From positions 61,755 to 125,754 of the forward strand of contig MENK01000035.1 in the NCBI GenBank assembly GCA_001768235.1: a stretch of DNA of 64,000 bases. Reading direction: 5' to 3'. Under the pieces are notes generated by a model, which searched no databases, was not told the DNA's origin, and saw only the letters and a program-made list of their open reading frames with translations. The translations under genes were made by a program, and so were the position numbers. The stretch comes from Bacteroidetes bacterium GWB2_32_14 (GTDB lineage Bacteria; Bacteroidota; Bacteroidia; Bacteroidales; UBA12077). Below are positions 1-64,000 of this stretch, piece after piece. Every line of letters begins with the position of its first letter. The stretch's first letter is position 1.

Positions 1-608
1 AAAAATATATTGATGCTATTGGCGGAAAAGAAAATATTGAAAAAATTACAGATATTACGTTAAAGGCAAGCACTTCAATGAACGGGATGACGATTAACAT
101 GATAACCTATAAAAAAACTCCAAATAAGTTTGCCATGGAAATGTTAATGAACGGTAATTTACTTAACAAGCAATCTTTTGATGGTGAAAAAGGTAAAATG
201 AAAGGGTTCCAGGGTGAGAAAGAAATTACAGGAAGCGAGTTGGATGAATTAAAAGCAGAAGCTGTAATGAATCAGGAAATGAATTATGCCAACCTGGGAA
301 TTCAGTCTAATCTTGCTGGAATTGAAAAAATAGACGGAAAAGATGCCTACAAAGTAGAACTGATTTCGTCAACAGGTAAAAAATCATACGATTATTTTGA
401 TGTTGAAACTGGTTTAAAAATAATGACCAAACAAACTATTGTTGCACCCCAGGGAGAATTTGAGCAAAACCAGCAATATACAGATTATCGGGAAATAAGT
501 GGAGTAAAGTATCCCTTTTTGATTAAAATTACCGGTATCCAAAACATGGAACTAACTATCGACTCGGTTGAAATTAATGCCGGAATTAAAGATGAAATTT
601 TTCAATAG
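1..608 (+). CDS. 5'-truncated CDS; C-terminal domain typical of Bacteroidota M16 (insulinase-like) zinc proteases / lipoprotein-sorting-like fold
   Basis: Frame is open from position 3 (KYIDAIGGKENIEKITD...) into the 78..608 ORF. The KYIDAIGG start and ...YFDVETGL...DYREISGVKYPF end are characteristic of this domain. Confidence 0.6.
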   Translation, partial: KYIDAIGGKENIEKITDITLKASTSMNGMTINMITYKKTPNKFAMEMLMNGNLLNKQSFDGEKGKMKGFQGEKEITGSELDELKAEAVMNQEMNYANLGIQSNLAGIEKIDGKDAYKVELISSTGKKSYDYFDVETGLKIMTKQTIVAPQGEFEQNQQYTDYREISGVKYPFLIKITGIQNMELTIDSVEINAGIKDEIFQ

Positions 609-623
609 CCTTCGGCAATACAA

Positions 624-660
624 TTGAAAAGGTTGGTTTTTATCAACCTTTTCAACTTTT
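624..660. terminator. Intrinsic terminator, probably bidirectional
   Basis: TTGAAAAGGTTGG-TTTTTA-TCAACCTTTTCAA hairpin followed by CTTTTT, between convergent genes. Confidence 0.75.
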
Positions 661-729
661 TAATGTTTTGTAATTAAATATATTACATTCTATTATTTAA
701 CAATTAATTTTAAATAAAAATCTTCAAAA

Positions 730-2712
730 TTAGTTCACAATAATCTTTTTAGTTATTTTTTTCCCGTTTATACTGATATTAAGGAAATAGACTCCTTTCG
801 GTTTATCTGAAAAATAAACAATATAATCTTCAGAATAATTTCGTATTGTTTCATTAACTATTTCGTTCCCTAAAATATTAAAAAGAGAAATTGTTATTTC
901 GGGACAATTTACCGGAAGTTTTATAGTTAATTTATCTTTAACAGGATTGGGGAAAATTTGCAAATTGTTTAAATCCGGGTTCATATTTGAAGAACTTGAT
1001 GTACTCACAATATATGTTCCATCCAGATATGTGTCTTCGGCATTATCGTTATCCGTGGCAGTAATCATGAAATAAATTGTTTTACCTGCTTCCTGGGCCG
1101 GAATATATGCTTTATATAAAGACTCGGATAAAGCCATTGATTTCTCATATATAGTAACTTCTGAGCCCCTTTTCCATTTCAATAAAACAGATGCTATTGT
1201 TCCGTCAGTATCGGTTACAGTAGCCGAAACCAAAACAGAATCCAAATTGGTCGGACTTGTTGGTGAATATTGAACATCTGAAATACCCGGGGGCTCATTT
1301 GCCGGATTTGCTACAATATAATCCTGTTCTGATGATGTTGCAGAACCTCCTGAATTATCGTTTGCCTCAACTACAAAATAGACATGTGTTGCATCTGCCT
1401 GTGCAGGAATTGCTCCTGTATATACATTTACAGATACTGACATGGAAACCGTATTTTCATAAACACCCGATGTTGTTCCCCATTTAATATTTGCAGATGA
1501 AATAGTCCCGTCAGAATCTGTTATTGTAACTGAAACATTAACATTCTCAGAACTTGTCGGTGTTGAAGGATTATATTCTAATCCTGAAATAACCGGGTTT
1601 TCATTCTCCGGAATATTTACTGAATAAGAATACTCCGCCGTTTGTGTATTTGCAGCTTCATTGTCGGTCGCTTTTATTTCAAAATATACCGTTGTACCAT
1701 TTGCCTGAGCAGGAATACCTGTGTTTGTTATAAATGTTGTTCCTGAAGAAACAGACATTGTAATTGTATTGCTTAATATACCCGAAGTTAAGCCCCAATG
1801 CAATTCTGCACTTGAAATGCTTCCGTCAGAATCTGTTATTGTAGCTGAAATATTTACTGCATCACCTGATGTAGGACTTGATGGTGTTTTTACAATATTT
1901 GTAATTGATGGTAACATATTCCCGCTCCCGCCCCAAATCTGGGCAACATATTCGGGGTGATCGATAAATGGGTTCCGGTTATTTTGAATTGCATATATCG
2001 CATTATTTCTATCTATTTCTTTTTGACTTACAGGGTCAGTATTGCTCCATTGTATTAACATTTCTAAAGCCCAATCGGTAAAACATTTGTCATTGCTTCC
2101 GTCAAGCATGGCCGAACCAGGCCAAGATGATATTACATTTTCATAGCGAGTTACCATATAAAAATAAGTACGTGCAAAATCACCTTTATATTCGTCAATA
2201 GGTTCAAAAACCGTTCCTGTATAACCTGAATATGATGATGGACCAACTTTACTACCATTTATTGAAGTAAAAGTAGGCGAATTGGTTTCACCATAAGGTA
2301 AGCTAGCCCTTGCACTATTAACTACCTTACTTGTAGGATAAATATGGAAAATATCTGTATTCATAGGAGCAACTGCACCCCCGAACCATTCTCTGGGAAA
2401 AGAGTGTTCCCTATTGTAAAATGTACATTCATCTGTTGGTTCAGTTCCATTATCTTGATCTGTTCCAAAAATAAAATCACAATTGGAATAAGTATCCCAA
2501 ACATATCCATCACTTCTATCATCTGTTGTATAAAATGCATCCCAAAGTCCAGGTGTATATGAAACGGATGTATGTCCATCGATAATATTATAAAGCTGAG
2601 TTTTTAATGTATAACCCGTTCCTGTCGCACTATCATAATACCCTGAAGGAATCTGCCCAAATCCGAGTTGCAATAACAAAATCGCAAAACCTGTTAAAAA
2701 AAATTTTTTCAT
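730..2712 (-). CDS. Secreted endonuclease I (Bsn/EndA-like His-Me nuclease) with three Ig-like repeats and T9SS C-terminal sorting domain
   Basis: Signal peptide MKKFFLTGF; motifs NREHSFP, HIYPT, KGDFARTYFYMVTRY, NRNPFIDHPE; three ~100-aa P..PT..V..T.TD.DG.I repeats; C-terminal IFPNPVKDKL...KGVYFLNI...KKIIVN. Confidence 0.88.
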   Translation of the reverse strand: MKKFFLTGFAILLLQLGFGQIPSGYYDSATGTGYTLKTQLYNIIDGHTSVSYTPGLWDAFYTTDDRSDGYVWDTYSNCDFIFGTDQDNGTEPTDECTFYNREHSFPREWFGGAVAPMNTDIFHIYPTSKVVNSARASLPYGETNSPTFTSINGSKVGPSSYSGYTGTVFEPIDEYKGDFARTYFYMVTRYENVISSWPGSAMLDGSNDKCFTDWALEMLIQWSNTDPVSQKEIDRNNAIYAIQNNRNPFIDHPEYVAQIWGGSGNMLPSITNIVKTPSSPTSGDAVNISATITDSDGSISSAELHWGLTSGILSNTITMSVSSGTTFITNTGIPAQANGTTVYFEIKATDNEAANTQTAEYSYSVNIPENENPVISGLEYNPSTPTSSENVNVSVTITDSDGTISSANIKWGTTSGVYENTVSMSVSVNVYTGAIPAQADATHVYFVVEANDNSGGSATSSEQDYIVANPANEPPGISDVQYSPTSPTNLDSVLVSATVTDTDGTIASVLLKWKRGSEVTIYEKSMALSESLYKAYIPAQEAGKTIYFMITATDNDNAEDTYLDGTYIVSTSSSSNMNPDLNNLQIFPNPVKDKLTIKLPVNCPEITISLFNILGNEIVNETIRNYSEDYIVYFSDKPKGVYFLNISINGKKITKKIIVN

Positions 2713-2870
2713 TTTACTTCTGTTACTTATTATCATTCTCTTTATTCCCCAATTTTTTACCTCTAACGGGGGAATAATTGTACTAATAATTCATGAAATT
2801 GTTTCACTTTTTTCAATCTAATTTCATACTTTCGTCAATTCATCGCCATATAACAAACAAAATATTAAAA

Positions 2871-3323
2871 ATGAAAGCTGTAATTCAACGAGTTAGTGAG
2901 GCATCGGTTACAATTGACAACAAAATCAAATCTGAAATTAAACTCGGTTTATTGCTTCTAATAGGAATTGAAGAAGCAGATAATACAGATGATATTCAAT
3001 GGTTAAGCAACAAAATTTGCCAGCTTCGCATTTTCAACGATGAAACCGGGGTGATGAACCTTTCTGTTAAAGATATTGACGGTGAAATTCTTGCAATAAG
3101 CCAGTTTACATTACATGCAAAAATTAAAAAAGGAAATCGGCCATCGTATATACAGGCTGCTAAACCCGAGATTGCTATCCTGTTATACAATCAATTTGTA
3201 GAACAAATCAGCTTTGATTTAGGTAAAAATATCAAGACCGGAGAATTTGGAGCGCACATGGCTGTTGAATTAATTAACGATGGCCCTGTAACCATCTTGG
3301 TTGATACAAAAAATAAAGAATAA
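2871..3323 (+). CDS. dtd: D-aminoacyl-tRNA deacylase
   Basis: MKAVIQRVSEASV start (ATG 2871); SQFTL, GNRPS and NDGPVT motifs. Confidence 0.96.
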   Translation: MKAVIQRVSEASVTIDNKIKSEIKLGLLLLIGIEEADNTDDIQWLSNKICQLRIFNDETGVMNLSVKDIDGEILAISQFTLHAKIKKGNRPSYIQAAKPEIAILLYNQFVEQISFDLGKNIKTGEFGAHMAVELINDGPVTILVDTKNKE

Positions 3324-3324
3324 A

Positions 3325-4707
3325 ATGGATGAACCCTCAACAAAATCAATACAAAGAGCAACCCTGATTGTTGCATCAACGGCATCATTTATAACTCCTT
3401 TTATTGGAGCATCAATTAATATTGCTCTTCCTTCAATCGGGAAAGAATTTTCAGCAAATGCCTTATTATTAAGCTGGGTTGCCACTTCGTTTTTATTGTC
3501 GTCAGCTATTTTTCTGGTTCCATTCGGAAGAATCGCCGATATTTACGGGCGAAAAAAGATTTTTAATTTAGGAATTATTATTTACACTATTTTCACTTTC
3601 TTTAGCGCTTATGCTCCTGATATTAAAATACTTATTCTATTACGCATTTTCCAGGGAATGGGTGGAGCAATGATATTTGGTACCGGAATGGCAATTATTA
3701 CTTCTGTTTTCCCTCGTGAAAGCAGGGGGAAAGCACTGGGGATAGTTGTTTCTGCTGTTTATGCAGGGTTAACCTTAGGCCCGTTTATTGGCGGGGTTTT
3801 AACAAAAAATTATGGCTGGCACAGCATTTTTATTTTTACAATTCCTTTCGGGTTGCTTGCCCTGATTTTAAGTTTTATCTTCTTAAAAGATGATTGGGCA
3901 GAAGCCAAAGGAGAAAAATTCGACTGGAAAGGTTCCTTATTATATGCTGTTTCAATAACATCACTCATTTATGGTTTCAGCCAATTGCCCGGGTTAATCG
4001 GGGGAATTCTTACAATTCTTGGCGTTCTTGGTCTCTGGTTATTTATATCGTTTGAAAAACATCTTGATTTCCCTGTTTTAAATATCCGGTTATTTCAAAA
4101 CAACCAGGTTTTTGCATTTTCTAACTATGCTGCATTAATCAATTACAGTGCAACTTTTGCTATTGGTTTTTTATTAAGCCTTTATCTACAATATATAAAA
4201 GGATTAAATCCCCAGGAGGCTGGACAAATACTAGTTATTCAACCATTACTTATGGCTGTTTTTTCTCCAATTACAGGAAAATTATCTGACAAAATAAACG
4301 CGGGAAAAGTAGCATCAATAGGAATGGCCATGATTTCTGCAGGATTAGTAATTATAAGCTTTATTAATTCTCAAACATCTTTACGTATGATTGTTCCAGT
4401 ATTAATTCTTTTCGGGATTGGCCTAGCCTTGTTTTCTTCACCCAATACAAATGCAATTATGGGTTCTGTAGAAAAGAAATATTATGGAATTGCATCGGGA
4501 ACAATTGGAACAATGCGACTTGTCGGACAGATGGCAAGCATGGGTATTGCTATGCTTCTATTTTCATTATTTATAGGAAAAGTTGAAATTAATCCTTCAA
4601 ATTTTAATGCTTTTATACTAAGTATTCGAACTGCATTTATCATATTTGCAGTATTATGTTTTGTGGGTGTATTTTTTTCTTTAGCACGAAATAATTCAAA
4701 GAAATGA
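3325..4707 (+). CDS. MFS transporter, DHA2 (14-TMS) drug:H+ antiporter family
   Basis: NIALPSI, GRIADIYGRKK motif A and many hydrophobic segments; likely ATG at 3325 just after the dtd stop. Confidence 0.9.
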   Translation: MDEPSTKSIQRATLIVASTASFITPFIGASINIALPSIGKEFSANALLLSWVATSFLLSSAIFLVPFGRIADIYGRKKIFNLGIIIYTIFTFFSAYAPDIKILILLRIFQGMGGAMIFGTGMAIITSVFPRESRGKALGIVVSAVYAGLTLGPFIGGVLTKNYGWHSIFIFTIPFGLLALILSFIFLKDDWAEAKGEKFDWKGSLLYAVSITSLIYGFSQLPGLIGGILTILGVLGLWLFISFEKHLDFPVLNIRLFQNNQVFAFSNYAALINYSATFAIGFLLSLYLQYIKGLNPQEAGQILVIQPLLMAVFSPITGKLSDKINAGKVASIGMAMISAGLVIISFINSQTSLRMIVPVLILFGIGLALFSSPNTNAIMGSVEKKYYGIASGTIGTMRLVGQMASMGIAMLLFSLFIGKVEINPSNFNAFILSIRTAFIIFAVLCFVGVFFSLARNNSKK

Positions 4708-5030
4708 CAATACAGGAAGCACAGGAAAAAGTTGATCTCTGGATTAAAACCTTTGGTGTTCGTTATTTTAATGAATTAACCAATATGGTTTTACTTACAG
4801 AAGAAGTTGGTGAATTGGCCAGAATTATAGCACGAAAATATGGAGAACAATCATTCAAAGAGAGTGATAAAGGGAAAAATATGGATGAAGAAATGGCTGA
4901 TATTCTTTTTGTGCTGATTTGTTTGGCCAATCAAACAGGAATTGATTTAACTGAAGCATTACAAAAAAACCTTGAAAAGAAAACAAGCAGGGATTCTGAA
5001 CGGCATAAACAAAACAACAAATTAATCTGA
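4704..5030 (+). CDS. MazG-like nucleotide pyrophosphohydrolase (YpjD family)
   Basis: LTEEVGELAR...EEMADILFVLICLAN motif; ATGA overlap with the MFS gene. Confidence 0.92.
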   Translation: MTIQEAQEKVDLWIKTFGVRYFNELTNMVLLTEEVGELARIIARKYGEQSFKESDKGKNMDEEMADILFVLICLANQTGIDLTEALQKNLEKKTSRDSERHKQNNKLI

Positions 5031-5055
5031 TCACTTAATTTTAAAATATATCACG

Positions 5056-5925
5056 ATGAAAGATTTATTTACTAAATACGACAGTCTGTTTTTAAAAGAC
5101 GATATTAAACAAAAAGTTACTGCATTAGCAAACAACAGCCATCAATATTTGACTACCGATAATTTAAAATTATTATTTAGTTTAATAGATTTAACCAGCT
5201 TAAATACAGAAGATAATGAAACAAAAATTAAATCAATGACTTTAAAGGTTAATGATTTAAAAAACCATTATCCCGATATGCCCAATGTTGCAGCTATGTG
5301 TGTTTATCCCAGTATGGTTGAACACGTAAAAACAAATCTTTCGGTTAAAGGATTGGGCTTAGCTTCGGTTGGGGCAGGTTTTCCTTCTTCACAAACATAC
5401 AAATCAATTAAAATTGATGAGTGTAAACAAGCTGTTTCTGCAGGTGCAACCGAAATAGATATTGTACTTTCTGTGGGTAAATTTTTCGAGGGAGAGTATA
5501 ACTTTTGTTATAACGAAATAAAAGACATTAAATCAGCTATTGGCAAAACTCATCTTAAAGTAATTCTTGAATCCGGAGCATTAAAATCATATCAGCAGAT
5601 TTGGGAAGCAAGTATTCTTTCCATGGAAGCGGGCGCAGATTTTATTAAAACATCAACAGGAAAACAAAATCCGGCTGCAACACTCGATGCTGTTTATGTT
5701 ATGACCAAAGCTATTAAATCATTTTATGAAATTACAGGCAAAAAAATCGGGATAAAACCTGCCGGAGGTATTGTAACTACAGAAGATGCTTTAGGATATT
5801 ATTCTATAGTTAAAGAAAACCTTGGATATGACTGGTTAAACAATGAATTATTCAGAATTGGAGCAAGTCGCCTGGCGAATAATTTACTAACCAATATTTA
5901 TAAAAAAGAAATTCAGTATTTCTAA
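5056..5925 (+). CDS. deoC: Deoxyribose-phosphate aldolase
   Basis: IDLTSL, GATEIDIV, LKVILESG, GADFIKTSTGK, GIKPAGGI, RIGASRL. Confidence 0.96.
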   Translation: MKDLFTKYDSLFLKDDIKQKVTALANNSHQYLTTDNLKLLFSLIDLTSLNTEDNETKIKSMTLKVNDLKNHYPDMPNVAAMCVYPSMVEHVKTNLSVKGLGLASVGAGFPSSQTYKSIKIDECKQAVSAGATEIDIVLSVGKFFEGEYNFCYNEIKDIKSAIGKTHLKVILESGALKSYQQIWEASILSMEAGADFIKTSTGKQNPAATLDAVYVMTKAIKSFYEITGKKIGIKPAGGIVTTEDALGYYSIVKENLGYDWLNNELFRIGASRLANNLLTNIYKKEIQYF

Positions 5926-5940
5926 GCCATTTGCAATTTC

Positions 5941-5975
5941 ATGCTCCGCCTGAATTCAGGACGGAGTATTTTTAT
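5941..5975. terminator. GC-rich palindrome between convergent deoC and ispB; likely bidirectional terminator
   Basis: ATGCTCCGCCTGAATTCAGGACGGAGTAT, a near-perfect inverted repeat followed by TTTTT. Confidence 0.6.
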
Positions 5976-6949
5976 TTCTTGCGGGTAACAACGTAATCGA
6001 CCAGCCCAATCATTGATTTTTTTGAATCATTATCAGGAAAATCTTTTATTATTTCTAATGCTTTTAATTTATATTCGTTCATAACCCCGGAAGCATAATC
6101 GAGTCCCCCATTTTTTATAACAAAATCAATGACTTCCTGTACTTTCTTTTTATTTTTATGGTGTTTAATAATTCGTTTTATAATTTCTTTTTTATCCGTG
6201 CCATTGTTTTTTCCCAATACATGAATAATGGGGAGAGTAAGTTTTTTTTCTTTAATATCGTTGCCCGAAGGTTTGCCAATTAATCCGTTATTCTGATAAT
6301 CCAGTAAATCATCTTTAATCTGGAAAGCCATTCCCACATACTCACCAAAAAGTCGCATTTTTTCAACTGTTTCGTCATCTGCACCCGATGATTTTGCTCC
6401 ACAGGCAGTGCATGCCGCGATTAGGGCTGCTGTTTTTTTCCGAATGATCTCGTAATAAATATCCTCTGTAATATTTAATCTTCTTGATTTTTGTATTTGA
6501 AGAAGCTCTCCTTCACTCATTTCTCTAACAGCAACAGAAACTATTTTTAGTAATTCGTACTCATTATTTTCTACCGCGACTAAAAGTCCTTTTGATAGTA
6601 AATAATCACCAACAAGAACACTAATTTTTGATTTCCAGAGAGCATTAACAGAGAAAAAACCTCTTCGTTCATACGCCTCGTCAACAACATCATCGTGAAT
6701 TAATGTCGCGGTATGTAAAAGCTCTATTAATGATGCCGCGGTATATGTTGAATTACCCACTTCATTATTTATCATTTTTGCTGTAAGGAATACAAACATG
6801 GGCCGCATTTGCTTTCCTTTTCTTCGTAAAATATAATTCATTATTATATTCAACAAGGGAACTTTTGTTTGCATCGACGACCTGAAATACGGTTCAAACT
6901 GCTGTATCTCATTTTTTATCGGGGCTGCTATTTTATCTATTTCAGACAT
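5972..6949 (-). CDS. ispB: Polyprenyl (octaprenyl/heptaprenyl) diphosphate synthase
   Basis: GKQMRP, LLHTATLIHDDVVD..RRG, FQIKDDLLD aspartate-rich motifs. Confidence 0.92.
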   Translation of the reverse strand: MSEIDKIAAPIKNEIQQFEPYFRSSMQTKVPLLNIIMNYILRRKGKQMRPMFVFLTAKMINNEVGNSTYTAASLIELLHTATLIHDDVVDEAYERRGFFSVNALWKSKISVLVGDYLLSKGLLVAVENNEYELLKIVSVAVREMSEGELLQIQKSRRLNITEDIYYEIIRKKTAALIAACTACGAKSSGADDETVEKMRLFGEYVGMAFQIKDDLLDYQNNGLIGKPSGNDIKEKKLTLPIIHVLGKNNGTDKKEIIKRIIKHHKNKKKVQEVIDFVIKNGGLDYASGVMNEYKLKALEIIKDFPDNDSKKSMIGLVDYVVTRKK

Positions 6950-7137
6950 TCTCGGAATTATAAATACGTAAAAAAGAATGACAGAAATTTAATCAAATTC
7001 TTTAAATCCATATACACCCCAAACAAAATCATTTCAAGAAAGTTCGTTTTTTTTATTCGCAAATCATAAAGAATTCATTATCACCTCTAAATTTTTATTA
7101 GCTGATATTCGTCATGAATTTTTAAATGATATATTTA

Positions 7138-7145
7138 TATATTTG
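7138..7145 (+). promoter_or_regulatory. Bacteroidota sigma-A -7 element (TAnnTTTG) for the ArsR gene
   Basis: TATATTTG about 34 nt upstream of ATG 7179. Confidence 0.55.
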
Positions 7146-7178
7146 CATTTGTTAATTAACTAAAAACCTGTTTAGAAA

Positions 7179-7481
7179 ATGAAGATTAAAGACCTGACAA
7201 TAGAACAACTTGAAGACGCGGCAAATATGTTAAAAGCAATTGCACATCCCATGAGAATTGCTATTTTGAGTTTTTTGGAAGATGGAAAAAAATTAACAGT
7301 AACAGAAATTCATGAGAAACTTGGAATTGAACAATCTACCACATCGCATCATTTGGGAATACTGAAAGATAAAGGCGTTCTATGTTCAAAGAGGGAAGGG
7401 AAAAACACGTACTACTCATTAAAACACAGCAATTTAAGCAACATCGTAAATTGTGTAAGCAACTGTACGTCTGCCGATTAA
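7179..7481 (+). CDS. ArsR/SmtB family transcriptional regulator
   Basis: LKAIAHPMRIAIL...QSTTSHHLGILKDKG...REGKNTYYSL winged HTH. Confidence 0.93.
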   Translation: MKIKDLTIEQLEDAANMLKAIAHPMRIAILSFLEDGKKLTVTEIHEKLGIEQSTTSHHLGILKDKGVLCSKREGKNTYYSLKHSNLSNIVNCVSNCTSAD

Positions 7482-7506
7482 GCCTGTTTTAAATTTAAAA
7501 TTATAT

Positions 7507-7552
7507 AAAAATCATTCAAATATCCTGCTTTGAATGGTTTTTTGTTTTTTTT
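7507..7552 (+). terminator. Intrinsic terminator after the ArsR gene
   Basis: AAAATCATTCAAA-loop-TTTGAATGGTTTTTT followed by a T run. Confidence 0.7.
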
Positions 7553-7575
7553 ATCCTGAATCAACAAATGTATTA

Positions 7576-7583
7576 TATCTTTG
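7576..7583 (+). promoter_or_regulatory. Sigma-A -7 element for queD
   Basis: TATCTTTG 27 nt before ATG 7611. Confidence 0.6.
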
Positions 7584-7610
7584 TTTTTTATAAAATAATT
7601 CTTTCTTAGA

Positions 7611-8060
7611 ATGACAAAGATTCGCGTTACAAAAGAATTTAATTTTGAAATTGCACATGCATTGTGGAATTACAATGGCCCCTGTTCAAATATTCATGGG
7701 CATTCATACAGGCTCTTTGTAACTGTTACCGGCGAACCCGTTATTGATATTAAAAACCCTAAGCTGGGTATGGTTATTGATTTTGGTGATTTAAAAAAAA
7801 TTGTTCATGAAGAAATCATTAAACCTCTTGACCATGCAATCATTCTTTCACAATCCGCTTTTGAAAGCTTAAAAGATGCCGGCAATCAAATGTTTTCAAA
7901 ACAATATATTGTTGATTATCAACCCACATGTGAAAATATGGCAATTGATATTGTACAAAAAATAAAGAAAAAACTACCTGGGCAATTAACCTTACACAGT
8001 ATAAAACTTCACGAAACGGCTACTTCGTTTGCTGAATGGTTTGCTTCAGATAATCCATAA
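7611..8060 (+). CDS. queD: 6-carboxy-5,6,7,8-tetrahydropterin synthase (PTPS family)
   Basis: FEIAHAL, CSNIHGHSY, GMVIDF, LDH, PTCEN, LHET motifs. Confidence 0.92.
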   Translation: MTKIRVTKEFNFEIAHALWNYNGPCSNIHGHSYRLFVTVTGEPVIDIKNPKLGMVIDFGDLKKIVHEEIIKPLDHAIILSQSAFESLKDAGNQMFSKQYIVDYQPTCENMAIDIVQKIKKKLPGQLTLHSIKLHETATSFAEWFASDNP

Positions 8061-8100
8061 ATTTTAATCCTTGCAAAAAATCAAACACATTAAGCTATTT

Positions 8101-8128
8101 TTTGTGATTTGGTATTTGTATTTTGGTA
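8101..8128 (+). repeat. Degenerate heptamer tandem array
   Basis: TTTGTGA TTTGGTA TTTGTAT TTTGGTA between queD and polA. Confidence 0.6.
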
Positions 8129-8206
8129 CTTTGTTTTAATTTATCCTGGTTATAAAAACAAACTGTTTTAAAACAAGAACTTTTAGTTCAACCTAATTTT
8201 CATTTT

Positions 8207-10972
8207 ATGTCGAAAAAACTCTATTTACTAGATGCTTATGCATTAATATATCGTTCGTATTATGCATTCATTAAAAATCCCCGATTTACATCAAAAGGAT
8301 TAAATACATCTGCTATTTATGGATTTACCAACACCCTGATTGATTTAATTGCCAAAGAAAACCCGACACACATTGCAGTGGTTTTTGATCCCCCCTATCC
8401 TACTTTCCGGCACGAAATGTATAAGGAGTATAAAGCCAACAGGGAAGCAACCCCGGAAGATATTAAAAAATCTATTCCAATTATTAAGGAAATTATTGAA
8501 GGATTTAAAATCCCGGTAATTCAGGTTGACCGATACGAAGCTGATGATGTAATTGGAACTTTGGCCAAACAAGCCGAAAAGGAAGGTTTCACAACATACA
8601 TGATGACCCCGGATAAAGATTACGGGCAATTGGTTTCAGATCATATTCTAATGCTTAAACCGGGTCGTGGAGGAAACGAAATGGAGCTCGTTGATAAACA
8701 AAAAATATGTGAAAAATACTCGATTAAAGATCCCGTACAGGTTATTGATATCCTTGGTTTAATGGGAGATAGTTCTGACAATATACCCGGTGCACCGGGT
8801 ATTGGTGAAAAAACAGCCATGAAACTGATTAAGGATTTCGAAAGTATTGAAAACATATACAAACGAATAGATGAAATACCGGGTAAACAAAAAGAGAAAC
8901 TGGTTGAAAATAAAGAGTTGGTTTTTTTGTCGAAAGAATTAGCAACAATCAAACTGGATGTTCCAATTACAATTGACCCGGAACAATTAATTTTAGAAAA
9001 TCCCGATGAAGAAAAACTTACCAGACTTTTTAATGAACTTGAATTTAGAACTGTTTTGCAAAGAGTATTCCGCAAAGAGCTTCCTTCCAAACCTTCATCA
9101 AATCCTGTACAAGGCTCATTATTTGGAGAAAATGAAGTAGAAAAAGTACCATCAACTTTAAAAAACATATCAAACACAGATCATGATTATATCTTAGTTG
9201 ACACTACAGAAGATAGAAAAAATCTTATTTCGCTTTTAAGTCAACAAAAGGAAATTTGTTTTGATACAGAAACTACCGGCCTTGATCCATATTCATCCGA
9301 AATAGTAGGTTTATCCTTTTCGTTCGAAATACACAAAGCGTATTATATTCCATTTCCTGATGATCGGGAAATAACCAAATCTATGCTGAATGAATTTAAA
9401 GACATCTTCGAAAATCAGGCTATTCGCAAAATCGGGCAAAATATAAAATTTGACATTTTAATTCTTCAACAATACCAAATCCGGGTAAAAGGAGAATTAT
9501 TCGACACCATGATCGCACATTATCTCTTACAGCCTGATTTGCGCCATAATTTGAATTATTTATCAGAGCATTACCTCTCATATAAACCTGTAGAAATTGA
9601 AGAGTTAATTGGTAAAAAAGGCCCCCGCCAGGGTTCTATGAGAAATGTCCCTGTTGAACAAATAAAAGAATATGCAGCAGAAGACGCGGATATTGCCTTG
9701 CAGCTTAAATCTGTTTTTGAAAAAGATTTAAAAAACACGGGATTATCCGATCTTTCCGAAAATTTAGAAATGCCTCTAATTCCCGTGCTGGCAAACATGG
9801 AGTCAACAGGAATAAAAATTGACATCCAGGCTTTAATTGAATATTCCAAACTACTTAATAATGAACTCATTGAATCAGAGAAAAAAATATTCACCCACGC
9901 AGGTATGGAATTTAACATTTCGTCGCCTAAGCAACTGGGAGAAATATTATTTACCCGATTAAAGCTTGATTCAAATGCTAAAAAAACTAAAACACAACAA
10001 TATTCAACAAGCGAAGAAACATTAGCTATTCTTTTCGACAAACACCCAATAATTAATGACGTTCTGGAATACAGGTCATTAAAAAAGCTTCTATCTACTT
10101 ACGTAGAAGCATTACCTAAATTAATAAACCCCCTAACAGGGAAAATTCACACATCATATAACCAGGCCATTGCATCAACCGGGCGATTAAGTTCAAATAA
10201 CCCGAACCTGCAAAACATCCCTATTCGTGAAGAACGAGGAAGAGAAATCCGAAAAGCATTTATCCCTTCTGATGACAACCACGTTTTATTAGCAGCAGAC
10301 TATTCTCAAATAGAATTAAGAATAATGGCCCATTTAAGCCAGGATACAAATATGATTGCTGCATTTAAAAATAATGAGGATATACATACGGCTACAGCGG
10401 CAAAAATTTTCCACGTGGAAACAACCAACGTATCAAAAGATCAAAGGCGAAAAGCAAAAACGGCTAATTTTGGAATTATATATGGTATTTCTGCCTTTGG
10501 CTTGTCACAAAGACTTAAAGTTCCGCGTTCGGAAGCAAAACAACTCATTGATGAGTATTTTATTGGTTTTCCAAGAGTAAAAGAATACATGGATAAAAGT
10601 ATTGCCAAAGCCCGTGAAAAAGGATACGTGGAAACGATGATGGGACGTAAAAGTATTTTAAATGATATCAACTCCAGAAATAGCATTGTAAGAGGAAATG
10701 CAGAACGGTATGCCATAAATGCCCCTATCCAGGGTTCGGCCGCAGATATTATAAAACTCGCCATGATTGACATTTTTAACGAACTAAATAAAAAGAACTA
10801 TAAAAGCAAGATGATCCTGCAGGTACACGATGAGTTAATTTTTGATGTGTACAAACCCGAAGTTGATGAAATAAAAGCTTTGGTAAAGAATAGAATGGAA
10901 AATGCGATTAAACTAAGTATCCCTCTTACTGTAGATATTGGTATTGGCGAAAATTGGCTGGAGGCACATTAA
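8207..10972 (+). CDS. polA: DNA polymerase I
   Basis: 5'-3' exonuclease (LLDAYAL, EADDVIG, GDSSDNIPG), 3'-5' exonuclease (FDTET, YAAEDAD) and polymerase motifs (ADYSQIELR, KTANFGIIYG, QVHDEL). Confidence 0.99.
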   Translation: MSKKLYLLDAYALIYRSYYAFIKNPRFTSKGLNTSAIYGFTNTLIDLIAKENPTHIAVVFDPPYPTFRHEMYKEYKANREATPEDIKKSIPIIKEIIEGFKIPVIQVDRYEADDVIGTLAKQAEKEGFTTYMMTPDKDYGQLVSDHILMLKPGRGGNEMELVDKQKICEKYSIKDPVQVIDILGLMGDSSDNIPGAPGIGEKTAMKLIKDFESIENIYKRIDEIPGKQKEKLVENKELVFLSKELATIKLDVPITIDPEQLILENPDEEKLTRLFNELEFRTVLQRVFRKELPSKPSSNPVQGSLFGENEVEKVPSTLKNISNTDHDYILVDTTEDRKNLISLLSQQKEICFDTETTGLDPYSSEIVGLSFSFEIHKAYYIPFPDDREITKSMLNEFKDIFENQAIRKIGQNIKFDILILQQYQIRVKGELFDTMIAHYLLQPDLRHNLNYLSEHYLSYKPVEIEELIGKKGPRQGSMRNVPVEQIKEYAAEDADIALQLKSVFEKDLKNTGLSDLSENLEMPLIPVLANMESTGIKIDIQALIEYSKLLNNELIESEKKIFTHAGMEFNISSPKQLGEILFTRLKLDSNAKKTKTQQYSTSEETLAILFDKHPIINDVLEYRSLKKLLSTYVEALPKLINPLTGKIHTSYNQAIASTGRLSSNNPNLQNIPIREERGREIRKAFIPSDDNHVLLAADYSQIELRIMAHLSQDTNMIAAFKNNEDIHTATAAKIFHVETTNVSKDQRRKAKTANFGIIYGISAFGLSQRLKVPRSEAKQLIDEYFIGFPRVKEYMDKSIAKAREKGYVETMMGRKSILNDINSRNSIVRGNAERYAINAPIQGSAADIIKLAMIDIFNELNKKNYKSKMILQVHDELIFDVYKPEVDEIKALVKNRMENAIKLSIPLTVDIGIGENWLEAH

Positions 10973-10975
10973 TAA

Positions 10976-11011
10976 AAACAAAATGGCCAGACAGGTTTGC
11001 CTGGCCATTTT
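10976..11011. terminator. Bidirectional terminator between polA and the S41 peptidase gene
   Basis: AAAATGGCCAG-ACAGGTTTGC-CTGGCCATTTT hairpin. Confidence 0.75.
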
Positions 11012-11029
11012 AAACCCAATTTAAAATCA

Positions 11030-12805
11030 TTAATAGCTGTCAAACGAATTAAAATAATCGTCATTATTTTTTTCTTTAGCCTTTTCTTCCTTATTTATAA
11101 TATTCATACTCAAATCCTTAACATCAGAAGACTGATCTATATATTCTCCTTTTAATATTGAAGAATAAACATCTTTATTTTTAAGAATTTCAACTGCTTT
11201 AAAAATCTGTTTATCATCTTTTATACTTGCTTTAAGCTGTCCTTCCTCATAGTAATACCGGCCAATTATCTCATCGCGTAAAAACTCTTTGATTTCTGTT
11301 TTAAAGCTTTGTAAATCTTTTTCTTTATTGTTCGCTAATTTGTTTTTTAATTGTTCCAGTTCATCTTTTGCCCTATCAAAGTATTTCTCTCTTTTTACTA
11401 TTTTTTCAAGTTCTTCAAGCTCTTTTTCGCTTTGTGTTTGATATGAAAAATTCTGTTCCAGGGCAAAATCAACAAAGTCGTTATATAAATCGTCTGTTAT
11501 TTCAAAATCATCGACGGAAGGAATGTTTTGGTTTTTATAAACAAATTTAGTGGCAAAATCGAATAAAACACTCTCGGTAATTAAACTAATTGTTATCGGG
11601 CTGACTTCTTCAGGATCCATTTTAATATCGGGAATTATTCCGCCTCCATCATATACTTTTCTGCCATTTTTAGTTGAAAACTCGCTAATCAATGAGTCGG
11701 GAATATATCCAACACTTCCGTCTTCGTTTCGGTGAGCATAATCTCTTGCCTGAATACACCGGCCGCTTGGAATATAATATTTCGCCGTAGTAACTTTTAG
11801 CTGACTGTTATAACTTAGAGGAACTGTCGTTTGTACAAGTCCTTTACCGTATGTACGTTGACCAAGAATAACCGCCCTGTCAAGATCCTGCATTGCTCCT
11901 GCTACAATTTCGGCTGCTGATGCTGATGCCCTGTTAACCAATATTACCAAAGGTATCTCTGTATCAAACGGCAATTCTGTTGTTTGGTAAACCTGATCCC
12001 ATTTTTCAATTTTCCCTTTCGTGCTAACAATTTCCTGACCTTTTTCGACAAAAATATTGCAAATTTTGGGCGCTTCAATAAGTAATCCCCCGGGATTTCC
12101 CCGCATATCAATAATTAAGGATGTAATCTGATGTTCTGTTTTTAGCTCTCTTAATGCATCTTTTAATTCTTTGGAAACATCGGGGGTGAATTTTGTAACA
12201 CAAATATACCCTACACCCGGTTCAACAACCCCATAATAAGGAATACTTGTAATTTTAATCTCTTCACGAACAATCTCTTTGTCAAATTTTTCATTCGTCC
12301 AGGGGCGTTCAACCACTAATTTTACTTTTGTTTTAGGTACTCCTTTTAATTTTTCACTTATTTTATCAATCTGAATATCATTTGTAGAAACACCATCTAT
12401 TTCGAGTATTATATCTCCTGCTTTTAATCCTGCTTTATCTGCAGGAAATCCTTTATATGGCTGGGCAATTATTGGTTTTTTGTCTTTGTTTCTAATAAGA
12501 GCCCCGATACCCCCGTATTGACCTGTTGTCATAAAAGCAAATTCGTCGAGTTCGGATTCCGGGATATAAACAGTATATGGATCAAGAGATTCGAGCATTG
12601 CATTAATACTGGTTTCAACCATTTTTTCAGGATCTGTTTCATCGACATAATATACGTTCACATCACGAAACAAAGAAAAATAAATATCAAGGCTTTTGGC
12701 TATTTTAAAATCATCGCCATTTTTAAATCCCCAAAATGAAATTATAGCAATTAAAACAAACCCGGCTATAATTATTGTTTTCTGTATTTTATTTGTTTTT
12801 TTCAT
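11030..12805 (-). CDS. S41 family carboxyl-terminal processing protease with PDZ domain
   Basis: LDPYT, GGIGA (PDZ), IDMRGNPGG, SASAAEI, TYGKGLVQ, GGGIIPD. Confidence 0.95.
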   Translation of the reverse strand: MKKTNKIQKTIIIAGFVLIAIISFWGFKNGDDFKIAKSLDIYFSLFRDVNVYYVDETDPEKMVETSINAMLESLDPYTVYIPESELDEFAFMTTGQYGGIGALIRNKDKKPIIAQPYKGFPADKAGLKAGDIILEIDGVSTNDIQIDKISEKLKGVPKTKVKLVVERPWTNEKFDKEIVREEIKITSIPYYGVVEPGVGYICVTKFTPDVSKELKDALRELKTEHQITSLIIDMRGNPGGLLIEAPKICNIFVEKGQEIVSTKGKIEKWDQVYQTTELPFDTEIPLVILVNRASASAAEIVAGAMQDLDRAVILGQRTYGKGLVQTTVPLSYNSQLKVTTAKYYIPSGRCIQARDYAHRNEDGSVGYIPDSLISEFSTKNGRKVYDGGGIIPDIKMDPEEVSPITISLITESVLFDFATKFVYKNQNIPSVDDFEITDDLYNDFVDFALEQNFSYQTQSEKELEELEKIVKREKYFDRAKDELEQLKNKLANNKEKDLQSFKTEIKEFLRDEIIGRYYYEEGQLKASIKDDKQIFKAVEILKNKDVYSSILKGEYIDQSSDVKDLSMNIINKEEKAKEKNNDDYFNSFDSY

Positions 12806-12943
12806 TGTATCTAAATTTTTTTTACAATTTCAATCCGCTTGCCAAACTATGCAAATTTAAAGAAAAAACAGTGCTTGCTTTTATTATTAACATTATTTAA
12901 CTTAATACCAGGACATTCCTGATTTTATAAATTTGTTTTTTGA

Positions 12944-13345
12944 TTAACACTCCTGACTGTTTAAATGTTCGATAAATTTGGATATTAATAGTTTAATATC
13001 ATTTTCAATTTTTAGGGAATCCGGTTTCTCAGAAGCAACATAAACTATTAGAAAATAGGCATTTCTATTCCTACAATTAATATTTTTGTACAATCCGTCT
13101 TTATTTTTTCGATAAGCCTCTCGTATCTTCCTTTTTATTTCATTCCTGTCAACCGCGCGACTAAATTTTTTCTTTGAAACACTAATGGCAACTTTCGCAG
13201 GATACTTAAAATCAGCCGATTCGGGTAAAATTTTATAAATTAATCTAAATGGGTAATGTGTAATTGATTTGCTTTCGAAAAATAATGATTCGATTAATTT
13301 GCGGCTTTTAAGTCTTTCTTCTTTATTAAATCCCAAAGTTTTCAT
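12944..13345 (-). CDS. rnpA: Ribonuclease P protein component
   Basis: Start MKTLGFNKEERLKS (ATG at 13345); SVSKKKFSRAVDRNEIKRKIREAYR (RNR motif). Confidence 0.92.
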   Translation of the reverse strand: MKTLGFNKEERLKSRKLIESLFFESKSITHYPFRLIYKILPESADFKYPAKVAISVSKKKFSRAVDRNEIKRKIREAYRKNKDGLYKNINCRNRNAYFLIVYVASEKPDSLKIENDIKLLISKFIEHLNSQEC

Positions 13346-13421
13346 CAGGAGTAAAGGTATATTTTTTTGAAAAAAAAAGGAAAGTATTGATACTTTCCTT
13401 ATAAACATTAAAAAGGAAGAA

Positions 13422-14174
13422 TTATTTATTTGTTTTATTGTATTCGTGAATATACTGTTCAATAGCCATAGTCATAGAAGGAGCTTCTTTTGAAGGGGCT
13501 TTGATATCCGCCTTTAACCCGGCATCTTTTACCGCCTTGGCTGTTTTAGGGCCAAACGCTGCAATTTTTGTGTTGTTTTGTTTAAAATCAGGGAAATTCT
13601 CGAATAATGATTTTATTCCTGAAGGGCTGTAAAAAACAAGCATATCATAATTTACATTTGCTAAATCAGATAAATTAGCACTTACCGTTTTATACATAAC
13701 CGCTTTCGTGAACTTTATCTTACTTTGTTCCAGCTTTTTCGGTATTTCTTCTTTATGAGCATCAGATACCGGAACAAGGAATTTTTCATCTTTATGCTTT
13801 TTTAAGAGTTCCATAATATCTACAAATTTCCCGTCGCCATAAAAAATCTTTCTTTTTCTGAAAACGGTATATTTTTGAAGATAAAAAGCCGTGGCCTCCG
13901 AGATACAAAAATATTTCATTGTATCCGGAACTGCGAGCCTGAGCTCTTCACATATTCTAAAATAATGATCTATTGAAGTGCGGCTTGTAAAAATTACAGC
14001 AGAGTGAGTTAAAATATCAATTTTTGATTTTCTAAAATCTTTTGCTGACAATCCTTCCACTTGAATAAATTGTCTAAAATCTACCTTAAGGTGGTGTTTT
14101 TCAGCTAATTCCAAATAAGGAGATTTATCGTTTTGCGGTTTGGGTTGAGATACTAAAATCGTCTTAATTTTCAT
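13422..14174 (-). CDS. hemD: Uroporphyrinogen-III synthase (HemD-like)
   Basis: MKIKTILVSQPKP, VIFTS, VFYSPSGIKS, AAFGPKTA; Bacteroidota DUF4271-hemD-rnpA synteny. Confidence 0.85.
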   Translation of the reverse strand: MKIKTILVSQPKPQNDKSPYLELAEKHHLKVDFRQFIQVEGLSAKDFRKSKIDILTHSAVIFTSRTSIDHYFRICEELRLAVPDTMKYFCISEATAFYLQKYTVFRKRKIFYGDGKFVDIMELLKKHKDEKFLVPVSDAHKEEIPKKLEQSKIKFTKAVMYKTVSANLSDLANVNYDMLVFYSPSGIKSLFENFPDFKQNNTKIAAFGPKTAKAVKDAGLKADIKAPSKEAPSMTMAIEQYIHEYNKTNK

Positions 14175-14219
14175 GTACAATTTTATTGAATTAATTTTTC
14201 AAATCACCTATTCTTCCCG

Positions 14220-15359
14220 CTAATTAAGAGATAGTAATAGTTTGTAAATGATCAATAATGGTGCAAATTCGAAAGCACAAAGATACAAAATCATATAAAA
14301 AACAGAAACATTCTTTCGAATTATTACCTGAAATGATCTGTGTATTTGTAAAAGATACAATAAACCAATACCTGCCATTCCAATATAAATTATAACTGGA
14401 AGATATTCTAGTGAAAGAAATTGTACTGTTACAATTACCGGGAAGATTAACAACCCTGTGTTTTTTGTAAAAATATTCACATTATGAAAATATTCCTGAA
14501 AAACTTTTTGCTTTAAAAAAACACTTCCTACAAACCATGTAGTAAATGCCCTGTATATATAAAACACAAGCAAAATGGCAAAAATTATAGCATACAGGTA
14601 ATAATGTTTAAGATTTCCGAATTGTACATTGTAAAATTGTGCTACCTGAATTACAAATATTGAAATATTGCTTAAAAACAAGATGTTAACCAAAAACGAG
14701 GCTTTTTCCATTAATGAATTTTTCTCGCGAAACATCGTGCTGGCTTCCTGGTAACTGATTGCAGACCGAATAAGCGATACTAAATATTTGTTAAAAAACA
14801 ACCGTACAAACCCCAAAATAATAAACGATAACAGCAATACGCCTAAAATCCAGTCGAAGTGAAGCTTATTTCCTTTCACCCGGGGTTCTATTTCTATTCT
14901 TTTTTCGGCAATTATTTTCTGTTTTTCCCCCGATTTTTGATTTAACGCCGGGTTTTCAATAATTACAATTTGATTCTTTATATTTTCTGTTTCTTTATTT
15001 ACGGGAAGGTTATATAAAAAATTCTGATAGAACATATCCTGATTGAACCTTTCCGATAATGGGGTTTTATAAATCTGGAGATTTTCAAAAAGGAGCTTTG
15101 ACGTGTCCGTTTTTTGAATTTTATTTTTATACCTTAACTGATTCTCCTTTTGAATTTGAATTTCACGTTCTTCATTAATCCTGAAAATTGAATCTGCAGA
15201 ACTTAAATCAAGAGTTTTTATTTTGCCCTGTATTAAAGTATCTGTATTAATCTGAGATGAAATTTGAACCGGGCCTGTTTCTGTAATACTTGTATCTGCG
15301 ACAAAGCCTAAATTGCTTTTATTCATGAATGTGTTGTTAGAATTTTGTAAAACAGGCAT
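14220..15359 (-). CDS. DUF4271 family membrane protein
   Basis: Multiple C-terminal TM segments ending YMILYLCAFEFAP; located directly upstream of hemD. Confidence 0.8.
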   Translation of the reverse strand: MPVLQNSNNTFMNKSNLGFVADTSITETGPVQISSQINTDTLIQGKIKTLDLSSADSIFRINEEREIQIQKENQLRYKNKIQKTDTSKLLFENLQIYKTPLSERFNQDMFYQNFLYNLPVNKETENIKNQIVIIENPALNQKSGEKQKIIAEKRIEIEPRVKGNKLHFDWILGVLLLSFIILGFVRLFFNKYLVSLIRSAISYQEASTMFREKNSLMEKASFLVNILFLSNISIFVIQVAQFYNVQFGNLKHYYLYAIIFAILLVFYIYRAFTTWFVGSVFLKQKVFQEYFHNVNIFTKNTGLLIFPVIVTVQFLSLEYLPVIIYIGMAGIGLLYLLQIHRSFQVIIRKNVSVFYMILYLCAFEFAPLLIIYKLLLSLN

Positions 15360-15384
15360 TTTATTATTCTTTGCAAATTTGCTG

Positions 15385-15392
15385 CAAAGATA
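15385..15392 (-). promoter_or_regulatory. Sigma-A -7 element for DUF4271-hemD-rnpA
   Basis: CAAAGATA on the + strand = TATCTTTG on the - strand, 26 nt upstream of the ATG. Confidence 0.6.
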
Positions 15393-15652
15393 ATGGTTTT
15401 AATAATACTTCATATTTCTGTTTTATAAAAATCGTTTGATGAATTAAAATATTCCCCGGGTAAGTTTATACTATCCTGCCAAAGAAATATTCCTGTACGA
15501 AAGTAAATAAAAGAGTAAATCCGAAAATCTACGGGTGATTAAACCTCGTTTTTATAGTTTTTATTAACTCATTTTCTGCTACTTACAACCAGTTATTTAA
15601 TATTATTATTCACATCCTGAATAATTACAAATTTTTAATAACCTGTTCCTGT

Positions 15653-17461
15653 TTATATTTTATTAAAATATTCAAGCATTAATTTTGATTTTACACTTCC
15701 AATTTCACTTGATAATTCGTCCGGAGAAAGTGTCCTGATTTTTTTTATTGTTTTGTATTTGGTGAGCAATTGCTCAATGGTTTTTTCTCCAATACCGGGA
15801 ATATTTTCAAGTTCACTTTTTATAAAATTGCCCGATCGTTTATTTCGGTGAAACTTTATTCCAAAACGATGAGCTTCGTTGCGAATATGCTGAATAATTT
15901 TTAATGATTCGGAATTCTTATCCAGATATATGGGAACAGGATCGTTCGGGAAAAAAATTTCTTCTAATCGTTTTGCTATTCCTATAATTGAAACATTTGT
16001 TTTTATCTGAAGTTTTTCAAGACTTTTTAAAGCAGCGTTTAATTGTCCTTTTCCTCCATCAATTACAATCAACTGAGGTAAACCCATGTTTTCATCAAGC
16101 AATCTTTTATATCTCCTGAAAACAACTTCTTCCATCGAAGCAAAATCATTCGGGCCTTCAACGGTTTTGATATTATAATGCCTGTAATCTTTTGTACTTG
16201 GTTTGCCGTTTTTAAAAACAACACATGCAGCCACGGGGTTTGTTCCCTGTATATTTGAATTATCAAAACATTCTATATGCTCTGGCAAAACATTTAGATT
16301 TAATTCTTTTTTTAAAAGTTCAAGTACCCGCTTTCCTGAATGTTTTTCTTTCTTTTTTTCTGATTTCTTTTGTTTTTCAAGCCTGTAATATTTTAGGTTA
16401 CGCCCGGATAAATCCAGAAGAGCTTTTTTATCTCCCTTTTGAGGAACAGTAAATTTTACTTGCTCTATTTTAAAATCAATTTCAAATGGAACAATAATTT
16501 CTTTCGCATTGCTTGAAAACCTGTTTCTAATTTCAATAATTGCCATTATAAGCATATCATTTATACTCTCGTCAAGTTTTTTCTTTATTTCAAGTGTATG
16601 AGCCTGAATTATTATTCCATCGTTTACTTTTAGAAAATTTACATAAGCAGCGTTTTTATCATCGAGAATAGAAAAAACATCAATATTTGTAAGACCCGGG
16701 TTTACGATGGTTGACTTGCTTTTATATTTTTCAAGTATCTCTATTTTGTTTTTAATTACCTGGGCATCTTCAAATTTAAATTCAGACGAATATTTGAGCA
16801 TTATATTATTCAGGTAATGAATTAATTGGTGTATATTTCCTTTAAGTATTTGTTTAATATATTCTATTGAATTATTATAATCTTCAGAAGATTGTAGCGC
16901 GATACACGGGGCTTTACAATTTCCAATATGATATTCAAGACAGGGTTTGAATTTTTTTTGCCTGATGTTTTGTTCTGTTAAATTTAAATTACAATTCCGC
17001 AATGGATAGAGTTGTTTTACCAAGTCGAGTAAAACTTTTACCATATAAACAGAAGTATATGGGCCGAAATATCGCGATCCATCATTAACTATTGACCTGG
17101 TATAAAATACACGGGGAAAAGGTTCGTTTTTAACACATATCCAGGGAAATGTTTTATCATCCTTGAGTAATATATTGTAGCGGGGTTGATGTTTCTTAAT
17201 CAGATTATTCTCCAGAAGTAACGCATCCGACTCAGATTCAACAACAATATATTCTATCCTGTTAATTTTACTTACTAAAACTTTTAGTTTATTGTTGTCG
17301 AACCTGTCTTTTGTAAAATATGATGAAACTCTTTTTTTTAAATTCTTTGCCTTACCAACGTAAATTATTTCATTTAATTGATTAAAAAATTGATATACTC
17401 CTGCACTATCAGGCAGAACAGAAATAACAGAAGCAAATTTTTCTTTTTGTTTTTCTGGCAT
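15653..17461 (-). CDS. uvrC: Excinuclease ABC subunit C
   Basis: GIY-YIG (GVYQF..IIYVGKAKNLKKRV), IECFDNS, VIDGGKGQL, RNEAHRF, C-terminal HhH IPGIGEK. Confidence 0.98.
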   Translation of the reverse strand: MPEKQKEKFASVISVLPDSAGVYQFFNQLNEIIYVGKAKNLKKRVSSYFTKDRFDNNKLKVLVSKINRIEYIVVESESDALLLENNLIKKHQPRYNILLKDDKTFPWICVKNEPFPRVFYTRSIVNDGSRYFGPYTSVYMVKVLLDLVKQLYPLRNCNLNLTEQNIRQKKFKPCLEYHIGNCKAPCIALQSSEDYNNSIEYIKQILKGNIHQLIHYLNNIMLKYSSEFKFEDAQVIKNKIEILEKYKSKSTIVNPGLTNIDVFSILDDKNAAYVNFLKVNDGIIIQAHTLEIKKKLDESINDMLIMAIIEIRNRFSSNAKEIIVPFEIDFKIEQVKFTVPQKGDKKALLDLSGRNLKYYRLEKQKKSEKKKEKHSGKRVLELLKKELNLNVLPEHIECFDNSNIQGTNPVAACVVFKNGKPSTKDYRHYNIKTVEGPNDFASMEEVVFRRYKRLLDENMGLPQLIVIDGGKGQLNAALKSLEKLQIKTNVSIIGIAKRLEEIFFPNDPVPIYLDKNSESLKIIQHIRNEAHRFGIKFHRNKRSGNFIKSELENIPGIGEKTIEQLLTKYKTIKKIRTLSPDELSSEIGSVKSKLMLEYFNKI

Positions 17462-19095
17462 TATTCAGTAAAAAGTGAAGTAAACTGAAATTTCGAAACA
17501 TCAAAAAGGCCTTTATCTCCGATTTTCAATTCAGGAATAACCAATAAGGCCATAAAAGCCATTGTCATAAACGGTGCTGTTAATGTTGATCCCATCATTT
17601 TTGCCTGTGTGTTTACCTTTTCATATTTAGCGGCAACTTCTTCCGCCTGTTCGGTTGACATTAACCCGGCAACATTTAATTTTAAATCAACAATTTGTTT
17701 GCTGTCACAAGCAACAATACCTCCCTTGTTTTCAATTACCGTATTAATGGCTTTAACAATATCGTTATCGGTGGTTCCTATGGCTATAATATTATGACTA
17801 TCGTGTGCAATACTTCCAGCTATAGCTCCTGATTTTAAATTAAAATTTTTTATTAATCCCACTACCGGGATTTCGTTTTTATACCTGTTTACAATTACTA
17901 TTTTTAATATGTCCCTTTCGACATCAGCAACAACATTCCCATTATGCATTTTGGGCTCTGTTACTATTTTTTTTGTCAACAAATCACCATCTTTTGCAAC
18001 AATAACATTTACTTTCCCTTTTGATTCCGGAATAAAAATGTCTTTTTCGGAAATTTTGCTACAATTAAAATTATTTACAGGAGCTTCATTTACCTGATTA
18101 ATAAATACCTCCCCGTTATCAAAAACCAAACAGCCGTTTATGTATGTTTTAATTACATCAAAATCAACCAGGTCTTTTACAATAATAAAATCTGCAGCAT
18201 CTCCGCTTCTTAATAAACCAACATTTAAATTGTAATGTTCTACAGGATTTTTAATGGCCACAGTTAATACATCATAAATATTTGCTCCTTTACGAATTGC
18301 CCTGCCAGCTATTTTATTAATGTGTCCGTTAATTAAATCATTCGGGTGACAATCATCGGTACACAACATTGTTTTTTCCGGATAAGAATTTATTAAAGGA
18401 AATAAATTTTCAAAATCTTTTGCAGCGCTTCCTTCACGAATTTGCACTTTAATTCCACAATTTATTTTTTCAACAGCTTCATCCAGGGTAGAACATTCAT
18501 GATCTGTAGTAATCCCCGCCGAAGCATATTTCTTTAAATCAGGGCCGCTTAATCCCGGGGCATGGCCGTCGATTGGCTTGTTTACCTTATAAGCAGCATT
18601 CATTTTTGAATGAACTTCCTTATCGTTGAAAATTACTCCCGGAAAATTCATCATTTCCGCTAAATAATAAATGTCGGGATTATTTAATAATTTTTCGATA
18701 TCAGATGAATTAATAACTGCGCCAGAGGTTTCGAAGGATGTGGCAGGAACACAAGATGGCGCACCAAAAAAGAATTTAAAAGGAACTTTTTTACTGTTTT
18801 GGATCATATATTCAACACCAGCAATTCCTAACACATTCGCAATTTCATGAGGGTCAGACACGGTTGCAACAGTTCCATGTTTAACTGCAGCCCGGGCAAA
18901 AGATGACGGAACCATCATTGAACTTTCAATATGCACATGAGAATCTACAAATCCGGGAATAATATAGTTAGATTGTTCCTGCCCGATTTCTGTTATTTTT
19001 TCTATTTTCCCGTTAACAACACTTACCTGAGCATTAAACGTTTTCCTATTAAAAACATCTACCAATTTACCAGCAACTACAAAAGAATCATTCAT
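17461..19095 (-). CDS. ade: Adenine deaminase
   Basis: PGFVDSHVHIESS, DPHEIANV, AEMMNFPGV, DGHAPG, TDHEC, IREGSAA, CTDD, AHDSHN; TAATG overlap with uvrC. Confidence 0.96.
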   Translation of the reverse strand: MNDSFVVAGKLVDVFNRKTFNAQVSVVNGKIEKITEIGQEQSNYIIPGFVDSHVHIESSMMVPSSFARAAVKHGTVATVSDPHEIANVLGIAGVEYMIQNSKKVPFKFFFGAPSCVPATSFETSGAVINSSDIEKLLNNPDIYYLAEMMNFPGVIFNDKEVHSKMNAAYKVNKPIDGHAPGLSGPDLKKYASAGITTDHECSTLDEAVEKINCGIKVQIREGSAAKDFENLFPLINSYPEKTMLCTDDCHPNDLINGHINKIAGRAIRKGANIYDVLTVAIKNPVEHYNLNVGLLRSGDAADFIIVKDLVDFDVIKTYINGCLVFDNGEVFINQVNEAPVNNFNCSKISEKDIFIPESKGKVNVIVAKDGDLLTKKIVTEPKMHNGNVVADVERDILKIVIVNRYKNEIPVVGLIKNFNLKSGAIAGSIAHDSHNIIAIGTTDNDIVKAINTVIENKGGIVACDSKQIVDLKLNVAGLMSTEQAEEVAAKYEKVNTQAKMMGSTLTAPFMTMAFMALLVIPELKIGDKGLFDVSKFQFTSLFTE

Positions 19096-19118
19096 CTTAT
19101 ATAAAATTTTTAGTTTTT

Positions 19119-19134
19119 TGTTCCACGTGGAACA
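19119..19134. promoter_or_regulatory. parS centromere site (perfect palindrome)
   Basis: TGTTCCACGTGGAACA matches the canonical ParB-binding parS consensus. Confidence 0.88.
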
Positions 19135-19148
19135 AGAAGAATTGATTT

Positions 19149-19164
19149 TGTTCCACGAGAAATA
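19149..19164. promoter_or_regulatory. Degenerate second parS site
   Basis: TGTTCCACGAGAAATA, 14 nt after the perfect site and abutting the mnmG stop. Confidence 0.55.
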
Positions 19165-21039
19165 TTATCGACCCATATACACCAAAAGAACACTAATATC
19201 TGACGGAGAAACCCCGCTTATTCTGGCTGCCTGACCTATACTTTTCGGTTTTATTCTTTTTAACTTTTGTCTTCCTTCGGTTGAAAGAGATGCTATTTTA
19301 TCATAACCAAATTCGTCGGGTATTTTTATATGTTCTAAACGAGTTAGCTTGTCGGCTATTTGTTGTTCCCGCTCAATGTATCCTGAATATTTAATTAAAA
19401 CTTCCGCGGCTTCAATAATCTCTTCTTTTTTATCTCCTGTTTTTTCTATTTCATTTTTTAGCTCGGCAACATATTCTGAAAGTTGTAAGATTGTAATTTG
19501 AGGCCTTAATACTATTTCAAAGAGTTTTCTTTTTTGTTTTATTTCAGAAGTATCTATTTTGTTTAAATATTTGTTAATGCTACCTGGTTCTACACTAAAA
19601 GTTTTAATAAAACGAACAAGATGATCTCTGAGTTTAATTTTGTTTAACAAGTTACTGAATCTTTCTTCGCTTGCGAATCCGATTTTATAAGACAATTCTG
19701 TCAGGCGTATATCCGCATTATCCTGTCTGAGCAAAATTCTGTATTCTGCTCTTGATGTAAACATTCGATAAGGTTCATCAACACCCTTTGTTACCAAATC
19801 ATCGATTAATACTCCAATATATGCCTGGTCGCGATTGAGTACAAACTCCGGTTTATTATATGATTTTAAATGTGCATTAATACCCGCCATTAAACCCTGG
19901 GCTGCAGCCTCCTCGTATCCGGTAGTTCCATTTATTTGTCCGGCAAAATACAGGTTTTTTATTTTTTTTGTTTCAAGGGTATGAAAAAGTTGTGTTGGCG
20001 GGTAATAATCATATTCAATAGCATAACCTGGCCGAAAAATTTTAACATTCTCAAGTCCTTCGATTTTTTTTAATGCTTTAAATTGAATATCCCATGGCAG
20101 GGAAGATGAAAACCCATTAATATAATATTCTACCGTGTTATGGCCTTCGGGTTCAAGAAAAAGCTGATGTTTTTCTTTATCGGCAAAAGTAACTATTTTA
20201 TCTTCAATACTGGGACAATATCTTGGTCCAATACCTTCTATTGTTCCATTGTAAAGAGGAGAATCATCGAAACCTGTTTCAAGGATTTCGTGAACTTGCT
20301 GATTTGTATAAGTTATCCAGCAACTTTTATTGTTGTTCGGTTTTTGTTCATGTTTCAAAAACGAAAATTGTCCTCCGTTTTCATCTCCTTTTTGTTCTGT
20401 CAGTTTTGAAAAGTCTATTGTGCGGCCATCAATCCTTGCAGGTGTTCCTGTTTTCATTCTTCCTGCTTCAAATCCATGTTTTAATAATTGTTCTGTTATA
20501 CCAAAAGATGAGGCCTCCCCAGACCTGCCTCCTTCAACCTTAGATCTTCCAACATGCATTAGTCCGTTTAAAAAAGTTCCGTTTGTTAAAACCACGGTTT
20601 TTGAAAAAAAAGTAATTCCAAGTCTTGTTTTAACTCCCCTTACAATACCATCATCAATTAACAACTCATTAACCATGTCCTGCCAAAGATCGAGGTTCTT
20701 GGTTTTCTCAAGAAGGTTTCTCCACTCTATAGAAAAGAGCGTTCTGTCGCATTGAGCTCTTGGACTCCACATGGCAGGACCTTTTGATCGGTTCAGCATC
20801 CTGAACTGAATCATGCTTTTATCGGTAACAATGGCAGAATATCCTCCCATTGCATCAATTTCACGAACAATCTGGCCTTTGGCTATACCCCCCATTGCAG
20901 GATTACATGACATTTGAGCGAACTTGGTCATGTCCATGGTAATTAACAATGTTTTTGAACCCATATTAGCTGCTGCGGCCGCTGCTTCACAACCAGCGTG
21001 TCCTCCACCCACTACAATTACATCGTACTCTGGTAACAT
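19165..21039 (-). CDS. mnmG: tRNA uridine-5-carboxymethylaminomethyl(34) synthesis enzyme MnmG (GidA)
   Basis: VVGGGHAGCEAA, MSCNPAMGG, GPRYCPSIEDK, AGQINGTTGYEEAAAQG, YRMFTSRAEYR. Confidence 0.99.
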   Translation of the reverse strand: MLPEYDVIVVGGGHAGCEAAAAAANMGSKTLLITMDMTKFAQMSCNPAMGGIAKGQIVREIDAMGGYSAIVTDKSMIQFRMLNRSKGPAMWSPRAQCDRTLFSIEWRNLLEKTKNLDLWQDMVNELLIDDGIVRGVKTRLGITFFSKTVVLTNGTFLNGLMHVGRSKVEGGRSGEASSFGITEQLLKHGFEAGRMKTGTPARIDGRTIDFSKLTEQKGDENGGQFSFLKHEQKPNNNKSCWITYTNQQVHEILETGFDDSPLYNGTIEGIGPRYCPSIEDKIVTFADKEKHQLFLEPEGHNTVEYYINGFSSSLPWDIQFKALKKIEGLENVKIFRPGYAIEYDYYPPTQLFHTLETKKIKNLYFAGQINGTTGYEEAAAQGLMAGINAHLKSYNKPEFVLNRDQAYIGVLIDDLVTKGVDEPYRMFTSRAEYRILLRQDNADIRLTELSYKIGFASEERFSNLLNKIKLRDHLVRFIKTFSVEPGSINKYLNKIDTSEIKQKRKLFEIVLRPQITILQLSEYVAELKNEIEKTGDKKEEIIEAAEVLIKYSGYIEREQQIADKLTRLEHIKIPDEFGYDKIASLSTEGRQKLKRIKPKSIGQAARISGVSPSDISVLLVYMGR

Positions 21040-21067
21040 CTTTATTATATATTTAGAACCCGGAAAA

Positions 21068-21493
21068 TTATAAAAGATTTTTATATCTATCCAGATAATT
21101 ATTTTCTTTTTCTCTCATTTGAATTTTTTCACCATTTGTAGAGTCATTATATCCTATTAAATGAAGAATTCCATGAATAATAACTCTTCTGATTTCATCT
21201 TCAAATGAAACAATAAATCTTTTAGAATTGTTTAAAACCGTTTCAATACTAATATAAATATCGCCATTAATTGTGTTTTTTTCACAATAATTAAATGTAA
21301 TTATATCGGTGAGGTAGTTGTGTGAAAGGTATTTTTTATTTATGTCAAGAAGGTAATTATCAGACGTAAAAATGATATTAATTAACCCTGTTTTTTTAAG
21401 CTCATTTTCGATGGAGAGTTTTATCCAATTTCTGATTTTGTTTTTTGATGCCAGGTTAAAATCAATGTCTTCTGAAAAGAAATTGATGCTCAT
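21068..21493 (-). CDS. ybeY: rRNA maturation endoribonuclease YbeY
   Basis: TDIITF, GDIYIS, IHGILHLIGYND. Confidence 0.95.
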   Translation of the reverse strand: MSINFFSEDIDFNLASKNKIRNWIKLSIENELKKTGLINIIFTSDNYLLDINKKYLSHNYLTDIITFNYCEKNTINGDIYISIETVLNNSKRFIVSFEDEIRRVIIHGILHLIGYNDSTNGEKIQMREKENNYLDRYKNLL

Positions 21494-21495
21494 TT

Positions 21496-21894
21496 TTATT
21501 CTATGTTGAAATTTAATTCAACTTTATTTCCTCGGCCATGAAATATTACATCATCGGCAAGATGTTTCATTAAATAAACTCCTCGTCCATGAATATTTTC
21601 TATGTTTTCCGGAATTGTCGGGTCGGGAACGTTTGTATAATTAAATCCGGGACCTTCGTCTTCAATGAAAATTTTTATTTCGTTTTTTTCAATAAAGAAA
21701 GTTATTGTTACTTTTTTTGTTTCATCTTCTTTATTCCCGTGTACAATTGAATTATTTACTCCTTCAACAGTAGCTATGAGCATTTTGCCATATACCTCGG
21801 AATTAATTTTAGCTTCTTCTGAAACCTCATCAATTAATTTTTCGACTAAACTGATGTTTTCTATTTTAGATTCAATTAAAATGCTTCTTTTCAT
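21496..21894 (-). CDS. HATPase_c ATP-binding protein, RsbW/SpoIIAB anti-sigma kinase-like
   Basis: EGVNNSIVHGN (N box), IEDEGPGF (G1), HGRGVYLM (G2). Confidence 0.88.
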   Translation of the reverse strand: MKRSILIESKIENISLVEKLIDEVSEEAKINSEVYGKMLIATVEGVNNSIVHGNKEDETKKVTITFFIEKNEIKIFIEDEGPGFNYTNVPDPTIPENIENIHGRGVYLMKHLADDVIFHGRGNKVELNFNIE

Positions 21895-21996
21895 TTTTTA
21901 AAGCTGTTGTTAGCACTTCTGTTGTTTCTTTTTAAACAATTATAATTTTATACCTTTTTTATTAAAAATTGTTTCGTTTTTTATATTTATATTTTT

Positions 21997-22004
21997 CAAA
22001 GATA
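21997..22004 (-). promoter_or_regulatory. Sigma-A -7 element upstream of the ATPase-ybeY-mnmG cluster
   Basis: CAAAGATA on the + strand = TATCTTTG on the - strand. Confidence 0.5.
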
Positions 22005-22022
22005 GCTATTTTATTCAAGCAG

Positions 22023-23213
22023 CTACTTTTTTAGTAACCAAATTTTGGGATTTAAAACTTTTGTTTCTTCATAAATACGAAAATGCAGAACAGAGCTTTT
22101 GTCATCGTTTTTTAAATAATAAATATCACCCAAATGTTGCCCTTTTTTTACTTTATCACCTGATTTTACCCTTACATTAACTAAGTTTGAATAAAACGAA
22201 AGGAAGTGTCCGTGACGAATAATTATGGCCATATTAGACCCCGGAACAGCAATAACTCTCTTAACTTCGCCATCAAAAATTGATTTTACTTTTTCGTCCT
22301 TTGCTAAATTAATATCTATTCCCTCGTTATTTAGCATTATTCCTTTTAAAACAGGATGTTGTTGTTCTCCAAAATCTCTTATAATTACTCCTTTTTCTAC
22401 AGGCCAATCGAGTTTTCCCCGTGAACTTTTAAAATTCTCTGATAATGCTTCATCGGTATAAATCGTTCTTTTTTTACTTTCTTCTGCTTCTTTTGCTATT
22501 AAATCATTAATTTCTTTTGCAAGACGTTTCATTACTTTTTCGTTGTCTTCGATCTTTTTTCGCAACTCTTTTTCTTTTTTCTGTAGTTTTACAAGCTCTG
22601 TATTTTCTTTTTCGCGTTCAAGTTTTAATTGATATTTTTCGTTTTCTTTTTGAGATAAAAGATTTATTTTTTGATTTTTTTGTTCTTTAAGTTCGCTTAT
22701 TTCTGATAATAATTCGTTTTGTTTTTGAATTATTAATAACGCCTGCTTTTTTCTATATTGAGAATACTGTTGGAAATATTTTAATCTTCGGTATGCCTGA
22801 TTAAAGTTGTCTGATGCAAGAATGAACATAAGTTTATCGTAAGTGCTCCTGTTTTTATATGCAAAATAAATCATTTTCGCATATTCTTCTTTTAATCTAA
22901 GTATTTCATTTTCCAGATTGTTTATATTACTTGTTTTTTGTTCAATACTGGCATCAATTAAAGATATTTCATTAGAGATATCATTTACTAATTGTTCTCT
23001 TAAAGAGATTCTTTTTTTAATAATTAATATTTTATTAATCCCTGCTGTTCTGTTTTGTTCTGTTTCATCAAGCAATTTCGTTGTTAATTTAATTTCTTCT
23101 TCGGTTTTTATTTTTCGTTGTTCTAACTCTTTTCTTGTTTGGCCAAAACATTCTGTTTGCAAAAATATACTTGCAAATAAAAACAGACTTATACTTATTT
23201 TTAATTTAATCAT
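22023..23213 (-). CDS. EnvC-like murein hydrolase activator (coiled coil + degenerate M23 domain)
   Basis: Signal peptide, long coiled coil, LDWPVEKG..FG, NEGIDI; SFYSNL and LHFRI lack the canonical HxH Zn ligands. Confidence 0.88.
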   Translation of the reverse strand: MIKLKISISLFLFASIFLQTECFGQTRKELEQRKIKTEEEIKLTTKLLDETEQNRTAGINKILIIKKRISLREQLVNDISNEISLIDASIEQKTSNINNLENEILRLKEEYAKMIYFAYKNRSTYDKLMFILASDNFNQAYRRLKYFQQYSQYRKKQALLIIQKQNELLSEISELKEQKNQKINLLSQKENEKYQLKLEREKENTELVKLQKKEKELRKKIEDNEKVMKRLAKEINDLIAKEAEESKKRTIYTDEALSENFKSSRGKLDWPVEKGVIIRDFGEQQHPVLKGIMLNNEGIDINLAKDEKVKSIFDGEVKRVIAVPGSNMAIIIRHGHFLSFYSNLVNVRVKSGDKVKKGQHLGDIYYLKNDDKSSVLHFRIYEETKVLNPKIWLLKK

Positions 23214-24021
23214 TTAATGAACCCCGGTTATAGTTCTTTGGAATATCCAGCTTAATTTGTGTATTTGCCTGAAAATTTACTGTTCCATTTTTAAGCGTTA
23301 AGGTTAAATTTGTTTTTTTACTTCTAAAATCCAAATCGATAATTTCAGGAAAATATATTGATTTATAATTAATATAGCTTATATACTCTATTTTAAAATC
23401 CTGATTATTTTCTTTATTTCTCAAAACAGCCTGAATGATATTTTCATTTTTACTATCGATGAATAATATAATATTGTTAATCTCATTTTCATTTGAACTA
23501 AAATTTATCTCGTAATTATTGAACTTAGATTTAATGGTATCTGATGTATTCATATAATTATATGTATTAAAAATATATGAATAATCGGAAAATAAAATGC
23601 TTTGTAACAAATAATAATTTACCGAGAAATTGTATTTTTTGTAAATATCGTTGTATGTCCCTGTTTTATATGTTTTATTAATCCTGTCAACAAGTATAAT
23701 GTTTTCGGGTTGAAATAAAATTCTGCTGATTTCAATTCCTAACATATTTGATAATGAAACCAATATTGCAGAATCTTTAGAAATTAAAATATTCGCTTTT
23801 AAATTGATTAATGCAGAATTATCATCAATAGAAATTTTTATTCCTTTGATTGACACCCTTTTTATTGATTCAGATTTTTTCAGAATATCTGATTTTAATT
23901 CAGAAAAAGAACGTACCTCTTCTGTAGTTTTTGATAATTGTTTTTGTTGTTTACATCCGAATAAGGTAAAGGATATTATTACTAAAAATGTGACAGAATA
24001 AATTGTTTTTTGTTTTATCAT
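23206..24021 (-). CDS. DUF4292 family lipoprotein
   Basis: Lipobox LFGC; DSAILVS..LGIEISR..VDRINK; ends IPKNY; conserved position after the TPR gene. Confidence 0.8.
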   Translation of the reverse strand: MIKQKTIYSVTFLVIISFTLFGCKQQKQLSKTTEEVRSFSELKSDILKKSESIKRVSIKGIKISIDDNSALINLKANILISKDSAILVSLSNMLGIEISRILFQPENIILVDRINKTYKTGTYNDIYKKYNFSVNYYLLQSILFSDYSYIFNTYNYMNTSDTIKSKFNNYEINFSSNENEINNIILFIDSKNENIIQAVLRNKENNQDFKIEYISYINYKSIYFPEIIDLDFRSKKTNLTLTLKNGTVNFQANTQIKLDIPKNYNRGSLND

Positions 24022-25769
24022 TATTCCCTCGAGTTATTTTTTATTTTTAAATCAAGTTCATTGCTTGAATTACCAAGTTTTTTAGACAAATTCCACATTT
24101 CAATTGCTTTTTCAATATTTTTTGATTTATATAATATATCTCCATAATGCTCAACAATAACGCCACTTTCTATACCCCCGTGCTCTATGGCTTTTTGGAT
24201 ATAATAAAGTGCATCCTGATATTTCTCCAATTTATATAAAATCCACGCATACGTGTCGAGGTAAGTAGAATTTTCGGGAAATGCAATTATTGTTTTTTTA
24301 CTTATAGATTCAGCATAATCAAGGTTCGTTTCACGTAAGGAAAGGTAATAACTGTAGTTATTTATTACAGAATAATTTTCGGGTTGAATTTTTAGAACTT
24401 CCTGAAAATAATAATCGGAACTTTTATAATTACCTGTTTCATGATATGCTTCGCCCAAGTATATATAAAAATCTATTTGTAATTGATTATTATTTTCAAT
24501 CAAACCCAATCCTGTTTTTAAAACAGAAAGAGATTCATCTGCCTTATTTAACTGCAGGGCAGAAATACCTTTAAATAAATAAAATGTCGGATAATTCGGG
24601 AAGCTATCAATTGCAGCACAGGATTTTTCATACATTAACTTTATGTTATTCCGGAAACTATAAATTGAAATGAGTTGTTCCCAAATTATTTCAGTTGTTT
24701 TAAAATTCTTAATAATAAATTCCAGTTCAATTGTAGCTAGGTCGTAATTGGTTGTTTTTATTAAATAATCTGTATATAAAGTATAACTTTCAAGCTTGTC
24801 GGGATAATTTTCTTTAATTATTTTTAAATTTTGTTCAACCTGGTTTTTAAATAAACTGGTTTCTTGTTGTGAATTCAATACTGTTGCCAGGGTAATTATT
24901 TTTGATTGAAAATCAATGTTTTCATTTATAACTACTTTGTTAATTGCAACAAACATTTTTTCATAATCTACTTTTTTCCTGTAAAAATCTACAATTGAAA
25001 GTTGCCCCAATGGGTTTAAACTATCCAGTTCAAATAGCTTATTATAAGATTCTTCTGCTTTTAATAATAAATTATCGCGGGTAAACATTTCTGCCAATAA
25101 ACCATAATATCTTGGTTCGTTTGGAAAATGAAGAATTAATTTATTAATTTCATCATACGCTTTTGTTTTATTTCCCTGGTTTAGAAATATTTGTTGTTTT
25201 GTAACCGACGTTGTTTCATTTACTCCTACTTTTTCTTCTATTTCATTTAATAAGGCAATTGCCTCATTAAGTTGATTTACTTGTTTGTATATTGATGCAA
25301 GATAAAATGTTATTTCATGATTATTGGGTTCTATTTTGTGTAAATATTTATAAACTTCAATGGCATTTTTAAAATCATTATTCGAAACATATAATTGAGC
25401 TAATTGATATTGGTACCATTTGTTATCAGGCTCATTTTTTGTAGCCATAATGGCGTATTTTAATGCTGTTTGTATGTTGTTTAGCTGATAATTTATTTGA
25501 GAAATTTCTGAAGCAGCAATAGCACTATTTGGATTAATTTCGAGGCATTGATAATAAAGTGCTAAAGCAGAGTTATAATCACCCAGTAACTTTTTCCTGT
25601 TTGCTTCAAGGAATACATAATAATATTCTTGTTCATTGTTTTTGGACAACTCTTTTTTTACAGTTATTTTATCGTTTTTAACTAATTCTTTTGTTTTACA
25701 AGAAACCGTTAAAAACAAACTGATAAAAAAAACATACAATACAAGTCTTCTATTTTTAAAAATATTCAT
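24021..25769 (-). CDS. Tetratricopeptide repeat lipoprotein
   Basis: Lipobox TVSC; many TPR helices; NNYSYYLS...YLDTYAWILYKL...EHYGDIL C-terminus. Confidence 0.9.
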   Translation of the reverse strand: MNIFKNRRLVLYVFFISLFLTVSCKTKELVKNDKITVKKELSKNNEQEYYYVFLEANRKKLLGDYNSALALYYQCLEINPNSAIAASEISQINYQLNNIQTALKYAIMATKNEPDNKWYQYQLAQLYVSNNDFKNAIEVYKYLHKIEPNNHEITFYLASIYKQVNQLNEAIALLNEIEEKVGVNETTSVTKQQIFLNQGNKTKAYDEINKLILHFPNEPRYYGLLAEMFTRDNLLLKAEESYNKLFELDSLNPLGQLSIVDFYRKKVDYEKMFVAINKVVINENIDFQSKIITLATVLNSQQETSLFKNQVEQNLKIIKENYPDKLESYTLYTDYLIKTTNYDLATIELEFIIKNFKTTEIIWEQLISIYSFRNNIKLMYEKSCAAIDSFPNYPTFYLFKGISALQLNKADESLSVLKTGLGLIENNNQLQIDFYIYLGEAYHETGNYKSSDYYFQEVLKIQPENYSVINNYSYYLSLRETNLDYAESISKKTIIAFPENSTYLDTYAWILYKLEKYQDALYYIQKAIEHGGIESGVIVEHYGDILYKSKNIEKAIEMWNLSKKLGNSSNELDLKIKNNSRE

Positions 25770-25812
25770 TATTATTTTGCTGATTTATAAAAAGTTTGTT
25801 ATCCATTAATTT

Positions 25813-26247
25813 TTACTTTATTCCAGTACTTCCAAAACCACCGGCACCACGATTTGTTTCGTTTAACTCCTGAACATTAGTAAGAGTAACATGTTCATAT
25901 TTTGCAATAATCATTTGGCAGATTCTTTCTCCTGTCTCAATTATTACATCCTGATTTGATAAATTGATTAATATAACACCTATTTCCCCCCTGTAATCAG
26001 CATCAATTGTACCAGGAGTATTTAAAACACTTATCCCCTTTTTTAAAGCCAATCCGCTTCGTGGCCTTATCTGTGCTTCAAAACCAACCGGTAATTCTAT
26101 ATATAATCCTGTTGGAATTAAAGCCCGTTCTAACGGTTTTAATATAACCGGGTTTTCAAGAAAAGCTCTTAAATCCATTCCTGCAGAATACTCTGTACTA
26201 TAGGCTGGTAATGGATTGTTCGATTTGTTTATAATTTTTACTATCAT
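25813..26247 (-). CDS. dut: dUTP diphosphatase
   Basis: [40 protein letters not shown]. Confidence 0.98.
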
Positions 26248-26316
26248 GCTATTTTAATATTGTTCAAACTTATTAAATATGATTCTTTATTAAAAATATG
26301 ATTTACACATTATTTG

Positions 26317-27780
26317 TTAAAAATATTTAAAAATCTTTTTTTCTTTTTTAATTACAATAAGTACATAAACCAACAAGAAGGCTGTATTAATAATTAATTG
26401 AAATACAACATTTTTTATGTTTAAAAAATTGTTTATAAAATATATTCCCAGGGATAAAATAAAATAAAAAGTTATTGTTTTAATATCGTAATTCATTTTA
26501 TAATACGCTTGTCCAACAAAGTAGGAAATAATAATCATTGAAAAATAGCATAAAAAAGTTGCCCAGGCTGCACCTTTATAACCCATTGATGGTACTAATG
26601 CAATATTTAATCCTATTGTAATAACGGCACCAATAATAGCCACAAAAGCTCCTTTTTTAGTTAAATTTGTTAATTTATACCATATAGATTGATTATAAAG
26701 TATTCCTAAAAATAAATTAGCTAATAAAACAATCGGTACAATAGACAATCCCGAATGAAATTCTACTCCAATAAAATATTTAATAATATCAATAAAAAGA
26801 ACTACTCCCAGAAAAATAAATAATCCAATAATTATAAAATATTTCATTATGAGGGCATATTGTTCTTTTGCATTCTTATCATTCATACGTGAAAAAAAAT
26901 AGGGTTCAACAGCATATCTGAACATTTGGATAAAAAGAGTCATTAATACGGCTATTTTATAATTTGCACCATAAATTCCTACTTGTTCAAGCGCAGTTGA
27001 GGGATCTCTTACCAAATGTTTCATTAATATCTTATCTAATACTTCATTTACTGTTCCCGCAATACCAACAACTAAAAGAGGTAAAGAATAATTAAGCATT
27101 CTTTTTAATAAATCTAATTCAAATTTTAGTTTAATATTAATGATTTCAGGTATAAGAAAAATTAAGGTAGATACTGTTGCAATGAGATTCGCAATAAAAA
27201 CGTAACCTACTCCCATTTCCGGATTATAAATATATTTTACCAAATCAGGATTTGAACTATATATTCTGGGAAAAACTAAAAAGAATATGGCATTAAATCC
27301 AATATTAATGACAACGTTCACGATTTTTAAAACACCAAATTTTCTTGCTTTACCAAGGTATCTCAATTTTGCAAAAGGAATAGATGTAAATGCATCTATA
27401 CTCACAATTAAGCAAAACCAACGTATATATTCAGCATTATGACTATAATCAAGAGCGGTGGCAATGTTATTAGAAAAAATATATGATAGAATTATAAATA
27501 AAAATGAAGTAGTAAAAAGAGAAATTATACTCGTGCTATATACCTTATCGAAATCTTTTTCGCTTTTTGCAAATCTGAAAAACCCGGTTTCCATTCCATA
27601 AGTAAGAATCACCAGTAAAAAAACAATGTATGCATACAATTCAGTAAAGACACCGTATTCTGTTTTATCAAATATTCTCGTATAAAGTGGTGTTAGCAAT
27701 AAAAAGTTTAATAACCGTGGTGCTACAGTTCCAAAACCATAAATTATAGTTTGTCCGGCTAATCGTTTAAATTGGCTCAA
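26317..27780 (-). CDS. Oligosaccharide/polysaccharide flippase (MOP superfamily)
   Basis: LAGQTIIYG, TYGMETGFFRF, GIYGANYKIA; many TM segments; TTG start. Confidence 0.85.
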   Translation of the reverse strand: MSQFKRLAGQTIIYGFGTVAPRLLNFLLLTPLYTRIFDKTEYGVFTELYAYIVFLLVILTYGMETGFFRFAKSEKDFDKVYSTSIISLFTTSFLFIILSYIFSNNIATALDYSHNAEYIRWFCLIVSIDAFTSIPFAKLRYLGKARKFGVLKIVNVVINIGFNAIFFLVFPRIYSSNPDLVKYIYNPEMGVGYVFIANLIATVSTLIFLIPEIINIKLKFELDLLKRMLNYSLPLLVVGIAGTVNEVLDKILMKHLVRDPSTALEQVGIYGANYKIAVLMTLFIQMFRYAVEPYFFSRMNDKNAKEQYALIMKYFIIIGLFIFLGVVLFIDIIKYFIGVEFHSGLSIVPIVLLANLFLGILYNQSIWYKLTNLTKKGAFVAIIGAVITIGLNIALVPSMGYKGAAWATFLCYFSMIIISYFVGQAYYKMNYDIKTITFYFILSLGIYFINNFLNIKNVVFQLIINTAFLLVYVLIVIKKEKKIFKYF

Positions 27781-27797
27781 TTTTTTTCTTTATAAAA

Positions 27798-30095
27798 TTA
27801 TTCGTTTCCTTTTTTATTGAATAAGATGTATCCAAAATTAAACACAAAGTAATACTTCTTATCTAATTTATCATAATAATTAATGCTTAAACTCGCCGGT
27901 CCTAATATTGTTTGATAAATAATTGCTCCGCTTGCTAGAAATGTCGGATTAGATAAATCCATATTATAATACGCCTTATTATTATCATCCGACATTATTT
28001 TTTGATAGGGCAGCATTCCATATATTTCTGCTCTTAAATGAATATCATCGGTTATTAATATTACCGGTTTTATTCCTACGGCCAGGTATGAATGTGCTTT
28101 ATAGGTATTAATAAACAATGTTTTACTATGTGGTGTTGGTTGAAAATCATTCGCATTTAACATGGTAGATGTATAATTGCTAAAAAAATCCATATTTGAA
28201 TAAGATGCCTCAAAATAGTACCCTAACGATATGCTTTTATTAAATTTAAGATATTTGTCGTGTGTAAAACGAATATTATACCAGGCATGTATCTCATTAA
28301 TCGTTTCGTCTGTTAAAGATGTAGAGCCCGGAATAAATTCTTCTTTACCAAATAAATAATTAATACTTACATTCTGATATACTCCTTGTGTTGGGTATTG
28401 TTTATAGTTTAGTGTATTTCTTTCGAATGCCAATTGAAAATTATAATAATTAAAATTCGTGATATCGGTAGTGTCGGTTTTTAAAAAATGCATAACCTGA
28501 TAATATTCATCTTTAATATCTCCGTATGCAGCCGAAAATCTCATTACTCCTGTAGTTTTAACAGGAGTAAAAATATTTATTTTAATATTACTTTCATTTT
28601 TAATAAGATATGGAGGGCGCGTATCTTCAAAAAAAGGATCGGAGCTACTACTATAATAATTCCATCGGTTAATCGTATAAGATGCTGATATGCCTATGGG
28701 TATTTTTGTCGGAAAATCGGCCCTTGCTTTAAGTTGTAATGAATTATACAGTCTGCCAAAATTAATATTTGCGTTTAGTATTCTGGAATACAAACCTAAC
28801 TGATTATATTCAAGGCTGGCATATCCCTGATTAATTGCACCAGATGAAATATTTGCCCCAATACCAGCATTAAACCTGCTTTTCTCCTTAATATTTAAAT
28901 ACAAATCATAATAAGAAGTTTGTTTGTTATATCTTGCTTCCGGAATAATTGATGATATGGTTCCATCAGCCAACAGCTTAAAATACTCTTTTTTAAAATC
29001 CAGAATATTAAACAAAGTATCTTTTTTATAAATGCTGTTTATTACAAATATTTTCTCTTTACTATTCAGCCCTTTTATATAAATGTCTTTAAAAGTGATT
29101 GTTTTTGTTTTATTTTTAAAATCTGCTCTCTTTTTTGATATTAACGAACTATCTGATTTAAATTGTATCATCAAGTCAATACTATCAATTAATCTCAACG
29201 TATTATCATAACCTGTTTGAATAATAAATTCCGTTTTATCGAAATCGAGCAAGCTTATATCTTCGAATTTTGATTCTATAAGAATTCCATTTTCAGGTAA
29301 ATCAAATTCTATTTTATTCATCAACATGTTTTCTAACTGAACAACAATATCGTCGGGGTCTGGTTTTTTTGAATTGCTGGTCGTTTTACTTCCAATAATA
29401 TAATCTGGTTGAAAAGATTGAATTAAAACATCTTGCGGAAAATTATTTTTCATTCCACCATCAAATAACAGTACACTATCAATTTCTATGGGTTTAAAAT
29501 AAAAAGGAAATGTCATAGACGCCCTAATGGCTTTTCCCAGGTCACCCTTTGAAAAAATCACAGCCTCGTTTTTATAAATGTCTGTTGCAACACAGCGAAA
29601 CGGAATAAATAAACTATCAAAATTATAATCAGCCGTAGCACTTGCTCCGGCAAATAGTTGCATTGCTGCAAAATCGAGTTGGTATGTTGGAATTAAATTT
29701 GAAGGAAGTTGGGCTTTTGCTTCTTTACCGGTAACCTGAATATTAAAATTTATCATTTCGGCATTAGCTGGTTCTTTTTTAAAATAATAAATATATTGTT
29801 GTTCAATAATACCGGTAGCCCATCTTTTAGAATCTTCAGAAAGTATTAACTCTTGAATCTCATCAGGACTATATCCACTCGCATATAATCCTCCGATTAT
29901 AGCACCCATTGATGTTCCTGTAATATAATCAACAGGAATATTATTTTCTTCAAGAGCTTTTAGAACGCCAATATGTGCAAACCCTTTTGCTCCCCCTCCA
30001 CTCAGAACCAGGCCAACCTTTTTCTGAGCTAAAGAATATTGACTGGTGGCAAAACTTAAAAGAATAAAAAGAATAAATTTGTATTTCATAAACAT
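27798..30095 (-). CDS. Patatin-like phospholipase with C-terminal POTRA/beta-barrel region (PlpD-like)
   Basis: LSGGGAKGFAHIG, GTSMG, DGG motifs; C-terminal amphipathic strands ending YFVFNFGYILF. Confidence 0.88.
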   Translation of the reverse strand: MFMKYKFILFILLSFATSQYSLAQKKVGLVLSGGGAKGFAHIGVLKALEENNIPVDYITGTSMGAIIGGLYASGYSPDEIQELILSEDSKRWATGIIEQQYIYYFKKEPANAEMINFNIQVTGKEAKAQLPSNLIPTYQLDFAAMQLFAGASATADYNFDSLFIPFRCVATDIYKNEAVIFSKGDLGKAIRASMTFPFYFKPIEIDSVLLFDGGMKNNFPQDVLIQSFQPDYIIGSKTTSNSKKPDPDDIVVQLENMLMNKIEFDLPENGILIESKFEDISLLDFDKTEFIIQTGYDNTLRLIDSIDLMIQFKSDSSLISKKRADFKNKTKTITFKDIYIKGLNSKEKIFVINSIYKKDTLFNILDFKKEYFKLLADGTISSIIPEARYNKQTSYYDLYLNIKEKSRFNAGIGANISSGAINQGYASLEYNQLGLYSRILNANINFGRLYNSLQLKARADFPTKIPIGISASYTINRWNYYSSSSDPFFEDTRPPYLIKNESNIKINIFTPVKTTGVMRFSAAYGDIKDEYYQVMHFLKTDTTDITNFNYYNFQLAFERNTLNYKQYPTQGVYQNVSINYLFGKEEFIPGSTSLTDETINEIHAWYNIRFTHDKYLKFNKSISLGYYFEASYSNMDFFSNYTSTMLNANDFQPTPHSKTLFINTYKAHSYLAVGIKPVILITDDIHLRAEIYGMLPYQKIMSDDNNKAYYNMDLSNPTFLASGAIIYQTILGPASLSINYYDKLDKKYYFVFNFGYILFNKKGNE

Positions 30096-30177
30096 TAAAT
30101 TTCCACTAATTACATATTTTTTTTATTACTAATAATTTGTTTCTATTTTTGTTCTTTAATATTTATCCAAAGTTACT

Positions 30178-30984
30178 ATGAAAAAATTATTATTTGTTTC
30201 GCTAATAGCATTTTTACTTTTGTTTTCCTGTACTGAAAAAAAACAAAAGCACGAAGATCGGTTATATAAAATTGAAACAATTTATGGCGATATCATATTT
30301 AAGTTATACGATGAAACGCCAATACATAAAGAAAATTTTATAAAACTCATCGAATCCGATTATTTTAATGATTTATTATTTCATAGAGTTATAAATGGAT
30401 TTATGATACAGGGTGGTGATCCGGATTCACGAAATGCACCTGCGGGGAAATTATTGGGAGAAGGTGGCCCTGATTATACTTTACCCGCTGAATTTGTTGA
30501 TAGTATTTTCCATAAGAAAGGTGTTATTGCTGCCGCACGCGAAGGTGACGATGTAAATCCTGAAATGCGTTCGTCTGCCTCACAATTTTATATTGTGCAG
30601 GGAAAAGTATTTTCTGATGAAGATATTGAAAAAGTTGAAGACCGGATTAATGCTTCACGTTTAAATAAATTAATAACAACTTATTTAGAAGAAGAAAAAT
30701 TAAAAGCGTACGATACCGGTTCAATTATAGATTATGAAACATTACTTCCAAAAGTTCGTGAAAAAGCAGAAGAAGAATTTAAAAAGCAGGGGTATTATAA
30801 AATCCCCGATTTTAAACGTAAGGTTTATCAAACTATAGGAGGAACCCCACACCTTGATATGGCCTACACAATTTTTGGTGAAGTAGTTGAAGGCCTTGAA
30901 ATAATTGATAAAATTGCAGCAGTAGAAACAGACACAAACGACCGTCCTGTAAAAGATATAAAAATGAGAATTAAAAAATTATAA
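30178..30984 (+). CDS. Cyclophilin-type peptidyl-prolyl cis-trans isomerase (lipoprotein)
   Basis: Lipobox LFSC; FHRVINGFMIQGGDP, SASQFYIV, PHLDMAYTIFGEV. Confidence 0.94.
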   Translation: MKKLLFVSLIAFLLLFSCTEKKQKHEDRLYKIETIYGDIIFKLYDETPIHKENFIKLIESDYFNDLLFHRVINGFMIQGGDPDSRNAPAGKLLGEGGPDYTLPAEFVDSIFHKKGVIAAAREGDDVNPEMRSSASQFYIVQGKVFSDEDIEKVEDRINASRLNKLITTYLEEEKLKAYDTGSIIDYETLLPKVREKAEEEFKKQGYYKIPDFKRKVYQTIGGTPHLDMAYTIFGEVVEGLEIIDKIAAVETDTNDRPVKDIKMRIKKL

Positions 30985-30999
30985 TTAGTTGAAAATACA

Positions 31000-32019
31000 A
31001 TGATTGATAAATTACAGAATTATATAAAAGAAACAGAAGCTTTTATCGCAAGTACAGCCGAAGAACTGGAGAATTTCCGTATAAAATACCTAGGTAAAAA
31101 AGGAATATTAAATGATTTATTTGAAGATTTTAAAAATGTTCCACGTGAAAACAAAAAAGATGTAGGGCAAAAAATCAACGAACTTAAAAATCTCGTTCAG
31201 GAAAAAATCAATAGTTTTAAATCGTCTTTTGAAGAATCTACAACATCTAAATCAGGAATAGATTTAACAGCCCCGGCCGATCCAAATAAAATGGGAACCC
31301 GTCATCCTATTTCACTTGTTCGTAATGAAATCATAGATATATTTAATCGTATTGGATTTACAATATCCGAAGGGCCAGAAATTGAAGATGATTGGCATGT
31401 TTTTTCAGCTCTAAATTTCCCTGAAGAACATCCTGCACGAGATATGCAAGATACTTTTTTTATCGATGATGCTTCAAAAATACTTTTACGTACTCATACC
31501 AGTTCTGTTCAGGTTCGGGTAATGGAAAATTCAAAACCACCTATTCGTACAATTTCACCTGGTCGTGTTTTTCGTAATGAAGCTATTAGCGCCCGTGCAC
31601 ATTGTATTTTTCACCAGGTTGAAGGATTGTATATCGACGAAAATGTTTCTTTTGCCGATTTAAAACAAACCCTGATGTTTTTTGCAAAAGAAATGTTTGG
31701 TGAAAAAACACAGATTCGTTTGCGCCCATCCTATTTTCCATTTACAGAACCATCAGCAGAAATGGATGTAGCGTGTAATATTTGCGGAGGAAAAGGATGT
31801 AATGTATGTAAATACACGGGATGGCTTGAAATTCTGGGTTGTGGTATGGTTGATCCAAACGTATTAAAGAATTGCAAAATTGATAGTGAAAAATACACTG
31901 GATTTGCTTTTGGAATGGGAATTGAACGAATAGCGATGCTTAAATATGGTATAAATGATCTTCGCTTATATTTCGAAAATGATGTTCGTTTTTTAAACCA
32001 GTTTAAATCGTCACTTTAA
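31000..32019 (+). CDS. pheS: Phenylalanine--tRNA ligase alpha subunit
   Basis: HPARDMQDTF, LRTHTS, FHQVEGL, YFPFTEPSAE, GFAFGMGIER; CNICGGKGCNVC Zn ribbon. Confidence 0.99.
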   Translation: MIDKLQNYIKETEAFIASTAEELENFRIKYLGKKGILNDLFEDFKNVPRENKKDVGQKINELKNLVQEKINSFKSSFEESTTSKSGIDLTAPADPNKMGTRHPISLVRNEIIDIFNRIGFTISEGPEIEDDWHVFSALNFPEEHPARDMQDTFFIDDASKILLRTHTSSVQVRVMENSKPPIRTISPGRVFRNEAISARAHCIFHQVEGLYIDENVSFADLKQTLMFFAKEMFGEKTQIRLRPSYFPFTEPSAEMDVACNICGGKGCNVCKYTGWLEILGCGMVDPNVLKNCKIDSEKYTGFAFGMGIERIAMLKYGINDLRLYFENDVRFLNQFKSSL

Positions 32020-32041
32020 TCGATTTAACAAAGAATATAGT

Positions 32042-32072
32042 AAACTGCAAGATTTTTTCTTGCAGTTTTTTT
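32042..32072. terminator. Bidirectional terminator between pheS and the OsmC gene
   Basis: AAACTGCAAGA-TTTTT-TCTTGCAGTTTTTT. Confidence 0.78.
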
Positions 32073-32487
32073 ATGGATTAACTTGTATTTCGTGTGTAAG
32101 CTCCAGTGCTTTTTTATATACAGCACTGACACCACAGTATTGTTCATCAGATAACTTTACTGCTTTTTCCAATTTATCTAAAGGTAAATCCTTACCCCAG
32201 AATTTATAGATTACATGCATTTTATAAAAATGTTTTGGATGTTCTTCGGTTAAGTCGGCAATAATTTCGACATTAAATTTTTCAATTTCAACTCTCATTT
32301 TTTTAAGAATAGAAACAACATCCATTCCTGTACATCCTGCAAGAGCAAGTAACATCAATGGTTTAGGCCTTGGACCTGTATTATTTCCACCCACTGCAGG
32401 ATCGGCATCGATAACTAGTTTATGGCCATTTATTTCTGATTCAAAAGCCATGTTATCAATCCAATTTAAATTTAACGATGTTTTCAT
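32071..32487 (-). CDS. OsmC/YhfA family protein
   Basis: GPRPKPLMLLALAGCTGMDV...QYCGVS, two conserved Cys. Confidence 0.9.
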   Translation of the reverse strand: MKTSLNLNWIDNMAFESEINGHKLVIDADPAVGGNNTGPRPKPLMLLALAGCTGMDVVSILKKMRVEIEKFNVEIIADLTEEHPKHFYKMHVIYKFWGKDLPLDKLEKAVKLSDEQYCGVSAVYKKALELTHEIQVNP

Positions 32488-32630
32488 ACATTTATATATT
32501 TATATAGTACTATTTTATACAAATATACTTTAATTTGTATATTCTAAAATTGAATAAATAAGATCAAATAATATAATTTTGTACTTATCTAAAAATATAA
32601 ATAGTTTAATTGGATGTAAATTTTTTACAG

Positions 32631-33338
32631 ATGAAAAACCGTGAACATATTCCGTTATGTGCAAGTTGTATAAATGATTTTGAAAGTATATTCAAACATC
32701 TTACACCAGAAGAACATCAAAAAGTTGACTATGAAAAAGTTTGCAACTCATATAAAAGAGGAAATGTAATATATCATGAAGGAAGTCGGACAAATGGTTT
32801 TTATTGTATCCATTCGGGTATTGTAAAAATATTTAAAACAGGCATAGATGGCCGTGAACAAATTATTACTTTTGCTAAAAAGGGTGATTTAATTGGGTTT
32901 CGTTCAATTCTAAGCGGCGAATTGGCTTGTTCTTCGGCAAAAGTAATTGATGATTCTGTTTTATGTTTTATTCCGGGCGAAACATTAATCAGTCTTGTAA
33001 AAACAAATGGTAATTTTTCATTGGCATTAATGCAACTTACCTGTAAAGAACTTGGTGTTGCAAATGCATATATTACTGATATTGCACAAAAAACTGTTCG
33101 CGAAAGGCTTGCAGAAGTATTATTAAAACTAATGGACACTTTTCAATTAGATAGCGATAATGTTTTACAGGTATCACTTACCCGTGAAGAACTTGCAAAT
33201 ATTGTAGGTACAGCTACAGAGTCTGTAATTCGATTGTTATCAGAATTTAAGCAAGATAAGCTTATTGATATAAATGGCAGAAAAATTAAAATCCTTGATA
33301 TTAAAAAACTCGAAAAAATATCAAATGCTTTTAATTAG
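32631..33338 (+). CDS. Crp/Fnr family transcriptional regulator
   Basis: cNMP-binding-like domain (GNVIYHEG...GIVKI...GREQI) and [28 protein letters not shown]; N-terminal CASC; ATG 32631. Confidence 0.93.
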
Positions 33339-34357
33339 AACAGTTGTGCCTGATCGTTTGTATTTTTTACCCTGTTTAAATGTTTATAAGCTATTTCTGT
33401 AGCTTCTCTCCCGCGTGGAGTTCTTTTTAGATACCCTTCCTTAATTAAAAAAGGTTCATATACTTCTTCAATAGTTCCTGCATCTTCGCCTATTGCAGTT
33501 GCAATTGTAGTTAAGCCCACGGGTCCGCCTTTAAACTTATCCATAATAGTCAGAAGTATTCTATTGTCCATTTCATCCAGACCATGTTTATCGATATTTA
33601 AAGCTTTAAGTGCAATTCGGGATATTTCGATATCAATATTCCCATCTCCCTTAACCTGGGCAAAATCACGGACCCTTCTCAGTAATGCATTTGCAATACG
33701 AGGAGTTCCTCTTGAACGTGATGCTATTTCAACAGCAGCATTATCATTAATTTTTACATTTAATATTAAAGCCGAACGTTTTACAATTGAAGTCAGAATA
33801 TCGAAATCATAATATTCGAGATGAGAACTTATTCCAAATCGTGCACGTAATGGGCTAGTAAGAAGGCCTGAGCGGGTTGTTGCCCCAATTAAAGTAAATG
33901 GATTGAGAGTTATTTGAACAGAACGAGCGCTGGGGCCTTTATCTATCATGATATCTATTTTGTAATCCTCCATAGCAGAATACAAATATTCTTCTACTAC
34001 CGGGCTTAACCTGTGTATTTCATCAATAAATAAAACATCGCCCGGTTCTAAATTGGTAAGCAAACCAGCTAAATCACCCGGTTTATCGAGTACAGGACCG
34101 GAAGTAAGTTTCAAATTTACATTTAATTCGTTCGCAAGAATATTTGCAAGAGTCGTTTTTCCTAACCCGGGAGGGCCATGTAAAAGAACGTGGTCTAAGG
34201 CTTCGCCTCTCATTTTTGCCGCTTGTACAAAGATTTTTAAATTATCCACAACTTTATACTGACCTTTAAAATCATGAAAATTTAATGGCCGAAGCTTATT
34301 TTCAACTTCAATATCTTTTTTATCGAATTCGTTTTCCCGAATATCAAAACTATCCAT
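33335..34357 (-). CDS. ruvB: Holliday junction branch migration helicase RuvB
   Basis: [52 protein letters not shown]. Confidence 0.99.
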
Positions 34358-34379
34358 TATTTTAATTTATTGGGTAAAG

Positions 34380-35939
34380 TTATAAAATATCTTCGGATTG
34401 TTTATTTCTGATTTTTATACCGTTTACTTTATATTCTGTATTATTTTTATATTGTATTACAAGCAGTGGTTCTCCATTTATTTTGTATTTAACCCATGAT
34501 TTTATTTTTTTCCCATCGCTATAATAGCGTTCTTCTAAAATTTTTCCATCAGGATAATAATATTCATGTTTACCATCTTCATTTCCCTGTACAAATCTTC
34601 CTTTAAAATACAGATTCCCTGAATTATAAAATTGTTTCCATAAACCATCTTTTTGATCCATCACATAATTTCCTTTTGAAATCATGTCTCCAATAATATA
34701 AAACCATTCTCCTTCTTTATTTCCTTGAATGTACAATCCTTTTGAAATAGTATCTCCATGTTCATTATATTCTATTGATTCTCCATCTTCTAAACCTAAA
34801 ATAAAAGTTTCCTCCATTAAAAGAGAACCATTCTCATGAAACCACTTCCACAAACCGGTTAGTTTTCCATTTATATAACTTCCTGTTTGTTGTATTTTAC
34901 CATTTTTGTGGTAATAAGTCCATCGGCCATTCTTTTTGTCATTTAAAAAATTTCCCTCGGCTTTTATATTTCCTTCTTCGAAATATTCAGTCCATTTACC
35001 ATGTTTTGAACCGTCGTTATTTATAATACCTTCAGATAGTAAATTACCGTTTGTATTATAAACTTTCGATTTTATTACATTTCCATTTGAATTGTAATAC
35101 CTGTGAATACCAATTGGCATATCGAAAAAAAATCCTCCCTGAAAAATCAGATTACCCAATTCATCATACTCTTCTTTTATTTCAACATCCTTTTCGGCCT
35201 GATTTTTATTTTCAACCGGTTCATCATTTTCATATCTAAACGTACTAATTAAAAAGCCACTTGAGTTGTAGTTTTTAACATATCCATTTAATTTCCCGTT
35301 TTTATATGTTTTTTCTTCAACCAGGTTTCCCTCTTCATTAAAGGTTTTCCAAACACCTTCTTTTAATCCGTCAGAGTTATACCGATTAATCTTTTCATAA
35401 AATAAAATATCATTATTCCTATAACGATATATAGAAATAATGAGGCCTTTTTCGTCATATTCAAATGCCATTCCGTTTTTCTTATCGTCAGTATATGGAA
35501 TAATCTCTTTAATTTTTCCACTTGCATAATAAAAACAGGACGTTCCATTACGTAAACCATTTAAATATAATTCTTTTGACTTAATTTTATTTATATTTTT
35601 TTCGCCTGTAAAATATTTATAATCATACCCGTTTTTTTTTCCCAGATAATAACTTATTTTTTCTGTAGTATCGCCCAGTTCGTTAAAAAATATCCAAATA
35701 CTATCTAAGCTGTTATTCAACCATTTCCCTTCAGATTTTTTTATTCCGCTAACATAAAATGATTTCCATAATCCGTTTGGTTTATCATTTTTTAAAAAAC
35801 CTTCGCTGGCAATAATTCCATTTTTATAAAAATAGGTTTTAAAAATTTGTTGATCCTGAATAAGTGTATCTTGCCCGAAAATGCAAACCGGGAATAAATA
35901 AAAGACGAAAAAATAAAAAATTTTTCTGTACATAAACAA
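34380..35939 (-). CDS. Secreted MORN-variant repeat protein (YwqK-like)
   Basis: Signal peptide and many repeats of G.W..Y..NG.....G.Y.NG.K.G. Confidence 0.8.
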   Translation of the reverse strand: MFMYRKIFYFFVFYLFPVCIFGQDTLIQDQQIFKTYFYKNGIIASEGFLKNDKPNGLWKSFYVSGIKKSEGKWLNNSLDSIWIFFNELGDTTEKISYYLGKKNGYDYKYFTGEKNINKIKSKELYLNGLRNGTSCFYYASGKIKEIIPYTDDKKNGMAFEYDEKGLIISIYRYRNNDILFYEKINRYNSDGLKEGVWKTFNEEGNLVEEKTYKNGKLNGYVKNYNSSGFLISTFRYENDEPVENKNQAEKDVEIKEEYDELGNLIFQGGFFFDMPIGIHRYYNSNGNVIKSKVYNTNGNLLSEGIINNDGSKHGKWTEYFEEGNIKAEGNFLNDKKNGRWTYYHKNGKIQQTGSYINGKLTGLWKWFHENGSLLMEETFILGLEDGESIEYNEHGDTISKGLYIQGNKEGEWFYIIGDMISKGNYVMDQKDGLWKQFYNSGNLYFKGRFVQGNEDGKHEYYYPDGKILEERYYSDGKKIKSWVKYKINGEPLLVIQYKNNTEYKVNGIKIRNKQSEDIL

Positions 35940-35991
35940 TGCTATAGTGTAGCTATAAATATATACATAAAAGACGGAAGTATTTATGTTT

Positions 35992-36987
35992 TTACAGATT
36001 CAATTTTCTGGATATTTCCAGCATATTATCAATAGATTTTTTTGCCTTAACTAATATTTCATTATCTAAAATGACTTCGGGTTGTTCAAATTTTAGTGTA
36101 TTATAAATCTTTTTTATTGTAATTTTTTTCATAAAATTACAATCGTTACAACCGCAAGTAGAATCTTTTGGAGGAGCTACAATAAATAATTTTTCAGGAT
36201 TATTTTTTTTCATCTGATGTAAAATACCCGACTCAGTTGCAACAATATATTCTTTTGAATTATCGGTACTTGTATATTTTAACAATGCAGCAGTTGAACC
36301 AATATAATCAGAAATAAGTTGAACCGGTTTTTGGCATTCGGGATGAGATATTACTTTAGCACCCGGGTATTCTTTTTTTAGATTTAGTATTCCTTCTACA
36401 GAAAATTCTTCATGAACATGACAGGCACCATTCCATACAACCATATTTCTTCCTGTTATCCTGTTAATATAATTTCCCAAATTTCTATCTGGTGCAAATA
36501 TTATTTTTTGTTCTTGCGGAAGGGAATTAACTATTTGAAGTGCATTTGTTGATGTACAACATATATCTGTTAATGTTTTAATTTTTGCTGTTGTATTTAC
36601 ATACGAAATAACGATATGATCGGGATGTTGCTTTACAAATTTTTCAAATTCATCAAAAGGGCAGGAGTCAGCTAACGAACAACCAGCATTTAAATCAGGT
36701 ATTAATACTTTACTTTTAGGAGTAAGTATCTTTGCCGTTTCTGCCATAAAATGTACACCTGCAAAAACAATTATTTTTGCTTTTGTTTTAGCTGCTTCTT
36801 GTGATAATGCCAAACTATCACCAACAAAATCTGCTATATCCTGAATATCTCCTGTTTGATAATAATGAGCAAGTATAATAGCATTTTTTTCTTTTTTAAG
36901 ATGTTCTATTTCTTTTAAAACATCAATATTCTTATCAATATCTGAATCAACATATCCTTTTTTGATATTTATGTTTTTAACATTCAT
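35992..36987 (-). CDS. nadA: Quinolinate synthase
   Basis: ILAHYYQ, GDSLALS, GVHFMAETAK, AGCSLA, YVNT, CHVH, HPEC, CNFMK. Confidence 0.97.
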   Translation of the reverse strand: MNVKNINIKKGYVDSDIDKNIDVLKEIEHLKKEKNAIILAHYYQTGDIQDIADFVGDSLALSQEAAKTKAKIIVFAGVHFMAETAKILTPKSKVLIPDLNAGCSLADSCPFDEFEKFVKQHPDHIVISYVNTTAKIKTLTDICCTSTNALQIVNSLPQEQKIIFAPDRNLGNYINRITGRNMVVWNGACHVHEEFSVEGILNLKKEYPGAKVISHPECQKPVQLISDYIGSTAALLKYTSTDNSKEYIVATESGILHQMKKNNPEKLFIVAPPKDSTCGCNDCNFMKKITIKKIYNTLKFEQPEVILDNEILVKAKKSIDNMLEISRKLNL

Positions 36988-37633
36988 AATATATATTATA
37001 TATATTTTAAATTTAATTAATAATTATAATAATAATGATATGCTGTTAATACTGTTATTAATTATTTTGATTTTCTCTTGCATATTTAAAAATTAAAAAG
37101 ATTTTAATAGTATTTCAACAACTTATATAGAGTAATCATTATGATTTTTAATAAGATATAATTTTTATTAACATCTGTTAATAGTAAATGAACTTAATAT
37201 TTTTAAACTAAAAAGAACAAAAATTTTGTTAAAAATTATGCTTAAAAAATAAGGGGTAAAACTAAAAAATAATTTTTGATTTGTCTTATTTTTTTATATA
37301 TACACAGCTGTTTTAATAATACAAACAAATTTTTTATTTTTTTGTTGACGTTAATTAACATTCTTTTAACAGAATTAAGTTAAGCTATTAACAATTTAAA
37401 TAGTAATTTAAAATTATTCATAATGTGTAGTATATGAATAGTTTAATATAGTTGTATTCATTTTAAATTTTATGAAAACAAGAGTAATTTATTTTTATTC
37501 AATGCTTTTAATTAGAAATTTAGTATATGCCATTATTGGTTTTAAATATTAGAAAAGAAAAGAAAAAATCAATAAGACAGAATCGTGTTATAAATAAAAT
37601 AATGGTTATTTTTGGAGTACAATAATAATAAAA
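36988..37633. other. Putative chromosomal replication origin (oriC)
   Basis: 646-bp ORF-free, extremely AT-rich gap between divergent genes. It holds clustered DnaA-box-like 9-mers (TGTTAATAC 37044, TGTTATTAA 37053, TTATTAACA 37165, TGTTAATAG 37176, ATATACACA 37298, TAATTAACA 37352, CTATTAACA 37385) and a TAA-trio tract at 37018-37035. parS lies 1.4 kb away. Confidence 0.65.
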
Positions 37634-38074
37634 ATGGGAAATAAATTATTAGCAATAGCAAGTGATCATGCGGGTTTTGAATTTAAAGAAAAATTAAAAG
37701 AATATTTATTAGCAAAAGATTATTTAATTAAAGATTTCGGTACTTATTCTTCAGAAAGTTCAGATTACCCGGATTATGCACATCCACTTGCAGAAGCAGT
37801 GGAAAAAGGAGAATGTGAATTTGGAATAACATTGTGTGGAAGTGGTAATGGAATTAATATGACAGCAAACAAACACCAGGGAATAAGAGCTGCTTTATGT
37901 TGGAATTCAGAAATTTCTGAATTAGCCAGGCTACATAATAATGCAAACGTGTGTTCTATACCAGCCCGATTTGTTAATTTCAAGCTTGTAAAGCAAATTG
38001 TTGATATATTTTTAAATACACAGTTTGAAGGTGGACGGCATTTACGGAGAATAGAAAAGATACCTGTAAAATAA
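37634..38074 (+). CDS. rpiB: Ribose-5-phosphate isomerase B
   Basis: ASDHAG, SDYPD, CGSGNG, ANK, RAAL, ARLHNNAN, FEGGRHLRRI. Confidence 0.97.
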   Translation: MGNKLLAIASDHAGFEFKEKLKEYLLAKDYLIKDFGTYSSESSDYPDYAHPLAEAVEKGECEFGITLCGSGNGINMTANKHQGIRAALCWNSEISELARLHNNANVCSIPARFVNFKLVKQIVDIFLNTQFEGGRHLRRIEKIPVK

Positions 38075-38092
38075 TTATAATAATTAAAACCG

Positions 38093-38536
38093 ATGTTATC
38101 AAATACATGTAAATATGCCATAAGAGCGATTATTTACCTTGCACTTTATGATGGTGAAAATAGGAAAATAGGAATTAAAGAAATATCAAAAGAACTGAAT
38201 ATACCAACACCGTTTTTAGGTAAGATATTACAACTTCTCGCTAAAAATAAATTATTAACTTCAACAAAAGGACCAAATGGCGGTTTTGGATTAGCTAAGC
38301 CACCAAAAGAAATTACTCTTCTTTCAATTATTCAAATTATTGATGGTTTAGATTTATTTACAGAGTGTTTAATAGGTTTAAGCTCATGTAAACCAACAGA
38401 ACATAATGATGTTCAGTGTCCAATTCATAAAAGATACGAACCGATTAGTAAGCAAATTTATGAGATGTTTGATACAGAGAATATTGAAAATTTAAAGAAT
38501 GAAATTTTAGCATCAGAAGGAAAAATAGGATTATAA
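38093..38536 (+). CDS. Rrf2 family transcriptional regulator (putative Fe-S binding)
   Basis: YAIRAIIYLA, FLGKILQLL, STKGPNGGF; C-x6-C-x9-C-P-I-H. Confidence 0.92.
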   Translation: MLSNTCKYAIRAIIYLALYDGENRKIGIKEISKELNIPTPFLGKILQLLAKNKLLTSTKGPNGGFGLAKPPKEITLLSIIQIIDGLDLFTECLIGLSSCKPTEHNDVQCPIHKRYEPISKQIYEMFDTENIENLKNEILASEGKIGL

Positions 38537-38917
38537 CCACTTAACTATTTTAATTTTAGTTAAAATAGGATAAAAAATTAAACCCACAATTGCCCCGATA
38601 CAGTTTGCAATTATATCACAGAACTCGGCCGATCGATCGGAAGTTATTGCAAATTGGCTAAATTCCATAAGTCCGCCAAAGCAAACAACCAGGAATAGTG
38701 AAAACAGTTTTTTATAATTAGAAAGTACAGAATACTGTTTAACTATAGAATTTAACAATGAAATAATTAATGTAAAATACATTAAAAAATGAATAAGCTT
38801 ATCCATGTTATGAATATCTAAAAAGGGAATTTTATTTAGTTCATTTCCAGAACTAATACTACCCCAAAAAATAACCAGGGTAATTGCTATTGTTTTCCAA
38901 AATTTTATAAAAATCAT
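38531..38917 (-). CDS. VanZ family membrane protein
   Basis: DKLIHFLMY...MEFSQ...RSAEFCDIIANCIG. Confidence 0.88.
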   Translation of the reverse strand: MIFIKFWKTIAITLVIFWGSISSGNELNKIPFLDIHNMDKLIHFLMYFTLIISLLNSIVKQYSVLSNYKKLFSLFLVVCFGGLMEFSQFAITSDRSAEFCDIIANCIGAIVGLIFYPILTKIKIVKWL

Positions 38918-39080
38918 AATATATGTAAAAAGTAAACCGGGTACAAAGCTGTGTAAATATTTTAAAACTTCAAAAAGAAAAATTTAAAGTTGTTCATATT
39001 TAGTTTATAAAGGTAAAATAATAATAAATCTCCAAAACCAGTGTTTATAACCCCGCAAAGAATTGTTAATAACCCTGCAA

Positions 39081-39096
39081 TGTTTCACGTGGAACA
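39081..39096. promoter_or_regulatory. parS centromere site
   Basis: TGTTTCACGTGGAACA, consensus parS, in the VanZ-hemW intergenic region. Confidence 0.88.
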
Positions 39097-39236
39097 GTAT
39101 TCATCAACGTTCCTCAGTATCAGTGATGTACAAAACGTGAAATAAATTTGAATTTTATTAGAAATTTGATGTGTTTTTTGTGTATTTTAACTGAATATAA
39201 AATTCAAATTTATTTTTGAAAATCTAAGGGTTTTAA

Positions 39237-40364
39237 ATGGCCGGATTATATATTCATATTCCATTTTGTAAAAAAAAATGCGCGTATTGTGACTTTTTTT
39301 CTGTTGCTAACTTAAATTATACCGATGAATTTTTAAAAGCAATAGTTAGTGAACTGGTTTTACAAAAATCATATTTGGAAAATGAAAGTATAAATACCAT
39401 TTATTTTGGAGGGGGAACACCATCGGTTTTAAAACCAAATGAACTGCATTCAATTTTAAATACCATTTATTCTGTGTTTAAAATTGATCTAAAAACAGAA
39501 ATTACTCTTGAAGCCAACCCGGATGATTTAAGCAAAAGTTATTTAAACGAGTTACAAAATATTGGAATTAACAGGCTGAGTATCGGAGTCCAGTCATTTA
39601 ACGATTCTGATTTGCAATTGATGAAACGAAGGCATACATCTGAACAAGCCAGACAGGTTATTCATAATGCCCGGGAAGCCGGATTTAAAAATATTAGTGT
39701 TGATTTAATCTATGGCTTACCAAACATGCTGCTTTCTGACTGGGAGAAAAATATTGATATTTTATTAAACATGGATATTCAACATATTTCAGCATATCAT
39801 CTGACAATAGAACCCAATACCGTTTTTAAAAAGTTATACGACAACAATAAGATACCATTACCAACCGATGATGAAAGCATAGAACAGTTTAAATTGCTAA
39901 TTGAAAAAACAAAACAATATCAATTTATTCATTATGAAATATCGAATTTTGCAAAAGATGGATATTTATCACTGCACAATTCAAACTATTGGAAAAAAGT
40001 AAAATATCTCGGGGCAGGTCCATCAGCGCATTCTTATAATTTAACCTCCCGACAATGGAATATTTCGAGCCTTAAAAAATATTTATCCGAAATAAGTAAA
40101 GGAAATATACCATTCGAAATAGAAAAACTTTCAACTACAGACAAATACAATGATTATATTGTTACTTCATTACGAACTATGTGGGGTATAAATCTGAAAA
40201 CTATTGAAAAAGAGTTTGGAAAACTGTATTTTGATTTTATACTAAGAGAAAAGAATTTATTCGTAAAAAATAATCTCCTGGTAAAAAATAATGATACCCT
40301 GATTTTAAGTGAGGAAGGAAAATTCTTGTCTGATCAAATTATTCGTGCTTTACTTTATATTTAA
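39237..40364 (+). CDS. hemW: Radical SAM heme chaperone HemW (HemN-like)
   Basis: LYIHIPFCKKKCAYCDF, YFGGGTPS, TLEANP, RLSIGVQSF, YEISNFA, HNSNYW. Confidence 0.93.
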   Translation: MAGLYIHIPFCKKKCAYCDFFSVANLNYTDEFLKAIVSELVLQKSYLENESINTIYFGGGTPSVLKPNELHSILNTIYSVFKIDLKTEITLEANPDDLSKSYLNELQNIGINRLSIGVQSFNDSDLQLMKRRHTSEQARQVIHNAREAGFKNISVDLIYGLPNMLLSDWEKNIDILLNMDIQHISAYHLTIEPNTVFKKLYDNNKIPLPTDDESIEQFKLLIEKTKQYQFIHYEISNFAKDGYLSLHNSNYWKKVKYLGAGPSAHSYNLTSRQWNISSLKKYLSEISKGNIPFEIEKLSTTDKYNDYIVTSLRTMWGINLKTIEKEFGKLYFDFILREKNLFVKNNLLVKNNDTLILSEEGKFLSDQIIRALLYI

Positions 40365-40391
40365 TTTTTTGAATTCATAATAATAAAGTTC

Positions 40392-43300
40392 ATGAAAACA
40401 AAAAACGAAAAACTTCAATCAATGAATGGCAAATTGCATTCTGAAAACAAACAAAGCCCGGATTTGGTTTCAACGTTACACGAAAGCGAAGAAATGTTCA
40501 GGTTGCTTTTTATAAACTCAAAAGACCCGATTATACTCATTGATAAATACGCGCTTTTAGACTGTAATGAAGCCACATTACAATTATTAAAATGTAAGGA
40601 TTTAAAGAAGATACTAAATACCAATATTTTTAACCTTTCGCCAGAATATCAACCCGACGGAAAAAAATCAAATAAAAAAGCAAAAGAAATGATAAACTTT
40701 GCTTTTAAAAATGGTTATAACCGGTTCGAATGGTTAAATAAAGACTTTGATAATAATGAATTTTATATTGATGTGGCTCTGACATCAATACCATACAAAG
40801 GAAAAACAATATTATTTTCCGTTTGGCATGATATTTCAAAACAGAAAGAGGATGAGAATGCATTTTTACAAAGCGAGCAAAAGTATAAAGAGCTGTTTAA
40901 TCAGGCTGCTGATGGAATTTTGGTAATAGTGGGAATGGGTGAAATAGTTAATGTTAATGATAGTCTTTTAAAATTATTGGGATATATTAAAGAAGAACTC
41001 ATTGGAAGTAATATTGCTGTTTTATTTGAAAAAGAAGAGTTATCAAATCAGCCTCTCAGGTATGATTTAGTTAAAAAAGGGGATATGGTTATTCGTGAAA
41101 GGAACATAATACGTAAAGACGGAGTGAAAATCCCTGTCGAGATGAATACAAAAATTATTTCAGATGGAAGAATCCAGGCTCTTATACGCGATATTTCAAA
41201 GAGAAAAGAAACTGAAAATGAATTGAAAAAAAGCAGGGAGTTACTTGAAAAAGCGGAAACCATTGCCGGTTTAGGACGATTTATATATAATATTTCATCA
41301 GATATCTGGGAAAGTTCTTCTGTGCTGAATATGATTTTGGGAATTAATGATTCATATAAAAAAGACTTTAGTTCCTGGATGAATATTATACACCCTGATT
41401 TTCAAAATGAAATGGAAAACTATTTTTTAAATAATATACTCAGGGATAAAGAACTTTTTGACAGGATATATAAAATTGTCAGGATTAATGATAAACAAGA
41501 AAGATGGGTTCATGGTTTAGGAGAAATTGAATATGATTCAAAAAACAACCCTGTCCGGGTTTTGGGGACAATACAAGATATAACACAAATAAAGGAAACG
41601 GAATTAGCTTTAAAAGAAAGTGGAGAAAAGTATAAAAGTATTTTTTATAACTCACCTTTAGGAATAATGCATTATGACAAATATGGAGTTATAACAGATT
41701 GTAATCAACATTTTATTGATATTATTGGCTCATCAAAAGAAAAACTTGTTGGGCTAAATATGATTAAGAATTTAAATAATAGTAAAATTATTAAATGTGT
41801 AAAACAATCATTAAAAACAGGTGCGAGTTATTATGAAGATTGGTATTTTTCGGTAACAGCTGAAAAAAAGACTTATGTAAGAATAATATTTAAAAGAATA
41901 AAGAATACTAAAAATGAAACTATTTCAGGTATATGTTTGGTCGAAGATATAACCGAAAAAAACAAGGCAAAACAAGCACTTACTGAAAGCGAAGAGAAAT
42001 TTCGCCTATTGTTCGAAAGTGCAAATGACTCCATATTTCTGATCAAAAATTACACGTTTATTGACTGTAATAATAAAACCCTTGAAATATTCGGATGCAA
42101 GCGAAAGGACATTATAGGAAAACAACCGTATTTTTTTAGTCCCGAATTTCAACCCAATGGAAAACCATCAAAAGAAGAAGCAATTAAACGAATTAATTCA
42201 GCCATAAAAGGTAAAACAAGCACTTATGAATGGGTTCATACCCGGCTCGACGGAACACCATTTTATACCGAAGTAAGTTTGAATACACTTAAAATTGGAA
42301 ACGAAACAATTATCCAGGCAATTGTAAGGGATGTTACATTAAGGAAAAATGCAATGGAAAAATTGCGATTATCAGAAGATAAATTTTCGAAAATATTTGA
42401 TTCAACACCCGATGGTATAATTTTAACAGATTTTCATACGGGAAAAATTCATGATTTAAATAAAGGATATACTCAGATTAGCGGATATACAAGAGAAGAA
42501 TCTTTGGGTAAATCGACTACAGAACTCAACTTTTGGGTAAATATTCAGGACCGGGATAATTACATGAACCGGGTTATTAATGGTAAAGTACGTAATTTTG
42601 AATTTAATGCAAGAAAAAAATCGGGAGAAATAATTACAGTATTAATATCTGCAGATATTATCAGGATTGAAAAAGATCCATACATTCTTGCAATATTTCG
42701 AAATATTACAGAAAGAAAAATTGCAGAACAAAAACTTATCGCCAGCGAAGAGAAATTTCGAAATATTTTTAACAGTACAAGCAATTTAATTGTTATTTCA
42801 AATACAGACGGAATAATAATTAACGTGAATGAAGCAATATTAGAAATATCCGGATTAAAATCAAATCAAATAACAGGTCAAAATATATTAACCTTGGTTT
42901 CCGAAGATTACCGCGAGGAGATTTCCAGAAGAATAAACAGGTTAATAAAAGGAGAAGAACTTTCAATGTTTGAAATTGAAGCGTATGATAAAAATAAAGA
43001 ATTATTTCAACTGGAAGTTCATAGTAAACTTATTGATTACGAAAATGAAAAAGCAATATTAATTGTTGCACGAAATATTAACGACAGAAAGGTTCTTGAA
43101 CGGAAATTAATAAACACGGTAATTGAAACTGAGGAAAAAGAACGACAGCGCCTGGCAAGCGATTTACACGATGAGGTAGGCCCGTTGCTTTCCAGTTTAA
43201 AGATGTATATCAATATACTATCTACAAATAAAGAAGAAGAAAAAGGTAAATACATTATAGAACAGTTAAAAATACTTGTTGAAGAGTCAATTCATAATAT

Positions 43301-43751
43301 CAGGGAAGTTTCAAGCGCCCTGAACCCATATTTACTGAATAAATTCGGCTTAAAAACAGCCATAGAATCTTTTTTTGATAAGTCGAAGAGTATTATATCG
43401 GTTCAATTTACAACAAATATTGAAAACAAGCGCTTTATATCGAATGTTGAAGCGGTGTATTACAGGATTATTAAAGAAATGTTTAACAATACCATAAAGC
43501 ATGCTAATGCAGATAAGGTAGAGATAAATTTAATTTATCAAAACCAGAACTTATTTCTTGAATACTCTGATAACGGCGTTGGGTTTATTCTCGAAGAACA
43601 TTTTTCAAATAAAAAAAGGGGGATGGGAATTCAAAACATTTTAAATCGAATAAAAACAATTGATGGTAAATATTCATTTCAAAACAAAAAAAAGAAAGGG
43701 TTTAATTTTGAATTGGTTACAAAATGCACTATAATTGATACAAACATCTAA
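40392..43751 (+). CDS. Soluble multi-PAS sensor histidine kinase (HisKA_3/NarX type)
   Basis: About 7 PAS/PAC units (E.K[FY]R..F starts; RDIT/HDIS ends); ERQRLASDLHDEVG H box; KEMFNNTIKHANA, DNGVGF, GMGIQNI; no TM segment. Confidence 0.92.
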   Translation: MKTKNEKLQSMNGKLHSENKQSPDLVSTLHESEEMFRLLFINSKDPIILIDKYALLDCNEATLQLLKCKDLKKILNTNIFNLSPEYQPDGKKSNKKAKEMINFAFKNGYNRFEWLNKDFDNNEFYIDVALTSIPYKGKTILFSVWHDISKQKEDENAFLQSEQKYKELFNQAADGILVIVGMGEIVNVNDSLLKLLGYIKEELIGSNIAVLFEKEELSNQPLRYDLVKKGDMVIRERNIIRKDGVKIPVEMNTKIISDGRIQALIRDISKRKETENELKKSRELLEKAETIAGLGRFIYNISSDIWESSSVLNMILGINDSYKKDFSSWMNIIHPDFQNEMENYFLNNILRDKELFDRIYKIVRINDKQERWVHGLGEIEYDSKNNPVRVLGTIQDITQIKETELALKESGEKYKSIFYNSPLGIMHYDKYGVITDCNQHFIDIIGSSKEKLVGLNMIKNLNNSKIIKCVKQSLKTGASYYEDWYFSVTAEKKTYVRIIFKRIKNTKNETISGICLVEDITEKNKAKQALTESEEKFRLLFESANDSIFLIKNYTFIDCNNKTLEIFGCKRKDIIGKQPYFFSPEFQPNGKPSKEEAIKRINSAIKGKTSTYEWVHTRLDGTPFYTEVSLNTLKIGNETIIQAIVRDVTLRKNAMEKLRLSEDKFSKIFDSTPDGIILTDFHTGKIHDLNKGYTQISGYTREESLGKSTTELNFWVNIQDRDNYMNRVINGKVRNFEFNARKKSGEIITVLISADIIRIEKDPYILAIFRNITERKIAEQKLIASEEKFRNIFNSTSNLIVISNTDGIIINVNEAILEISGLKSNQITGQNILTLVSEDYREEISRRINRLIKGEELSMFEIEAYDKNKELFQLEVHSKLIDYENEKAILIVARNINDRKVLERKLINTVIETEEKERQRLASDLHDEVGPLLSSLKMYINILSTNKEEEKGKYIIEQLKILVEESIHNIREVSSALNPYLLNKFGLKTAIESFFDKSKSIISVQFTTNIENKRFISNVEAVYYRIIKEMFNNTIKHANADKVEINLIYQNQNLFLEYSDNGVGFILEEHFSNKKRGMGIQNILNRIKTIDGKYSFQNKKKKGFNFELVTKCTIIDTNI

Positions 43752-43764
43752 AAAGTAAAAAAAC

Positions 43765-44133
43765 ATGAAAATGAATGTACTTTTAGTTGATGATAACAAA
43801 CACTTCATTGAAGCTTTGAAATTTATGATACTTGAGCATTTTTCCGATCGAATATCAGAATTATTTGTTGCATATAACGGGGTAGAATGCCTTGATATTC
43901 TTAAAAAACAATCTGTAGATATTGTTTTTATGGATAAAGAAATGCCTGTTTTAAATGGTACTGAAACAACAAAAAAAGTGATAGATATGTATCGAGATAT
44001 TAAGATTATCGCGGTATCATTTCATTCCGAACTACAGGATATTACACAAATGCTTGAAGCCGGGGCCCGCAATTATATTGTTAAAGAAGAAATTACCCCG
44101 GAAACAATCGAGAAATGTTTGAATAAATTTTAA
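43765..44133 (+). CDS. Stand-alone response regulator receiver (NarL-like, no output domain)
   Basis: LLVDD, VFMDKEMPVLNG, GARNYIVK; 122 aa. Confidence 0.9.
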   Translation: MKMNVLLVDDNKHFIEALKFMILEHFSDRISELFVAYNGVECLDILKKQSVDIVFMDKEMPVLNGTETTKKVIDMYRDIKIIAVSFHSELQDITQMLEAGARNYIVKEEITPETIEKCLNKF

Positions 44134-44168
44134 TGAAAACCAGTTAATTTGGGAATAAGCCAGGTTAT

Positions 44169-44468
44169 TTAAGATTTTGGGGGCATTATATCCTTTGTTT
44201 TATTATTATAATCAGCAAATCCTTTTGTTAGCTTACTGATTTCTTTTTCCTTTTCAGAAATAGTTTTTTTAAGTTTTCGATATGATGGATAGGAGAATAA
44301 AATCCCGATACATACACCTATAATCAAAACGATTAATAAAACGAGAGAGAGATGTCCTTTTACAGGGTTTCCAAGAATAAAATTTATGGATATGATTTCA
44401 TTATTTTTAACTGCAAATAAAACCAAAACAAGAGCCACGGCTAAGCCAATAATTAAGGAGCGTTTCAT
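44169..44468 (-). CDS. LapA (DUF1049) family membrane protein
   Basis: VLFAVKNNEIISINF, second TM, then a coiled-coil tail. Confidence 0.78.
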   Translation of the reverse strand: MKRSLIIGLAVALVLVLFAVKNNEIISINFILGNPVKGHLSLVLLIVLIIGVCIGILFSYPSYRKLKKTISEKEKEISKLTKGFADYNNKTKDIMPPKS

Positions 44469-44513
44469 TTATATATAATATTTAATTAAAACAGAAATTT
44501 GAACAAATAAAAT

Positions 44514-44897
44514 TCAAGACGATGAATCCAAATTTAAGTAAAAAGAAATTTTTTGTAACAACAAATCTTTATTAATAGGTTTTGACACATAATCATCACA
44601 ACCATAATCGAGACATTTTTTACGGTCATCCTGCATGGCATAAGCTGTTTGAGCAATAACAGGAAGCTTTGGATTAATTTCTTTTATTTTTTGAGTAGTT
44701 TCATATCCATCCATTTCGGGCAATAAAATATCCATCAATACCAACCGGATGGAGGTATCATTCAAAATCATCTCAATAGCTTTTTCGCCTGATGTGGCAG
44801 AAACCACGTCGGCACCATTAATTTCAAGAAGCCGTTTTAGAAATTCCAGGTTATCTTCATCATCTTCAACAACTAACAACCTTGAGTTTGATAGCAT
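44514..44897 (-). CDS. Single-domain response regulator (CheY-like)
   Basis: LVVEDD, VLMDILLPEMDG, IAQTAYA, GCDDYVSKP. Confidence 0.92.
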   Translation of the reverse strand: MLSNSRLLVVEDDEDNLEFLKRLLEINGADVVSATSGEKAIEMILNDTSIRLVLMDILLPEMDGYETTQKIKEINPKLPVIAQTAYAMQDDRKKCLDYGCDDYVSKPINKDLLLQKISFYLNLDSSS

Positions 44898-45056
44898 ATT
44901 TATTGTTTTAGTATTTTAAATTCGGGTTCAATGTTAAAAAGCCGATTTTATTTTCCGGAATTATTTATAACAAAAACAGCCATTCTTTAAAGAGAGATAC
45001 AGATGAATTCTATGTTTTAATGAAAGATAAAGTTAAGATATAATACATTTAAAGTC

Positions 45057-45086
45057 AAAAAAAACCGGTTTTAAACCGGTTTTTTA
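45057..45086 (-). terminator. Terminator downstream of the RND permease
   Basis: AAAAAAAACCGGTTTTAAACCGGTTTTTT palindrome. Confidence 0.7.
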
Positions 45087-45094
45087 TCAGCTTT

Positions 45095-48000
45095 TTATTC
45101 AGCTATCGTATTGTTTTTGTGTAGTCCCAATATACTCATAATTTTCTTTTTTGTTATTATTGTAATCCGGTAAATAACCGGAACGATAATAAGAGTAAGA
45201 AATGTAGAGAACGTAAGGCCAAAAATTACCGTCCACGACATGTTACCCCAGTATGAGGCCATGTCGCCGCCAAAATAGATATTTGGATCATAATTCCGGA
45301 ATAATCCTGCGAAATCAATATTTAATCCTACAGCCATGGGTAAAAGACCTAGTATTGTGGTTATTGCAGTTAATAGCACTGGTCTCAACCTGGTTTTTCC
45401 TGCCTGAACAACACAATCTGTTGCATCATCCACGGGTAAATAGGTGCTGTCATCAATGCCAAGCTCCTTACTTTTACGCGCTTTAAGTAATTCAATATAA
45501 TCGATTAAAACAATTGCGTTGTTTACAACAATCCCGGCCAATGAAATTATCCCTATACCTGTCATGATGATAACAAAATCCATGTTGAAAGTCCACAAGC
45601 CGCCAAAAACACCTATTGTACTGAAAATGATACTTGAAAATATAATAAGCGACAGAATAATTGAGTTGAACTGAGTAACCAGAATCAGCATAATTAAAGC
45701 CAGGGCGATTAACATGGCATTTGCTAAAAATGCAGATGATTCGTTTTGTTCTTGTTGTTCACCCGTGAACTCGATACGATAACCCGCAGGTATTTCAAAA
45801 TTACCTAAAAGAGCTTCGAGCTGTGTATTTATGGTATTTGCATTGTATCCTTCGATAACGTTTGAATATAATGTTATTACACGATCCAAATCTTTACGGC
45901 GGACAGAGCTAAAAGATGTGGTATATGTAAAATCAGCAACCGCAGAAAGAGGAATATAAGCCGGTGGCCCATCACCAAAAACAGGTATTTTCATATTCAT
46001 CATTACTGGCAAATTATACCTGTACTCGTCTTTTAAACGAACCTGGATGGGATACTCATCTTCGCCAACTTTAAAGTCGGAAACTTCTTCTCCAAATAAG
46101 GATTGGCGAATAGTGTAAGCTATCATTTGAGTTGATAAACCATAACGCTGTGCTTTATCACGGTCGATAAAAATCTGCAATTCAGGGTTTTGAGTACTTA
46201 TATCCATTTTCAATCCTTCAATTCCTTCAATTCCGGCTAATTCGATAAAATTCTTTAATGTGTCAGCTAAATACACGAGTTTATCAAATTCCTGCCCAAT
46301 AATTTCAATATTTACCGGCTTACCTGTAGGAGGCCCTCCTTCATCTTTAGAAATTTCAATTTCAACACCCGGGTATTGGCCCATGATGTGTTTACTTAAA
46401 TTGGCCATTATTTTGGAGGTGCTGTTTTCATCTCCCCGAAGTTCATAATCGATAAATGTAATGGTTATAATACCCTGATTTGGTTTAGAACCTGCAGAAA
46501 AATCCATGGGGTCACCCTTGCCTACAGTACTTAATACAGATTCAAGAACAGGTAATCCCTCATTGTTTTTATAAGGTTCTAAAAATGAAATAATATCATC
46601 TTCAAGCGTATTCACAAATTCATTTGTTCCGGTAATGTCGGTTCCAATAGGTAATGCAATAACAATGTTTACGTAGTTTGGATCTGCGTCGGGGAACAGG
46701 GTAATGTCGGGCATTCGTGAGAAAAAGAGCATTATGGTTATAATAAGTAAAGCGAATGTACCAGCCAGAAACTTAAACGGGTTACGCCCACGTAAAGCAA
46801 ATCGTAATGTTCTGCTATAAAGGCGTTCGAGTTTACCGAGGAATACATCCTGAAACCAGGCCTCAACTTTTCTGAGGAATAATACATGCATTAAACCGAT
46901 AATTCCAAACAAAATCAGAATATTTGGAAATACTCTTTTCCCGGTTAACAATAAAAGTCCACCTGCTACAATCATTCCAAGGGCAACATAAAAAGCTCTT
47001 TTTCTTCTGCGGTTTGTTTTTCCGTCACCATTGGGTGTTTTTTCTTTCATAAACGTTGCAGCAACAACGGGAATAATTACCAATGCAACAAACAGGGAGG
47101 ATGTTAAAACTATTATAAGAGTGATGGGCAGGTATTTCATAAACTCACCCATAATTCCTTCCCATAAAGCAAGAGGGAAGAATGCTGCAAGTGTTGTAGC
47201 CGTTGATGCAATAATGGGTACTGCGATTTCACCCACGGCTTGTTTTGCTGCCTCCCAGGGTGTAAAGCCGTTGTCTAAAAACCGATGGATATTTTCGACA
47301 ACTACAATGGCATTGTCAACCAACATTCCCAGGGCAAGAATTAACGAAAACAGAACAATCATGTTGATTCGGAAATCGATAGCACCAATTACCACGAACG
47401 AAATGAACATGGACATTGGAATAGCCAGTCCAACGAAAAGAGCATCACGGGTACCAAGGAAGAAGAATAATACAGCAATCACAAAGATCATACCCATAAT
47501 CATACTGTTTTCAAGATTGCTCAACTGCATTTTAACAGATTCGCTCTGATCGTTTGTAATGGAAATGTCAACAGCCTTAGGTAAAACGTTATTTTTCTTG
47601 GCTTCATCAAGCTTTGCGTAAATTTTATCTGTAGTTGCCAATAAGTTTTCGCCGCCTTTTTTCACAATCTGAATGGAAACCACCGATTTTTTGTTTAAGC
47701 GTGCAAAGCTTGTTGGTTCTGCATACCCATCAATAACTTCAGCAACATCTTTTAAATAAACAATATTACCGTCTTTATTTTTTATGATGATATTTTCGAG
47801 TTCCTGTATGTTTTTAAATTCGCCAATGGTTCTTATGCTTCTGCGGGTTTGCCCAAGCAAAATCTCACCCCCGGCCATTGAAATATTTTCTGCACGGATA
47901 GCACTGGTTATTTCGAAGAATGATATTTCAAGAGCTTCGAGCTTGAGCAAATCAACATTTATTTTTATCTCGCGGTCGTTTACCCCTTCAATTAATGCTT

Positions 48001-48559
48001 TTGAAACCTCGGGAATACTTTCAAACTCGTCCTGCAATTTTTCGGCATAGTATTTTAATTCTTCCACGCTATAATCGCCCGAAAGGTTGATGTTTAATAT
48101 TGCGAATTCCGAAAAGTCAAGGTCGAAAACACTCGGTCCGGGAAAATCGTTACCTACAGGAGGCAAATCTCTTTTTGCATTATCAACCACATCTTTTACA
48201 CGCCGCAATGCATCTTCCAAATCGACATCTGTATTGAACTCAACAAAAATCATGGATGCATCCTGTGCTGAAATGGATGTTATTTCTTTTAATCCACGCA
48301 CGTTTTCAATTTCCTTTTCGAGAGGCCTTGTAACCAGGTTTTCGATATCTTCCGGGGAGTTTCCGGGATAAACCGTTTGAACCATAATTTGTGGCCACAC
48401 GATCTCGGGAAAAAGCTCCTTGGGAAGATGACGATATGAATAAACCCCAAAAAACAAGAGTATAGCGGTAAGCAGGTAAACCGTATTTTTATTTTTTAAA
48501 GCCCAGGTTGTTAGTTTAAACTCCCTGACGATTTGTTCTGATAATTTTTTCTCTTTCAT
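45095..48559 (-). CDS. RND efflux transporter permease subunit (AcrB/AcrD/AcrF family)
   Basis: YPGNSPEDIENLVTRPLE, GMLVDNAIVVVENI, GIVVNNAIVLID, RLRPVLLTAITTILG. Confidence 0.96.
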   Translation of the reverse strand: MKEKKLSEQIVREFKLTTWALKNKNTVYLLTAILLFFGVYSYRHLPKELFPEIVWPQIMVQTVYPGNSPEDIENLVTRPLEKEIENVRGLKEITSISAQDASMIFVEFNTDVDLEDALRRVKDVVDNAKRDLPPVGNDFPGPSVFDLDFSEFAILNINLSGDYSVEELKYYAEKLQDEFESIPEVSKALIEGVNDREIKINVDLLKLEALEISFFEITSAIRAENISMAGGEILLGQTRRSIRTIGEFKNIQELENIIIKNKDGNIVYLKDVAEVIDGYAEPTSFARLNKKSVVSIQIVKKGGENLLATTDKIYAKLDEAKKNNVLPKAVDISITNDQSESVKMQLSNLENSMIMGMIFVIAVLFFFLGTRDALFVGLAIPMSMFISFVVIGAIDFRINMIVLFSLILALGMLVDNAIVVVENIHRFLDNGFTPWEAAKQAVGEIAVPIIASTATTLAAFFPLALWEGIMGEFMKYLPITLIIVLTSSLFVALVIIPVVAATFMKEKTPNGDGKTNRRRKRAFYVALGMIVAGGLLLLTGKRVFPNILILFGIIGLMHVLFLRKVEAWFQDVFLGKLERLYSRTLRFALRGRNPFKFLAGTFALLIITIMLFFSRMPDITLFPDADPNYVNIVIALPIGTDITGTNEFVNTLEDDIISFLEPYKNNEGLPVLESVLSTVGKGDPMDFSAGSKPNQGIITITFIDYELRGDENSTSKIMANLSKHIMGQYPGVEIEISKDEGGPPTGKPVNIEIIGQEFDKLVYLADTLKNFIELAGIEGIEGLKMDISTQNPELQIFIDRDKAQRYGLSTQMIAYTIRQSLFGEEVSDFKVGEDEYPIQVRLKDEYRYNLPVMMNMKIPVFGDGPPAYIPLSAVADFTYTTSFSSVRRKDLDRVITLYSNVIEGYNANTINTQLEALLGNFEIPAGYRIEFTGEQQEQNESSAFLANAMLIALALIMLILVTQFNSIILSLIIFSSIIFSTIGVFGGLWTFNMDFVIIMTGIGIISLAGIVVNNAIVLIDYIELLKARKSKELGIDDSTYLPVDDATDCVVQAGKTRLRPVLLTAITTILGLLPMAVGLNIDFAGLFRNYDPNIYFGGDMASYWGNMSWTVIFGLTFSTFLTLIIVPVIYRITIITKKKIMSILGLHKNNTIAE

Positions 48560-48576
48560 GTGAACTAAATTTCAAA

Positions 48577-49821
48577 TTATTTAACAAGATTTACAGCTAC
48601 ACCTGCACTTACAAGGTGAAATCCCTGAACTACAACTTTGTCTCCGCGAATTAAACCAGCGGTAACCTGAGTTTTATCATCATAGGATAAACCTGTAGTA
48701 ATATATTTTTTTGCAACTATATGCTTATTGTCCTGTGTATTAACTATATATACAAAATTTCCGGTTATATCTTTACGAATTGCCAGCGAAGGAACTACAA
48801 ATGCTTCATTCGATGTAAAATCGTTAATCAGAATTGTTGAAACCATGTTCGGCTTAATCCTGTCGCCGGGGTTATCAATTTCCATTTCAATCTGAAATGT
48901 TCTGCTTTTTGTATTGATTACTTTTGAAACCTGAATAATTGTTGTTTTTACTGTATAATCAGGTAATGAAGAAAAACTAAGTTCTACTTGTTCTCCTTTT
49001 GAAATTTTATCTATATACGATTCAGAAACATGTGCCTTAATTACAATTTTTTTAAGATTTACAAATTCTATAACAGGGAAACCCGGACCTGCAATTTCGC
49101 CTTCTTTAGAATATATTTTATTAACAATACCATCGAAAGGAGCTCTTATTTGAGCCATTCGTTTTTGAGCCTGCAATGATTCCATTTGAGCTTCCAGGTT
49201 TTTCTTGTTGTTTTTTGCCGACAAATAATCTATTTCGGAACCAATATTCTGATTCCAAAGGGTATCAAGCTTATTAAATGTTTTTGTTGCAAAATCAAGG
49301 CTGCTCTTTAATCCTTCAATTTGTTTGTCTATTGCATCGGTATTTAACGAAACCAATAAAAGTCCTTTGGTAACAAAATCGCCTTCTTTAACCAATATTT
49401 TTTCGATACGTCCGCCCATTTCCGGACTAATCATGGCATAATTTTTAGCTTCAACATCGCCATGAGCAATAATATAATGGCTGAAAGTTTCGTTTTGGAT
49501 TTCTTTCACTGCCACGGGTATTAATAATTTTTGATCGCGGGCAGTCATTTGATTTTCCAGAGCCGTAATTTTTTGTTCGATACTCACAATGCGGTTTTTC
49601 TGATTGGTAATTTGTTTTATCAATTTTATATCATTGGGATTGATTGTAGAATCAATTTCTGCAATCCGGCTTTCAATGGTGTTTAACTGAACTTTAATTT
49701 CTGATTGAGCTTTTTGTAATGAATCTCTCTTTGCTGTCAGTTCAGCTAACGTTTCGTTTTTATGTTTTGGGTTGCAAGCCGCTAAGGCTATGATTATTGC
49801 AAATACTATAAGTTTTTTCAT
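48577..49821 (-). CDS. RND efflux periplasmic adaptor (MFP) lipoprotein
   Basis: Lipobox LAAC; ISPEMGGRI..VKEG, IRAPFDG, SRTF, KPNM, VPSLAI. Confidence 0.94.
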   Translation of the reverse strand: MKKLIVFAIIIALAACNPKHKNETLAELTAKRDSLQKAQSEIKVQLNTIESRIAEIDSTINPNDIKLIKQITNQKNRIVSIEQKITALENQMTARDQKLLIPVAVKEIQNETFSHYIIAHGDVEAKNYAMISPEMGGRIEKILVKEGDFVTKGLLLVSLNTDAIDKQIEGLKSSLDFATKTFNKLDTLWNQNIGSEIDYLSAKNNKKNLEAQMESLQAQKRMAQIRAPFDGIVNKIYSKEGEIAGPGFPVIEFVNLKKIVIKAHVSESYIDKISKGEQVELSFSSLPDYTVKTTIIQVSKVINTKSRTFQIEMEIDNPGDRIKPNMVSTILINDFTSNEAFVVPSLAIRKDITGNFVYIVNTQDNKHIVAKKYITTGLSYDDKTQVTAGLIRGDKVVVQGFHLVSAGVAVNLVK

Positions 49822-49824
49822 TTT

Positions 49825-51171
49825 TTATAAATTGTTTAATATTTTTTCTAATTCAATTTTTGCATTTAAAAGGGTAACAACCGACTGAGTATATTCTGAT
49901 ACCGTTGTTAAATAATCTGAATTTGCCTGTGTTAACTCCAGGCTTGATGCAAGGCCTTTTTGATGCTTTATACTTATATTGTTGAGTACTTTTTTAGAAA
50001 TTTGCATATTACCCAGGGCATTTTCGAGAGTTTCCTGACCGGTAATAAACTCGTTTCTTTTTTGTAATAACAATGAATAAAGATTTGATTCTAAAACAGA
50101 TTTTGTATTAGACACTTTTTTCAACTCAAGCTGTGCTTGTTGTAATTTTGATCTTTTTAATCCACTATTAAAAACAGGAATGTTTATCTGGAAACCCAAC
50201 ATAGAAGACTCAAACCATTTTTCTTCACTATCCAGCGGATTAAAATCATTTCTCATCGCGTTTTCCTGAAAATTATAAAAAGCAGATAAAGAAGGAAGAT
50301 ATTCTGATTTATATCTTTTTACATCAAGAGCCATCAAATCTTCCTGTGTTTTAACAATTTGATAATCTGCCTGTTCTTCTACAATAAATTCTTTTTCAAG
50401 TAATTCATTGATGTTAATTTTTAAAAGAATGTCGTTTAAATTATCAGTAAGAACGATGGATTGTTCTTTATTTATACCAAGCTGGATTTTAAACATCATG
50501 TATAAAAAGTCAATCTGACGCTGAAGTGATTTGATCGAATTTTCAAGCGATCCAACAGTAATTTTTAATTTATCAGCTTCAATATCTTCAATAAATCCGG
50601 TTTCTGCCATTGCATTTGATTGTCGGGATATCTCCTGAATGTTTTTAAAATTTTCCTGAAGTATTTGCAGGTTTTCCTGTGCCAACAAAATAGTATAATA
50701 CGTTGAGGCTACCGTTGCCTTTGTTTCAATTTCTGTTTTATTCAGGTTTTTTTCAGAAAAACTACGGTAAATTTTTGCAGCCTGTAATCCTACCAAATAC
50801 GAACCATTAAATATTAATTGAGAAACTGTAAGAGTTCCGTTAAAATTGTGTTTGGTTCCGAACTGGATCTCCGCAAATGTTCCGGGTTCACCGCCAAAAA
50901 ATTCAGCAGGAATTAATTGTGTTGCCAGGCTCAGGTTGTTGTAGTATGATCCTGTTACGTCTATTTGAGGTAATCCTATAGCTGTTGTTTCCCATACTTT
51001 CTTATCAGCAATGATTACATCAATTTTAGCATTTTGTATGTTCGAATTATTTTGAATTGCATATTCCAAAGCCTGATTAACACTAAGGTTTATTGAGCTA
51101 TCTTGTTGCGATATTCCAAAATACGGAATAAATAAGAATAAAAGGGTTTTAATTAAAAATTTGTGTTTCAT
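49825..51171 (-). CDS. TolC family outer membrane efflux protein
   Basis: LSVNQALEYAIQNN, LPQI, QLIFNG, YLPSLSA, NIPVFNSG, GLASSLELTQA. Confidence 0.93.
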   Translation of the reverse strand: MKHKFLIKTLLFLFIPYFGISQQDSSINLSVNQALEYAIQNNSNIQNAKIDVIIADKKVWETTAIGLPQIDVTGSYYNNLSLATQLIPAEFFGGEPGTFAEIQFGTKHNFNGTLTVSQLIFNGSYLVGLQAAKIYRSFSEKNLNKTEIETKATVASTYYTILLAQENLQILQENFKNIQEISRQSNAMAETGFIEDIEADKLKITVGSLENSIKSLQRQIDFLYMMFKIQLGINKEQSIVLTDNLNDILLKININELLEKEFIVEEQADYQIVKTQEDLMALDVKRYKSEYLPSLSAFYNFQENAMRNDFNPLDSEEKWFESSMLGFQINIPVFNSGLKRSKLQQAQLELKKVSNTKSVLESNLYSLLLQKRNEFITGQETLENALGNMQISKKVLNNISIKHQKGLASSLELTQANSDYLTTVSEYTQSVVTLLNAKIELEKILNNL

Positions 51172-51192
51172 TCGGTTTTATTTTATGGTTGA

Positions 51193-51819
51193 TTATAGAT
51201 AATTATTGAAATTTATTTTTTGTAATGTTTTTTCCAGTATTTCAAGTCCTTTAGCATTTGCAATTCCATGAATATGATAAATAAAAAGCTCATGTATAAA
51301 TTCTGATCGCTGAATATCGTTTTGGGAAAAAATTTCGTCTTCATGCATATTCATAAAACGGCTCACCTGTAAGCGGGCAATTATTTCTTCTTTCAGCTCT
51401 GCTCTGTACAATCCTTCTTCTTTGCCTTTTTTGATATTTTCGAGAATGGATTGATGCATTCTCTCTTTTCGTAGAGTATGTATTTTTGCATACAGTTCGG
51501 GATAGTATTTTTTTAAATCATATTCTGTTGCCGGGTTATAATCTTTCATTGTTTTAATGATATGCATATTTACTTCGAGCAACTTTTCGATAGCATTCAT
51601 TTCCTTTTTGTCAATATTATTAAAGTCGCATTCTTTCTGATTTGTGACATAATCAACAACCTTTTCGACAAGGTCGTTTTTATTTTCAACGTACAGGTAG
51701 AGCGTTTTTTTTGATATTCCCAGTTCCCGGGCAATATCATCCATGGTAATACTCTTTATGCCATATTTCATGTAAAGAGCAGTAACCTTTTCTAATATAT
51801 TTTGTAATTCTGAATTCAT
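51193..51819 (-). CDS. TetR/AcrR family transcriptional regulator
   Basis: YGIKSITMDDIARELGISKKTLY HTH. The likely start is MNSEL at 51819, because TATATTTG (-7 element) lies at 51824-51831. Confidence 0.94.
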   Translation of the reverse strand: MNSELQNILEKVTALYMKYGIKSITMDDIARELGISKKTLYLYVENKNDLVEKVVDYVTNQKECDFNNIDKKEMNAIEKLLEVNMHIIKTMKDYNPATEYDLKKYYPELYAKIHTLRKERMHQSILENIKKGKEEGLYRAELKEEIIARLQVSRFMNMHEDEIFSQNDIQRSEFIHELFIYHIHGIANAKGLEILEKTLQKINFNNYL

Positions 51820-51847
51820 GGTGCAAATATAAAGCAAAAACTATTTC

Positions 51848-51875
51848 GGAAACAAAAAAAGTATTTAAAGTTTCC
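51848..51875. promoter_or_regulatory. Candidate TetR operator overlapping the efflux operon promoter
   Basis: GGAAAC-N16-GTTTCC inverted repeat just upstream of the -7 element. Confidence 0.5.
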
Positions 51876-52038
51876 AGAGTTTTTTCTAAACAAATTTCAA
51901 AATAGTTTTGTTCGATTGAATTTTTAATTCATTAAGTTTTTGTTAATTTTTTTGAAACAAAGAATCGCCCATCACAAAATCTGTGCAAAACAGTTCTTGT
52001 GAACATGTAAAATTTAGGGATGAATGAGAGGAAAGGTG

Positions 52039-52073
52039 CAGGAGTCAGGATACAGGATTCAGTTGGCAGGGAG
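52039..52073 (+). repeat. Degenerate CAG-anchored heptamer array (5 units)
   Basis: CAGGAGT CAGGATA CAGGATT CAGTTGG CAGGGAG. Confidence 0.8.
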
Positions 52074-52145
52074 AGTCCACAGTTTAAAAAGCGTTTCTAT
52101 GGATTTTTTTTATCACTATGAAATTAAGATAAAAGTAAAAAGGGG

Positions 52146-52201
52146 CAGTTGGCAGTAAGCAAAAGGCAAGTTACGAGATACAGGGTACAGTTAGCAGTTT
52201 G
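52146..52201 (+). repeat. Degenerate CAG-anchored heptamer array (8 units)
   Basis: CAGTTGG CAGTAAG CAAAAGG CAAGTTA CGAGATA CAGGGTA CAGTTAG CAGTTTG. Confidence 0.85.
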
Positions 52202-52211
52202 CGGGAAAAAG

Positions 52212-52298
52212 ACCACGGACAATAGAACATAGACCACCGTCCATAACTAAAAGAATTCAACTATGGCCTGAGGGCTATCAACTATTGACTAATAACTA
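52212..52298. repeat. Inverted pair of ATAG/CTAT heptamer arrays (12 x 7 nt)
   Basis: ACCACGG ACAATAG AACATAG ACCACCG TCCATAA | CTAAAAG AATTCAA | CTATGGC CTGAGGG CTATCAA CTATTGA CTAATAA, then CTA (the stop of the Wzi-like gene). Confidence 0.8.
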
Positions 52299-53903
52299 AA
52301 ACCCGATATTCGCTCCCAGGGAAATGGTATTTCGTGTTCCGTAGTAGTATGCCGGAGTGTATTTGATATTATCGCCTGTAATTTCGCTGTGTTGATACTT
52401 AACAAAAATATAACCATCGTTAATAACCTGGTAAGAAGCTCTAAGCGAGACCGTTTTATTTTCCCATTCCACGTTATCCATAAACGGATTCCCAAGCCGT
52501 GAACCTCCCAGGTCATCATAATCTTTGCCTTTTTGAGCAAACAAGTAATCGGCTTTAAGAATTAATGTTCTGAATGGTTTCACGATAACTGAAAAGTAGA
52601 ATTCATGTGAATTATCCATGAGATAATGACCCAGGTTATAGCCATTACTTTCGAATGTAGTGGTTGGAATATTGTGTTTGTAAGTGAGGGGCATCGACCG
52701 GGTGTATTCGGCTGTAATAAAGGTGTTTGTAATAAAATCGGAGATTCGTGTGCCGGCTTTAAAACTCCAGAAATTCCACATCGTATCGTTAAAAAACCTG
52801 TCTGTTGACAGCTCGTCAATAAATAAAGTGACCGAAAGATGTACTTTCTTTATATTTCGAGAGCTGATATCAATAAACATCTGAGAGTTCTGGCCTACAT
52901 TTCTCCCGGACTGATCGGTAGCATTGTAGGTATGGTCAACTGATTTGTAGAACATTACGGGAATAAGATACTGCAATTGCGGGCCATCGGAGCTGTAAAT
53001 AATTGAATTCCCCAGAGAAACATAAAAATTGTTCCAGGGTTTAAATGTGAATAGGTTGGCTGCCAGGTATTTATCGAACATTACATCGCGGGTATCGGTA
53101 CCGTAAGCATTGGTGAAAGTCATTGATGATGCACTATCGACAACTTCGGAAACAAGCCATCCGTGAACCCAGTTAAACTCGAACCATTTCGCGGGTTTGA
53201 GCTGTAGTTTAATGTGAGCAAACGAAGGTGTGTGGCCACTGAAAATGTTAGCCCCGTTGTAGTTGTTGCCCCACTCGAAATGATCTTTAACAATACCGAG
53301 ACTACCCCAGTTCCACGAATAGGTTAAGCCACCACGCATCTCGCTATAATCGCCACCATCGTCGGTATATTTGTAATTGGCCCCTGTTCGCTGAGTCAGG
53401 AAATCTTCTTTTTCAAGTATTGTACTTTCGTGGTTATCGCGCAGGCTTGCATAAAACCCCCAGTGATTTCCTACATAGGCAAATGCCTCGGCTCCATTCC
53501 ACCGATGATAAAAACTCCCGCTATCATTCATAAAATATTCAATTCCCAGTATGGGATTTACAGAAAACGTAAACAGCGAATCCTTGTAAGTGTATAAATC
53601 CAAGCGTTTATCAAAGTTTTTATCTTTTCGAAGTTCTTTATTAAAATCTTTGAAATAAAAATCGAGCTCTGCCTGCTGACGCGAGTTTAAAGAATAACTG
53701 CTTTCTTTAACCTCCGTGAGTTTTTCTGCTATAAACATTCTGGAAAAAGGCTTAACTGTAGTATGTATATCAATAACTTTTAAATTGGCAAACTCATCCA
53801 GAAAGTCGTAAACATCTTTGTTTGAAGTATGATAATAAACATTTTGTGCATACAATGAAATTGAAAAGAAAAGTATTGTAATTAGAAAGAATAGTTTTTT
53901 CAT
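52296..53903 (-). CDS. Capsule assembly Wzi-like outer membrane beta-barrel protein
   Basis: Signal peptide; N-terminal VYDFLDE..KPFSR helical segment; amphipathic strands; terminal Phe (GANIGF); at the end of a polysaccharide locus. Confidence 0.65.
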   Translation of the reverse strand: MKKLFFLITILFFSISLYAQNVYYHTSNKDVYDFLDEFANLKVIDIHTTVKPFSRMFIAEKLTEVKESSYSLNSRQQAELDFYFKDFNKELRKDKNFDKRLDLYTYKDSLFTFSVNPILGIEYFMNDSGSFYHRWNGAEAFAYVGNHWGFYASLRDNHESTILEKEDFLTQRTGANYKYTDDGGDYSEMRGGLTYSWNWGSLGIVKDHFEWGNNYNGANIFSGHTPSFAHIKLQLKPAKWFEFNWVHGWLVSEVVDSASSMTFTNAYGTDTRDVMFDKYLAANLFTFKPWNNFYVSLGNSIIYSSDGPQLQYLIPVMFYKSVDHTYNATDQSGRNVGQNSQMFIDISSRNIKKVHLSVTLFIDELSTDRFFNDTMWNFWSFKAGTRISDFITNTFITAEYTRSMPLTYKHNIPTTTFESNGYNLGHYLMDNSHEFYFSVIVKPFRTLILKADYLFAQKGKDYDDLGGSRLGNPFMDNVEWENKTVSLRASYQVINDGYIFVKYQHSEITGDNIKYTPAYYYGTRNTISLGANIGF

Positions 53904-53919
53904 TTTTAAATGTGAAAAG

Positions 53920-53940
53920 TTTATAGTCGATAGTCCATAG
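53920..53940 (+). repeat. Heptamer array downstream of the four-helix-bundle gene
   Basis: TTTATAG TCGATAG TCCATAG. Confidence 0.75.
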
Positions 53941-53963
53941 TTTTAGTTCGTTGCAAATGAATT

Positions 53964-54317
53964 CTATTTAATCGAATTTCTCAAAGATTGTATCATTTTT
54001 ATAATTTCTTCTGCTTTAGAATAATTATCCTGAAAAATATCCTGATTAATAAAACATGTTTTTTTAGCAATATGAAGACAAGCTACAACCTCAATTGCAG
54101 ATCTCAGAGCATAAGAAAGAAATTTTTTAAACTCTGGATTTGTTTGACCAGTTGAACCTTCTGCAATATTAAGAACAATAGAATCTGCCGCTCTTTTCAT
54201 CTGAGATGTTAGAACATAAATTTCGTCTTTGGGAAATGATTTTACTAATTTGTTAATATCATCATCAAAGGCGAGAGCTTTTTGCCATACAATTAAATTT
54301 TCAAACTTGAATGCCAT
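53964..54317 (-). CDS. Four helix bundle protein (23S rRNA IVS protein / Avd-like family)
   Basis: FENLIVWQKA...FPKDEIYVLTSQMKRAADSIVLNIAEGS...FKKFLSYALRSAIEV, the signature of this family. Confidence 0.93.
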   Translation of the reverse strand: MAFKFENLIVWQKALAFDDDINKLVKSFPKDEIYVLTSQMKRAADSIVLNIAEGSTGQTNPEFKKFLSYALRSAIEVVACLHIAKKTCFINQDIFQDNYSKAEEIIKMIQSLRNSIK

Positions 54318-54326
54318 ATAAATTTA

Positions 54327-54357
54327 CTATTGTCTATCGATTGTGGACTATTGCCTA
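54327..54357 (+). repeat. Heptamer array upstream of the four-helix-bundle gene
   Basis: CTATTGT CTATCGA TTGTGGA CTATTGC, then CTA (the stop of the sugar transferase). Confidence 0.75.
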
Positions 54358-55893
54358 GCTACTGCGTGCACTTTTAAACAGTATATTCCACAGGGCTTTC
54401 CAGAAATATTTCCAGTCGGTAAGGAGAGGGTGTTTTTCGTAGGCGTTTAGGTATTTCATTTCTGAAGCTTCAATTTCTTCAAGTGTTTTAGGCATATCTA
54501 CATAAAAAGGAGGAATTAACCCGGGTTTGGTTTTTATTCGTTTTTCCTGTAACTCTTTTGAGTATAAACTGAAATAATGTTCACTTAACGGACGGACGCC
54601 AAAAAGCTTCATCTCGCCTTTAAAAAAATTTATAAACATGGGTAGTTCGTCGAACCAGAATTTTCGAAATATCTTACCTAAAGTAGTTACCCGAAAATCA
54701 TCTTTGAATTTACCCCCTTCCTGTAAGTCAGATTTCTCATAAACATATTCCTGTAAATATTCGGCAAAAGGGTGCATGGTGCGGAACTTATACACGTGAA
54801 TTATTTTACCATTTTTACCTATTCTGCGAAGTTTTATTAATGGCCCATAGGTAGGATGCTGGTCGTAAAAAGGTTTTCTTGTTTTGCGGGCAATATAATA
54901 CAGTAACCCCCGGATATTTTTTTCAGAAACAACTTCAAAGCCACACGAATATAACCTGCCCAGAACTTCTGCTTTTGATAATACCCGGTTATTGCCCCGT
55001 GTAAGAAAAAAATATACCCCCTTCGTAAGGTTGAATTTTGGAAATACCCTCTTGATAATAAAATCGAAGAAATAGTAAATACTGTTCAGCACGGGGGGAT
55101 ATTTACTGAAAATTCTCTTTTTACGCTGGTTTTTTGATTCAAAACAACCTATAAATATTCCCTGTTCGGGGAGTTTACGATTTACCGACTCGAAAAATTT
55201 GTTAATGTACCGCATATCGTTGATGCGGCGGAGATTCACGATTTTATGATAAACCTTCTCGGGGAGCTTATCAACATTAAAACGGGTTGTGGTAGAAAGT
55301 AACGAATAATCGGGTATGTTAAGGTCTATATGTTCTGATATAAAGGTAAATACATCAATGTTAGATTCTTCAATAATTGCATCACGAATATTTTCGGGGG
55401 CTTTTTCAAAATTTACATCCGCAGGAAGAGGCTCTGCAACAGGTACTTCGGTATATCTCCCGACAGTACGTTGATACACTTCGAAAACCTTTGATGTATC
55501 AGGCCCGGGTTTCGCACTGCATATAAAATAATCACAAAAAGAAAAAAAGAGTTCAAAAACGGTACCCAGGGATATAGTCCCTAAAACAACGATACGTGAA
55601 TAAAACAGGGAGCGAAACGAAAACATGATAATTGCTATAAGGCCTGTTATAATAAAGTTTGTAAGAATAATGTGCCATGCAGCACGGGATATGCTGTATC
55701 TTTCCGGGGCAGAGTATTTACGTGAAATTAAAGATATAAGTATCCATATTGCCAGAAAAAACAGGAAGGGATAAATATAGGCAGGCAAATAAACCCGTTT
55801 TGTTGCCGGTTTTATCCAGATCATGATTAAAAACGCCATGGTTAAGGCAGCAATATCAACAATAGTATTTATAAATACCGAGCGGCGGTTCAT
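54355..55893 (-). CDS. Bacterial sugar transferase (initiating polyprenyl phosphoglycosyl transferase family) with N-terminal TM region
   Basis: RIGKNGKIIHVYKFRTM, DDFRVTTLGKIFRKFWFDELP, GEMKLFGVRP, KPGL. Confidence 0.88.
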   Translation of the reverse strand: MNRRSVFINTIVDIAALTMAFLIMIWIKPATKRVYLPAYIYPFLFFLAIWILISLISRKYSAPERYSISRAAWHIILTNFIITGLIAIIMFSFRSLFYSRIVVLGTISLGTVFELFFSFCDYFICSAKPGPDTSKVFEVYQRTVGRYTEVPVAEPLPADVNFEKAPENIRDAIIEESNIDVFTFISEHIDLNIPDYSLLSTTTRFNVDKLPEKVYHKIVNLRRINDMRYINKFFESVNRKLPEQGIFIGCFESKNQRKKRIFSKYPPVLNSIYYFFDFIIKRVFPKFNLTKGVYFFLTRGNNRVLSKAEVLGRLYSCGFEVVSEKNIRGLLYYIARKTRKPFYDQHPTYGPLIKLRRIGKNGKIIHVYKFRTMHPFAEYLQEYVYEKSDLQEGGKFKDDFRVTTLGKIFRKFWFDELPMFINFFKGEMKLFGVRPLSEHYFSLYSKELQEKRIKTKPGLIPPFYVDMPKTLEEIEASEMKYLNAYEKHPLLTDWKYFWKALWNILFKSARSS

Positions 55894-56190
55894 TCTTATG
55901 TATTTAAATATTAAAGGTAGTAATTTATTTTGATAGTGTTTGTAAGAAAGCGATGAGCTGCGAGCCTGTCCTCCTTAGGCGGATTAATCGGCAGACAGCC
56001 TAAATCCCGTGAATATATTTATTCGTTCACAGTAAAGCTAAGAGCCTAGAGCATTTAATGTGTTAATTTTAAAATTTGCTAATATACTAATTGGTAAAAT
56101 TGTTAAAATGTTATAATACGAATCACTGTAGTCCGATAAAAAATATAGATATATAATGATATCTTGAAACAATAAGACATCCATGTTTCT

Positions 56191-56332
56191 TTCGCCCTTA
56201 CAGGGCTTTCCTTTTTGGTTGGTATTGTTTTACCATACTTTTGTTCCTTTGGAACTCAATAAAAGCCCCATCGGGGTAAAAGTACGGTAATAATCAGCAA
56301 CTTACAAAAATTAAAAGTGCTGTAAGCACGAC
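56191..56332. repeat. REP/BIME-like cluster of four short hairpins in mirror arrangement
   Basis: GCCC-TTACA-GGGC (56194), GTTCC-TTT-GGAAC (56243), GCCCC-ATC-GGGGT (56265), GTGC-TGTAA-GCAC (56317); flanks TACCATACTTTT and AAAAGTACGGTA are complementary. Confidence 0.7.
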
Positions 56333-56409
56333 AGTAAATACTTGTTAAAAGTCTTACCGGACAATAGCGATTACTAATTATTCATTGTTTCCAGCTACCT
56401 TTTTTTAAT

Positions 56410-56444
56410 CTTTTATCTTTTGCCTTTTCTCTTGTATCTTTTTA
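56410..56444 (+). repeat. Degenerate heptamer array (5 units) downstream of wecB
   Basis: CTTTTAT CTTTTGC CTTTTCT CTTGTAT CTTTTTA. Confidence 0.75.
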
Positions 56445-56469
56445 CTACAACTAAGGGTGCGAAGTTTCA

Positions 56470-57633
56470 CTACAACTTATAACCTAAAATAGCTTGCAAA
56501 CAACGTTCTGCGGTTTTACCATCCCATAATTCCGGACGTTCTGGGTTTCTGTTTTTATTTAATGTTTCGTTAAATTCTTTACGGATGCGATCGATATTGT
56601 TTCCAACTAAAACACTGGCACCACCATGTTCTCTCAGGGTTATTGGGCGCTCTGTGTTCCAGCGCATGGTTAAACAAGGCGTTCCTAAAACAGTACATTC
56701 TTCCTGCAAACCACCACTATCGGTAAGCATAATCCGGGCATGCATGTTTAATTTTAACATGGAATGATAATCCAAAGGGTGCACTAAGTAGATGCCGGGT
56801 GTTGACAGAACTTTATCCCACAGGTTAAATGTTTTTAATTGTTTCTCGGTTCGAGGATGAACAGCCCAGATAATATTTAGTTTTCCTGCTATTTCGTTGG
56901 ACAAGAAATGAACCAGGGGCTCCAGAACATCTTTATGGTCAACATTTGATGGACGATGGAGAGTCATCAGTGCAAAGTGCTGATTTTCATTGATAGGAGA
57001 AAATGGTTTTAAAACAATAAGATTTTTTTTAATGATATGCTGAATAGAAAGTTGCTCTGCTTTTTCACGGTTTGCTTCGAGTGTATCGATCATGATGTTT
57101 CCCACGAACCGGATTCGACTATCAGAAACACCTTCCAGTTTCAGGTTTTCAATGGATAACCTGTCGGGAGTTAATAACAGGTCAGATAATCTGTCGGTAA
57201 CTAAACGGTTTATTTCTTCAGGCATTTTTAGGTCACCACTGCGCAAACCTGCTTCGACATGACAAACCCTGATGTGTAATTTTTTAGCTGTAACTGATGC
57301 GGCAAGTGTCGCGTTTACATCGCCATAAACAACGACCCAGTCGGGTTTTTCTGTTTCGAAAACTTTCTCAAGAGCAATCATCGATTGGCCAACCTGTTCG
57401 GCATGTGAGCCAGAACCAATACCCAGGTTGATATCTGCATCGGGAATATTTAATGCTTCGAAAAATGCTTTCGACATTCGATCATCATAATGCTGGCCTG
57501 TGTGTACTAAAATATGTGTTACCCGCTCCGGGTTACTTGTTACCTGTTGCTCGTTAAATGTATGTATAGTGTGTATAAAAGGTGCGACTTTCATAAAGTT
57601 GGGCCGTGCACCTACTACAGAGATGATTTTCAT
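56470..57633 (-). CDS. wecB: UDP-N-acetylglucosamine 2-epimerase (non-hydrolysing)
   Basis: VGARPNFMK, HTGQHYD, VYGDVNAT, HVEAGLRS, MPEEINR, TLHRPSN, TDSGGLQEE, TERP. Confidence 0.95.
   Translation of the reverse strand: MKIISVVGARPNFMKVAPFIHTIHTFNEQQVTSNPERVTHILVHTGQHYDDRMSKAFFEALNIPDADINLGIGSGSHAEQVGQSMIALEKVFETEKPDWVVVYGDVNATLAASVTAKKLHIRVCHVEAGLRSGDLKMPEEINRLVTDRLSDLLLTPDRLSIENLKLEGVSDSRIRFVGNIMIDTLEANREKAEQLSIQHIIKKNLIVLKPFSPINENQHFALMTLHRPSNVDHKDVLEPLVHFLSNEIAGKLNIIWAVHPRTEKQLKTFNLWDKVLSTPGIYLVHPLDYHSMLKLNMHARIMLTDSGGLQEECTVLGTPCLTMRWNTERPITLREHGGASVLVGNNIDRIRKEFNETLNKNRNPERPELWDGKTAERCLQAILGYKL
57518..57559 (+). repeat. In-frame heptamer array inside wecB
   Basis: GTTACCC GCTCCGG GTTACTT GTTACCT GTTGCTC GTTAAAT (6 x 7 = 42 nt), encoding the FNEQQVTSNPERVT segment. 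Confidence 0.7.
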
Positions 57634-58746
57634 TTATTTAAAATTATATTGATAATCAGGGTTTTCTTTCATGATCCTTACGCTTTCAGGGTAATTTTCG
57701 ACGAACCAAATCATAAATCCTGTTAGATCAATTTTATCCTGAAGCATTTCTTTTTGTCTGGTTTTATAAATTAATTTCAAATCTTTTATAGAAAGGAGTT
57801 CATCAAGCTTCTTTAATAAATCGGTTTCTTCTAAATTATTTATTCCATAAGTGAGATTATACTTCTTCTCAAGTTCCTCTAATACAGATATTTTCCCAAC
57901 AAAACTATTAAATCGTATAGACGCAGTACCTAATACAGATGATTCAACACACATACTTTGACTATCACCAATAAATAAATGAGCATAAGCAAGTATATGA
58001 TGAATATGTAATGGATTAATTTCTAGTCTATATTTTTCAAATATATTTATTAATGGTTTTTCAGATGTAATATAAATATGCCCATAAGGATTTAATTTAT
58101 CAATTAACTTTTGAAGTAAATTTGTAGTTATTCCTCCATGTTGTCTTTCAATATCGTGTCCTGCAGTAAAACTTACTAAACGTATTATAAAATAAGGCCT
58201 GTCAATATTGATATATTTCTCAACTATTTTAATATCTGGCCTAAATCTGTTTGGATGCAAGTAGGCAAGTTTCTGATATCCATTATAACCTATTTTCTTA
58301 TTTTCATATTTTCCCACATCACAAACCAAAGGACTAAATATAAAATTGGAAAAAGGATAAGCTGCTTTACAAAAAAGTTTATTTATATTAAAATCATCTT
58401 CATTAAATATAACAGAAGGTATCTTTTTTATTTTTCCTATGTGGGCAATTGATATATCTGTACCCATAAGGATATTTGGTTTCCAACGATTAACCAGTTG
58501 ATACATTTTTATATCTTGCAAGATCAATTCTAATCCTCTATTTGCAACAATTGATATTAATCCTTTATTACTTTTCTTTGTGCTAAGTTGAATAAAATTT
58601 TTATTATCTCTTTCAAGCAAAATTTTAAGGATATCCTTATCATTAATAACAAATAGTACAGAGTATCCATTCTTAGAAATCTCTAACTCAAAATTTTTAA
58701 ATAAATAATACTGTGAGGGGTGATTGAGAGCTATTAAAATTCTCAT
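57634..58746 (-). CDS. DUF354 family protein (GT-B-like fold)
   Basis: NHPSQYYLFK, GYQKLAYLHPNRFRPD, IIRLV..AGHD, GDSQSMCVESSVLGT. Confidence 0.82.
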   Translation of the reverse strand: MRILIALNHPSQYYLFKNFELEISKNGYSVLFVINDKDILKILLERDNKNFIQLSTKKSNKGLISIVANRGLELILQDIKMYQLVNRWKPNILMGTDISIAHIGKIKKIPSVIFNEDDFNINKLFCKAAYPFSNFIFSPLVCDVGKYENKKIGYNGYQKLAYLHPNRFRPDIKIVEKYINIDRPYFIIRLVSFTAGHDIERQHGGITTNLLQKLIDKLNPYGHIYITSEKPLINIFEKYRLEINPLHIHHILAYAHLFIGDSQSMCVESSVLGTASIRFNSFVGKISVLEELEKKYNLTYGINNLEETDLLKKLDELLSIKDLKLIYKTRQKEMLQDKIDLTGFMIWFVENYPESVRIMKENPDYQYNFK

Positions 58747-59504
58747 TTATAAAGTATTTTTAATTCATCTCGAGTAGGGTAATTAATTAATACAGCTCTT
58801 CTTGGCCCATGATATACAAAAAGACTTCCGGCTCCAACAGCAGATGCCCATCCTTCTTTTACTGCTAATTTTAAATCGGTTAAACATCCGGCACCTCCTA
58901 CTGCAACAACAGGAATTGATACTGATTCCGAAATTCTTTTAATCAGGTTTAAATCATATCCCGCCATCATACCATCGTGTTCAATTGAATTTATAATTAT
59001 TTCTCCGGCACCCATCTCTTCGGCTAATTCTGCAAATTGAACCGGAGAATATATTGTAGCTTTTGTGCCAGAAAAGATATAGGTTTTTTCTTTATTAAAC
59101 AGGTTTTTTTTAACATCAATGGAAACAACAATAGTTGAACTTCCGAACTCGGATGCAGCATCTTTTATAAAATCAGGTTTTAAGACAGCCTGAGTATTGA
59201 TAACAACTTTTTCGGCTCCTGCATTCAAAATTTGCCTGATTTGCAAAATGGTTTTTATACCACCCCCAACAGCAAAGGGCATATTTGCTTCATCACCCAC
59301 TTTTTTTACAAAATCAAGCGAAATAAGAGAATTGTTTTTACTTGCATTAATATCAAGAAATACCAACTCATCTGCTTTTAAATCATTAAAAAGTTTTACA
59401 GCGTTTATTGGATCACCAATGTAACGGTGGTTTTTAAACTTTACTGATTTAACCAGACCCTGATTTTTTAATAATAATACAGGAATTACTCTTGGCCTAA
59501 ACAT
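58743..59504 (-). CDS. HisF-like cyclase paralog for polysaccharide amidino/amide modification (AglZ/HisF2, WbuZ-like)
   Basis: RVIPVLLL..GLVKSVKF..YIGDPINAVKLFN, GGGI, SIEHDGMMAGYD, ends AVLINYP; adjacent to the N-acetyl sugar amidotransferase. Confidence 0.9.
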   Translation of the reverse strand: MFRPRVIPVLLLKNQGLVKSVKFKNHRYIGDPINAVKLFNDLKADELVFLDINASKNNSLISLDFVKKVGDEANMPFAVGGGIKTILQIRQILNAGAEKVVINTQAVLKPDFIKDAASEFGSSTIVVSIDVKKNLFNKEKTYIFSGTKATIYSPVQFAELAEEMGAGEIIINSIEHDGMMAGYDLNLIKRISESVSIPVVAVGGAGCLTDLKLAVKEGWASAVGAGSLFVYHGPRRAVLINYPTRDELKILYK

Positions 59505-60132
59505 GATTTGTTTCTATAAAATTTTTCAATAATTGTTCGCCCCATTCGTGGCTTTTTTCAGGATGAAACTGAACCCCGAATATATTTTCTTTTTCCAGGG
59601 CAGAAACAAATTCAATTTTATATTCTGTTGTGGCTAAAATATCTGCCTGATTATTACATTGAATATAATAACTGTGCACAAAGTAATATAAATAATCAGC
59701 ATCGAAATGGTTAAATAAAACGCTTTCTTTTTTAGGTTTAATACTATTCCAGCCCATATGCGGGATTTTATATCGGTTATCCTGAAGTTTAAATCTTACT
59801 GTTTCTGCATCGATCCATCCCAGTCCTTTAGCATTTCCCTCTTCGGATGATTTACAAAACAACTGCATTCCCAAACAAATTCCTAAAATAGGTGTTTTGT
59901 TTACTAAAACTTTTTCATTTAAAACAGGAATTAAATTTAATTCTGCTAGTTTTAGCATACCGTTTGCAAAATGCCCTACCCCCGGTAAAATTAATTTATC
60001 AGCATTTAAAATATCTTCTTTTTTATTACTGATTAATGCCTGATAACCTATACGCTTGCATTTGTTGTAAACTGAACGCAGATTACCCATTCCATAATCG
60101 AGAATAACAATGTTTAGTTTTTCAGGATGCAT
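59497..60132 (-). CDS. HisH-like glutamine amidotransferase (WbuY-like)
   Basis: DYGMGNLRSV, LPGVG, GICLGMQ, PHMGWN, YFVHSY, QFHPEKS. Confidence 0.92.
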   Translation of the reverse strand: MHPEKLNIVILDYGMGNLRSVYNKCKRIGYQALISNKKEDILNADKLILPGVGHFANGMLKLAELNLIPVLNEKVLVNKTPILGICLGMQLFCKSSEEGNAKGLGWIDAETVRFKLQDNRYKIPHMGWNSIKPKKESVLFNHFDADYLYYFVHSYYIQCNNQADILATTEYKIEFVSALEKENIFGVQFHPEKSHEWGEQLLKNFIETNHV

Positions 60133-61258
60133 ATTTTAAATAAAAAATATGTGGTAAAATTTTAAATTTTGTGGCCATTTTTATAGGCCATTTTAGCAAG
60201 CGAATTAATGGGAGTAATGTTTTATAGTCATCATGTGATTTTAAAGGAGCTTGCATTATAGCTGAAAACTCGGCCTTAGATATTCCCAGCTTATTTAAAG
60301 TATATTCTACAACCTTTTCGTCGTATTTATAAGGGTGTTCATTAATTTCGGACAAGGCTTCTTCCCTTTTAATTTGTCCGGAACGCACAAGAGCAGATAA
60401 TTCGGTCTTACGTTTATCTATATTAAATTTTTTAGGAAGATAATATGATTGAAAAAACTTTGTATATACATTTTCGTGATGGTGTCCTCCATAATATTTC
60501 CAATCGAGTTCTTCAGCAAGCACTTTATCTACTTCATTTTTTTTATAGTCAATAAATTCCATTAGCCTAATTTCGCGAATACGTTTAATCCAAATATAAT
60601 ACTGTAACTTAAGAATGGTCATGTGAGGAAAACTTCTAAAGTTGCGAATTTTACCAAATTTTTTATGAACAGATTTAACATATAGCGGGTCCATATAAGT
60701 CCAGCTAATGGGAGAGGTACCTTCTGTTCTGAAAGAATGTCCGTTTAAGATGTATTTAATGCCTTCTTTATTTGCTACATGATAAAGTACAGAATAAATA
60801 GCATAGTCTGTAGGTACATCAGCATCGGGGGTAGATGCTTTTAAAAAAGAAATCTGTAAATCTTTGAATTCTTCCCAGTCGGCAACAATAGTATGTAATT
60901 CCACATTTAATTTGTCACATGCTTTTTTTATGTTTTGAACAGAAATGTCGGAGTTCCAACCATTATCAAAATGTACGGCTAAAGGACGCAACCCAAGCTT
61001 AACAGCTGTTAGCAAAGTATATGAACTATCTCTGCCGCCACTTACACCTACTATGCAATCGTATTTTTTATGTTTTCCCTGTTTTTTTATTTTAAATAAA
61101 AGACCTTCTAGTTCCTTATCCAGCTGAAAGCCTAAGGGGTGTCTTCTTTCCATTTCATTATGGATTTTGCAGTATTTGCATTCTCCATTTTCATCGAACC
61201 AAATGTCATTGACAGTTGTATCTAAGATACATCTGCAACAGATAGTGTTTAAAGTCAT
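60122..61258 (-). CDS. N-acetyl sugar amidotransferase (WbuX/PseA-like PP-loop ATPase)
   Basis: CxRC...CxYC N-terminus, YDCIVGVSGGRDS PP-loop, HFDNGW, GGHHHE, DKRKTELSALVRSGQ. Confidence 0.92.
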   Translation of the reverse strand: MTLNTICCRCILDTTVNDIWFDENGECKYCKIHNEMERRHPLGFQLDKELEGLLFKIKKQGKHKKYDCIVGVSGGRDSSYTLLTAVKLGLRPLAVHFDNGWNSDISVQNIKKACDKLNVELHTIVADWEEFKDLQISFLKASTPDADVPTDYAIYSVLYHVANKEGIKYILNGHSFRTEGTSPISWTYMDPLYVKSVHKKFGKIRNFRSFPHMTILKLQYYIWIKRIREIRLMEFIDYKKNEVDKVLAEELDWKYYGGHHHENVYTKFFQSYYLPKKFNIDKRKTELSALVRSGQIKREEALSEINEHPYKYDEKVVEYTLNKLGISKAEFSAIMQAPLKSHDDYKTLLPLIRLLKWPIKMATKFKILPHIFYLKYAS

Positions 61259-61294
61259 TTTTAATTATTGTTTTAAAAAACACAGAGTATTTTA

Positions 61295-61357
61295 TTATCT
61301 TTTTTTAATTTTTTTTGCAGAAACACCCCCATATATAGAATAAGGTTCAGTGTTTCT
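61295..61357 (-). pseudogene. Remnant 3' end of a hexapeptide-repeat acyltransferase
   Basis: The - strand reads RNTEPYSIYGGVSAKKIKKR*, matching the '..V.PYSI.GG.PAK.IK.R' tail of LbH acetyltransferases. No upstream body fits in the 169-nt gap. Confidence 0.6.
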
Positions 61358-61427
61358 TGGGGAGTTTACAAAGCCGATGTAAGGTAATTTTGAAGCTAAA
61401 CTATAATAAAAGAATACGAAAAAATAT

Positions 61428-62609
61428 TTAAGAAAAAGGTTTATTTGTAGATTCTTTTTTTAAAATAGAAAGAGCTAATAACATCCAGGCTTGTGACCAT
61501 CGCATATAAGATATTTTATTTATAAAGAATTTGTATTTTCTATAATAAAAATACCCCTTTTTACTTTGCATATTTGAAATTGTCCAAAAAGCAATCTTTT
61601 GGGCAAAATGTAAATAGTCTTTATTATATTCTCCGAGTTTCGAAAATGTTATAATTCCCTGACTTTGATTATGTATATCAACAGGATGTGTTTTAGGTAA
61701 TCTCCAAAAAGATTTCCCGTTTTTATCAAATTGGTTATTATAATAAAAAGTTAATCCTTTTTTAATTGAGTTTTCCCAATCCTGATTATGCAAATTAATT
61801 ATTGATTTTATTTCGTATATGCTTTCTAAAATAAATCCCTGATGAAAATCAATTTGTTTTCTTTCTTTTATAAGTTTATTGTCAATGCTGTAATACCATG
61901 AGCCATCTTCTTTTTGTTGAGAAATAACAAAATTAACAACATCAATTATTTGTTTATATAAATCAGCGCTTTTAGTAAAATAATATCCTACAGCCAAACA
62001 ATATGCTGCATGCAAACTTGCATTATAACAGATTACTTTTTTACTTAAAGGATTGTAACTATAACTTATACCCGATTCAAAAATATTAACAGGAATCTTA
62101 TTTGTTATAAATGAGATATTCTTTATTAAGAAGGTTTTAATATTTTCATCATTAAATATTTTATAGTATTCGAACAATCCTTGATAAATGTACGAATGAT
62201 GAACAACTGTCGGGAACCCTTTTTTAACAGATTCTTCAGGATTTATATAATCATAATCATAACCCCATGAAGTACAATCCTCATAATTTGTTGTATTATT
62301 TAATAACCAATCCTTAATATATTCTATAGATTTAAGATATTCAGAATTCTTTGAATAATCATATAATTTTACGTATGCAGTTAAAAGTAATCCCATTCCT
62401 TTTGTGCTGTGAATTTTTTTAATTCCTAATAAAGGTCTCAGGTTAATGGGGTTTCTTTTATGAAGTTGTGTGGCAATTACAGGAATCCATTTGCCCATTT
62501 TTTGTATTGGAAATTTTGAATTCAATATATCATAAGGATCATAACCTGCAAATTTTTCTTTTTCGATGTACTCTAACAAATTTTGAATTGAATTTTCTAA
62601 TAATTCCAT
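61428..62609 (-). CDS. Conserved polysaccharide-locus protein, alpha/alpha-toroid (six-hairpin-like) fold, function unknown
   Basis: GYDPYD, NPINLRPLLGI, KGMGL, WGY, QKEDGSWYY, DFHQGF, VDIHNQSQG, GYFYY, YMRWSQAW. Confidence 0.65.
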   Translation of the reverse strand: MELLENSIQNLLEYIEKEKFAGYDPYDILNSKFPIQKMGKWIPVIATQLHKRNPINLRPLLGIKKIHSTKGMGLLLTAYVKLYDYSKNSEYLKSIEYIKDWLLNNTTNYEDCTSWGYDYDYINPEESVKKGFPTVVHHSYIYQGLFEYYKIFNDENIKTFLIKNISFITNKIPVNIFESGISYSYNPLSKKVICYNASLHAAYCLAVGYYFTKSADLYKQIIDVVNFVISQQKEDGSWYYSIDNKLIKERKQIDFHQGFILESIYEIKSIINLHNQDWENSIKKGLTFYYNNQFDKNGKSFWRLPKTHPVDIHNQSQGIITFSKLGEYNKDYLHFAQKIAFWTISNMQSKKGYFYYRKYKFFINKISYMRWSQAWMLLALSILKKESTNKPFS

Positions 62610-62610
62610 T

Positions 62611-63789
62611 TCAATTAGTCTTATTTAACTTTAACTTAAGATAAAAGTTATTTAGAATTTTAGCACGATTTAACCATGAAATTTCATGCTCTGCAATGTA
62701 ACGGGCTTTTTCGGCCATGTTTTCTAAATGATATTTCCCTTCAATTATTTCTTGAATTTTCTCTTCAATATCAGTTTTATTCCAGGTTGTAATAATAAAA
62801 CACTCTTTATTTTTATTTACAAATTCTGTAACATCCCCATAAGGGTTTAATAAAACAGGTCTTCCGCAAGCTAAATAATCTCCAAGTTTGTTCGGCCAAC
62901 CGGCCAAATTTATATCAGACTCCTTTTTTATTAATACAAATATATCTACGATGCTTAATAATTCAGAATTTTTTGAATAATCAACCCATCCCATTTCTTT
63001 AATTATACCACCTAAATTATAAGCCTGAATATTTGTTTCTCCAACAAACCCTCCAAATGTAACAAAAGTAATTTCGTTTTTAAACTTTTCAAGAGCTTTA
63101 ATAAATGGTTCTAAATCAGACAATTCGCTTTCTGACATTCCAATATAACCCAAAAGGATTTTTTTATCTGTATCTATATAATTGCTTTTATTTTTTACTA
63201 ATTTCATTCTAGGAATATTTATAATATCTGCCCCCCCATGTATTATTTCAATATCTTTTCTTATTCCTAATTTTTGTGCTCTTTCTTTCATAAAACTTGA
63301 TAATACAACAATACCATCGGCCTTTTTCTTGTCGTTAATTTCAGACCATTTTTCAAATCCTCCCAAGAGAATTTTAAAATATTTTGGTTTATTTTCTAAT
63401 TGGCCTCCTTTTCCAAAAAAATCCCACCATTCAGAAACATATATCCCTTTATATATTAAACGATTTAATAAACAAGGCCATCCGGCAGAAGGACGATGGC
63501 CTGAATCAGAATGCAGAATTTCAAACCGATTAAAAATCACATATAGCAATCGTAATAAAAGACTTAAAACACCAAACCCTTTTGATGTTAATAGGGATGG
63601 TACTATATCGGGGAAAATATATACGATTACACCATTAATTTTTTTCTTTTGAATTACTAAGGAAAACCCGGGGTTTGTAGTTAAAACGGTAACATTATTG
63701 CCAAGAACAACGAGAGATTCGGCTAATGAAAATGTACGCCCCCATCCTCCTTTTTTAAATATTCCAAAATGCGATACTAAAATGTTCAT
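62611..63789 (-). CDS. Glycosyltransferase family 4 protein
   Basis: GGWGRTFSLAESLV..GNNVTV, ADGIVVLSSFM, PNKLGDYLACGRPV, SW..RA end. Confidence 0.85.
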   Translation of the reverse strand: MNILVSHFGIFKKGGWGRTFSLAESLVVLGNNVTVLTTNPGFSLVIQKKKINGVIVYIFPDIVPSLLTSKGFGVLSLLLRLLYVIFNRFEILHSDSGHRPSAGWPCLLNRLIYKGIYVSEWWDFFGKGGQLENKPKYFKILLGGFEKWSEINDKKKADGIVVLSSFMKERAQKLGIRKDIEIIHGGADIINIPRMKLVKNKSNYIDTDKKILLGYIGMSESELSDLEPFIKALEKFKNEITFVTFGGFVGETNIQAYNLGGIIKEMGWVDYSKNSELLSIVDIFVLIKKESDINLAGWPNKLGDYLACGRPVLLNPYGDVTEFVNKNKECFIITTWNKTDIEEKIQEIIEGKYHLENMAEKARYIAEHEISWLNRAKILNNFYLKLKLNKTN

Positions 63790-63844
63790 TCTTTTTAATT
63801 CAACCGGATATTTTAATAAGAACTTTTTGCATCTTTCTCATTTT

Positions 63845-64000
63845 TTAGTGAAGATGCTCTTTTTTGAAAATCTTGTGATAGGCATTAACATATTGTTCTG
63901 CAGCATTTTCCCAACTTTTATTTGACACAACCCATTCTCTGGCATTTTTGCAAACTTTAATAAGTTCTTTATTGCTTCTAATTTCTTTTATTGCATCATT
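63845..64000 (-). CDS. 3' end of a glycosyltransferase (GT4-like), truncated by the window edge
   Basis: The - strand reads NDAIKEIRSNKELIKVCKNAREWVVSNKSWENAAEQYVNAYHKIFKKEHLH*. Confidence 0.7.
   Translation of the reverse strand, partial: NDAIKEIRSNKELIKVCKNAREWVVSNKSWENAAEQYVNAYHKIFKKEHLH

Follow-up and report, generated by a model that had tools for sequence, protein, structure and literature searches.

What role does a pair of inverted heptamer arrays play when it directly follows the stop codon of a Wzi-like outer-membrane gene and no gene lies between its arms? The question arises in the 64,000-nt stretch of DNA analysed here (the window), where arms of the same style, 1.6 kb away, bracket a four-helix-bundle gene. 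An earlier note on this DNA had regarded the gene-less site as the empty counterpart of the filled one, that is, possibly as the scar of a lost cassette, a landing pad awaiting a new one, or a non-autonomous element. The wzi 3′ hairpin is a gene-less member of the hairpin family that brackets most PF05635 genes in this uncultured Bacteroidales genus, and it is filed there in the gene-less form only, because its loop measures 14 nt and holds no PF05635/TIGR02436 ORF. As for its role, the reading preferred here, to which we give a probability of roughly 0.6, is that it constitutes the 3′ end of the capsule operon RNA, as a terminator, an RNase III site or both, with no sign of a gene ever having been in the loop.

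The features of the locus are collected in Table 1. Re-reading of the minus strand confirmed every heptamer, the spacer and the stop coordinate as they had been described unit by unit, and likewise the statement that the arrays share their unit class and polarity with the arms of the four-helix-bundle gene. The anchoring of the array on a TAG codon is a different matter: the array does begin directly after the stop, but 16 of 23 relatives end the gene at the same codon with TAA. The right arm is also a poorer array than the earlier note described, with only two of its five units beginning with CTAT; its first unit reads CTATGGA in the contigs X6, X8 and X9 of other studies (52246 A>G, plus strand). 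The units of the hairpin are degenerate and have only their last two to four positions in common, and Tandem Repeats Finder, at a score of 30, did not call the heptamer arrays. An inverted-repeat search delimits the hairpin arms at 52220-52245 and 52262-52287 (26 nt, 73% complementary). Across the genome (3.66 Mb), five period-7 runs carry TAG in at least four of five slots, and the same count at periods 5, 6, 8, 9 and 10 is 0, 1, 1, 1 and 0. Three of these five runs are of the ATAG class, all on one strand of contig C35 and within 27 kb: one belongs to the wzi 3′ hairpin, one is the left arm that precedes the four-helix gene, and the third lies beyond the window. The two inverted heptamer arrays after the wzi stop are real and beyond chance.

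Table 1. Features of the wzi 3′ region and of the neighbouring filled cassette (positions are those of the window).
Feature	Position	Strand	Remarks
Wzi-like outer-membrane gene, 535 aa	52296-53903	-	closes a 27-kb polysaccharide locus of co-directional genes
Stop codon (TAG) of the Wzi-like gene	52298-52296	-	abuts the first heptamer
Left arm TTATTAG TCAATAG TTGATAG CCCTCAG GCCATAG	52295-52261	-	5 x 7 nt, xxxxxAG class
14-nt spacer TTGAATTCTTTTAG	52260-52247	-	in the fold mostly an extension of the apical stem, leaving a 4-nt loop
Right arm TTATGGA CGGTGGT CTATGTT CTATTGT CCGTGGT	52246-52212	-	pairs with the left arm
Tail CTTTTTCCC	52211-52203	-	directly 3′ of the stem
Further heptamer material, wzi-TetR gap	52035-52197	-	same gap as the hairpin
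CTGnnnn arrays	52197-52142 and 52069-52035	-	both in direct orientation
One-unit hairpin TCCATAG...CTGTGGA	52103-52076	-	between the two CTGnnnn arrays
Filled sibling cassette	53920-54354	-	1.6 kb away, between the Bac_transf and Wzi-like genes
Left arm of filled sibling GCAATAG TCCACAA TCGATAG ACAATAG	54354-54327	-	
PF05635/TIGR02436 four-helix-bundle gene of filled sibling	54317-53964	-	8e-35
Right arm of filled sibling CTATGGA CTATCGA CTATAAA	53940-53920	-	

Folded as sense RNA (52195-52305, minus strand), the region gives one long imperfect hairpin of -28.8 kcal/mol (z -2.66; 1 of 200 shuffles equal), against -19.3 kcal/mol (z -1.70; 16 of 200 shuffles equal) for the antisense (plus) strand, and this energy gap between the strands is due to G-U pairs. 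The complementarity of the arms is beyond chance, yet their local duplex is weak beside other arm pairs, and self-folding of the right arm is a predicted alternative to its pairing with the left arm.

Four sequencing runs, each from a different other study, supplied strain-level contigs for comparison, and those of X6, X8 and X9, which come from three studies, cover the hairpin at about 97-98% identity. At least four substitutions in the hairpin are among the differences listed (52246, 52269, 52274 and 52283), and all four keep or add pairs: the change at 52246 turns a G-U into a G-C pair, that at 52283 turns an A-U into a G-U pair, and those at 52269 and 52274, within an internal loop, create new pairs. 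The single-change hairpin of X6 has an MFE of -34.1, and the version with all four changes, present in the X9 contig and in one of the two contigs of X8, has an MFE of -38.3, with the structure unchanged in both. Four substitutions are few, and contigs drop rare variants. Length polymorphism in 7-nt steps, which the earlier note had suggested looking for, does occur in the neighbouring arrays, where 7 nt are missing at 52039 in X6 and X8 and insertions totalling 14 nt lie near 52080-52087 in X6, X8 and X9, but no indel inside 52212-52298 is among the differences listed for these contigs. The hairpin is even retained in X9 although the adjoining cassette has been replaced: in this 30-kb contig, 53849-54356 (the whole PF05635 cassette) is swapped for 562 other letters. 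X6 and X8 keep the cassette.

The hairpin sits where a transcription unit ends. Between C35:140612 and wzi, the 22 ORFs that reach 150 aa all lie on the minus strand, wzi being the last of them, and the first, at C35:140612, carries a NusG domain; such genes represent the UpxY type of Bacteroides capsule loci. Beyond wzi, a gap of 477 nt leads to a TetR/OEP/HlyD/AcrB efflux operon of different function. The Wzi-like label comes from a language-model look-alike search only, in which the nearest clusters carry PF14052 on 28-46% of their members, and the protein had no match in Pfam, NCBIfam or PDB sequence searches. A scan for terminator-like sites returned 52247-52212 with the tail CTTTTTCCCG as the only minus-strand site in the wzi-TetR gap, the stem of -28.8 kcal/mol being followed by CUUUUUCCC; the number of terminators in the 2.8-kb region, three, is not above that of shuffles (1.8 +/- 1.3). 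With its long stem and U-run, as the sole terminator-like site in the gap and behind the last gene of an operon that a NusG-like gene heads, the hairpin is therefore read as a 3′-end element. Its U-run counts only 5 U, and the lower stem is weak. An Rfam search of 51700-54500 found no rRNA or other relevant family, the only row being an sRNA model at 19 bits (E 0.46), and the 577-nt gap at 55894-56469 has no heptamer arrays.

As a 3′-end element, the hairpin would form an imperfect stem of about 35 bp in the transcript and so make the 3′ end of the operon RNA. The stem together with the U-run could act as an intrinsic terminator. By analogy with the stems of rRNA intervening sequences, the stem might also, or instead, offer RNase III a double-stranded substrate and hold back 3′ exonucleases; the genome does encode an RNase III homologue, for which the hairpin would be a candidate substrate by the same analogy. 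Termination and RNase III cleavage both appear plausible and would not be mutually exclusive.

The wzi loci of relatives suggest how the element came about. The nearest relative (L120), with 91% protein identity, shares the stop and the 13 nt after it (TAG TTATTAG TCAATA) and continues with other xxxxxAG units (TCCACAG ACCAAAG), but it has the left array only and no right arm. Its homology with the window breaks at 52283 and resumes at 51956, so that 327 nt are unalignable. Directly after the stop its fold is no better than that of shuffles (z +0.22), and a canonical terminator lies about 130-170 nt further on. Because this relative shares the start of the array but has no right arm, the left array is probably the older of the two: an xxxxxAG array would already have stood after the stop, and the complementary right arm would have been added in the lineage of this genome, to which the wzi 3′ hairpin as a whole would then be specific.

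Other relatives have other structures at this position. In G001 (L122), G008 and G020, an AGCTnnn heptamer array forms a 13-bp hairpin directly after the same stop, followed in G001 by T6 (-21.7 kcal/mol; z -4.95; 0 of 200 shuffles). G003 has GAGCT-type units without a significant fold (z -0.44), which, like the fold of L120, speaks against conservation of the hairpin at the wzi 3′ position, and G023 has a ACCACTAAG-type hairpin. In G007 and G010, an ordinary hairpin follows wzi and then a small GIY-YIG ORF, which is not between heptamer arms. Among the 23 wzi loci of relatives, 22 have at least 200 nt of 3′ flank, and an HMM of the genus's PF05635 proteins found a PF05635-like frame downstream of wzi in none of these 22, nor in 24 further loci, many of them on the same contigs. 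Such frames occur at wzi loci upstream only, in this genome (G000) and in G007, G010 and G023. A metagenome scan for more wzi relatives gave 10 loci, mostly on contigs already in the set. The comparison of orthologous 3′ regions, which the earlier note had proposed as a way to see whether relatives carry a small ORF between the arms, yields small ORFs in two genomes, but in neither between heptamer arms. That note had contrasted its mobility model with an ordinary conserved terminator hairpin in a position that relatives never fill, and the outcome is divided, because the site is unfilled and terminator-like but the hairpin is not conserved.

Within the genus, the hairpin belongs to a much broader set. 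This genome has 12 PF05635 matches, and 25 related genomes have 3-15 each (E up to 1e-10). Among 51 PF05635 genes whose flanks were read, most have an array of 7-8-nt units upstream and a complementary array downstream, and the sequence class of the arms varies by site (ATAG/CTAT, CAG/CTG, AAGACAG/CTGACTT, TTTCAGA/TCTGAAA and others). The arms of a locus tend to be matched to each other: at 19 of 30 loci, two or fewer of 20-29 mismatched arm pairs bind as well. Templated correction operates within quasi-palindromes, and it and selection on pairing are the candidates for what keeps the arms complementary. Across PF05635 cassettes, 10 of 15 site groups prefer the sense strand and 5 the antisense strand, and the filled cassette of the window favours antisense (-32.7 vs -19.5). 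Because there is no consistent advantage of the sense strand, the arms may also pair at the DNA level.

Gene-less members are not confined to wzi. A strict consensus scan of this genome, checked by eye, added five gene-less hairpins of inverted heptamers to the one at wzi, and three of the five fill the whole stop-to-start spacer between co-directional genes. The scan, which missed both the wzi 3′ hairpin and the filled cassettes, gave 5 inverted pairs among 246 period-7 arrays and none at periods 8, 10 and 11; at period 5, where it is laxer by construction, it gave 6 among 442 arrays, and the count alone proves little. Among the six gene-less hairpins seen in the genome, a T-run is present in that of wzi and in C24:215385-215464, which lies between convergent genes, both being ends of transcription units, and it is absent from the three inside operons. 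The pattern agrees with a general-purpose stem module that receives a T-run at places where transcription has to end.

Elsewhere in the genus, filled and empty forms of one site do coexist. The gene-less hairpin at C35:8426-8524 of this genome lies between a gene ending ...YWPK* and a gene starting MAIKFQYNK, and its junction was followed through 24 loci, 22 of them scored (G023 and G005 unscored). It is empty with both arms in 13 of the 22 (this genome included; G003 weakly) and filled in eight, with a PF05635 gene between arms of the same style. The remaining locus, that of G013, is a scar from an internal deletion, in which the right arm is lost and the left arm is kept, with about 55 nt of ORF sequence fused to the end of the spacer; this only traceable loss is untidy. 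On the flank tree of the junction, the states need at least four changes. The PF05635 genes themselves group by site in their tree, and site 3 is occupied by two PF05635 lineages that differ in arm class (TTTCAGA/TCTGAAA vs GTTCAGA/GAACTGA) and alternate within one well-supported flank clade. In G009 the first of the two types turns up again at another site, its arm class unchanged. The states of the C35:8426-8524 junction and the alternation at site 3 therefore establish that filled and empty states and cassette exchange are real.

A similar turnover is seen immediately upstream of wzi, in the slot between the Bac_transf gene and wzi. It holds a PF05635 gene with TAG/CTA arms in this genome and in G007 and G010, the arms of these two orthologous cassettes being of the class of the filled sibling. 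Another PF05635 gene, with GGAGA/TCTCC arms, occupies it in G023, a GxxExxY/PDDEXK_3 gene in G003 and L120, and a GIY-YIG gene in G024 and G017; G011, G006, G021 and G016 have nothing there. The model of filled and empty sites thus stands for the C35:8426-8524 junction but finds no support at the wzi 3′ end, where 0 of 22 relatives are filled.

The third ATAG-class array, outside the window, lies at about C35:140935-140985, directly behind the metK terminator and 336 nt upstream of the NusG-like gene. A single 27-kb capsule operon has one arm class at its head, around an internal cassette and at its tail. The right arm of the hairpin is identical to the reverse complement of the operon-head array at 28 of 35 positions, a score that 0 of 3000 shuffles and 6 of 120 permutations of the unit order attain. 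The duplex of the two is computed at -46.3 kcal/mol, against -19.2 for the local arms and -17.2 to -25.3 kcal/mol for five other left-right combinations of ATAG-class arms. The tail arm thus matches the operon-head array far better than its own local partner. Head-tail pairing was considered as a general rule and dropped, as G003 and G024, which have the same gene order and were read at both ends, have no matching classes there. Common descent of the arrays is the simple reading of the similarity between head and tail.

Several other explanations can be set against a 3′-end element. That the hairpin is the scar of a lost PF05635 cassette gene, or a pre-formed landing pad for such a gene, is suggested by its unit class, which is also that of the arms around the PF05635 gene 1.6 kb upstream and around its orthologues in G007 and G010, by the repeated changes of state at C35:8426-8524, and by a Bac_transf-wzi slot that is polymorphic down to strain level. 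At the wzi 3′ end, however, not one of the 22 relatives or of the 24 further loci has a PF05635-like frame, the nearest relative is without a right arm, and the 14-nt loop has no ORF remnant of the kind left in G013. Scar and landing pad, as the earlier note had proposed them, are not borne out and must be considered unlikely. A direct derivation from the filled cassette was also tried: alignment of the flanks gave only an 11-nt and a 10-nt match, with the upstream score reached by 37 of 2000 shuffles and the downstream score by 379 of 2000, and it was rejected as evidence of a scar because these matches are weak against shuffles. The likeness to the flanks of the filled cassette is limited to unit class. 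Quite improbable, too, is a non-autonomous mobile element in which arms and cargo move as a unit, the hairpin being an arms-only, MITE-like copy of a full cassette. The site-3 lineages that alternate with their own arm classes, one of them recurring in G009, would agree with such movement, as would three ATAG-class arrays within 27 kb on one strand and the identity between the right arm and the reverse complement of the operon-head array. Yet the hairpin is single-copy, a short-word BLAST search with the right arm returning only itself and then matches of 12 nt or less; no target-site duplication is visible around it; and the left arm begins with sequence that L120 shares and that is therefore old rather than inserted. 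The other five gene-less hairpins of this genome share no class with its PF05635 arms, and homologous recombination in the flanks could yield the site-3 pattern without transposition.

It is just as improbable that the arrays are neutral by-products of replication slippage, which would create and lengthen them in a hypervariable spacer, their inversion having no function. The spacer is certainly variable, with 327 nt of the wzi-TetR gap (52283-51956) unalignable to a relative of 91% identity and with strains that differ by 7- and 14-nt steps next door, and unpaired solo arrays exist (CTGnnnn at 52035-52197; the operon-head array). Against mere slippage, each of the four substitutions listed for the hairpin preserves or gains pairing, the fold beats 199 of 200 shuffles and is strand-asymmetric, and no indel is listed inside the hairpin while its flanks have them. 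A rather more doubtful proposal takes the hairpins as the ends of small cassettes that are moved or exchanged as units (arms plus PF05635 gene), the gene-less ones being arms only, and the arrays as class-specific signals that RNase III or the protein of the cassette itself would read as RNA and that would delimit and process the transcript of one operon. The occurrence of one arm class at head, internal cassette and tail would suit it, and, if it were true, the arrays would be signals and not mere debris. Very improbable, finally, is a bracket on the scale of the operon, in which the true partner of the right arm would be the leader array before the NusG-like gene, and pairing of tail and head, as RNA or DNA, would mark or reset the operon. 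The strength of the head-tail duplex beside the other combinations, and an identity that no shuffle and few unit-order permutations reach, point that way, but the partners are 27 kb apart, G003 and G024 have no head-tail match of classes, and shared ancestry of the arrays accounts for the similarity without any interaction.

Known systems offer partial parallels to the 3′-end element. PF05635 proteins form a very large family to which, to our knowledge, no function is assigned and which the literature knows chiefly from rRNA intervening sequences (IVSs), and our literature search found no description of PF05635 heptamer-hairpin packaging outside rRNA or of gene-less hairpins of that build. In the available part of the report on the 23S IVS of Coxiella burnetii (helix 45), a terminal inverted-repeat stem surrounds an S23p/PF05635 ORF, GACAGAT heptamers stand right before the S23p start in two or three copies depending on the strain, and RNase III cuts within the 28-bp terminal stem (PMC4990558). 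To the extent that this source describes it, the filled sibling cassette shares the Coxiella build, and the gene-less hairpin shares only the stem part. Measured against the same description, the hairpin belongs to the 3′ untranslated region of an mRNA instead of to rRNA, has no ORF, keeps 2-4 of 7 positions in its degenerate units, and would be cleaved only by analogy. The helix 25/45 insertion of 23S IVSs is not found either, the hairpin lying between a protein gene and a TetR gene. The 23S IVSs of the Salmonella type, which have no ORF, are reportedly short gene-less extended hairpins that RNase III removes. They are the natural analogue of the empty cassette, both being short gene-less hairpins, but they sit in fixed rRNA helices and fragment the rRNA, which the wzi 3′ hairpin does not.

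Like intrinsic terminators, the element is predicted to form a stem-loop directly before a T-run at the end of a transcription unit; unlike the usual ones, it has a far longer and more mismatched stem on a 7-nt grid, and only 5 U. The compact AGCTnnn hairpin at the same position in G001, G008 and G020 is closer to an intrinsic terminator, with T6 in G001. The REP/BIME elements of enterobacteria are imperfect palindromes after stops or between cistrons that shape mRNA 3′ ends and stability, and REPs occur in hundreds of near-identical copies with a dedicated transposase (RAYT). In contrast to REP and MITE elements, the wzi 3′ hairpin is single-copy and locus-specific, with three ATAG-class arrays in all. 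Heptamer repeats are also familiar, the cyanobacterial STRR being intergenic tandem heptamer repeats. TAACTGA arrays occur, according to the available portion of the paper, in Beggiatoaceae, Cyanobacteria and five Bacteroidetes with a sporadic distribution, mostly just upstream of start codons, and consist of perfect copies that are almost always direct, with one inverted set among 170 in that genome (MacGregor, 2015; PMC4679880). As far as that portion goes, the arrays of the window resemble TAACTGA and STRR repeats in being short tandem 7-nt units confined to intergenic DNA, and differ from them in forming inverted pairing arrays of degenerate units instead of near-identical head-to-tail copies.

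The locus and its relatives amount to a series of natural experiments. A gene-less hairpin occupies a position at which closer relatives carry a compact terminator; one junction occurs in empty, filled and scarred form among 22 species; two types of cassette are exchanged along with their arms; and strains vary in 7- and 14-nt steps. If these hairpins are RNA 3′-end or processing signals, they would represent an unrecognised class of operon punctuation in Bacteroidota. If this is true, they could also explain part of the 7-nt repeat excess in bacterial genomes. In this genome, 4-mer/3-mer period scans and lag-7 scans show a modest genome-wide excess of period 7 only, because the units are degenerate.

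At the slot between the Bac_transf gene and the Wzi-like gene that closes the capsule operon, a 30-kb contig from a strain about 97% identical (X9) carries 562 other letters in place of the entire PF05635 cassette (window 53849-54356), and the strain-level contigs X6 and X8 retain it, so that the cassette is polymorphic at strain level. Across related species (loci L013-L028 and the nearest relative, L120), the slot is occupied by differing small genes: PF05635 in the source genome (G000), G007 and G010, with a divergent PF05635 in G023; GxxExxY/PDDEXK_3 in G003 and L120; and GIY-YIG in G024 and G017. It is empty in G011, G006, G021 and G016. The 535-aa Wzi-like protein itself (52296-53903) found no sequence match in Pfam, NCBIfam or PDB, even at E 10, and its link to PF14052 comes from language-model look-alikes only.

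Filled and empty states also occur at a junction elsewhere on the contig that carries the window (G000:C35:8426-8524, loci L096-L119), where 13 of the 22 scored genomes, including the source, have an empty hairpin, eight hold a PF05635 gene, and one (G013) has an internal-deletion scar. The genes at this junction fall into two lineages, distinguished by their arm classes, which alternate along the tree of the flank. Four more gene-less hairpins lie in the source genome, each of a distinct unit class; two occupy the whole stop-to-start spacer of co-directional genes, and the other two sit between convergent genes.

Heptamer and related repeat features (bare coordinates are window positions)
Feature	Position	Strand or setting
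ATAG-class heptamer array	G000:C35:140935-140985, outside the window (in L092/L145)	- strand
Two CTGnnnn heptamer arrays, direct orientation	52197-52142 and 52069-52035	within 52035-52197
One-unit hairpin TCCATAG...CTGTGGA, unit family of the 52212-52298 hairpin	52076-52103	between the CTG arrays
Four gene-less inverted heptamer hairpins, G000	C22:25164-25259, C24:215385-215464, C26:76525-76619, C34:3059-3196	
8-9-nt-unit hairpin style	L014, L017, L024, L120; G000:C19:48552-48775	L014: after GxxExxY gene
GIY-YIG-associated repeats	L017 and L020; L010/L007-type sites	upstream gaps; after wzi

The ATAG-class array is situated at the head of the capsule locus, 3′ of the metK terminator and 336 nt ahead of the NusG-like first gene. 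Its units are TCCATAG TTGATAG ACCACAG TCAATAG ACGATAG GCCCCAG TCCATTG, and the right arm of the gene-less hairpin directly 3′ of the Wzi-like gene (52212-52298), reverse-complemented, matches it at 28/35 positions. The predicted duplex between the two is -46.3 kcal/mol, as against -19.2 for the hairpin's own local arms.

Beside the hairpin, the two CTGnnnn arrays have a 21-nt stretch in common (86%) and lack an inverted partner. Strain contigs X6 and X8 are 7 nt shorter at 52039, within the array region, and X6, X8 and X9 are about 14 nt longer at 52080-52087, between the arrays. The one-unit hairpin located there is preceded by an A8 run and is longer in X8 by a 14-nt insert with ATAG and CTATGG (- strand).

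Hairpins of a second style consist of 8-9-nt units, ACCACTAAG.../...CTTAGTGGT or ACCACAA.../...TTGTGGTT. This style is found repeatedly beside GxxExxY and GIY-YIG genes, and on contig C19 of the source genome it stands where 10 relatives hold a PF05635 gene. Small GIY-YIG genes are also accompanied by repeated GTCATTCCC...GGGAATC and CACTTCGACAGGCTCAGTGTGAC hairpins; in G014 such repeats extend over about 730 nt, among them duplicated pieces from the 3′ end of Bac_transf. In G020, three PF05635 matches, one with an internal TGA, lie within 4 kb (C3:86184-90118).

Follow-up and report, generated by a model that had tools for sequence, protein, structure and literature searches.

A PF05635 gene enclosed by inverted heptamer arrays as a candidate transposase-free cassette at an operon junction of Bacteroidetes bacterium GWB2_32_14

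Introduction

In Bacteroidetes bacterium GWB2_32_14 a 117-aa gene is seated between two successive, co-oriented host genes and is bracketed by arrays of heptamers in inverted orientation. The locus raises the question of whether these arrays are an accident of an AT-rich spacer, the two sides of an RNA stem, or the ends of a cassette that comes and goes together with its gene. It was studied within a window of 64,000 nucleotides, the whole stretch of DNA analyzed here (contig MENK01000035.1, positions 61,755 to 125,754).

Members of the same gene family, PF05635, occur in intervening sequences (IVSs) of 23S rRNA. According to the part of PMC4990558 consulted, the IVS of Coxiella burnetii lies in helix 45 of the 23S rRNA, and Leptospira and others also carry IVSs. 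The family also resembles Avd, the accessory protein of DGRs, with which it has a homologous four-helix-bundle fold (PDB 4DWL; PMC10053308, consulted in part). In the full-text literature searched, heptamers together with a stem are described only for the Coxiella IVS (PMC4990558) and the cassette is not described outside rRNA IVSs; the supplements of PMC10053308 and PMC10910872 may list PF05635 contexts that bear on this.

Results

Layout of the cassette

The heptamer layout around the 117-aa ORF that the initial annotation had described on the minus strand was confirmed from the sequence (Table 1), and TCGATAG and CTATCGA are, as it claimed, exact reverse complements. The TAG stop of the sugar transferase (54357-54355) directly abuts the cassette in the 7-nt register, and 16 nt separate the other end from the ATG of the 535-aa gene. 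An inverted-repeat search returned the arms as 53915-53941 and 54326-54352, 27 nt with 74% complementarity, with shorter versions of 18 nt (78%) and 14 nt (86%). The downstream arm was reported by TRF with period 7 and 2.7 copies. Besides the PF05635 gene, the only ORF of at least 50 aa inside the cassette is an overlapping one of 55 aa on the opposite strand, which has no support.

Table 1. Positions of the cassette, its parts and the adjoining host genes in the window
Feature	Positions	Strand	Basis
Whole cassette, 435 nt	53920..54354	-	arm + 9-nt spacer + gene + 23-nt spacer + arm
Upstream arm, four heptamers, G-containing ATAG word class: GCAATAG (54354-54348), TCCACAA (54347-54341), TCGATAG (54340-54334), ACAATAG (54333-54327)	54327..54354	-	sequence, inverted-repeat arm
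Downstream arm, three heptamers, C-containing complement class CTATNNA: CTATGGA (53940-53934), CTATCGA (53933-53927), CTATAAA (53926-53920)	53920..53940	-	sequence, TRF
117-aa PF05635/TIGR02436 four-helix-bundle gene (23S_rRNA_IVP family), intact	53964..54317	-	profile match
Upstream host gene, 512-aa polyprenyl-phosphate sugar transferase	54355..55893	-	PF02397 Bac_transf, E 3.6e-24
Downstream host gene, 535 aa	52296..53903	-	ORF; ATG at 53903

The sugar transferase is also TIGR03025-like, with a score below the cut-off. The 535-aa gene matched no Pfam or TIGR family; its N-terminus resembles a signal peptide and an orthologue is present in 33 of the 37 genomes of the genus. Promoter-like sites in the cassette were not in excess (7, against 4.5 +/- 2.3 in shuffles) and no terminator-like site was found in it, so the cassette is presumably transcribed as part of the host operon transcript. 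An Rfam scan of 53500-54800, at E up to 1, gave no match.

Protein family and selection on the gene

The initial assignment to the four-helix-bundle family was borne out, as the focal protein scored above the curated cut-offs of both PF05635 (E 8e-35, 119.7 bits, cut-off 33.8) and TIGR02436 (E 6e-32, 110.1 bits, cut-off 24). It is similar in sequence to the solved structures 2gsc (E 1e-11) and 2rld (E 3e-5), each with five chains per entry. All six invariant columns of a 13-sequence alignment, A1, are present in it (L8, Q39, S46, N50, E53 and E76, columns being numbered as in the focal protein). Searches of Pfam, TIGR and PADLOC found no nuclease family for the protein, and PADLOC gave no defence-family match. 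To our knowledge, no catalytic activity is known for PF05635. The family bAvd (PF22296) did not match the focal protein, which scores as 23S_rRNA_IVP; two of its orthologues and two proteins of a second PF05635 lineage gave sub-threshold scores of 21.6-25.8 bits (cut-off 40).

Between the focal gene and its four orthologues dN/dS was 0.09-0.14, and among all five it was 0.05-0.16 with dS of 0.7-2.1. The cassette protein is under purifying selection. The word class of the arms is kept among the five orthologues although synonymous sites are saturated.

Signal at the focal site

Upstream flanks were scored against reverse-complemented downstream flanks. The focal site scored 20 and ranked 876 of 3046 ORFs of the same genome (mean 18.6, sd 3.5). 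Matched flanks in this genome scored 21.1 and mismatched flanks 17.4 (sd 3.6). The genome is AT-rich, and neither a 6-mer sharing count nor a strict local-alignment score discriminated well in it; only three of its four-helix-bundle copies fell into the top 5%. By generic score, the focal inverted repeat alone is weak and not above chance.

When the cassette was folded as RNA, an 8-bp long-range stem was formed in both the MFE and the centroid structures, but the fold was no more stable than those of shuffles (z +0.78; 82 of 100 shuffles folded at least as well). The orthologue in genome G034 formed a long-range stem of about 20 bp, with z -1.21.

With both strands of the genome (3.66 Mb) counted, CT[AG]T occurs three times in a row at 7-nt spacing at only five places, the pattern having been chosen after the site was seen. 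The focal arrays are nevertheless taken to be above chance because of this rarity, the longer arrays of the orthologues and the family-wide statistics, both given below.

Arms across the family

The family set comprised 137 loci, 108 from the genus and 29 from the phylum to which the window belongs. An arm score of at least 25 was reached at 86 of them (68/108 and 18/29), compared with 5.8% for ORFs of the focal genome and 6-8% for mismatched pairs. Flanks were tandem-periodic in 92 of 274 cases, and the period was 7 in 76 of these 92. Of the two features suggested for homologue flanks, inverted arms are thus enriched over the controls and 7 nt is the dominant period; many of the loci are mutually orthologous, so these counts overstate independence. 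Of 85 alignments, 73 had more G than C in the upstream arm and 5 had more C than G. Upstream neighbors were co-oriented with the small gene at 78 loci and opposite at 10, downstream neighbors at 69 and 2, respectively.

In the focal genome all nine copies are solitary and lie between co-oriented genes at nine different operon junctions. The eight others, whose genes are distant paralogues of the focal one, occupy junctions such as MurD|FtsW, CysD-like|CysN-like, HlyD|AcrB and those of ABC-transporter pairs, so that the preference for polysaccharide operons proposed by the initial annotation is not supported. Period-7/8 arrays also occur apart from these genes (90 of 95 in the focal genome are away from four-helix-bundle genes), and solo arrays of the cassette words are present elsewhere in the genome.

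Among 278 protein pairs of at least 70% identity, 254 were at the same site and 24 had no flank similarity (best 87.6% aa). The arm words were still common to 10 of 11 checked pairs among those lacking flank similarity. Copies at different sites were never near-identical, that best pair being the closest, and movement is therefore rare or old. At another site, both arms of orthologues were seen by eye to have changed in concert, from TTAGTAT/ATACTAA to TTAGATT/AATCTAA.

The junction across the genus

The junction between the sugar transferase and the 535-aa gene was readable in 24 genomes of the genus. Five carry this cassette lineage and nine are empty, with no arrays, the whole cassette absent and 10-107 nt between the host genes. 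The remainder are occupied by a second PF05635 lineage (2), PDDEXK_3 (GxxExxY) genes (4, one decayed), GIY-YIG genes (2) and other elements (2). The presence or absence expected in relatives was thus found to be clean. Four species other than the focal one have the orthologous gene with the same word class at this junction. Their arrays are all longer than the focal arrays: two species have about 4-5 units, a third has five 14-mers, and G034 reaches 12 heptamers, its two arms having about 4 and 12 units. The orthologues carry TAGTC(G/A)ATAGT words at the position of the upstream arm.

The sister genome, G031 (91% aa identity in a neighboring gene, support 100/99), has a decayed PDDEXK_3/GxxExxY cassette in place of the focal type, and occupant types are scattered over the neighbor-gene tree. 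In abutting 150-nt windows the focal flanks were 88% and 80% identical to those of G031, and 74-78% and 65-69% identical to those of genomes with the same cassette. As far as the cassette edge, then, G031 remains the nearest relative of the focal flanks, and for this reason an import of the cassette through recombination in the flanking genes was rejected. Inspection of the filled junctions by eye showed no target-site duplication or direct repeat.

In three of the five orthologues (G033, G010 and G034) the heptamer array contains the start codon of the 535-aa gene together with its first 4-14 codons, while in the focal genome and in G007 this gene begins after the array. A start derived from an array is also retained in G014, which lacks the small gene; what had been considered a remnant array there is actually the 5' end of the host gene, which the array has supplied.

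Given same-class orthologues, empty and replaced junctions and a decayed cassette in the sister genome, gene and both arrays are therefore one unit of gain, loss, replacement and relocation. This bears out the earlier proposal of a transposase-free cassette, which comes and goes as a unit and whose arms accompany the gene to other sites.

Mismatches in the arms

A base-paired stem that is kept by selection and an array of DNA words were compared by way of the mismatches between the arms. In 85 distinct family alignments, G.U-type mismatches numbered 65 and A.C-type 77; the ratio was 41:48 at arm scores of at least 30 and 28:36 at scores of at least 35. In the genus set it was 49:60, about as predicted from flank composition (0.093:0.107). 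The same script, applied to the processing stems of 16S rRNA as a positive control, returned 57:9 (p 1e-9). Sense and antisense duplex energies were equal (57 vs 51 loci; 15 vs 14). Non-matching columns of the arms recurred at lags of 6-8 and 14, with ratios of 1.2-1.4, which fits words having a fixed core and variable positions.

The missing G.U excess, set against the 57:9 of the 16S stems, argues against an RNase-III-type stem as the selected feature, and the absence of wobble bias favors DNA-level word arrays over a selected RNA stem. Together with the weak focal stem and the equal duplex energies, these data speak against the initial suggestion that an RNA stem or RNase III cleavage is the selected function. 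The wobble test and its control also shift the working model, and redirect experiments to binding and mobility rather than to RNA processing alone.

Discussion

The reading that we prefer, with the case for and against it about evenly balanced, is that what is kept in the arms is an array of words at the level of DNA and not a base-paired RNA stem, and that the focal stretch is a transposase-free cassette. The 435 nt would be one copy of a widespread cassette built like the ORF-bearing IVSs of 23S rRNA, with a PF05635 gene between two inverted arrays whose 7-nt word is specific to the lineage. It is seated exactly between the stop and the start of successive operon genes, in the same orientation. 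At each end of the unit, in inverted orientation, there would be an array of a short recognition word in which a core is conserved and other positions vary. This word would most likely be read by the cassette's own protein, a putative Avd-like nucleic-acid binder, and in sister cassettes by the PDDEXK_3 nuclease. The two ends of the unit would thereby be labelled for rare movement or maintenance. The arms may still pair in the transcript and be cut by RNase III, as happens in rRNA, but as a side effect.

Against the DNA-word reading stand the lack of any movement enzyme encoded in the focal cassette and the 7-bp period, which is unusual for double-stranded DNA sites, as well as the lack of a visible target-site duplication, the RNase III-cut stem of the Coxiella IVS and the 90 of 95 period-7/8 arrays that lie apart from four-helix-bundle genes. 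The strict polarity of the arms and near-total co-orientation also fit a role at the level of the transcript better than they fit symmetric transposon ends; shared descent could be another cause of the strict polarity. Several short inverted protein-binding repeats are found in Tn7-type ends and in the subterminal repeats of plant CACTA/En-Spm elements. With these ends the focal cassette shares short-word arrays inverted at both ends and a word specific to the element lineage. It differs in its 7-nt units and its strict orientation to host transcription, and in lacking a transposase, a visible target-site duplication and recent copies. An IS or MITE was rejected on similar grounds, there being no transposase, no target-site duplication and no near-identical copies.

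Integron cassettes likewise are promoter-less single genes that carry imperfect inverted repeats and are transcribed from a promoter of the host or platform. Nevertheless, the focal arms lie on both sides of the gene instead of forming a single 3' attC, the copies are solitary and scattered rather than arrayed by an integrase, and the family arms lack a strand-specific wobble bias. The two-sided arms and the nine solitary copies at different operon junctions led to rejection of an integron cassette. A DGR was rejected as well: the adjoining genes encode the sugar transferase and the 535-aa protein, no reverse transcriptase or template/variable repeat pair lies beside the cassette, and no bAvd score exceeded the cut-off.

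A more serious contender, which we still consider unlikely, is an IVS-like RNA element. Here the arms would pair and loop out the ORF, RNase III would free a stem-capped mRNA and so uncouple the cassette from the host cistrons, and RNA complementarity would be under selection. The Coxiella IVS, as described in the part of PMC4990558 consulted, has an S23p/PF05635 ORF, a length of about 0.43 kb, terminal inverted repeats, no transposase and a patchy distribution, and so resembles the focal cassette closely. It also has tandem GACAGAT heptamers before its ORF, as the focal cassette has heptamers before its own (in IVSs their number varies between strains), and a 28-bp terminal stem that is cut mid-stem by RNase III (same source). 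The RNA reading further draws on co-orientation, which places both arms on one transcript, on the position of the G-rich arm at the 5' side, and on the long-range stems of the focal and G034 folds.

Several observations point the other way. The focal cassette lies between protein-coding operon genes and not in an rRNA helix, and its imperfect arms contrast with the near-perfect IVS stem (PMC4990558, in part). The G.U bias of rRNA processing stems is missing from the arms of this mRNA-embedded family, the sense duplex is no more stable than the antisense one, and the z values of the focal and G034 folds (+0.78 and -1.21) count against it as well. The arms are very unequal in number of units (4 and 3 in the focal cassette, as well as the 4 and 12 of G034), their mismatches are phased with the word period, and in three of five orthologues the downstream arm lies within the coding sequence of the next gene. 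The concerted change of words in both arms, which the RNA reading would explain, is equally expected under selection on word identity.

That the small gene is instead a free-standing selfish gene of the homing type appears improbable. The junction would be a hot spot, the gene would spread by recombination through the flanking genes, and the arrays would be slippage-prone by-products without function. Free-standing homing endonuclease genes occur between conserved genes of phage genomes, and the focal gene resembles them in its small size, its place between conserved co-oriented genes, its presence or absence at one site, the rival selfish genes found there and the lack of a target-site duplication. 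The alternative occupants PDDEXK_3 and GIY-YIG belong to homing-type nuclease families. The scatter of occupants over the tree, the 254 of 278 close pairs at the same site, the variation of array length from 3 to 12 units among orthologues and the solo arrays elsewhere are in line with this explanation. PF05635, however, is not a nuclease family, the focal gene has its own inverted arrays, and no imported or co-converted flank was seen, G031 being closest up to the cassette edge. Nor would functionless by-products be expected to keep their word class at saturated dS, change in concert, accompany the gene to non-homologous sites and show nearly invariant polarity.

Very unlikely is the possibility that a pentameric Avd-like ring reads one heptamer per subunit and that the cassette moves via its transcript, gripped by the protein and copied into a transcribed target by a reverse transcriptase acting in trans. 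TRAP, which reads triplet repeats, offers a model for a ring that takes one word per subunit.

We judge it very unlikely indeed that the arrays form a regulatory spacer serving the host, in which they would tune the 535-aa gene, for example by 7-nt slippage that shifts an array-borne start codon in and out of frame, the small gene being incidental. An ATG is present in the unit CTATGGA, a length of 7 is not divisible by 3, and the host gene starts inside the array in G033, G010 and G034, and in G014 without the small gene. Imperfect arrays are poor slippage substrates, however; in the focal genome and in G007 the array ends before the host gene begins, the same architecture surrounds PF05635 genes at many unrelated junctions, and the small gene is under strong purifying selection. 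Finally, a chance origin of the focal heptamers in an AT-rich spacer, with which the rank of 876, the focal fold and the matched and mismatched scores would agree, is extremely improbable and already contradicted by the orthologues, since longer arrays of the same word class surround the gene in four other species, the period-7 CT[AG]T pattern is rare in the genome and arms are enriched family-wide.

Tandem heptanucleotides are also known from the STRR arrays of cyanobacteria, a different phylum, where 7-nt units likewise lie in intergenic DNA. No link between STRR arrays and PF05635 is stated in those parts of the literature that were consulted.

Conclusions

PF05635/TIGR02436 is a very common family without an assigned function, found in 330 of 401 sampled genomes of the phylum (about 1,880 matches) and in all 37 genomes of the genus (with about 9 matches in each), of which only the rare 23S rRNA copies have been studied so far. 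Nearly every copy appears to be a cassette complete in itself, and the lineage-specific 7-nt arrays are a candidate substrate for the family that can be tested by gel shift. If the cassette did move via its transcript, this would explain its confinement to transcription units (operon junctions and rRNA), its constant sense orientation, the absence of target duplications and the absence of a transposase; it would also link rRNA IVSs, the Avd proteins of DGRs and unexplained bacterial heptamer arrays. The focal locus itself presents a single operon junction that four kinds of small, seemingly selfish genes have occupied by turns, and cassette repeats that were recruited as the start of a host gene, both being examples of elements reshaping operons.

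Architecture of the focal cassette

The heptamers and ORF between the sugar transferase gene sugT and the downstream 535-aa host gene, as listed in the initial annotation, were right to the base. Membership of the 117-aa ORF in PF05635 is clear (E = 8e-35) and TIGR02436 is matched as well (E = 6e-32); the nearest solved structures are 2gsc (E = 1e-11) and 2rld. A repeat search at the focal gene gave inverted arms of 27 nt with 74% complementarity and an 18-nt core at 78%.

Parts of the focal cassette and the adjoining host genes
Feature	Position in window	Strand	Remarks
sugT, 512-aa Bac_transf sugar transferase	54355-55893	-	TAG stop at 54357-54355
Upstream arm, GCAATAG TCCACAA TCGATAG ACAATAG	54354-54327	-	four heptamers directly after the sugT stop
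117-aa ORF	54317-53964	-	starts nine bases past the upstream heptamers
Downstream arm, CTATGGA CTATCGA CTATAAA	53940-53920	-	23 bases past the stop of the 117-aa ORF
535-aa gene, no Pfam family	53903-52296	-	starts sixteen bases beyond the downstream heptamers

The arm score compares the flank before a gene with the flank after it, the latter reverse-complemented. As a control, 3081 ORFs were called in the genome that contains the window (33.5% G+C), and the 3046 that were scored had a mean of 18.6 (sd 3.5); the focal score of 20 ranks 876 among them. A transcript stem looping out the ORF had been proposed. When 53900-54365 was folded as RNA, an 8-bp long-range stem (AUAGUCCA/UGGACUAU) was present in the MFE and centroid structures, but the fold as a whole was no better than shuffles (z = +0.78). 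CT[AG]T repeated three times at 7-nt spacing, a pattern picked post hoc, occurs five times in the 3.66-Mb genome, both strands counted. Scored generically, the focal repeat alone is not beyond chance. Its rarity lies in the periodic pattern, and the decisive support comes from relatives.

Inverted arms across the family

PF05635 matches number about 345 in the genus, with all 37 genomes represented, and were found in 330 of 401 genomes of the phylum sample. The window's genome, G000, has about 10 such places, at least four with internal stops, and cassettes decay in place. Broken copies with internal stops or frame breaks (C27:62346-62624, C27:57539-57820, C14:160409-160699 and C17:34141-34438) still lie between co-oriented operon genes. 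Matches were also seen within open frames of 330-339 aa (G047:C3:88211-88516, G037:C51:3798-4103 and G010:C36:18945-19214), possibly fusions or read-through with the neighbouring gene.

Flanks were analyzed at 110 genus loci (108 usable) and 30 phylum loci (29 usable; one with an internal stop). Arm scores of at least 25 were obtained at 68/108 and 18/29 loci, respectively, the control rates being 5.8% for ORFs of the window's genome and 8.1% / 5.7% for mismatched upstream–downstream pairs. Scores of at least 30 were reached at 48 genus and 8 phylum loci (controls 1.2% and 2.6% / 2.7%), though such family counts overstate independence, many loci being mutually orthologous. With tandem periodicity defined as a self-shift identity of at least 0.5, 92 of 274 flanks were periodic, 76 at period 7 and nine at period 8. 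A typical arm measures about 30 nt (IQR 26-36). Median distances to the ORF are 18 nt from the end of the upstream arm to the start codon and 2 nt from the stop to the beginning of the downstream arm.

Among 278 protein pairs with at least 70% identity, 254 had a homologous flank, being the same site in different species, while 24 lacked any flank similarity (best protein identity 87.6%). In 10 of 11 flank-dissimilar pairs checked, arm similarity persisted on one side or both, exceeding the 95th percentile for random pairs. The relocating unit is arm–gene–arm.

Orthologous cassettes and junction occupancy

A search of the 37 genus genomes identified orthologues of the focal protein in G033, G010, G007 and G034 (74-80% identity), all between the same two host genes. 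A common word class is found in all four, TAGTC(G/A)ATAGT-like upstream and CTATNNA units downstream (G033 and G010 have about four to five of them, G007 has five 14-mers, and G034 reaches twelve heptamers). With dN/dS of 0.05-0.16 at dS of 0.7-2.1, the small protein is under purifying selection. The arm word class has therefore been retained across a divergence at which synonymous sites are saturated. For the G034 orthologue, the MFE and centroid structures both contain a long-range stem of about 20 bp (z = -1.21 for the fold).

At this junction, host coding sequence has taken in cassette repeats. The start codon and first 4-14 codons of the host gene lie within the heptamer array in three of five cassette genomes, giving array-borne N-termini of the 535-aa gene: MDYKLWTIKLL.., MNCLTVDHKLWTIKL.. 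and MNHKIL.. (L068 in G033, L023 in G010 and L067 in G034). G014 (L017) has lost the small gene and kept the array-derived start MNYKLWIIELL; orthologues at empty sites begin MKKYC...

The 535-aa gene has an orthologue in 33 of 37 genus genomes. It was fetched from 30 genus loci, and both host-gene ends were readable in 24.

Occupants of the junction between sugT and the 535-aa gene
Occupant	Junctions	Remarks
Focal cassette lineage	5/24	
Second PF05635 lineage	2/24	GGAGAGA-type purine-rich words upstream, TCTCTCC-type downstream
Intact 137-aa PDDEXK_3 (GxxExxY-type) gene	3/24	flanked by CACTAAG/CTTAGTG words
Decayed PDDEXK_3 gene copy	1/24	G031; read by eye
GIY-YIG gene, palindromic elements and 3' PDDEXK_3-cassette remnant	2/24	
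Palindromic repeats and duplicated sugT fragments	1/24	
198-nt element	1/24	
Empty, no arrays	9/24	10-107 nt between host genes

One more GIY-YIG copy, the third, is located at the end of a contig, and the upstream gene differs in three further genomes, with UPF0102 and YjbR in G047 (Pfam) and, by eye, in G001 and G008. Palindromic elements of the GTCATTCC...GGAATGAC and TGTCA..CTCAGCTTGTCGAAG types fill the junction next to the GIY-YIG genes (L066 in G035, L076 in G042, L017 in G014 and L019 in G013); G014 also has two duplicated 3' sugT fragments there.

The junction is a hot spot. Occupant types are scattered over a tree of the neighbouring protein (27 rows; G018 left out as too short), and a clade of eight genomes is empty apart from the one with the 198-nt element. 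G031, sister of the window's genome (91% aa identity, support 100/99), holds the decayed PDDEXK_3 cassette; an intact one is found in G003. In abutting 150-nt windows the flanks of the focal cassette are nearest those of G031 (88% and 80%, against 74-78% and 65-69% for the cassette-sharing genomes) up to the cassette edge, so exchange was limited to the cassette itself. Presence and absence among relatives, suggested as a check, came out as five junctions with the focal lineage, nine empty and the others with different contents.

Insertion sites and solitary arrays

Upstream neighbours were co-oriented with the small gene at 78 loci and opposite at 10, downstream neighbours at 69 and two, the remainder being unclassifiable; no locus was opposite on both sides. 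In the window's genome, nine of nine copies lie between co-oriented genes. Their junctions by Pfam include C39-ABC exporter/HlyD, HlyD/AcrB, LMWPc/methyltransferase, MurD/FtsW, PAPS_reduct/GTP_EFTU (CysD/CysN-like), HlyD/MacB, FtsX/ABC_tran and AcrB/101-aa ORF. Given this variety, the target is operon stop/start junctions generally, and the preference for polysaccharide operons put forward in the initial annotation is not supported.

Solitary arrays were also observed. One of the focal class (CAATGGA CTGGGGC CTATCGT CTATTGA CTGTGGT CTATCAA CTATGGA) lies on the same contig about 15 kb past the window end (G000:C35:140932-140984), with no PF05635 match nearby and no reverse-complement array within 1.5 kb by exact 9-mer search. 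Possible origins are a solo arm and the scar of a cassette since lost. At G000:C9:79659-79800, five perfect AATTATG units and then nine TTTTAGGCA units stand ahead of a gene; the PF05635 cassettes at C4:45752 and C24:77741 have TTAGGCA as their arm word. Word arrays therefore also stand alone, apart from cassette genes; further places were C17:101973, C22:31181 and C8:239000. Perfect arrays of TGAATCC (x7.1 and x3.6) and CAAACTT (x7), at C10:27362-27411, C1:234182-234230 and C1:163212-163236, are unlinked to PF05635 or PDDEXK_3 genes. Five of 95 period-7/8 arrays lie within 200 nt of such genes, an approximately 21-fold enrichment with most arrays elsewhere.

Pairing of the arms

If pairing in the sense transcript were selected, G.U should be in excess of A.C among the arm mismatches. 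The G.U:A.C counts of the best arm alignments were 49:60 (genus) and 16:19 (phylum), and flank composition predicts 0.093:0.107, about the genus value. Distinct alignments gave 65:77 at scores of at least 25 (85 alignments), 41:48 at 30 and 28:36 at 35. RNAduplex energies were -32.69 (sense) and -32.58 kcal/mol (antisense), and the sense strand had no stability advantage, being better at 57 genus loci against 51 (p = 0.56) and at 15 phylum loci against 14. The same script was applied as a positive control to 16S rRNA gene flanks of the phylum at 28 of 30 loci, the flank running off the contig at two. The 16S processing stems gave 57 G.U and 9 A.C (25 distinct alignments, p = 1e-9), so the method detects RNA-level selection where present; in the cassette arms it saw none. 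We believe this wobble test of cassette arms to be a new step. Matches to 16S came in abutting or gapped pieces in G071, G080, G100, G148, G157, G137, G179 and G194, with breaks near model positions 546 and 873, which may reflect a search-filter effect, contig ends or gene insertions.

The RNA-processing reading, in which the arms pair in the transcript and are cut by RNase III as in an IVS, is weakened by this contrast with known RNA stems and now seems rather unlikely, even though the Coxiella 23S IVS, whose ORF is likewise preceded by heptamers, was shown to undergo such pairing and cutting (PMC4990558). Columns that do not match recur at lags of 6, 7, 8 and 14 (ratios 1.31, 1.37, 1.21 and 1.32), so each word has fixed and free positions, like a binding motif. 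In the upstream arm, G exceeds C in 73 of the 85 alignments, C exceeds G in five and the two tie in seven. This strong polarity counts against a purely symmetric DNA-level reading; it could stem from descent from one ancestral cassette or from transcript-level constraint.

Relation to known elements

The unit consists of a small gene that is conserved and under selection, together with two inverted heptamer arrays, and it is inserted at operon junctions co-oriented with the host genes. In support of the original cassette reading, gene and arrays are gained, lost and swapped together, and occasionally relocated. We put at about even chances that the arms are terminal inverted arrays of recognition words. 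Such arrays would be maintained at both ends at the DNA level and would mark the ends of the unit. Their reader is probably the Avd-like protein that the cassette itself encodes or, in sister cassettes, the PDDEXK_3 nuclease.

Smaller rivals are a homing-type selfish gene with the arrays as by-products, a host-serving regulatory spacer and, last, chance. On defining-feature tests a classical homing endonuclease gene was ruled out, as were a transposon and an integron cassette; a DGR Avd locus was ruled out by the lack of an adjacent reverse transcriptase and a bAvd match below cut-off. At the focal region no terminator-like site was seen, and promoter-like sites were not in excess under a consensus that may not fit the host phylum.

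Likeness of the family to Avd is noted in PMC10053308, and '23S rRNA IVP' appears in a figure legend of a large clustering study as one of the genes with links to CRISPR arrays (PMC10910872). Speculatively, tandem word arrays beside PF05635 genes might register as CRISPR-like repeats. The inverted-repeat and heptamer architecture is described within rRNA (PMC4990558); outside rRNA no description was found, provisionally, in full-text literature that takes in few subscription journals.

The recognition-word and IVS models are not mutually exclusive: the RNA may pair and be cut without this being what selection maintains. The closest known system is the ORF-bearing 23S rRNA IVS, which shares gene family, size, inverted ends and heptamers but is defined by its place in an rRNA helix, whereas the cassette lies outside any. 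The cassette is an IVS-type unit outside rRNA.
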